Source of the DNA: a virus
Lineage: Duplodnaviria > Heunggongvirae > Uroviricota > Caudoviricetes
Virus record (IMG/VR): IMGVR_UViG_2526164604_000025
Strand: one strand, 5' to 3'
Length of the DNA: 13,895 bases
The notes below the pieces were generated by a model. The model was not told where the DNA came from and made no database searches. It was given only the letters and a program-made list of their open reading frames with translations. The translations under genes were made by a program, and so were the position numbers. Positions 1 to 13,895 of the stretch are shown here, piece after piece; the stretch's first letter is position 1; every line of letters starts with the position of its first letter.

Positions 1-84
1 GTGCAGATCCCTGTGGTGAGCGGAAATGGTCAGTTCGCCGCAGTGGCTGAAGTCACCGTTACTGAAGCGGGCGCTGCAGGGTAA
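1..84 (+). CDS. major tail protein V, C-terminal end (partial, 5' end outside window)
   Basis: Frame 1 from position 1 reads VQIPVVSGNGQFAAVAEVTVTEAGAAG then a stop at 82-84. This resembles my recollection of the C-terminal Ig-like tail of lambda gpV, and the position immediately upstream of G fits lambda gene order. Confidence 0.5.
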   Translation: MQIPVVSGNGQFAAVAEVTVTEAGAAG

Positions 85-97
85 ACGGAGGTAATAC

Positions 98-520
98 ATG
101 TTTCTGAAAACAGAACAATTTGAATATAACGGTGTGTCCGTCACGCTTTCCGAATTGTCTGCGCTGCAGCGGTTTGATTATATGAAGTTTGTTTCAGACG
201 CAGAACAACAGAAGACAACGAAGCATGATGTCGTGCGCATTAACCAGCGATATCTGGAAACGGCATCCCTGCTTGTGGCGATGTCGCTATGGCATTCCCA
301 TTCCCTCAAAGGCACTCTGGCCTCTCCGGAGACAGAGATGCAGCAGATCCGCCGTGAAGTGATGCTGGGATGGCCTGCTGATGCACTGAATCAGGCAACG
401 AACCGGGTGCTTTATCTTTCAGGTATGCTGGATAACCGGCACGATGCCGATCCTGAACAAACCGGTAAAGCAGAAGCGACTGAGTCGGTAACATCAAAAA
501 AGCATTCGAAGGCGAGCTGA
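98..520 (+). CDS. tail assembly chaperone G
   Basis: 140-aa ORF (MFLKTEQFEYNGVSVTLSELSALQR...) closely resembling lambda gpG. GGAGG ribosome-binding site at 87-91. Lies directly upstream of the T-like frame. Confidence 0.9.
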   Translation: MFLKTEQFEYNGVSVTLSELSALQRFDYMKFVSDAEQQKTTKHDVVRINQRYLETASLLVAMSLWHSHSLKGTLASPETEMQQIRREVMLGWPADALNQATNRVLYLSGMLDNRHDADPEQTGKAEATESVTSKKHSKAS

Positions 521-855
521 ACTTTGTCCTGAAACTGGCGCGTGAGATGGGGAGAGCCGACTGGCGCGCCATGCTTGCCGGGATGACATCCACCGAATAT
601 GCCGACTGGCGACGTTTTTACTGCACGCATTATTTTCAGGATACCCAGCTGGATATGCATTTTTCCGGGCTGATGTACGCCGTACTCAGCCTGTTTTTTT
701 GCGATCCGGATATGCATCCGGCGGATTTCAGCCTGTTCGCTCCGGAGGCAGAGGAAGGACAGGCGGAGACGCCGGACGAAAATGATGTACTGATGCAGAA
801 GGCGGCGGGCCTCGCCGGTGGAGTCCGTTTCGGGGAGGAGGGAAGGAGGTTGTGA
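98..855 (+). CDS. tail assembly chaperone G-T fusion made by programmed -1 ribosomal frameshift (join 98..502, 502..855)
   Basis: The G frame contains an X XXY YYZ slippery heptamer A AAA AAG at 496-502. The -1 frame from there is open to 855 and encodes a gpT-like sequence (...LAGMTSTEYADWRRFYCTHYF...DENDVLMQKAAGLAGGVRFGEEG). The standalone ORF 547..855 has no independent start context. Confidence 0.75.
496..502 (+). other. -1 programmed ribosomal frameshift slippery site (AAAAAAG)
   Basis: The heptamer sits in the G reading frame 18 nt before the G stop, and the -1 frame downstream carries the gpT homologue. Confidence 0.7.
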
Positions 856-898
856 CAGTTATTGATGGTATCAGAGGACATTTCAGGAGGTGACCACG

Positions 899-3544
899 AT
901 GGCAGGTAATTTTGCCGATCTGACAGCCGTGCTGACACTGGATTCTGCCCGTTTTTCTGAAGAGGCAGCGCGGGTAAAAAAAGAGCTGGGTGAAACCAGT
1001 GCGCTTGCTGATTTGATGTCCGGGAAAGTCAGTCAGTCTTTCAGAAAACAGGCTGATGCTGCTGAGCAGAGTCTGAGCCGACAGGCGCTGGCGGCACAAA
1101 AAGCCGGGATATCAGTCGGACAGTATAAGGCTGCCATGCGCACACTGCCCGCACAGTTCACGGATATTGTCACTCAGCTTGCCGGTGGTCAGAATCCCTT
1201 CCTTATCATGCTGCAGCAGGGGGGGCAGATCAGCGATTCATTCGGTGGACCGCTCAGCCTGCTTACCCTGCTGAAGGAGGAACTTCTCGGGATCAGGGAT
1301 GCCTCTGAATCATCAGAGGAGTCGCTGTCAGATACGGCAAATGCACTGGCTGAAAATGCCCGGAATGCCGGTGAGCTGGGACGATTTATGTCGGTGGCCC
1401 GTGTGGCGGCAGGTGGCGGGGTTGCCGTACTGGCCGCGCTTGCTGCCGCCGCCTGGCAGGCAGAGCAGGCTGACCGGGCCTTATTGCGTTCACTGATCCT
1501 GACCGGAGGGGCGGCTGCCACCACAACGGCAGAATTGTGGAAAATGGCCGGGGTGATCAGCGATGAAGCCGGTGGTGGTATCAGACAGGCGGCAGAAAAT
1601 CTGGCCCGTCTGGCAGAAAGCGGGAAATATACCGCCGGGCAGCTACGGATCATGGGGGAAACCTCTCAGAGATGGCTGCAGACGGTGGGGGACGATGCCG
1701 GGAAGGTGGAAAAAGCCTTTGAAGGGATTGCAGCAGATCCGGTGAAGGCGCTGGCCTCCCTGAATCAGCAGTATAACTTCCTGAGCGTTTCCCAGTTACG
1801 CCATATTGATGAGCTTGAGCGCACGAAAGGTAAACAGGACTGCGGTGACGGAGGCGATGTCCCTGTTTGCGGATGTCATGAATGCACGTCTGGAGCAACT
1901 TGATAAAGCGGCCACGCCGGTGGAAAAAATCTGGGACGATGTTAAAACCTGGACTTCTGACGCATGGGCATGGATAGGTGATCATACACTGGGGGCACTC
2001 AGTCTGATCACTGACGTGGTGGCCGGAACCGTTGAACAGGTGAAGCTGCTGCTTGTGCAGGGGGATCTGGCGCTGGCTGAATTTATTCAGTCAGCCTGGG
2101 AAACGACAAAGAATGTGCCCGGCGTTGGTGCGTTGTTTGGTGAACTGGCAGAAGAGAACCGCGTATTTATTGAGAAAACAAAACGTGATGAACTGGCGCT
2201 GAGAAAATCCATTGCGGAACGGGATGCGCGTATACGCCAGGGGGAAATGGGGTACATCAACCGTTCGCGTGCAACAGGCGTCAGCAAAGGTCCGGGGCAG
2301 CAGGAAGCCGTCAGCCGTCTGGCTGAAGAGCTGACAGGTAAAAAGCATACATCACCGAAAACGCGCTCTGCCGGGGAGAGGGAAGAGGAGCAGGCAAGAG
2401 AGGCTCTGCTTGCCCTTGAAGCTGAGCTCAGGACGCTGGAAAAACACAGCGGTGCGAATGAGAAAATCAGCCGGCAGCGCCGTGATTTATGGAAGGCGGA
2501 AAGTCAGTATGCGGTCCTGAAAGAGGCTGCCACGAAACGGCAGTTATCTGAGCAGGAAAAATCCCTGCTGGCGCATAAAGACGAGACGCTGGAGTACAAA
2601 CGCCAGCTGGCTGAGCTGGGAGACAAAGTTGAACACCAGAAACGGCTGAATGAGCTGGCACAGCAGGCTGCGCGGTTTGAGCAGCAGCAGGGCGCGAAGC
2701 AGGCGGCAATCAGTGCCCAGGCGCGGGCCTCACCGACCGTCAGGCGCAGCGGGAGTCGGAAGAGCAGCGCCTTCGTGACGTGTACGGTGATAATCCGGAT
2801 GCGCTGGCGAAGGCCACATCTGCACTGAAGAACACCTGGTCTGCGGAGGAGCAGCTTCGTGGAAGCTGGATGGCCGGGCTGAAGTCCGGCTGGGGCGAGT
2901 GGGCGGAAAGTGCGACGGACAGTTTTTCGCAGGTTAAAAGTGCTGCCACGCAGACCTTTGACGGTATTGCACAGAATATGGCGGCGATGCTGACCGGTGC
3001 AGAGGCAGACTGGCGGGGATTCACCCGTTCGGTGCTGTCCATGCTGACAGAGATTTTTCTGAAGCAGGCGATGGTGGGGATAGTCGGGAGTATCGGCAGC
3101 GCCATTGGCGGTGCTTTCGGTGGTGGTGCGTCTGCCTCCACGGGGACGGCCATTCAGGCTGCGGCGGCGAACTTCCATTTCGCGACCGGGGGATTTACGG
3201 GGACGGGGGGTAAATATGAACCTGCGGGAATTGTTCATCGCGGGGAGTTTGTCTTCACGAAGGAAGCAACCAGCCGGATTGGCGTCGGCAACCTGTACCG
3301 CCTGATGCGGGGCTATGCGGAAGGTGGTTATGTGGGTGGTGCCGGAAGTCCGGCGCAGATGCGGCGGACGGAAGGCATTAATTTTAATCAGAACAATCAC
3401 GTGGTGATTCAGAACGACGGCTCCAACGGACAGGCGGGGCCGCAGCTGATGAAGGCGGTGTATGACATGGCCCGCAAGGGGGCGCAGGATGAGATTCAGG
3501 CGCAGATGCGTGATGGCGGCGTCTTTTCCGGAGGCAGGCGATGA
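899..3544 (+). pseudogene. tail tape measure protein (lambda gpH-like), reading frame broken twice in this sequence
   Basis: Three consecutive ORFs (890..1903, 1806..2828, 2780..3544) each match successive parts of lambda gpH: the N-terminal SLSRQALAAQKAGISVGQYKAAMR, the middle ALLALEAELRTLEKHSGANEKISRQRRDLWKAESQ, and the C-terminal MAGLKSGW...FHFATGGFTGTGGKYEPAGIVHRGEFVFTKEATSRIGVGNLYRLMRGYA. Frame changes lie near 1841 (+1) and near 2725-2727 (-1, in a G run). Likely true start is ATG 899 after AGGAGG at 885-890. Confidence 0.85.
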
Positions 3545-3870
3545 AAACATTTCGCTGGAAAGTGAAGCCGGATATGGAGGTGAACTCGCAGCCATCGGTG
3601 CGTGAAGTGCGTTTTGGTGACGGGTATTCGCAGCGTATGGCGGCGGGGCTGAATGCTGACCTGAAAACATACCGTGTGACGCTTTCCGTGACCCGGGAGG
3701 AGGCCCGACATCTGGAGGCATTCCTGGCAGAGCACGGTGGCTGGAAGGCGTTTCTGTGGACACCGCCTTATGCCTGGCGGCAGATAAAGGTGACCTGTGC
3801 CGCCTGGTCATCACGGGTTCGCATGCTGCGGGTTGAATTCAGTGCCGAGTTTAAGCAGGTGGTGAACTGA
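3541..3870 (+). CDS. minor tail protein M
   Basis: 109-aa ORF MKTFRWKVKP...RMLRVEFSAEFKQVVN, near-collinear with lambda gpM. Its start overlaps the H stop (ATGA) and its stop overlaps the L start (TGATG). Confidence 0.9.
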   Translation: MKTFRWKVKPDMEVNSQPSVREVRFGDGYSQRMAAGLNADLKTYRVTLSVTREEARHLEAFLAEHGGWKAFLWTPPYAWRQIKVTCAAWSSRVRMLRVEFSAEFKQVVN

Positions 3871-4568
3871 TGCAGGATATTCACGAAGAAAGTCTGAACG
3901 AGTCGGTTAAATCAGAGCAGTCACCGCGGGTGGTGCTCAGGGAAATTGACCTGACGGTGCAGGGCGGTGAGCGGTATTTTTTCTGTAATGAGCTGAATGA
4001 AAAAGGGGAGGCGGTCACCTGGCAGGGGCGGCAATATCAGGTATACCCGATTGACGGCAGCGGTTTTGAGATGAACGGGAAGGGCAGCAGTGCCAGACCG
4101 TCGCTGACGGTGTCCAATCTGTTTGGTCTGGTCACCGGGATGGCGGAGGACCTGCAGAGCCTGGTGGGGGCCACGGTGGTCCGCCGCCGGGTGTATGCCC
4201 GTTTTCTGGATGCGGTGAATTTTGTGGCGGGCAATCCGGAAGCGGACCCGGAGCAGGAGCTGAGCGACCGCTGGGTGGTGGAGCAGATGTCAGAGCTGAC
4301 GGCCATGACAGCCTCGTTTGTGCTGGCCACACCGACGGAGACGGACGGAGCGCTGTTTCCCGGTCGCATTATGCTGGCGAATACCTGTATGTGGACCTAC
4401 CGCTCTGATGAGTGTGGTTACACGGGCGGGGCTGTGGCGGATGAGTTCGATAAACCCACCACCGATATCCGTAAGGACAGATGCAGCAAGTGCATGCGCG
4501 GGTGTGAGATGCGCGGCATGGTGGCTAATTTTGGCGGTTTCCTTTCCATTAATAAACTTTCGCAGTAA
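3870..4568 (+). CDS. minor tail protein L
   Basis: 232-aa ORF matching lambda gpL in length and sequence, including the C-terminal Cys-rich region (CSKCMRGCEMRG). Confidence 0.9.
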   Translation: MQDIHEESLNESVKSEQSPRVVLREIDLTVQGGERYFFCNELNEKGEAVTWQGRQYQVYPIDGSGFEMNGKGSSARPSLTVSNLFGLVTGMAEDLQSLVGATVVRRRVYARFLDAVNFVAGNPEADPEQELSDRWVVEQMSELTAMTASFVLATPTETDGALFPGRIMLANTCMWTYRSDECGYTGGAVADEFDKPTTDIRKDRCSKCMRGCEMRGMVANFGGFLSINKLSQ

Positions 4569-4578
4569 ATCCCGGTTT

Positions 4579-5901
4579 ATGACACAGACTGAATCAGCGA
4601 TTCTGGCGCATGCCCGGCGGTGTGCGCCTGCGGAGTCGTGCGGCTTCGTGGTGAGAACGCCGGAGGGGGAGCGGTATATCCCTTGTGTGAATATCTCTGC
4701 AGAGCCGGAGGCGTATTTTCGTATTGCACCGGAAGACTGGCTGCGGGCAGAGATGCAGGGGGAGATTGTGGCACTGGTCCACAGTCATCCCGGTGGTCTG
4801 CCCTGGCTGAGCGAGGCCGACCGGCGGCTGCAGATAAAAAGTGCACTGTCCTGGTGGCTGGTCTGCCGGGGGGAAATTCATAAATTCCGCTGTGTGCCAC
4901 ATCTGACAGGACGGCTCTTTGAGCACGGGGTGACGGACTGTTACACGCTGTTCCGGGATGCATACCATCTGGCGGGAATTGATATGCCGGATTTTGAGCG
5001 TGAGGATGACTGGTGGCGCAATGGTCAGAACCTGTACCTGGACAATATGGAGGCGACTGGTTTTTACAGGATTTCCCTGCCTTCCGCACAGCCTGGCGAT
5101 ATCCTGCTGTGCTGCTTTGGCGCATCGGTGGCCAATCATGCCGCCATATACTGCGGCAACGGTGAACTGCTTCACCATCTGCCTGAACAACTGAGTAAAC
5201 GGGAGAGGTATTCCGAAAAATGGCAACGACGAACGCATTCAGCCTGGCGTCACCGCCACTGGCACGTATCTGCCTTCACGGGGATTTACAACGACTTTGG
5301 CCGCCGCCTCAGCCTGTATGTGAACACGGCAGCGGAAGCCATCCGTGCCCTGTCGATGCAGATGCCGGGATTCCGCCGTCAGATGAACGAAGGCTGGTAC
5401 CAGATACGTATTGCCGGTGATGACACGGCACCGGAGGCGGTGTACGCCCGTCTTCACGAACAGCTGGGTGAGGGAACGGTCATCCACATTGTGCCGCGAC
5501 TGGCCGGGGCCGGAAAGGGTGGACTGCAGATTGTGCTGGGGGCGGCGGCCATCGTGGGGTCGTTCTTCACTGCCGGGGCATCAATGGCGTTATGGGGTTC
5601 AGCCCTGGCAGCCGGTGGTTTTTCTGCCACCACGATGCTGTTTTCACTTGGAGCCAGCATGATTCTGGGCGGTGTGGCCCAGATGCTGGCCCCGAAGGCA
5701 AAAACACCGGATTACCGCGCAACGGATAACGGCAGACAGAACACGTACTTTTCCTCGCTGGATAACATGATTGCCCAGGGGAACCCGATGCCGGTGCCTT
5801 ACGGTGAAATGCTGGTTGGCTCCCGGCGAATCTCCCAGGACATCAGTACCCGTGATGAAGGCGGTGACGGGAAGGTGGTGGTTATCGGGCGGCAGGCATA
5901 A
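4579..5901 (+). CDS. tail assembly protein K (NlpC/P60 plus JAMM/MPN domains), fused in frame to the I-like region as the sequence stands
   Basis: From ATG 4579: MTQTESAILAHARRCAPAESCGFVV..., with the JAMM motif HSHPGGLPWLSEADRR and an NlpC/P60 Cys/His (GVTDCYTLF, NHAAIY) as in lambda gpK. In lambda, K stops shortly after the I start; here the K frame runs on through the I homologue to 5901. Confidence 0.8.
   Translation: MTQTESAILAHARRCAPAESCGFVVRTPEGERYIPCVNISAEPEAYFRIAPEDWLRAEMQGEIVALVHSHPGGLPWLSEADRRLQIKSALSWWLVCRGEIHKFRCVPHLTGRLFEHGVTDCYTLFRDAYHLAGIDMPDFEREDDWWRNGQNLYLDNMEATGFYRISLPSAQPGDILLCCFGASVANHAAIYCGNGELLHHLPEQLSKRERYSEKWQRRTHSAWRHRHWHVSAFTGIYNDFGRRLSLYVNTAAEAIRALSMQMPGFRRQMNEGWYQIRIAGDDTAPEAVYARLHEQLGEGTVIHIVPRLAGAGKGGLQIVLGAAAIVGSFFTAGASMALWGSALAAGGFSATTMLFSLGASMILGGVAQMLAPKAKTPDYRATDNGRQNTYFSSLDNMIAQGNPMPVPYGEMLVGSRRISQDISTRDEGGDGKVVVIGRQA
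5220..5901 (+). pseudogene. tail assembly protein I (lambda gpI-like), frameshifted near 5295
   Basis: The I-like N-terminus MATTNAFSLASPPLARICLHGDLQR is in frame 0 (5220..5294). The rest of the I homologue (FGRRLSLYVNTAAEAIRAL...GEMLVGSRRISQDISTRDEGGDGKVVVIGRQA) is in the K frame from 5296. One extra nucleotide around 5295 explains the shift. Confidence 0.75.
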
Positions 5902-6062
5902 AAGCGAAAAAATCCCGCAGTGCTCACGGACAGGAACTGCGGGAGCGTTACGAAGATTGAGTGTAAGGAATTATTCTTATGTCACGACAAAAACATTAAC
6001 TCAGAGAGGGAGGATGTGCCGTTCTTTTCAGGGAGAAAGGATTTATCGTCCTGAGGAATAAA

Positions 6063-6084
6063 GGTAAGGGGCCCGCCCCTTACC
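6063..6084. terminator. GC-rich hairpin between convergent I and sodC (possible bidirectional terminator)
   Basis: GGTAAGGGG-CCCG-CCCCTTACC: 9-bp perfect stem with a 4-nt loop, 8 bp beyond the sodC stop and about 160 bp beyond the I stop. Confidence 0.5.
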
Positions 6085-6091
6085 TGACTGA

Positions 6092-6619
6092 TTATTGAAT
6101 GATGCCGCAGGCCATTCTCGCACCACCACCGCCCAGGGGCTCCGGATGGTCATGATGGTTATCACCGCCAGCATGAAGCATGAGAGAACGCCCTTTAATC
6201 TCTTTTAATGAGTTCAGTCTCGGGGCCAGGACCGGGTAGTTCGCTTTTCCGTCATGCGTCACGAACAGCGCAGGGAGGTCGCCCAGGTGTCCATCCGGAG
6301 ACCAGGGGCCAAGATGTTTGCCGGTGTTTTTCGGGTCAAAGTGACCGCCAGCCGATAATGCTGCGACCGGTTTTCCGTCTTTCAGTGCCGGGGCGCAATT
6401 TCCTTTTTCGTGCACATGAAAACCATGAATGCCTTCAGACAGAGAGTGAAGGGCTGGTGTGAACAGCAGACCGTAGGGGGTCTCCTGAATGGTTATTTTT
6501 CCAATGCTGACTTCTTTTCCGTCAGCACTGACAAGGTTCATTGGGACTTCCTGTTCTGCTGCGTATCCGCATGATGCTGCTGTCAGCATGGCAATGGCAG
6601 CAATGATTTTACATTTCAT
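6092..6619 (-). CDS. sodC: periplasmic Cu,Zn superoxide dismutase (prophage-encoded SodC)
   Basis: Minus-strand ORF from ATG at 6619-6617: [20 protein letters not shown] (signal peptide) ... [12 protein letters not shown]...[12 protein letters not shown]...GDLPALFV...[13 protein letters not shown]. These are the metal-ligand and active-site motifs of Cu,Zn SOD. The longer track ORF (to 7126) is an antisense extension over the J start. Confidence 0.9.
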
Positions 6620-6752
6620 AAAACCCTCATTAATTCCGTTAACAGACTGAGCTTGCTGGTTACAGGGTAACAAACAGCGTTCTGATGATATCGCGCAATA
6701 GCTGTGCAATATCCTATCACTGCGATTAATAATACCAATTGAGAGGAACATT
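6620..6752. promoter_or_regulatory. divergent intergenic region between sodC (-) and J (+); presumed sodC promoter and J ribosome-binding site
   Basis: 133-bp non-coding gap. GAGAGG precedes the J ATG at 6753; a GAGGG-like site precedes the sodC ATG on the minus strand. No specific -10/-35 elements assigned. Confidence 0.3.
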
Positions 6753-9700
6753 ATGGGTAAAGGTGGCGGCAGGGCGCACACGCCGGTTGAGGCAAAGGAC
6801 AATCTTAAGTCCACGCAGATGATGAGCGTGATTGATGCCATTGGTGAAGGGCCGATTGAAGGTCCGGTGAAGGGGCTGCAGAGTATCCTGGTGAACAAAA
6901 CCCCGCTGACGGACACGGACGGTAATCCTGTGATACATGGTGTGACAGCGGTCTGGCGCGCCGGGGAGCAGGAGCAGACACCACCTGAAGGCTTTGAGTC
7001 CTCCGGAGCTGAAACCGCACTGGGCGTGGAAGTGACGAAGGCAAAGCCGGTGACGCGCACCATTACGTCCGCGAACATTGACCGCCTGCGGGTCACCTTC
7101 GGGGTGCAGTCACTGTTGGAGACCACCTCAAAGGGCGACCGTAATCACTCTTCTGTCCGACTGCTGATTCAGTTGCAGCGTAACGGTAACTGGGTGACGG
7201 AAAAGGATGTCACCATTAACGGCAAGACCACCTCGCAGTTCCTGGCGTCGGTGATTCTGGATAATCTGCCGCCCCGGCCCTTTAACATCCGGATGGTCAG
7301 GGAGACGGCGGACAGCACCACGGACCAGCTGCAGAACAGAACGCTGTGGTCGTCATACACCGAAATCATCGATGTGAAACAGTGCTACCCGAACACGGCC
7401 ATTGTGGGGCTGCAGGTGGATGCGGAGCAGTTTGGCGGTCAGCAGATGACGGTGAACTACCATATCCGCGGTCGCATCATCCAGGTGCCGTCAAACTATG
7501 ACCCGGAAAAACGCACGTACAGCGGCATCTGGGACGGCAGCCTGAAACCGGCATACAGCAACAACCCGGCCTGGTGCCTGTGGGACATGCTGACTCACCC
7601 GCGCTACGGCATGGGAAAACGCCTGGGGGCGGCGGATGTGGACAAGTGGGCGCTGTATGCCATTGCGCAGTACTGCGACCAGATGGTCCCTGATGGTTTC
7701 GGGGGCACAGAGCCGCGGATGACCTTTAATGCGTACCTGTCACAACAGCGTAAGGCGTGGGACGTTCTCAGTGATTTCTGCTCGGCGATGCGCTGTATGC
7801 CGGTATGGAACGGCCAGACGCTGACGTTCGTTCAGGACAGTCCGTCGGATGTGGTGTGGCCGTACACCAACAGAGATGTGGTGGTGGATGATAACGGCGT
7901 GGGGTTTCGCTACAGCTTCAGCGCCCTGAAGGACCGCCACACGGCGGTGGAGGTGAATTACACCGACCCGCAGAACGGCTGGCAGACCTCCACGGAACTG
8001 GTGGAAGACCCGGAAGCCATACTGCGCTACGGACGCAACCTGCTGAAGATGGATGCGTTCGGCTGCACCAGTCGCGGTCAGGCCCACCGTGCCGGGCTGT
8101 GGGTGATAAAGACCGGACTGCTGGAAACGCAGACGGTGGATTTCACGCTCGGGTCACAGGGGCTGCGTCACACACCCGGTGACATTATTGAAATCTGTGA
8201 TAACGACTATGCCGGGACCATGACCGGCGGACGTATCCTGTCCATCGATGCCGCCAGCCGCACCCTGACGCTGGACCGTGAGGTGACACTGCCGGAGACC
8301 GGTGCCGCCACGGTGAACCTGATTAACGGCAGCGGTAAGCCGGTGAGTGTGGACATCACCGCACACCCCGCGCCGGACCGGATACAGGTCAGCACCCTGC
8401 CTGATGGCGTGGAGACATACGGTGTATGGGGACTATCCCTGCCGTCACTGCGCCGTCGCCTGTTCCGCTGTGTCTCCGTCCGGGAAAACACGGACGGCAC
8501 CTTTGCCATCACGGCGGTGCAGCACGTACCGGAAAAAGAAGCCATCGTGGATAACGGTGCCCGCTTTGAGCCGCAGTCAGGCACCCTGAACAGCGTCATC
8601 CCTCCGGCAGTGCAGCACCTGACGGTGGAGGTGAGCGCAGCTGACGGCCAGTATCTGGCGCAGGTGAAATGGGACACGCCGCGGGTGGTGAAGGGCGTGC
8701 GCTTCAGTCTGCGCCTGACCAGCGGAAGCGGAGAAGGCAGCCGTCTGGTGACCACCGCCATCACTGCGGATACAGAGCATCGTTCCAGTGGTCTGCCGCC
8801 GGGGGAATACACCCTGACGGTCAGGGCGATTAACAGTTATGGCCAGCAGGGGGAACCGGCCACCACCACGTTCAGGATTAATGCACCTGCGGTACCCGCC
8901 ACGATTGAGCTGACACCGGGCTATTTTCAGATAACAGCGGTCCCGCGTCTTGCGGTGTATGACCCGACGGTACAGTTTGAGTTCTGGTTTTCGGAGACAA
9001 AAATCGCAGATACATCTCAGGTGGAAACCTCTGCCCGTTATCTGGGGACCGGCAGTCAGTGGAGTGTATCCGGCCCGCACATTAAGCCCGGGAAGGATTT
9101 CTGGTTTTACGTGCGCAGCGTCAACCTGGTGGGGAAATCTGCTTTTGTGGAAGCCAGTGGCCGGGCCAGCAATGATGCAGAAGGGTATCTGGGGCTGTTT
9201 CGGGAAAAAATAGGAAAACTGCATCTGGCTCAGGGGCTGTGGGAGCTGATAGACAACAGCCAGCTTGCGGATGAGATGGCGGAGATGAAGACCTCCATCA
9301 CCGAAACCCGCAATGAAATCACACAGACGGTCAGTAAAACGCTGGAGGACCAGAGCGCCATCATACAGCAGATACAGCGCGTGCAGAAGGACACAAATGA
9401 TGACCTTGCTGCACTTTACATGCTGAAGGTACAGAAAACAAAAAATGGCATACCCTATGTTGCCGGTATTGGAGCGGGGATTGAGGATACTGATGGCCAG
9501 CCCCTGAGCAACATACTGCTGCTGGCTGACCGTATTGCGATGATTAACCCGGAGGACGGCAACACCACGCCGTTATTTGTGGCGCAGGGGAATCAGTTGT
9601 TCATGAACGATGTGTTCCTGAAACGACTGTTTGCGGTGAGTATCACGTCATCCGCCAATCCCCCGACGTTTTCCCTGACGCCGGAGGGCAGGCTGACCGC

Positions 9701-10226
9701 AAGAAATGCTGATATCAGCGGTAACGTGAATGCGAATTCCGGGACGCTCAACAACGTCACGATTAACGAGAACTGTCGGGTTCTGGGAAAACTGTCCGCG
9801 AACCAGATTGAAGGCGATCTCGTTAAAACAGTGGGCAAAGCTTTCCCCCGGGATTCCCGTGCACCGGAGCGGTGGCCATCAGGGACCATTACCGTCAGGG
9901 TTTATGACGATCAGCCGTTTGACCGGCAGATTGTTATTCCGGCGGTGGCATTCAGTGGCGCTAAGCATGAGAGAGAGCATACTGATATTTACTCCTCATG
10001 CCGTCTGATAGTGCGGAAAAACGGTGCTGAAATTTATAACCGTACCGCGCTGGATAATACGCTGATTTACAGTGGCGTTATTGATATGCCTGCCGGTCAC
10101 GGTCACATGACGCTGGAGTTTTCGGTGTCAGCATGGCTGGTGAATAACTGGTATCCCACAGCAAGTATCAGCGATTTGCTGGTTGTGGTGATGAAGAAAG
10201 CCACCGCAGGCATCAGTATCAGCTGA
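6753..10226 (+). CDS. host specificity protein J (central tail fibre / tip attachment protein)
   Basis: 1157-aa ORF collinear with lambda gpJ: [22 protein letters not shown]..., [57 protein letters not shown], ending ...[10 protein letters not shown]. Confidence 0.95.
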
Positions 10227-10245
10227 ATTTTATAACCCATATACG

Positions 10246-13895: not shown

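Follow-up and report, generated by a model that had tools for sequence, protein, structure and literature searches.

The tail genes of bacteriophage lambda are arranged in the order V-G-T-H-M-L-K-I-J, where H is one intact open reading frame (ORF) encoding gpH (853 aa), a tape measure protein with TMP_2 and Tape_meas_lam_C domains. Closer relatives of the gene described here are found among the lambdoid prophages of Escherichia coli O157:H7, where the minor-tail function of the Sakai prophage Sp14 has been listed as defective (Asadulghani et al. 2009, PMC2669165), and where the tape measure protein of Sp14, like that of EDL933 (EDL933_RS06370), is cut before the Tape_meas_lam_C domain. Another example is the tape measure pseudogene CEP72_RS31740 of FDAARGOS_293, which has one frameshift only in 2654 nt and of which Balcarce_24.2 and PNUSAE147324 hold equivalents.

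The gene considered here lies in a stretch of 13,895 nt (the window), which is the tail module of a Sp4/CP-933M-type lambdoid prophage of E. coli O157:H7 strain TW10119. The window corresponds to contig AKMA01000014.1 (GCA_000267185.1, 123 kb) from base 3 on and therefore stands at a contig end. Past the window the contig runs on into tRNA-Ser, hyaABCDEF and appCB, which places the prophage at the Sp4/CP-933M-type position; serT-hyaA adjoins the prophage, and a tccP2 pseudogene is carried by this prophage type. The TW10119 draft (AKMA00000000) consists of 56 contigs, and the low-contig drafts of the AKMA project are hybrids of Illumina and 454 3-kb mate-pair reads that were assembled with Celera (PMC3593324). 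The window holds the following features:

Window start: end of V, in a lambda-like tail module
98 to 520, plus strand: gpG-type tail assembly chaperone, a 140-aa ORF (Pfam Phage_TAC_2), annotated gpG in homologous loci, directly 5' of the tape measure gene
496 to 502, plus strand: A_AAA_AAG slippery heptamer, in phase with the G frame and near the end of G; context, and no part of the lesion
547 to 855, plus strand: gpT-frame ORF (Pfam Phage_tail_T), the 3' part of the G-T fusion
899 to 3544: gpH-type tape measure gene, in three pieces
3541 to 3870: M
3870 to 4568: L
4579 to 5901: K and I, fused in the window sequence
6092 to 6621, minus strand: sodC
6753 to 10226: J
10294 to 10893: lom
10947 to 12251: collagen-repeat tail fibre gene
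12273 to 12521: tail fibre C-terminal gene
About 12646 to 13380, minus strand: tccP2-type EspF-repeat pseudogene
3' part of the window, listed after the tccP2-type pseudogene: espV fragment

A -1 shift after 502 gives one continuous G-T product of 252 aa that ends at 855. By analogy with the lambda G-T fusion, the A_AAA_AAG at 496-502 would be the expected conserved -1 programmed frameshift site, although the heptamer of lambda G-T is a different one, G_GGA_AAG. The T part of the homologues is labelled an 'incomplete' pseudogene by PGAP. The sodC gene, inserted between I and J in reverse orientation, encodes a Cu/Zn superoxide dismutase of 175 aa and is a moron typical of O157 lambdoid prophages.

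Several further local differences are seen in the 3' half of the window. At 10890-12050 the window departs from all the relatives compared in a cluster of private changes, comprising most of the private substitutions as well as deletions of 5 nt at 10896 and of 18 nt at 12045 and an insertion of 3 nt at 10963-10965. The tail fibre gene at 10947-12251 contains, besides a 45-nt repeat at 11901-11991, a collagen-like GXY region at about 11700-12040, and the region as a whole looks like a tail fibre allele absent from the comparison set. At 12257-12263 the window has a run of seven adenines where FDAARGOS_293 has eight, so that the usual start region of an 89-aa gene for a tail fibre C-terminal domain is lost and an ORF of 82 aa remains; the A7 string with the same flanks was matched in one IMG/VR contig, and the run may be either a real polymorphism or a homopolymer error. 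The tccP2/EspF-repeat pseudogene contains a 141-bp tandem repeat (12667-13137, 3.3 copies, 98% matches), and that of FDAARGOS_293 has two further repeat units (2 x 141 nt), a variation in copy number that could be real or could come from repeat collapse in the draft. The tccP2-type gene is annotated 'frameshifted' in relatives.

The tape measure gene resembles lambda H in its place in the gene order and in its two domains, and differs from it in that its frame is broken twice. With Sp14 and EDL933 it has in common the G4-to-G3 deletion with 71 nt of identical surroundings and the 3' module through M, L and K, where there are 0 differences from EDL933 over long stretches; unlike the window gene, however, that of Sp14/EDL933 is shorter (2579 versus 2655 nt), is highly divergent in its N-terminal two-thirds before about 2400, and is without the A at 1839. 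The FDAARGOS_293 prophage is of the same type and occupies the same chromosomal position (tccP2, espV fragment, tRNA-Ser). It has the same H allele type over the whole gene and the same G-run deletion, but is without the extra bases A1839 and C5295, and its K and I are separate and intact. In the finished genomes no near-identical copy of the window was found, the best being this prophage with 99.0% identity over H and 98.8% over 13.1 kb, and among 85 IMG/VR loci from two pattern scans none exceeded 97% identity over at least 6 kb.

Anatomy of the interrupted tape measure gene

Positions 890-3544 of the window were aligned at the DNA level with two intact homologues, those of TX 265-1 (WP_171876996.1, 881 aa) and of phage VT1-Sakai H, whose genes are both 2655 nt when counted from the GTG at 890. 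The window gene is divided among three ORFs, the first at 890/899-1903, the second in another frame at 1806-2828, and the third in the first frame again at 2780-3544 (open from 2681). Exactly two indels separate it from both homologues in this alignment, an additional A at 1839 and one missing base at 2725, with 885 nt (295 codons) between them. At column 2725 the window has GGG and TX 265-1 has GGGG, while VT1-Sakai has a C at that column. When A1839 is deleted and one G is restored, a single ORF of 881 codons is obtained, which has 10 aa differences from TX 265-1 H. This two-indel anatomy is the direct result of an alignment, so that chance is not an issue. The pieces of the gene are as follows:

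899 to 1903, plus strand: first tape measure fragment, with 313 native codons (899-1837), 21 out-of-frame codons and a TGA stop at 1901-1903
1839, plus strand: extra A in CAGG[A]CTGCGG, a +1 insertion with no homopolymer
1840 to 2724, plus strand: middle 295 native codons, displaced by one base, inside the ORF 1806-2828
2725 to 2727, plus strand: GGG run, a -1 deletion relative to the closest intact allele (TX 265-1), followed by 34 out-of-frame codons to the stop at 2826-2828
2726 to 3544, plus strand: C-terminal 272 native codons in the first frame, where ORF callers begin at GTG 2780 or ATG 2870

The same arrangement is seen when the TX 265-1 protein is matched to the window by tblastn:

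TX 265-1 H aa 1-313: window 899-1837, first frame, 100% identity
TX 265-1 H aa 310-610: window 1827-2729, other frame, 96.7% identity
TX 265-1 H aa 610-881: window 2726-3541, first frame, 98.2% identity

The original prediction, which had been made from the sequence alone, is thus borne out in its geometry. It had placed a +1 and a -1 frame change 885 bp apart, and both the indels and the spacing are right against intact homologues. It had also placed the end of the N-terminal segment near 1841; the native part does end there with ...ERTKGKQ, followed from the D of the junction by 21 out-of-frame residues (DCGDGG...). The 295 middle codons that it assigned to another frame are those at 1840-2724, collinear with aa 310-610 of TX 265-1, and the first frame resumes at 2725-2727 in a G run, as had been proposed. 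Its description of a continuous homology to lambda gpH across the three ORFs needs to be narrowed, because matches do occur in all three frames but only as three separate stretches (aa 1-106, 484-581 and 582-853 of gpH, at 62-81% identity). Residues 484-581 correspond to the middle piece (79.6%) and 582-853 to the C-terminal piece (80.9%), while for aa 107-483 tblastn gave no match in the window, the central part being divergent.

Both terminal domains of the family are still recognizable. The N-terminal TMP_2 (PF06791) is present in the ORF at 899-1900 (E = 4.2e-49, 167.5 bits versus a cut-off of 30.2), and the C-terminal Tape_meas_lam_C (PF09718) in the segment 2729-3541 (E = 1.7e-21, 76.5 bits versus a cut-off of 23). 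In the window as in the annotated homologues, the gene is positioned between the G/G-T chaperone genes and M-L-K-I-J. One continuous full-length ORF, as expected of a functional member, is not found, the frame being broken at 1839 and at 2725, and the window gene is a pseudogene of the lambda gpH-type tape measure family, not a functional member of it.

The extra adenine at 1839

The original prediction had suggested a comparison with the orthologous genes of related prophages, and in this comparison the two lesions behave differently, the GGG being common and the A at 1839 private to AKMA01000014.1. The pair is probably best explained by an old, inherited pseudogene lesion in the G run to which a consensus error, A1839, has been added in the draft only. 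In such a sequence of events, the G4-to-G3 deletion at 2725 would have arisen long enough ago for many O157 prophages to have it, and it cuts the tape measure protein short of its lambda-type C-terminal domain; A1839 would have come about when the hybrid Illumina/454 Celera assembly met multi-copy prophage sequence at a contig end.

Among 1439 matching places in 638 complete E. coli genomes none has the additional A at 1839, nor does any of 55 IMG/VR contigs, and an exact-protein look-up of the products of the first and second ORFs returned AKMA01000014.1 only, which, being an exact-match search, is a weak negative. The same contig contains a second insertion of this kind:

5295, plus strand: extra C in AACGA[C]TTTGG, a second private one-base insertion with no homopolymer

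Through this insertion K (C40 peptidase/JAB) runs on into I, giving one ORF of 440 aa at 4579-5901, whereas in all relatives examined the two genes overlap but remain separate, K with 247 aa and I with 192-193 aa. The 440-aa fusion was likewise returned by exact-protein look-up from the source contig only, again a weak negative by exact match, and, being confined to that contig, it is probably another consensus error. Both insertions, at 1839 and at 5295, are absent from 5,426 complete genomes, from IMG/VR and from the gene-position index.

The private variation of the window around these insertions is otherwise very small. Relative to about 40-60 homologous loci, positions 1-6000 contain two private one-base insertions and one private substitution (at 237), i.e. 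an indel-to-substitution ratio of 2:1, and no private substitution flanks either insertion, which makes it unlikely that a diverged, unsampled allele was imported. Next to the window the contig continues with 8.6 kb of single-copy backbone, in which it matches many finished O157 genomes at 100.0% identity; the private divergence of the strain is therefore near zero, and two new indels within 6 kb are accordingly very unlikely as natural events. The H region containing 1839 is present in 2-5 copies per O157 genome. Because the A is private, lies at a contig end and in a multi-copy region, is accompanied by a second private insertion and occurs in a strain of low divergence, we infer that it most likely arose as an error of the consensus, confined to the repeated region. 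Several observations caution this reading, among them that neither private insertion is in a homopolymer and so neither is of the classic 454 error type, and that the clean backbone speaks for an accurate assembly in unique sequence.

Two related possibilities were considered for the assembly itself. A generally error-prone assembly is ruled out by the identity of the adjacent backbone, and since that backbone is error-free, any errors must be limited to the repeated region. For a scrambled or collapsed consensus in H, the pattern of SNPs gives neither support nor exclusion: it consists of tracts of several hundred bases that match known alleles, which looks like natural recombination, with no obviously scrambled consensus.

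It is unlikely, though conceivable, that both frameshifts are real, the common G-run deletion having been inherited and a private +1 (and the K insertion) having followed in TW10119 through neutral decay. A gene that was already inactive would be under no selection against more lesions, insertions outside homopolymers are atypical of 454 or Illumina base-calling errors, and the contig is error-free over its 8.6 kb of backbone. Extra breaks are moreover known elsewhere, in VXJQ01000001.1, where the gene is in pieces of 149, 486 and 224 aa, and in Balcarce_24.2, where it is interrupted by an IS3 element. Spontaneous mutation in E. coli has a substitution-to-indel ratio of roughly 10:1. The private changes in 6 kb, two insertions and a single substitution, are far from this ratio, however, and given that the adjacent 8.6 kb shows no difference at all, the number of new indels expected in 6 kb is far below one. 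That the site is a multi-copy region at the contig end of a draft assembly, and that neither insertion recurs in the collections searched, also count against a natural origin.

The G-run deletion at 2725

The deletion in the G run has a very different distribution. When 71 nt with the GGG at their centre were used as query, 99 complete E. coli records, most of them O157:H7, matched at 100% identity, and the finished genomes with the GGG come from different sequencing platforms, Sanger, PacBio and Illumina. Sakai has the GGG allele in Sp14, with the tape measure annotation split in two (ECs_2726 / ECs_2725), while the resequenced EDL933 record labels the gene 'frameshifted' (EDL933_RS06370), as do the records of FDAARGOS_293, Balcarce_24.2 and PNUSAE147324. 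The same GGG was verified in the sequences of EDL933 and of these three strains. Among the IMG/VR contigs with this sequence context, 5 of 31 have GGG and 26 have one base more, and the 224-aa C-terminal fragment is called as a gene of its own on at least 24 contigs from independent assemblies. Because of the 99 complete records on different platforms and the split or frameshifted annotations, the G4-to-G3 change at 2725 is a genuine mutation. The tape measure gene really is a pseudogene, by this deletion at codon ~610, and the lesion is already known, since it is annotated in the reference genomes Sakai and EDL933.

The possibility that both indels are sequencing or assembly errors and that the real gene is intact is consequently very improbable. 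The source is indeed a draft assembly, the total length equals the 2655 nt of the intact homologues, and the second lesion lies within a G run, a typical site of 454 errors; yet the GGG with identical flanks recurs not only in those 99 complete records but also in many independent drafts made with different technologies, it goes with frameshifted or split annotations in both references, and it is found in FDAARGOS_293, the closest finished relative of the prophage. The original prediction had left the choice between two single-base errors and a genuine inactivation, and each alternative turns out to apply to one position: the lesion at 2725 is real, while that at 1839, seen in this contig only, is most likely an error.

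Beyond about 2400 the window differs hardly at all from the EDL933 prophage (0 differences at 2600-3200 and at 3800-5200, the insertion at 5295 aside), whereas 5' of about 2400 its H allele differs in type from that of EDL933. The deletion therefore lies within a module common to related prophages, presumably spread among them through recombination. The tape measure gene is also mosaic in a wider sense, its first ~1500 nt being of VT1-Sakai/TX 265-1 type and highly divergent from the CP-933M-type allele of Sp14/EDL933, a pattern consistent with recombination between co-resident lambdoid prophages. In VXJQ01000001.1 (GCA_008711415.1), K and L are shortened in addition to the tape measure gene, and in Balcarce_24.2 the IS3-family element lies ~200 nt into the gene, besides the G-run deletion.

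Consequences for translation and tail assembly

As sequenced, translation from ATG 899 yields 313 native and 21 foreign residues before it stops at 1901-1903. With the GGG lesion alone, as in FDAARGOS_293, the product would have about 609 native and 34 foreign residues and end at 2826-2828, without the lambda-type C-terminal domain. The statement of the original prediction that the two shifts cancel holds for the length of the gene but not for its reading: a functional compensation is excluded by the upstream frame having already stopped at 1903, which leaves nothing for the second shift to restore. That the two indels add up to zero is coincidental and without effect on function.

A full-length tape measure protein made by programmed ribosomal frameshifting or transcriptional slippage is effectively refuted, being ruled out by sequence context and absence of conservation: tail clusters do recode, and the in-phase A_AAA_AAG of the G-T -1 site is just upstream, but there is no in-phase slippery X_XXY_YYZ heptamer at 2721-2729 (GCG CGG GCC) and no +1 signal such as an in-frame stop or a hungry codon at 1834-1845 (CAG GAC TGC), a G3 run is far too short for polymerase slippage, and among homologues the two-frame arrangement is not kept, intact ones using a single frame and the 1839 shift being conserved nowhere. 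The run is likewise no phase-variable homopolymer, for which tracts are typically of at least 7, as it occurs as G3 or G4 and in those two states only.

The original prediction had further concluded that the prophage cannot build tails. Because lambda H is essential for tail assembly, we infer the same for the prophage alone, and to this extent the claim is reasonable. It is qualified, however, by the several near-identical H genes of O157 genomes (median 2, up to 8 places per genome) and by complementation between defective O157 prophages, which has been demonstrated by experiment (PMC2669165). It is highly improbable that both frameshifts are real and that the fragments, i.e. the 313-aa N-terminal TMP_2 piece, the middle piece and the C-terminal lambda-type domain, are expressed and used, perhaps together as a split tape measure, perhaps as a shortened protein that disturbs tail assembly in co-resident lambdoid prophages. 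If true, this would mean that prophages of the defective O157 pool interact with one another.

The apparent 'compensating' pair in the tape measure gene of TW10119 is thus one inherited mutation and one probable artefact. For draft genomes with multiple prophages, this means that private one-base indels near contig ends in repeated phage modules need read support. The O157:H7 prophage pool has many known defects, of which the real lesion is one, with little import beyond bookkeeping; this lesion fits the published picture in which most O157 lambdoid prophages are individually defective yet open to complementation or recombination in trans.

Follow-up and report, generated by a model that had tools for sequence, protein, structure and literature searches.

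The window analysed here, 13,895 nucleotides in length, is the first 13.9 kb of contig AKMA01000014.1 from the 2012 draft assembly of E. coli O157:H7 TW10119, and it sits within the tail module of a sodC-carrying lambdoid prophage adjoining tRNA-Ser and hya. The tail genes follow one another on the plus strand in the order G, T, H (in pieces), M, L, K, I, J, lom and tail-fibre genes, and at its right end the window corresponds to the prophage that complete O157:H7 genomes (L005, L008) have beside tRNA-Ser and the hya operon. A short minus-strand ORF at 12646-13116, which we presume may be TccP2-like, is a pseudogene of an 'EspF repeat-containing protein', with an EspV fragment next to it in the region that runs on to 13895. 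The same arrangement of pseudogene and EspV fragment is found in the tRNA-Ser/hya-adjacent prophage of complete O157:H7 genomes, and as the arrangement fits, we assign the contig end to that prophage. The neighbours of K and I are as follows.

3541..3870, plus strand: M
3870..4568, plus strand: L
6092-6619, minus strand: sodC (Cu/Zn superoxide dismutase, 175 aa), a moron between I and J
6085-6062, minus strand: GC-rich 10-bp hairpin with a T-rich tail, directly after the sodC stop
6753..10226, plus strand: J

The ORF tool reported sodC in an over-extended form, as a 344-aa ORF from a GTG (6092..7126), and it likewise listed a 527-aa ORF from TTG 4318 that is the K-I frame described below, stretched upstream. 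A promoter and terminator scan of 5100-6800 returned nothing bearing on K or I, its only product being the terminator-like hairpin after sodC.

Between L and sodC the window reads as follows.

4579..5901, plus strand: fused K-I ORF, 440 aa plus stop, K residues 1-239 followed by I residues 26-226
4579..5294, plus strand: K part (lambda gpK-type tail assembly peptidase)
about 4585-4893, plus strand: JAB domain of K (Pfam)
about 4918-5250, plus strand: NlpC/P60 domain of K (Pfam)
5201..5208, plus strand: Shine-Dalgarno-like GGGAGAGG, 11 nt upstream of ATG 5220, read from the sequence
5220..5420, plus strand: truncated I ORF, 66 aa, made up of 25 authentic gpI residues and 41 out-of-frame residues before the stop
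5295, plus strand: extra C (caacgaCtttggc) outside any homopolymer, which puts the I sequence downstream of it in frame with K
5296..5901, plus strand: I residues 26-226, now in the K frame (FGRRLSLYVNTAAEAIRAL...)
5320..5323, plus strand: GTGA, in which TGA 5321-5323 is the normal stop of K, out of frame here

The 440-codon frame opens at ATG 4579 (MTQTESAILAHARRC...) and ends at TAA 5899-5901. K is missing only its last 8 residues, LAAASACM, and keeps both peptidase domains; Pfam run on the single ORF returned Prok-JAB at aa 3-105 (E=1.6e-15), NLPC_P60 at aa 114-224 (E=2.1e-12) and Lambda_tail_I at aa 238-311. Downstream of the junction, 5296..5901 encodes what remains of the ubiquitin-like N-domain once its first strand is lost, a glycine-rich linker, hydrophobic helices and the C-terminal plug domain. 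Residues 1-25 of I are gone from the fusion, and the match to the Lambda_tail_I profile (83 positions) starts at position 15 in the fusion as compared to position 3 in the repaired I described below. As about the first 12 positions of this profile, which include ARICLHGDLQR, are missing, the ubiquitin-like fold of the fusion is probably damaged. The ORF that starts at ATG 5220 begins MATTNAFSLASPPLARICLHGDLQR; its first 25 residues align with residues 1-25 of lambda gpI, homology to I ends after codon 25, and Pfam finds no domain match in the 66-aa product.

Set beside lambda, the locus has the same gene order, L-K-I-J, and the same domains, Prok-JAB plus NlpC/P60 in K and Lambda_tail_I in I; unlike lambda, the window has no separate full-length I ORF and its K lacks a stop of its own. 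Among the hallmarks of gpK (TAPK), the JAB/MPN domain followed by an NlpC/P60 (C40) peptidase is present in the K-I ORF, and a protein of about 247 aa that ends within the 5' part of I is absent, the K frame continuing to 5901. Among those of gpI (TAPI), the C-terminal hydrophobic helices and plug domain are present and aligned with lambda gpI through to residue 223, and a complete ubiquitin-like domain (PF06805) read from its own ATG is absent in the window as written. The initial annotation had described a K-I fusion ORF at 4579..5901, an I homologue that resumes in the K frame from 5296 and a truncated I. The ORF list, the sequence and the occurrence of three Pfam domains in one ORF agree with this description, the frame from ATG 5220 ending at 5420, and only the length given for the fusion, 441 aa, has to be corrected to 440 aa plus stop.

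When the window was aligned with its best complete-genome match, that of E. coli O157 FDAARGOS_293 (NZ_CP022050.2; L001), exactly one difference was found from 3721 to 6928, the extra C at 5295. Upon removal of this C, K is a protein of 247 aa that ends ...GIYNDLAAASACM at the TGA of GTGA (5320-5323), I is a protein of 226 aa from ATG 5220, and the two genes, which overlap by 103 nt, are base-for-base identical to those of FDAARGOS_293. The K/I overlap of lambda itself is also 103 nt. The repaired K is the FDAARGOS_293 gene for 'C40 family peptidase' (WP_000194760.1), and the repaired I aligns over its full length with lambda gpI (PDB 8iyk_I, E=8e-95). Many O157:H7 genomes have genes identical to both repaired ones: K and I of the sodC-carrying lambdoid prophage of O157:H7 (WP_000194760.1, WP_001090031.1) are those of the window once C 5295 is removed, and they stand among the same neighbours, namely sodC, J, lom, tail fibre, EspF-repeat pseudogene and tRNA-Ser/hya. 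As the I frame is -1 relative to K, any +1 indel within the K/I overlap fuses the two. The extra base suspected around 5295 from the window alone is thus confirmed as the sole difference from FDAARGOS_293 between 3721 and 6928, and the alignment with K and I of related lambdoid prophages, which the initial annotation had put forward as a check, both located it and showed that the two genes can be restored.

The insertion is confined to this contig in every collection that we searched. Of 5,426 complete E. coli genomes, 1,771 match an 80-nt probe over 5295, at 4,753 places in total, none of which (0/4,753) carries the extra C, the best matches being 79/80 and none reaching 99%. The species-representative genome collection, IMG/VR and the JGI metagenomes were searched with a 24-mer that includes the C and gave no exact match; at least 120 viral contigs match the 23-mer that lacks it. 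Of 100 complete related loci, 98 end the K frame at its normal TGA, the equivalent of 5321-5323, and have an I frame that continues for 513-615 nt. An exact search with the 440-aa product located a single contig, AKMA01000014.1 (123 kb; GCA_000267185.1), which encodes it near one end; the protein is deposited under EIO84692.1, 'cell wall-associated hydrolases domain protein [Escherichia coli TW10119]'.

The TW10119 genome, in 56 contigs, belongs to a set of 26 O157:H7 drafts that appeared in 2013; the genomes of that project were assembled from Illumina reads alone (Velvet) or as hybrids of Illumina and 454 FLX/XLR reads (Celera assembler) (PMC3593324). The paper gives no strain-by-strain assignment, and as the contig count of TW10119 is low, we infer that its assembly is a hybrid (PMC3593324). 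The K/I region is itself repetitive: genomes have 2 copies at the median and 15 at most, and the O157:H7 genomes listed have 8-12. Three further single-base changes lie in tail genes of the same window.

1839, plus strand: extra A (caggActgcgg) in the tape-measure gene, which it splits into ORFs 890..1903 and 1806..2828
about 2725: 1-nt deletion in the tape-measure gene, which lacks a C that the intact genes of L004, L005 and L008 have
12257-12263, plus strand: a run of seven A residues (A7), eight (A8) elsewhere, at the start of the tail-fibre C-terminal-domain gene

The frame breaks of the tape-measure gene were mapped with the intact gene of O157:H7 PV15-279 (L004), the tape-measure protein of phage JLK-2012 being too divergent for this use (24% identity). 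None of 1,440 homologous places, from 639 complete E. coli genomes, has the extra A at 1839, and none of 5,911 places, from 697 complete genomes, has A7 at 12257-12263, all of them having A8. Each of these two companion indels breaks a tail gene; A7 puts the beginning of the tail-fibre C-terminal-domain gene out of frame, and the gene is called as 82 aa and not 89 aa. A change of A8 to A7 is a classic homopolymer miscall, typical of 454 data, and the extra A at 1839 is probably a second consensus error at the same contig end. Unlike these indels, the deletion at 2725 is shared: at least 99 complete genomes have an identical copy of the 80-mer around it, and PGAP flags their gene as 'frameshifted'. 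As it is common to so many complete genomes, it is a genuine lineage mutation, a lineage-wide pseudogenisation of the tape-measure gene of this prophage. The 2725 deletion thus shows that real lineage mutations can be seen in the complete-genome collection, in which the indels at 5295, 1839 and 12257-12263 were not found.

Based on our data we propose, with a probability of about 0.8, that the K-I fusion is a consensus error of sequencing or assembly in one draft assembly. In the real phage, a K of 247 aa with JAB and NlpC/P60 domains would be followed by an I of 226 aa with a ubiquitin-like domain and a tail-tip plug; the two genes would share 103 nt, the frame of I lying one base behind that of K, and a single spurious C at 5295, within this overlap, would read K into I. 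The underlying gene pair is probably intact and ordinary and, if the base is an error, K and I are an overlapping pair of the kind present in thousands of E. coli prophages. O157:H7 is highly clonal, and a consensus error is the likelier cause because three unique frame-breaking single-base indels fall within 14 kb of such a pathogen; it is favoured further because the extra C is confined to one draft contig end that lies in a multi-copy repeat. That the three indels originated in sequencing or assembly, and not in the strain, we infer from these comparisons of assembled genomes rather than from reads. A point against a consensus error is that the insertions at 5295 and 1839 are non-homopolymer and hence not of the classic 454 error type. 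The initial annotation had offered two alternatives, a sequencing error or a real fusion or pseudogenisation; both are legitimate, and the uniqueness of the C to one 2012 draft contig, the two companion indels and the finding of no conserved fusion narrow them towards an error of sequencing or assembly.

A consensus blended, at the contig end, from paralogous repeat copies would give mosaic flanks. Despite the clonality of O157:H7, no single complete-genome locus, those of L001 and L005-L009 included, exceeds 98.8% identity over the whole window, or 98-99% over the flanks, and the segment 7840-8440 is at most 99.5% identical to any complete genome. In a 25-mer comparison that drew on 8, then 128 related loci, plus two sub-window searches, most 25-mers of the window are present in one paralogous prophage or another; the sites at 3422, 3523 and 3720 were found elsewhere, and those at 7874, 12304, 212-237 and in parts of 10890-11181, substitution-type sites among them, are unmatched in the sampled loci. 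The contig end is mosaic, through either true recombination or the blending of paralogous prophages in the consensus, and as some of the unmatched sites are of the substitution type, the locus could be genuinely divergent and not blended. The tail-fibre N-terminal-domain gene also carries an 18-nt in-frame deletion at 12042-12048 relative to L005 and L008, which was found in none of about 127 sampled loci.

It is conceivable, though we consider it unlikely, that the extra C is a real insertion private to the strain and reflects the ordinary pseudogenisation of a decaying prophage. I would then have lost its first 25 residues as an independent protein, K would have gained a 201-residue tail, and the base would be one more disabling mutation in a prophage that already has no intact tape-measure gene. 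As the shared 2725 deletion shows one, real frameshifts do accumulate in prophage genes under relaxed selection, and because its tape-measure gene is frameshifted, this prophage is tail-defective, under relaxed selection and unable to build tails alone. Consistent with such decay, K or I is disrupted in some way in about 5% of related prophage loci, and sporadic K-I fusions with other junctions occur in other assemblies, some of them complete genomes. Nevertheless, three private indels in 14 kb, compared to none in hundreds of complete O157:H7 genomes, are far above expectation for private mutation; moreover, one of the three is a homopolymer-length change of the 454 kind and the locus is a contig end within a multi-copy repeat, all of which argues for the consensus error.

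The sporadic fusions bear on whether K and I are ever joined as a lasting architecture. In a word-seeded search of 5.8 billion proteins, several of the best 120 matches pair JAB and/or NlpC/P60 with Lambda_tail_I, and each of these fusions has only 1-2 sequences in its cluster, from 1-2 contigs, as compared to clusters of up to 12,883 sequences for normal 247-aa K proteins in the same search. Their junctions differ, falling after KWQRRT (P0003), RYTDK (P0028), WRHQ (P0012), NDL (P0034) and ND (P0004), and two of the fusions (P0001 and P0041) pass through the third frame too. An exhaustive HMMER search returned no clean full-length K-I fusion among the best 150 of 1.84 billion cluster representatives; the matches listed are K-only proteins (about 230-260 aa) and I-only proteins (about 170-220 aa), and a handful of short matches that span the K-I junction contain obvious out-of-frame stretches and several frame changes. 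As the fusions are sporadic and differ in their junctions, several of them with extra frame changes, the K-I fusion appears from these protein sequences to be a recurrent accident of the 103-nt overlap and not a family. A fused TAPK-TAPI architecture recurring as a conserved lineage in independent genomes was not found in the protein searches, and a conserved natural K-I fusion is rejected, the clusters holding only 1-2 sequences with varied junctions or several frame changes. The initial annotation had also allowed that homologous prophages might carry the same configuration as an annotated, functional fused protein; the related prophages hold no conserved protein of this kind.

A functional fusion has some precedent in the literature. 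The N-domain of I is ubiquitin-like and the JAB domain of K has been proposed to cleave I at the glycine that ends this domain; in addition, I 'may be fused' to J or K, and one E. coli prophage has an I-JAB fusion (PMC1779556). From work on the lambda tail tip, structural roles are assigned to the C-terminal helices and plug domain of gpI, and virions show gpI only from residue 101 or 135 onward (PMC11101478, PMC10721106); gpK was not detected in virions (PMC11101478, PMC10721106, PMC12617516). As the part of gpI seen in virions starts only at 101 or 135, the fusion retains the whole of the structural C-terminal portion of I. The product could accordingly be imagined as a real JAB-NlpC/P60-Ubl-plug polyprotein, in which the K peptidase would cleave after the glycines that end the ubiquitin-like (Ubl) domain and free the plug into the tail tip, and both the cleavage proposal and the K-I fusions reported by Iyer et al. 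2006 (PMC1779556) lend themselves to this reading. If it were true, a processed polyprotein would be a natural experiment backing the Iyer/Aravind view of gpK as a deubiquitinase-like protease acting on gpI. We regard it as very improbable, and release of the C-terminal part of I from the fusion is pure speculation: the start of the Ubl domain is lost and its fold probably damaged, the other fusions form clusters of only 1-2 sequences with no clean example among the best 150 representatives, and the prophage has no intact tape-measure gene. Compared to the TAPK-TAPI and TAPI-TAPJ fusions described by Iyer, Burroughs and Aravind in 2006 (PMC1779556), the present one has the region of the first Ubl strand deleted, and it differs from their TAPK-TAPI fusions in being limited to one draft contig, with no conserved fused lineage among its relatives.

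The least probable reading, that a programmed -1 ribosomal frameshift from K to I is normal in these phages, as it is from G to T, and is hard-wired in the window, is geometrically allowed since I is -1 to K with a 103-nt overlap in nearly all relatives, but it is rejected, as no X XXY YYZ heptamer occurs in any frame in 5150-5322 while the same scan did pick up A AAA AAG, its positive control, which lies in frame at 496-502 close to where G (98..520) ends, and as I has its own ATG and Shine-Dalgarno-like sequence, with an N-terminus that matches deposited lambda gpI from residue 1. To our knowledge, no K-I frameshift product has been reported. Like the G-T pair of lambdoid tail chaperones, K and I are two overlapping tail-gene frames whose products can be joined; unlike G-T, their overlap has no slippery heptamer and the join is made by an insertion in the DNA, not by the ribosome. 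The heptamer at 496-502 precedes the T ORF (547..855) and is the expected site of the G-T programmed -1 frameshift; PGAP labels T 'incomplete' in the reference genomes.

The fusion is neither conserved nor a case of recoding, and nothing at this locus is new biology. What it offers is a lesson in data quality: the end of a 2012 draft contig, lying in a tail module of about 10 copies, holds three frame-breaking indels seen nowhere else. It is because of the frame-breaking indel at that contig end that GenBank holds the chimeric EIO84692.1, and sporadic entries of this sort can pass for domain fusions in comparative analyses.

The comparison with lambda also bears on the start of gene I in intact prophages. 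RefSeq/PGAP starts I ('tail assembly protein', WP_001090031.1, 193 aa) at the GTG that overlaps the K stop, which corresponds to position 5320 of the window (6760 in both L001 and L003). ATG 5220, the lambda-equivalent start that is preceded by the Shine-Dalgarno-like sequence, lies 33 codons upstream of this GTG, and the 33 residues in between correspond, in alignment, to residues 1-33 of the deposited gpI sequence of lambda and cover positions 3-14 of the Pfam profile. Judged by this alignment, the RefSeq start of I in these prophages is probably placed too far downstream, by 33 codons.

Follow-up and report, generated by a model that had tools for sequence, protein, structure and literature searches.

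The closest described relatives of the gene analysed here are sodC-F1 and sodC-F2, the prophage genes named by D'Orazio et al. 2008 (PMC2569942), which differ from each other solely by T or C at nucleotide 335, giving Leu or Pro at residue 112. Their product, SodC-F, has a mature length of 155 residues, with an SPase I site at 20/21 and a lipobox, AASC, with Cys17 (PMC2569942). Purified SodC-F1 is an active dimer of 19,380 U/mg, versus 6,290 for chromosomal SodC, which resists proteinase K and EDTA and melts at 78-87 °C (PMC2569942). In uninduced lysogens the epitope-tagged protein is expressed in the log and stationary phases and under anaerobic conditions, and expression is RpoS-independent, as studied with a 299-bp promoter-lacZ fusion (PMC2569942). 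SodC-F is split between the periplasm and the membrane, being partly lipidated, and it contributes to H2O2 resistance, the sodC-F deletion mutants being H2O2-sensitive (PMC2569942).

The chromosomal SodC of E. coli is about 61% identical, and it is monomeric, RpoS-dependent, less stable and fully soluble (PMC2569942); its structure (PDB 1ESO) has the same fold and the same ligands as the enzyme described below. SodCI of the Salmonella prophage Gifsy-2 is dimeric, protease-resistant, virulence-associated and high in lysogens (PMC2569942), and in Salmonella transcriptomics sodCI is strongly expressed, with the Gifsy-2 lytic genes silent (PMC7067206). A second group of relevant genes is that of EcOnc22, EcOnc23 and EcOnc24, which code for Hfq-binding sRNAs of the Sakai prophages Sp15, Sp14 and Sp11, respectively (Tree et al. 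2014, PMC4104026, Table S2). These RNAs are about 85 nt long on Northern blots and are destabilised without hfq (Tree et al. 2014, PMC4104026), and their function is unknown (PMC7873438).

The window, by which is meant the whole stretch of 13,895 nucleotides that was analysed, combines features of both groups at the junction of the tail genes I and J. With a probability of about 95%, its segment 6008-6752 is the moron that EHEC-type lambdoid prophages carry as sodC-F, a self-contained antisense cassette at the I-J junction that codes for a periplasmic superoxide dismutase (SOD) expressed in the lysogen and that would be read through by late transcription.

The sodC gene and its product

The sodC gene (sodC-F, Leu112 allele) occupies 6092-6619 on the minus strand, from an ATG start to a TAA stop (175 codons), with the Shine-Dalgarno sequence GAGGG at 6624-6628 of the same strand, and codes for a 175-residue precursor of a periplasmic Cu,Zn SOD. 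The product scores 111.9 bits (cut-off 28.9; E 3.9e-32) against the Pfam family PF00080 (Sod_Cu), the match spanning profile positions 3-133 of 133, and it matches the solved bacterial SodC structures 1z9n, 2wwn, 1eqw (Salmonella SodCI) and 1eso (E. coli SodC, E 1.4e-56) with E values from 1e-56 to about 1e-62. When aligned with SodCIII of Fels-1, SodCI of Gifsy-2 and human SOD1 (in a sequence that we take to be that of the human enzyme), the copper ligands His68, His70, His93 and His149 (His46, His48, His63 and His120 of human SOD1) and the zinc ligands His93, His102, His111 and Asp114 (His63, His71, His80 and Asp83) are invariant, as are the catalytic Arg168 (human Arg143) and Cys171. Cys75, the partner of Cys171 in the intrasubunit disulfide bridge, is conserved in the three bacterial enzymes that were aligned.

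The export signal covers residues 1-20 (6560-6619, minus strand), with cleavage before AEQ, as read by eye from the sequence, which has a lysine-rich n-region, a hydrophobic core, a GYA|A site and an embedded AASC lipobox with Cys17. It is the same signal as the one for which SPase I processing and partial SPase II processing have been determined experimentally (PMC2569942). The initial annotation had described a signal-bearing Cu,Zn SOD gene lying opposite to a collinear late operon, and the ORF, the Sod_Cu match, the ligands and the signal are all present at 6092-6619; the loss of metal ligands, named there as something that would count against the gene, is not seen in the alignment. A comparison of composition with the flanking genes, also proposed there, gives a GC content of 52.8% and a GC3 of 50.6% for sodC versus a GC content of 57.6-60.4% and a GC3 of 67-70% for L, I and J. 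Two other reading frames are of no further concern: the 344-residue ORF at 6092-7126 is only the sodC frame left open antisense to J, and the 96-residue ORF at 5771-6061 on the plus strand, without a Pfam match, is taken as spurious.

From its sequence, the gene is the one named sodC-F1/sodC-F2. It has T at nucleotide 335 (window position 6285) and hence Leu112, as in the F1 allele, and the mature length of 155 residues, the 20/21 site and the AASC motif also agree. The paper of 2008 (PMC2569942) prints no sequence, so the identity with the purified SodC-F1 rests on these allele-defining features, by which the SOD activity of the window allele would be that published for Leu112 SodC-F1. The protein is identical to ECs_1989 of Sakai prophage Sp10, and it differs from ECs_1120 of Sakai Sp4 and from one EDL933 copy by L112P only; when the whole cassette (6008-6752) is compared with the EDL933 copy, a single base, nucleotide 335, is different. 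The Sakai and EDL933 copies have the same I-sodC-J order, hairpin and upstream region as the window; in Sakai the corresponding region is at 1963484-1964334 (Sp10) and at 1202487-1203337 (Sp4) of NC_002695.2.

The backbone of the window is Sp4/CP-933M-like, being 98.2% identical to Sakai Sp4 over 2403-13137, and the tccP2 and espV remnants at its right end match this type of backbone. Leu112 is found in Sakai Sp10 and in the Sp4-like window, and Pro112 in Sakai Sp4 and in the EDL933 prophage adjacent to uspF (comparison copies at 10678-11205 of L014, 5675-6202 of L009 and 9085-9612 of L006). Sakai Sp4 itself thus differs from the Sp4-like window in its allele, with no functional difference; the alleles are untied to the prophage backbone, and this distribution suggests that cassette copies have been exchanged. 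As a separate observation at the right end, a 156-residue EspF-repeat ORF at 12646-13116 on the minus strand (Pfam EspF, 2e-101) is a tccP2 type III effector gene or pseudogene, in which the number of 141-bp proline-rich repeat units is unlike that of Sakai Sp4 and of FDAARGOS_293.

The sodC cassette between I and J

The gene I (5221-5901, plus strand; Pfam Lambda_tail_I, 4.2e-13), whose 3' part is in frame to the TAA at 5899-5901, precedes the cassette, and J, the tail tip/host specificity gene with seven GpJ Pfam domains (6753-10226, plus strand), follows it. When a 1.3-kb I-sodC-J query is used, 151 phage records are matched, of which two, both Stx2a phages, contain sodC; the other 149 match in two pieces. 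In the comparison with one sodC-less Stx2c phage, the homology stops at 6007 and resumes exactly at the ATG of J at 6753, and 131 bp of unrelated sequence replace the 745 bp of 6008-6752. The 745-bp module is present in 547 of 5,426 complete E. coli genomes (about 10%), across O157, O145, O103, O111 and O55, at up to five places per genome, and 542 of 549 records have it at an identity of at least 99%; sequence of the sodC-less type is found in 1,661 genomes. No direct or inverted repeats flanking 6008/6752 are found, and an insertion of the transposon or integron type is on this ground set aside in favour of recombinational mosaicism. A sodC-bearing Stx2a phage has exactly the sequence of the window throughout the I-J intergenic region (5902-6752), and it differs from the window by about 6% in I, in L and in the 5' part of J. 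Of the initial annotation of 6063-6752 as the inserted segment, the features stand and the extent does not, the mosaic unit being larger.

Two hairpins lie 3' of sodC. The proximal one (6062-6085, minus strand) begins 6 nt past the stop codon and is GC-rich, with a stem of 10-11 bp, a loop of 4 or 2 nt and a folding energy of -19 kcal/mol (z -2.9; none of 200 shuffles folds equally well). The terminator scan picks it out for the minus strand alone, and its U-tract is poor (UUUAUUCCU). In cM8a, which has a divergent sodC allele (80% identical), the stem of this hairpin is kept and the loop is altered. The distal one (5907-5944, minus strand) is a canonical intrinsic terminator according to both the scan and the fold, which abuts the stop codon of I and is kept in all six aligned loci; its stem, 5914-5921/5936-5943 (CCCGCAGU/ACUGCGGG), is followed by AUUUUUU on the minus strand.

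On the 5' side, the divergent gap between sodC and J (6620-6752) has 133 bp and a GC content of 39.8%, and it contains the ribosome-binding site (RBS) and the 5' UTR of sodC and the RBS of J (GAGAGG, 6741-6746, plus strand). Of this gap, the 75 nt next to sodC have hardly changed in the divergent cM8a allele. Both the GC-rich hairpin at the 3' end and the divergent 133-bp region at the 5' end had been recognized in the initial annotation and are recovered here, the latter to the base. A consensus sigma-70-like site is found in 5700-7000 on neither strand at a threshold of 9/12, with 1.1 expected by chance, and a relaxed scan gives 8/12 candidates only, the best of which is TTGGTA-16-TAGGAT with an upstream TG. 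The sodCI gene of Gifsy-2 is reported to be PhoPQ-regulated, and a search for PhoP boxes (at most three mismatches) upstream of sodC gives none in the window, Fels-1 or Gifsy-2. As neither a sigma-70 site nor a PhoP box is recognized upstream, the sodC promoter is taken from the published 299-bp fusion ('data not shown' in that paper), a fragment inside which the 133-bp gap falls (PMC2569942).

The sodC gene between I and J is a moron, in the Juhala/Hendrix sense, and was already known as such. Three of the four moron features are read from the DNA itself, namely extra DNA between neighbours that are adjacent in relatives, an own terminator and an atypical composition; for the fourth, an own promoter, the sequence has no consensus sigma-70 site, and the evidence is that of the 299-bp fusion and the tagged protein (PMC2569942). 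The arrangement is comparable to that in Salmonella. In Fels-1, sodCIII (STM0924; 60.5% protein identity, with all ligands conserved) is also reversed and between the I and J homologues, but the flanking non-coding DNA is unlike that of the window, and an EcOnc22-type sRNA body is not present 3' of the gene. In Gifsy-2, sodCI (STM1044; 58.8% identical to the SodC of the window) is also reversed inside the tail module, with its insertion point between L and a lom-like gene that lies downstream of M, in contrast to I-J in the window. The reading of the locus in the initial annotation, as a reversed sodC moron like those of Salmonella and EHEC prophages, is in agreement with these parallels, with the absence of the gene from most related phages and with its atypical GC3.

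EcOnc22/23/24-type sequence 3' of sodC

The 106 bp at 5902-6007 are common to the window and the sodC-less phages. Within them, 5907-6002 on the minus strand is, in a six-way alignment, a promoter-less sRNA body of the EcOnc22/23/24 family: it differs from the sRNA body of the sodC-less Stx2c phage by a single T, and it has homology to the I-J sRNAs of Sakai Sp15, Sp14 and Sp11. The body, the invariant UAAUCUUC motif, the terminator, the I-J position and the strand antisense to the tail genes are all shared with EcOnc22/23/24, but the -35 and -10 hexamers are not. In the other five aligned sequences these are TTCACA and AATAAT or TATAAT; both are replaced in the window. The promoter is kept in the sodC-less phage record L002 (10/12), in cM8a and in Sakai Sp11, Sp14 and Sp15. 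In the sodC-less phage, the TTCACA-AATAAT promoter (spacer 16-17, 10/12) is 7 nt upstream of the shared segment and on the same strand, and in cM8a, with its about 80% identical sodC allele, the sRNA promoter is intact, with a perfect TATAAT, beside sodC. The I-J sRNA loci of the sodC-less phages (L002 3207-3338, minus strand; L010 2299-2427, plus strand) are antisense to the tail genes, and the RNA predicted from them has about 90-100 nt and folds better than shuffled sequences (z -3.3).

The assignment to EcOnc22/23/24 was made via the Hfq-CRAC peaks, which in Sp15, Sp14 and Sp11 map to the I-J gap and to the strand opposite to that of the tail genes. The coordinates of Tree et al. are those of an older Sakai record, with an offset of about +128 bp relative to the current RefSeq, as calibrated on HnrS (EcOnc11), for which a 66-nt gene is predicted at 1946945-1947010 of NC_002695.2 and the published peak is at 1946819-1946867. 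With the +128 offset, the EcOnc22 peak lands within the predicted I-J sRNA. An Hfq peak is not listed at the sodC-linked copies in Sp4 and Sp10 (Tree et al. 2014, PMC4104026), but these two copies are identical to each other, and multi-mapped reads may therefore have dropped out of the peak list. Rfam has no match in the window at the gathering threshold, and none up to an E value of 1 in the empty-site locus. In the literature examined, no description of a promoter-less sRNA remnant 3' of sodC is found.

Other known sRNAs were considered for the I-J sRNA and rejected by position: HnrS (EcOnc10-12) sits between the Rz endopeptidase gene and the terminase genes, and AgvB, AsxR and PasA-D map downstream of pR' or in the Q-lysis region. 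For HnrS (EcOnc11) of Sakai Sp10 (L008 3446-3511, minus strand), the predicted CUUCUACCCA is perfectly complementary to the hha RBS region, UGGGUAGAAG. The hha mRNA was dropped as a candidate target of the I-J sRNA, which has only (A)AUCUUC in common with HnrS, of which only CUUC can pair with hha; whole-molecule RNAduplex energies of the I-J sRNA and HnrS with hha are uninformative.

The segment 5907-6002 is probably the distal part of the sodC 3' UTR, and the terminator at 5907-5944 is that of the sRNA and is likely to serve also as a distal terminator for sodC read-through. Judged from the sequence, the sRNA of the common EHEC cassette would either be silent or be transcribed solely as the 3' end of the sodC mRNA. 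It is tentatively proposed that the sodC-F cassette landed on a resident EcOnc22-family gene, so that the promoter was removed and the body and the terminator were kept; the sRNA may then have been silenced, or it may be 3'-UTR-derived and co-regulated with sodC via read-through of the weak proximal hairpin, and the rarer cM8a-type allele with its intact promoter would be an intermediate.

Transcription of the cassette and alternative explanations

In the preferred reading, that of a sodC-F moron, the cassette would consist of a promoter region, sodC and a hairpin, set between I and J on the strand opposite to the late operon. Transcription of sodC in the lysogen would start at a promoter within or close to the 133-bp gap (the 299-bp fusion of others), and the 175-residue precursor would be exported and cut after Ala20 or lipidated at Cys17, generating a very stable dimeric Cu,Zn SOD that would clear periplasmic superoxide, as a case of lysogenic conversion. 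Transcripts would end at the weak proximal hairpin or possibly continue for about 115 nt to the terminator at the stop codon of I, and a read-through transcript would then traverse the promoter-less EcOnc22-family sRNA body. In an induced, intact relative, Q-antiterminated transcription from pR' would, by comparison with lambda, cross the cassette to J, lom and stf.

The window itself is probably part of a tail-defective prophage. Its tape-measure gene is fragmented, the three ORFs (890-1903, 1806-2828 and 2780-3544) lying in different frames, and in a 98.8%-identical O157 prophage this gene is annotated as 'frameshifted'; the T gene is partial. When compared with L001 and L003, there is an extra C at 5295, by which I is frameshifted after about 25 codons and a K-I fusion ORF of 441 codons (4579-5901) is formed. 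This C insertion is present in none of the 1,776 matching E. coli records, and it is either private to the source or a sequencing error. With the tape-measure gene fragmented and K/I frameshifted, the phage-side behaviour of this copy cannot be generalised. As a further observation on this tail module, cM8a has genes for a ClpP-like protease, an Arc-family repressor, a YlcI/YnfO-family protein and a P22AR antirepressor-domain protein between L and K (L007 398-2423), and L-K in cM8a is another accessory slot of the same module.

Downstream of sodC come the plus-strand genes J, lom and stf, and I ends upstream of it at 5901; the initial annotation held that the reversed sodC breaks the continuity of the late operon. 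A version of this idea, in which sodC and its hairpin cut J, lom and stf off from the late promoter and a dedicated promoter in 6620-6752 is needed, agrees with the AT-rich character of the gap (39.8% GC), with weak 8/12 hexamer pairs on its plus strand and with the lysogenic expression of lom-type genes in lambda. It is nevertheless quite improbable, as the scan gives no 9/12 site on either strand (1.1 expected by chance), as neither hairpin is followed by a T-run on the plus strand, and as J in the sodC-less relatives is immediately preceded, within the late operon, by a stronger hairpin that on the plus strand looks like a canonical terminator (ACAGGCATCC-tccg-GGATGCCTGT, then TGTTTTTGTG; L002 3376-3409, with equivalents at about 2243-2266 of L010), which is missing from the sodC cassette. 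From the same considerations (a hairpin without a plus-strand U-tract, no promoter in 5700-7000 and a stronger terminator in the sodC-less relatives) the break in continuity is not upheld. The terminator before J in these relatives implies that a terminator-resistant polymerase normally crosses the I-J junction. In lambda, terminator-resistant late transcription is that of the Q-modified RNA polymerase from pR', and we infer that the polymerase crossing I-J would be of this kind, with Q and pR' both outside the window. In this copy the question of continuity is moot, given the frameshifted tail module.

The direction of the event at I-J, gain versus loss, is one that we infer. It is unlikely that sodC is ancestral at I-J and that the sodC-less phages are deletion derivatives, even if two alleles alone give no direction, the presence of sodC at I-J also in Fels-1 makes the arrangement old, and the sodC-less allele is no clean empty site but has 131 bp of unrelated DNA instead of the cassette. 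The composition of sodC departs from that of the tail genes, the sodC-less alleles are commoner and more diverse (1,661 versus 547 genomes), the cassette is almost clonal from one serotype to the next in spite of diverging flanks, which points to a recent spread, and in the cM8a allele sodC has been added beside an intact sRNA gene. The surrounding decay (the split tape-measure gene, the K/I frameshift and the truncated tccP2-like gene) could also be taken to mean that sodC is no longer active, a remnant or pseudogene that a decaying prophage simply carries along. This is hardly credible, since the ORF is full-length with complete catalytic residues, the protein is identical to one shown to be active and expressed, and sodC is 100% conserved while its structural neighbours gather lesions.

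The paper of 2008 already covers the sodC-F gene, its prophage site, the biochemistry of its product and its expression in the lysogen, and the gene is routinely annotated, so that its identification as such adds nothing new. The value of the locus is that it illustrates cleanly a moron whose boundaries can be given to the base, and the fresh detail is the sRNA gene body taken into the 3' side of the sodC cassette. Seen in this way, Stx-type lambdoid phages have a composite accessory slot at the junction of I and J, occupied either by an Hfq-binding sRNA gene on its own or by sodC together with a promoter-less copy of that gene, and the two states amount to a natural experiment in which the displacement or capture of phage regulatory RNAs by cargo genes can be followed.
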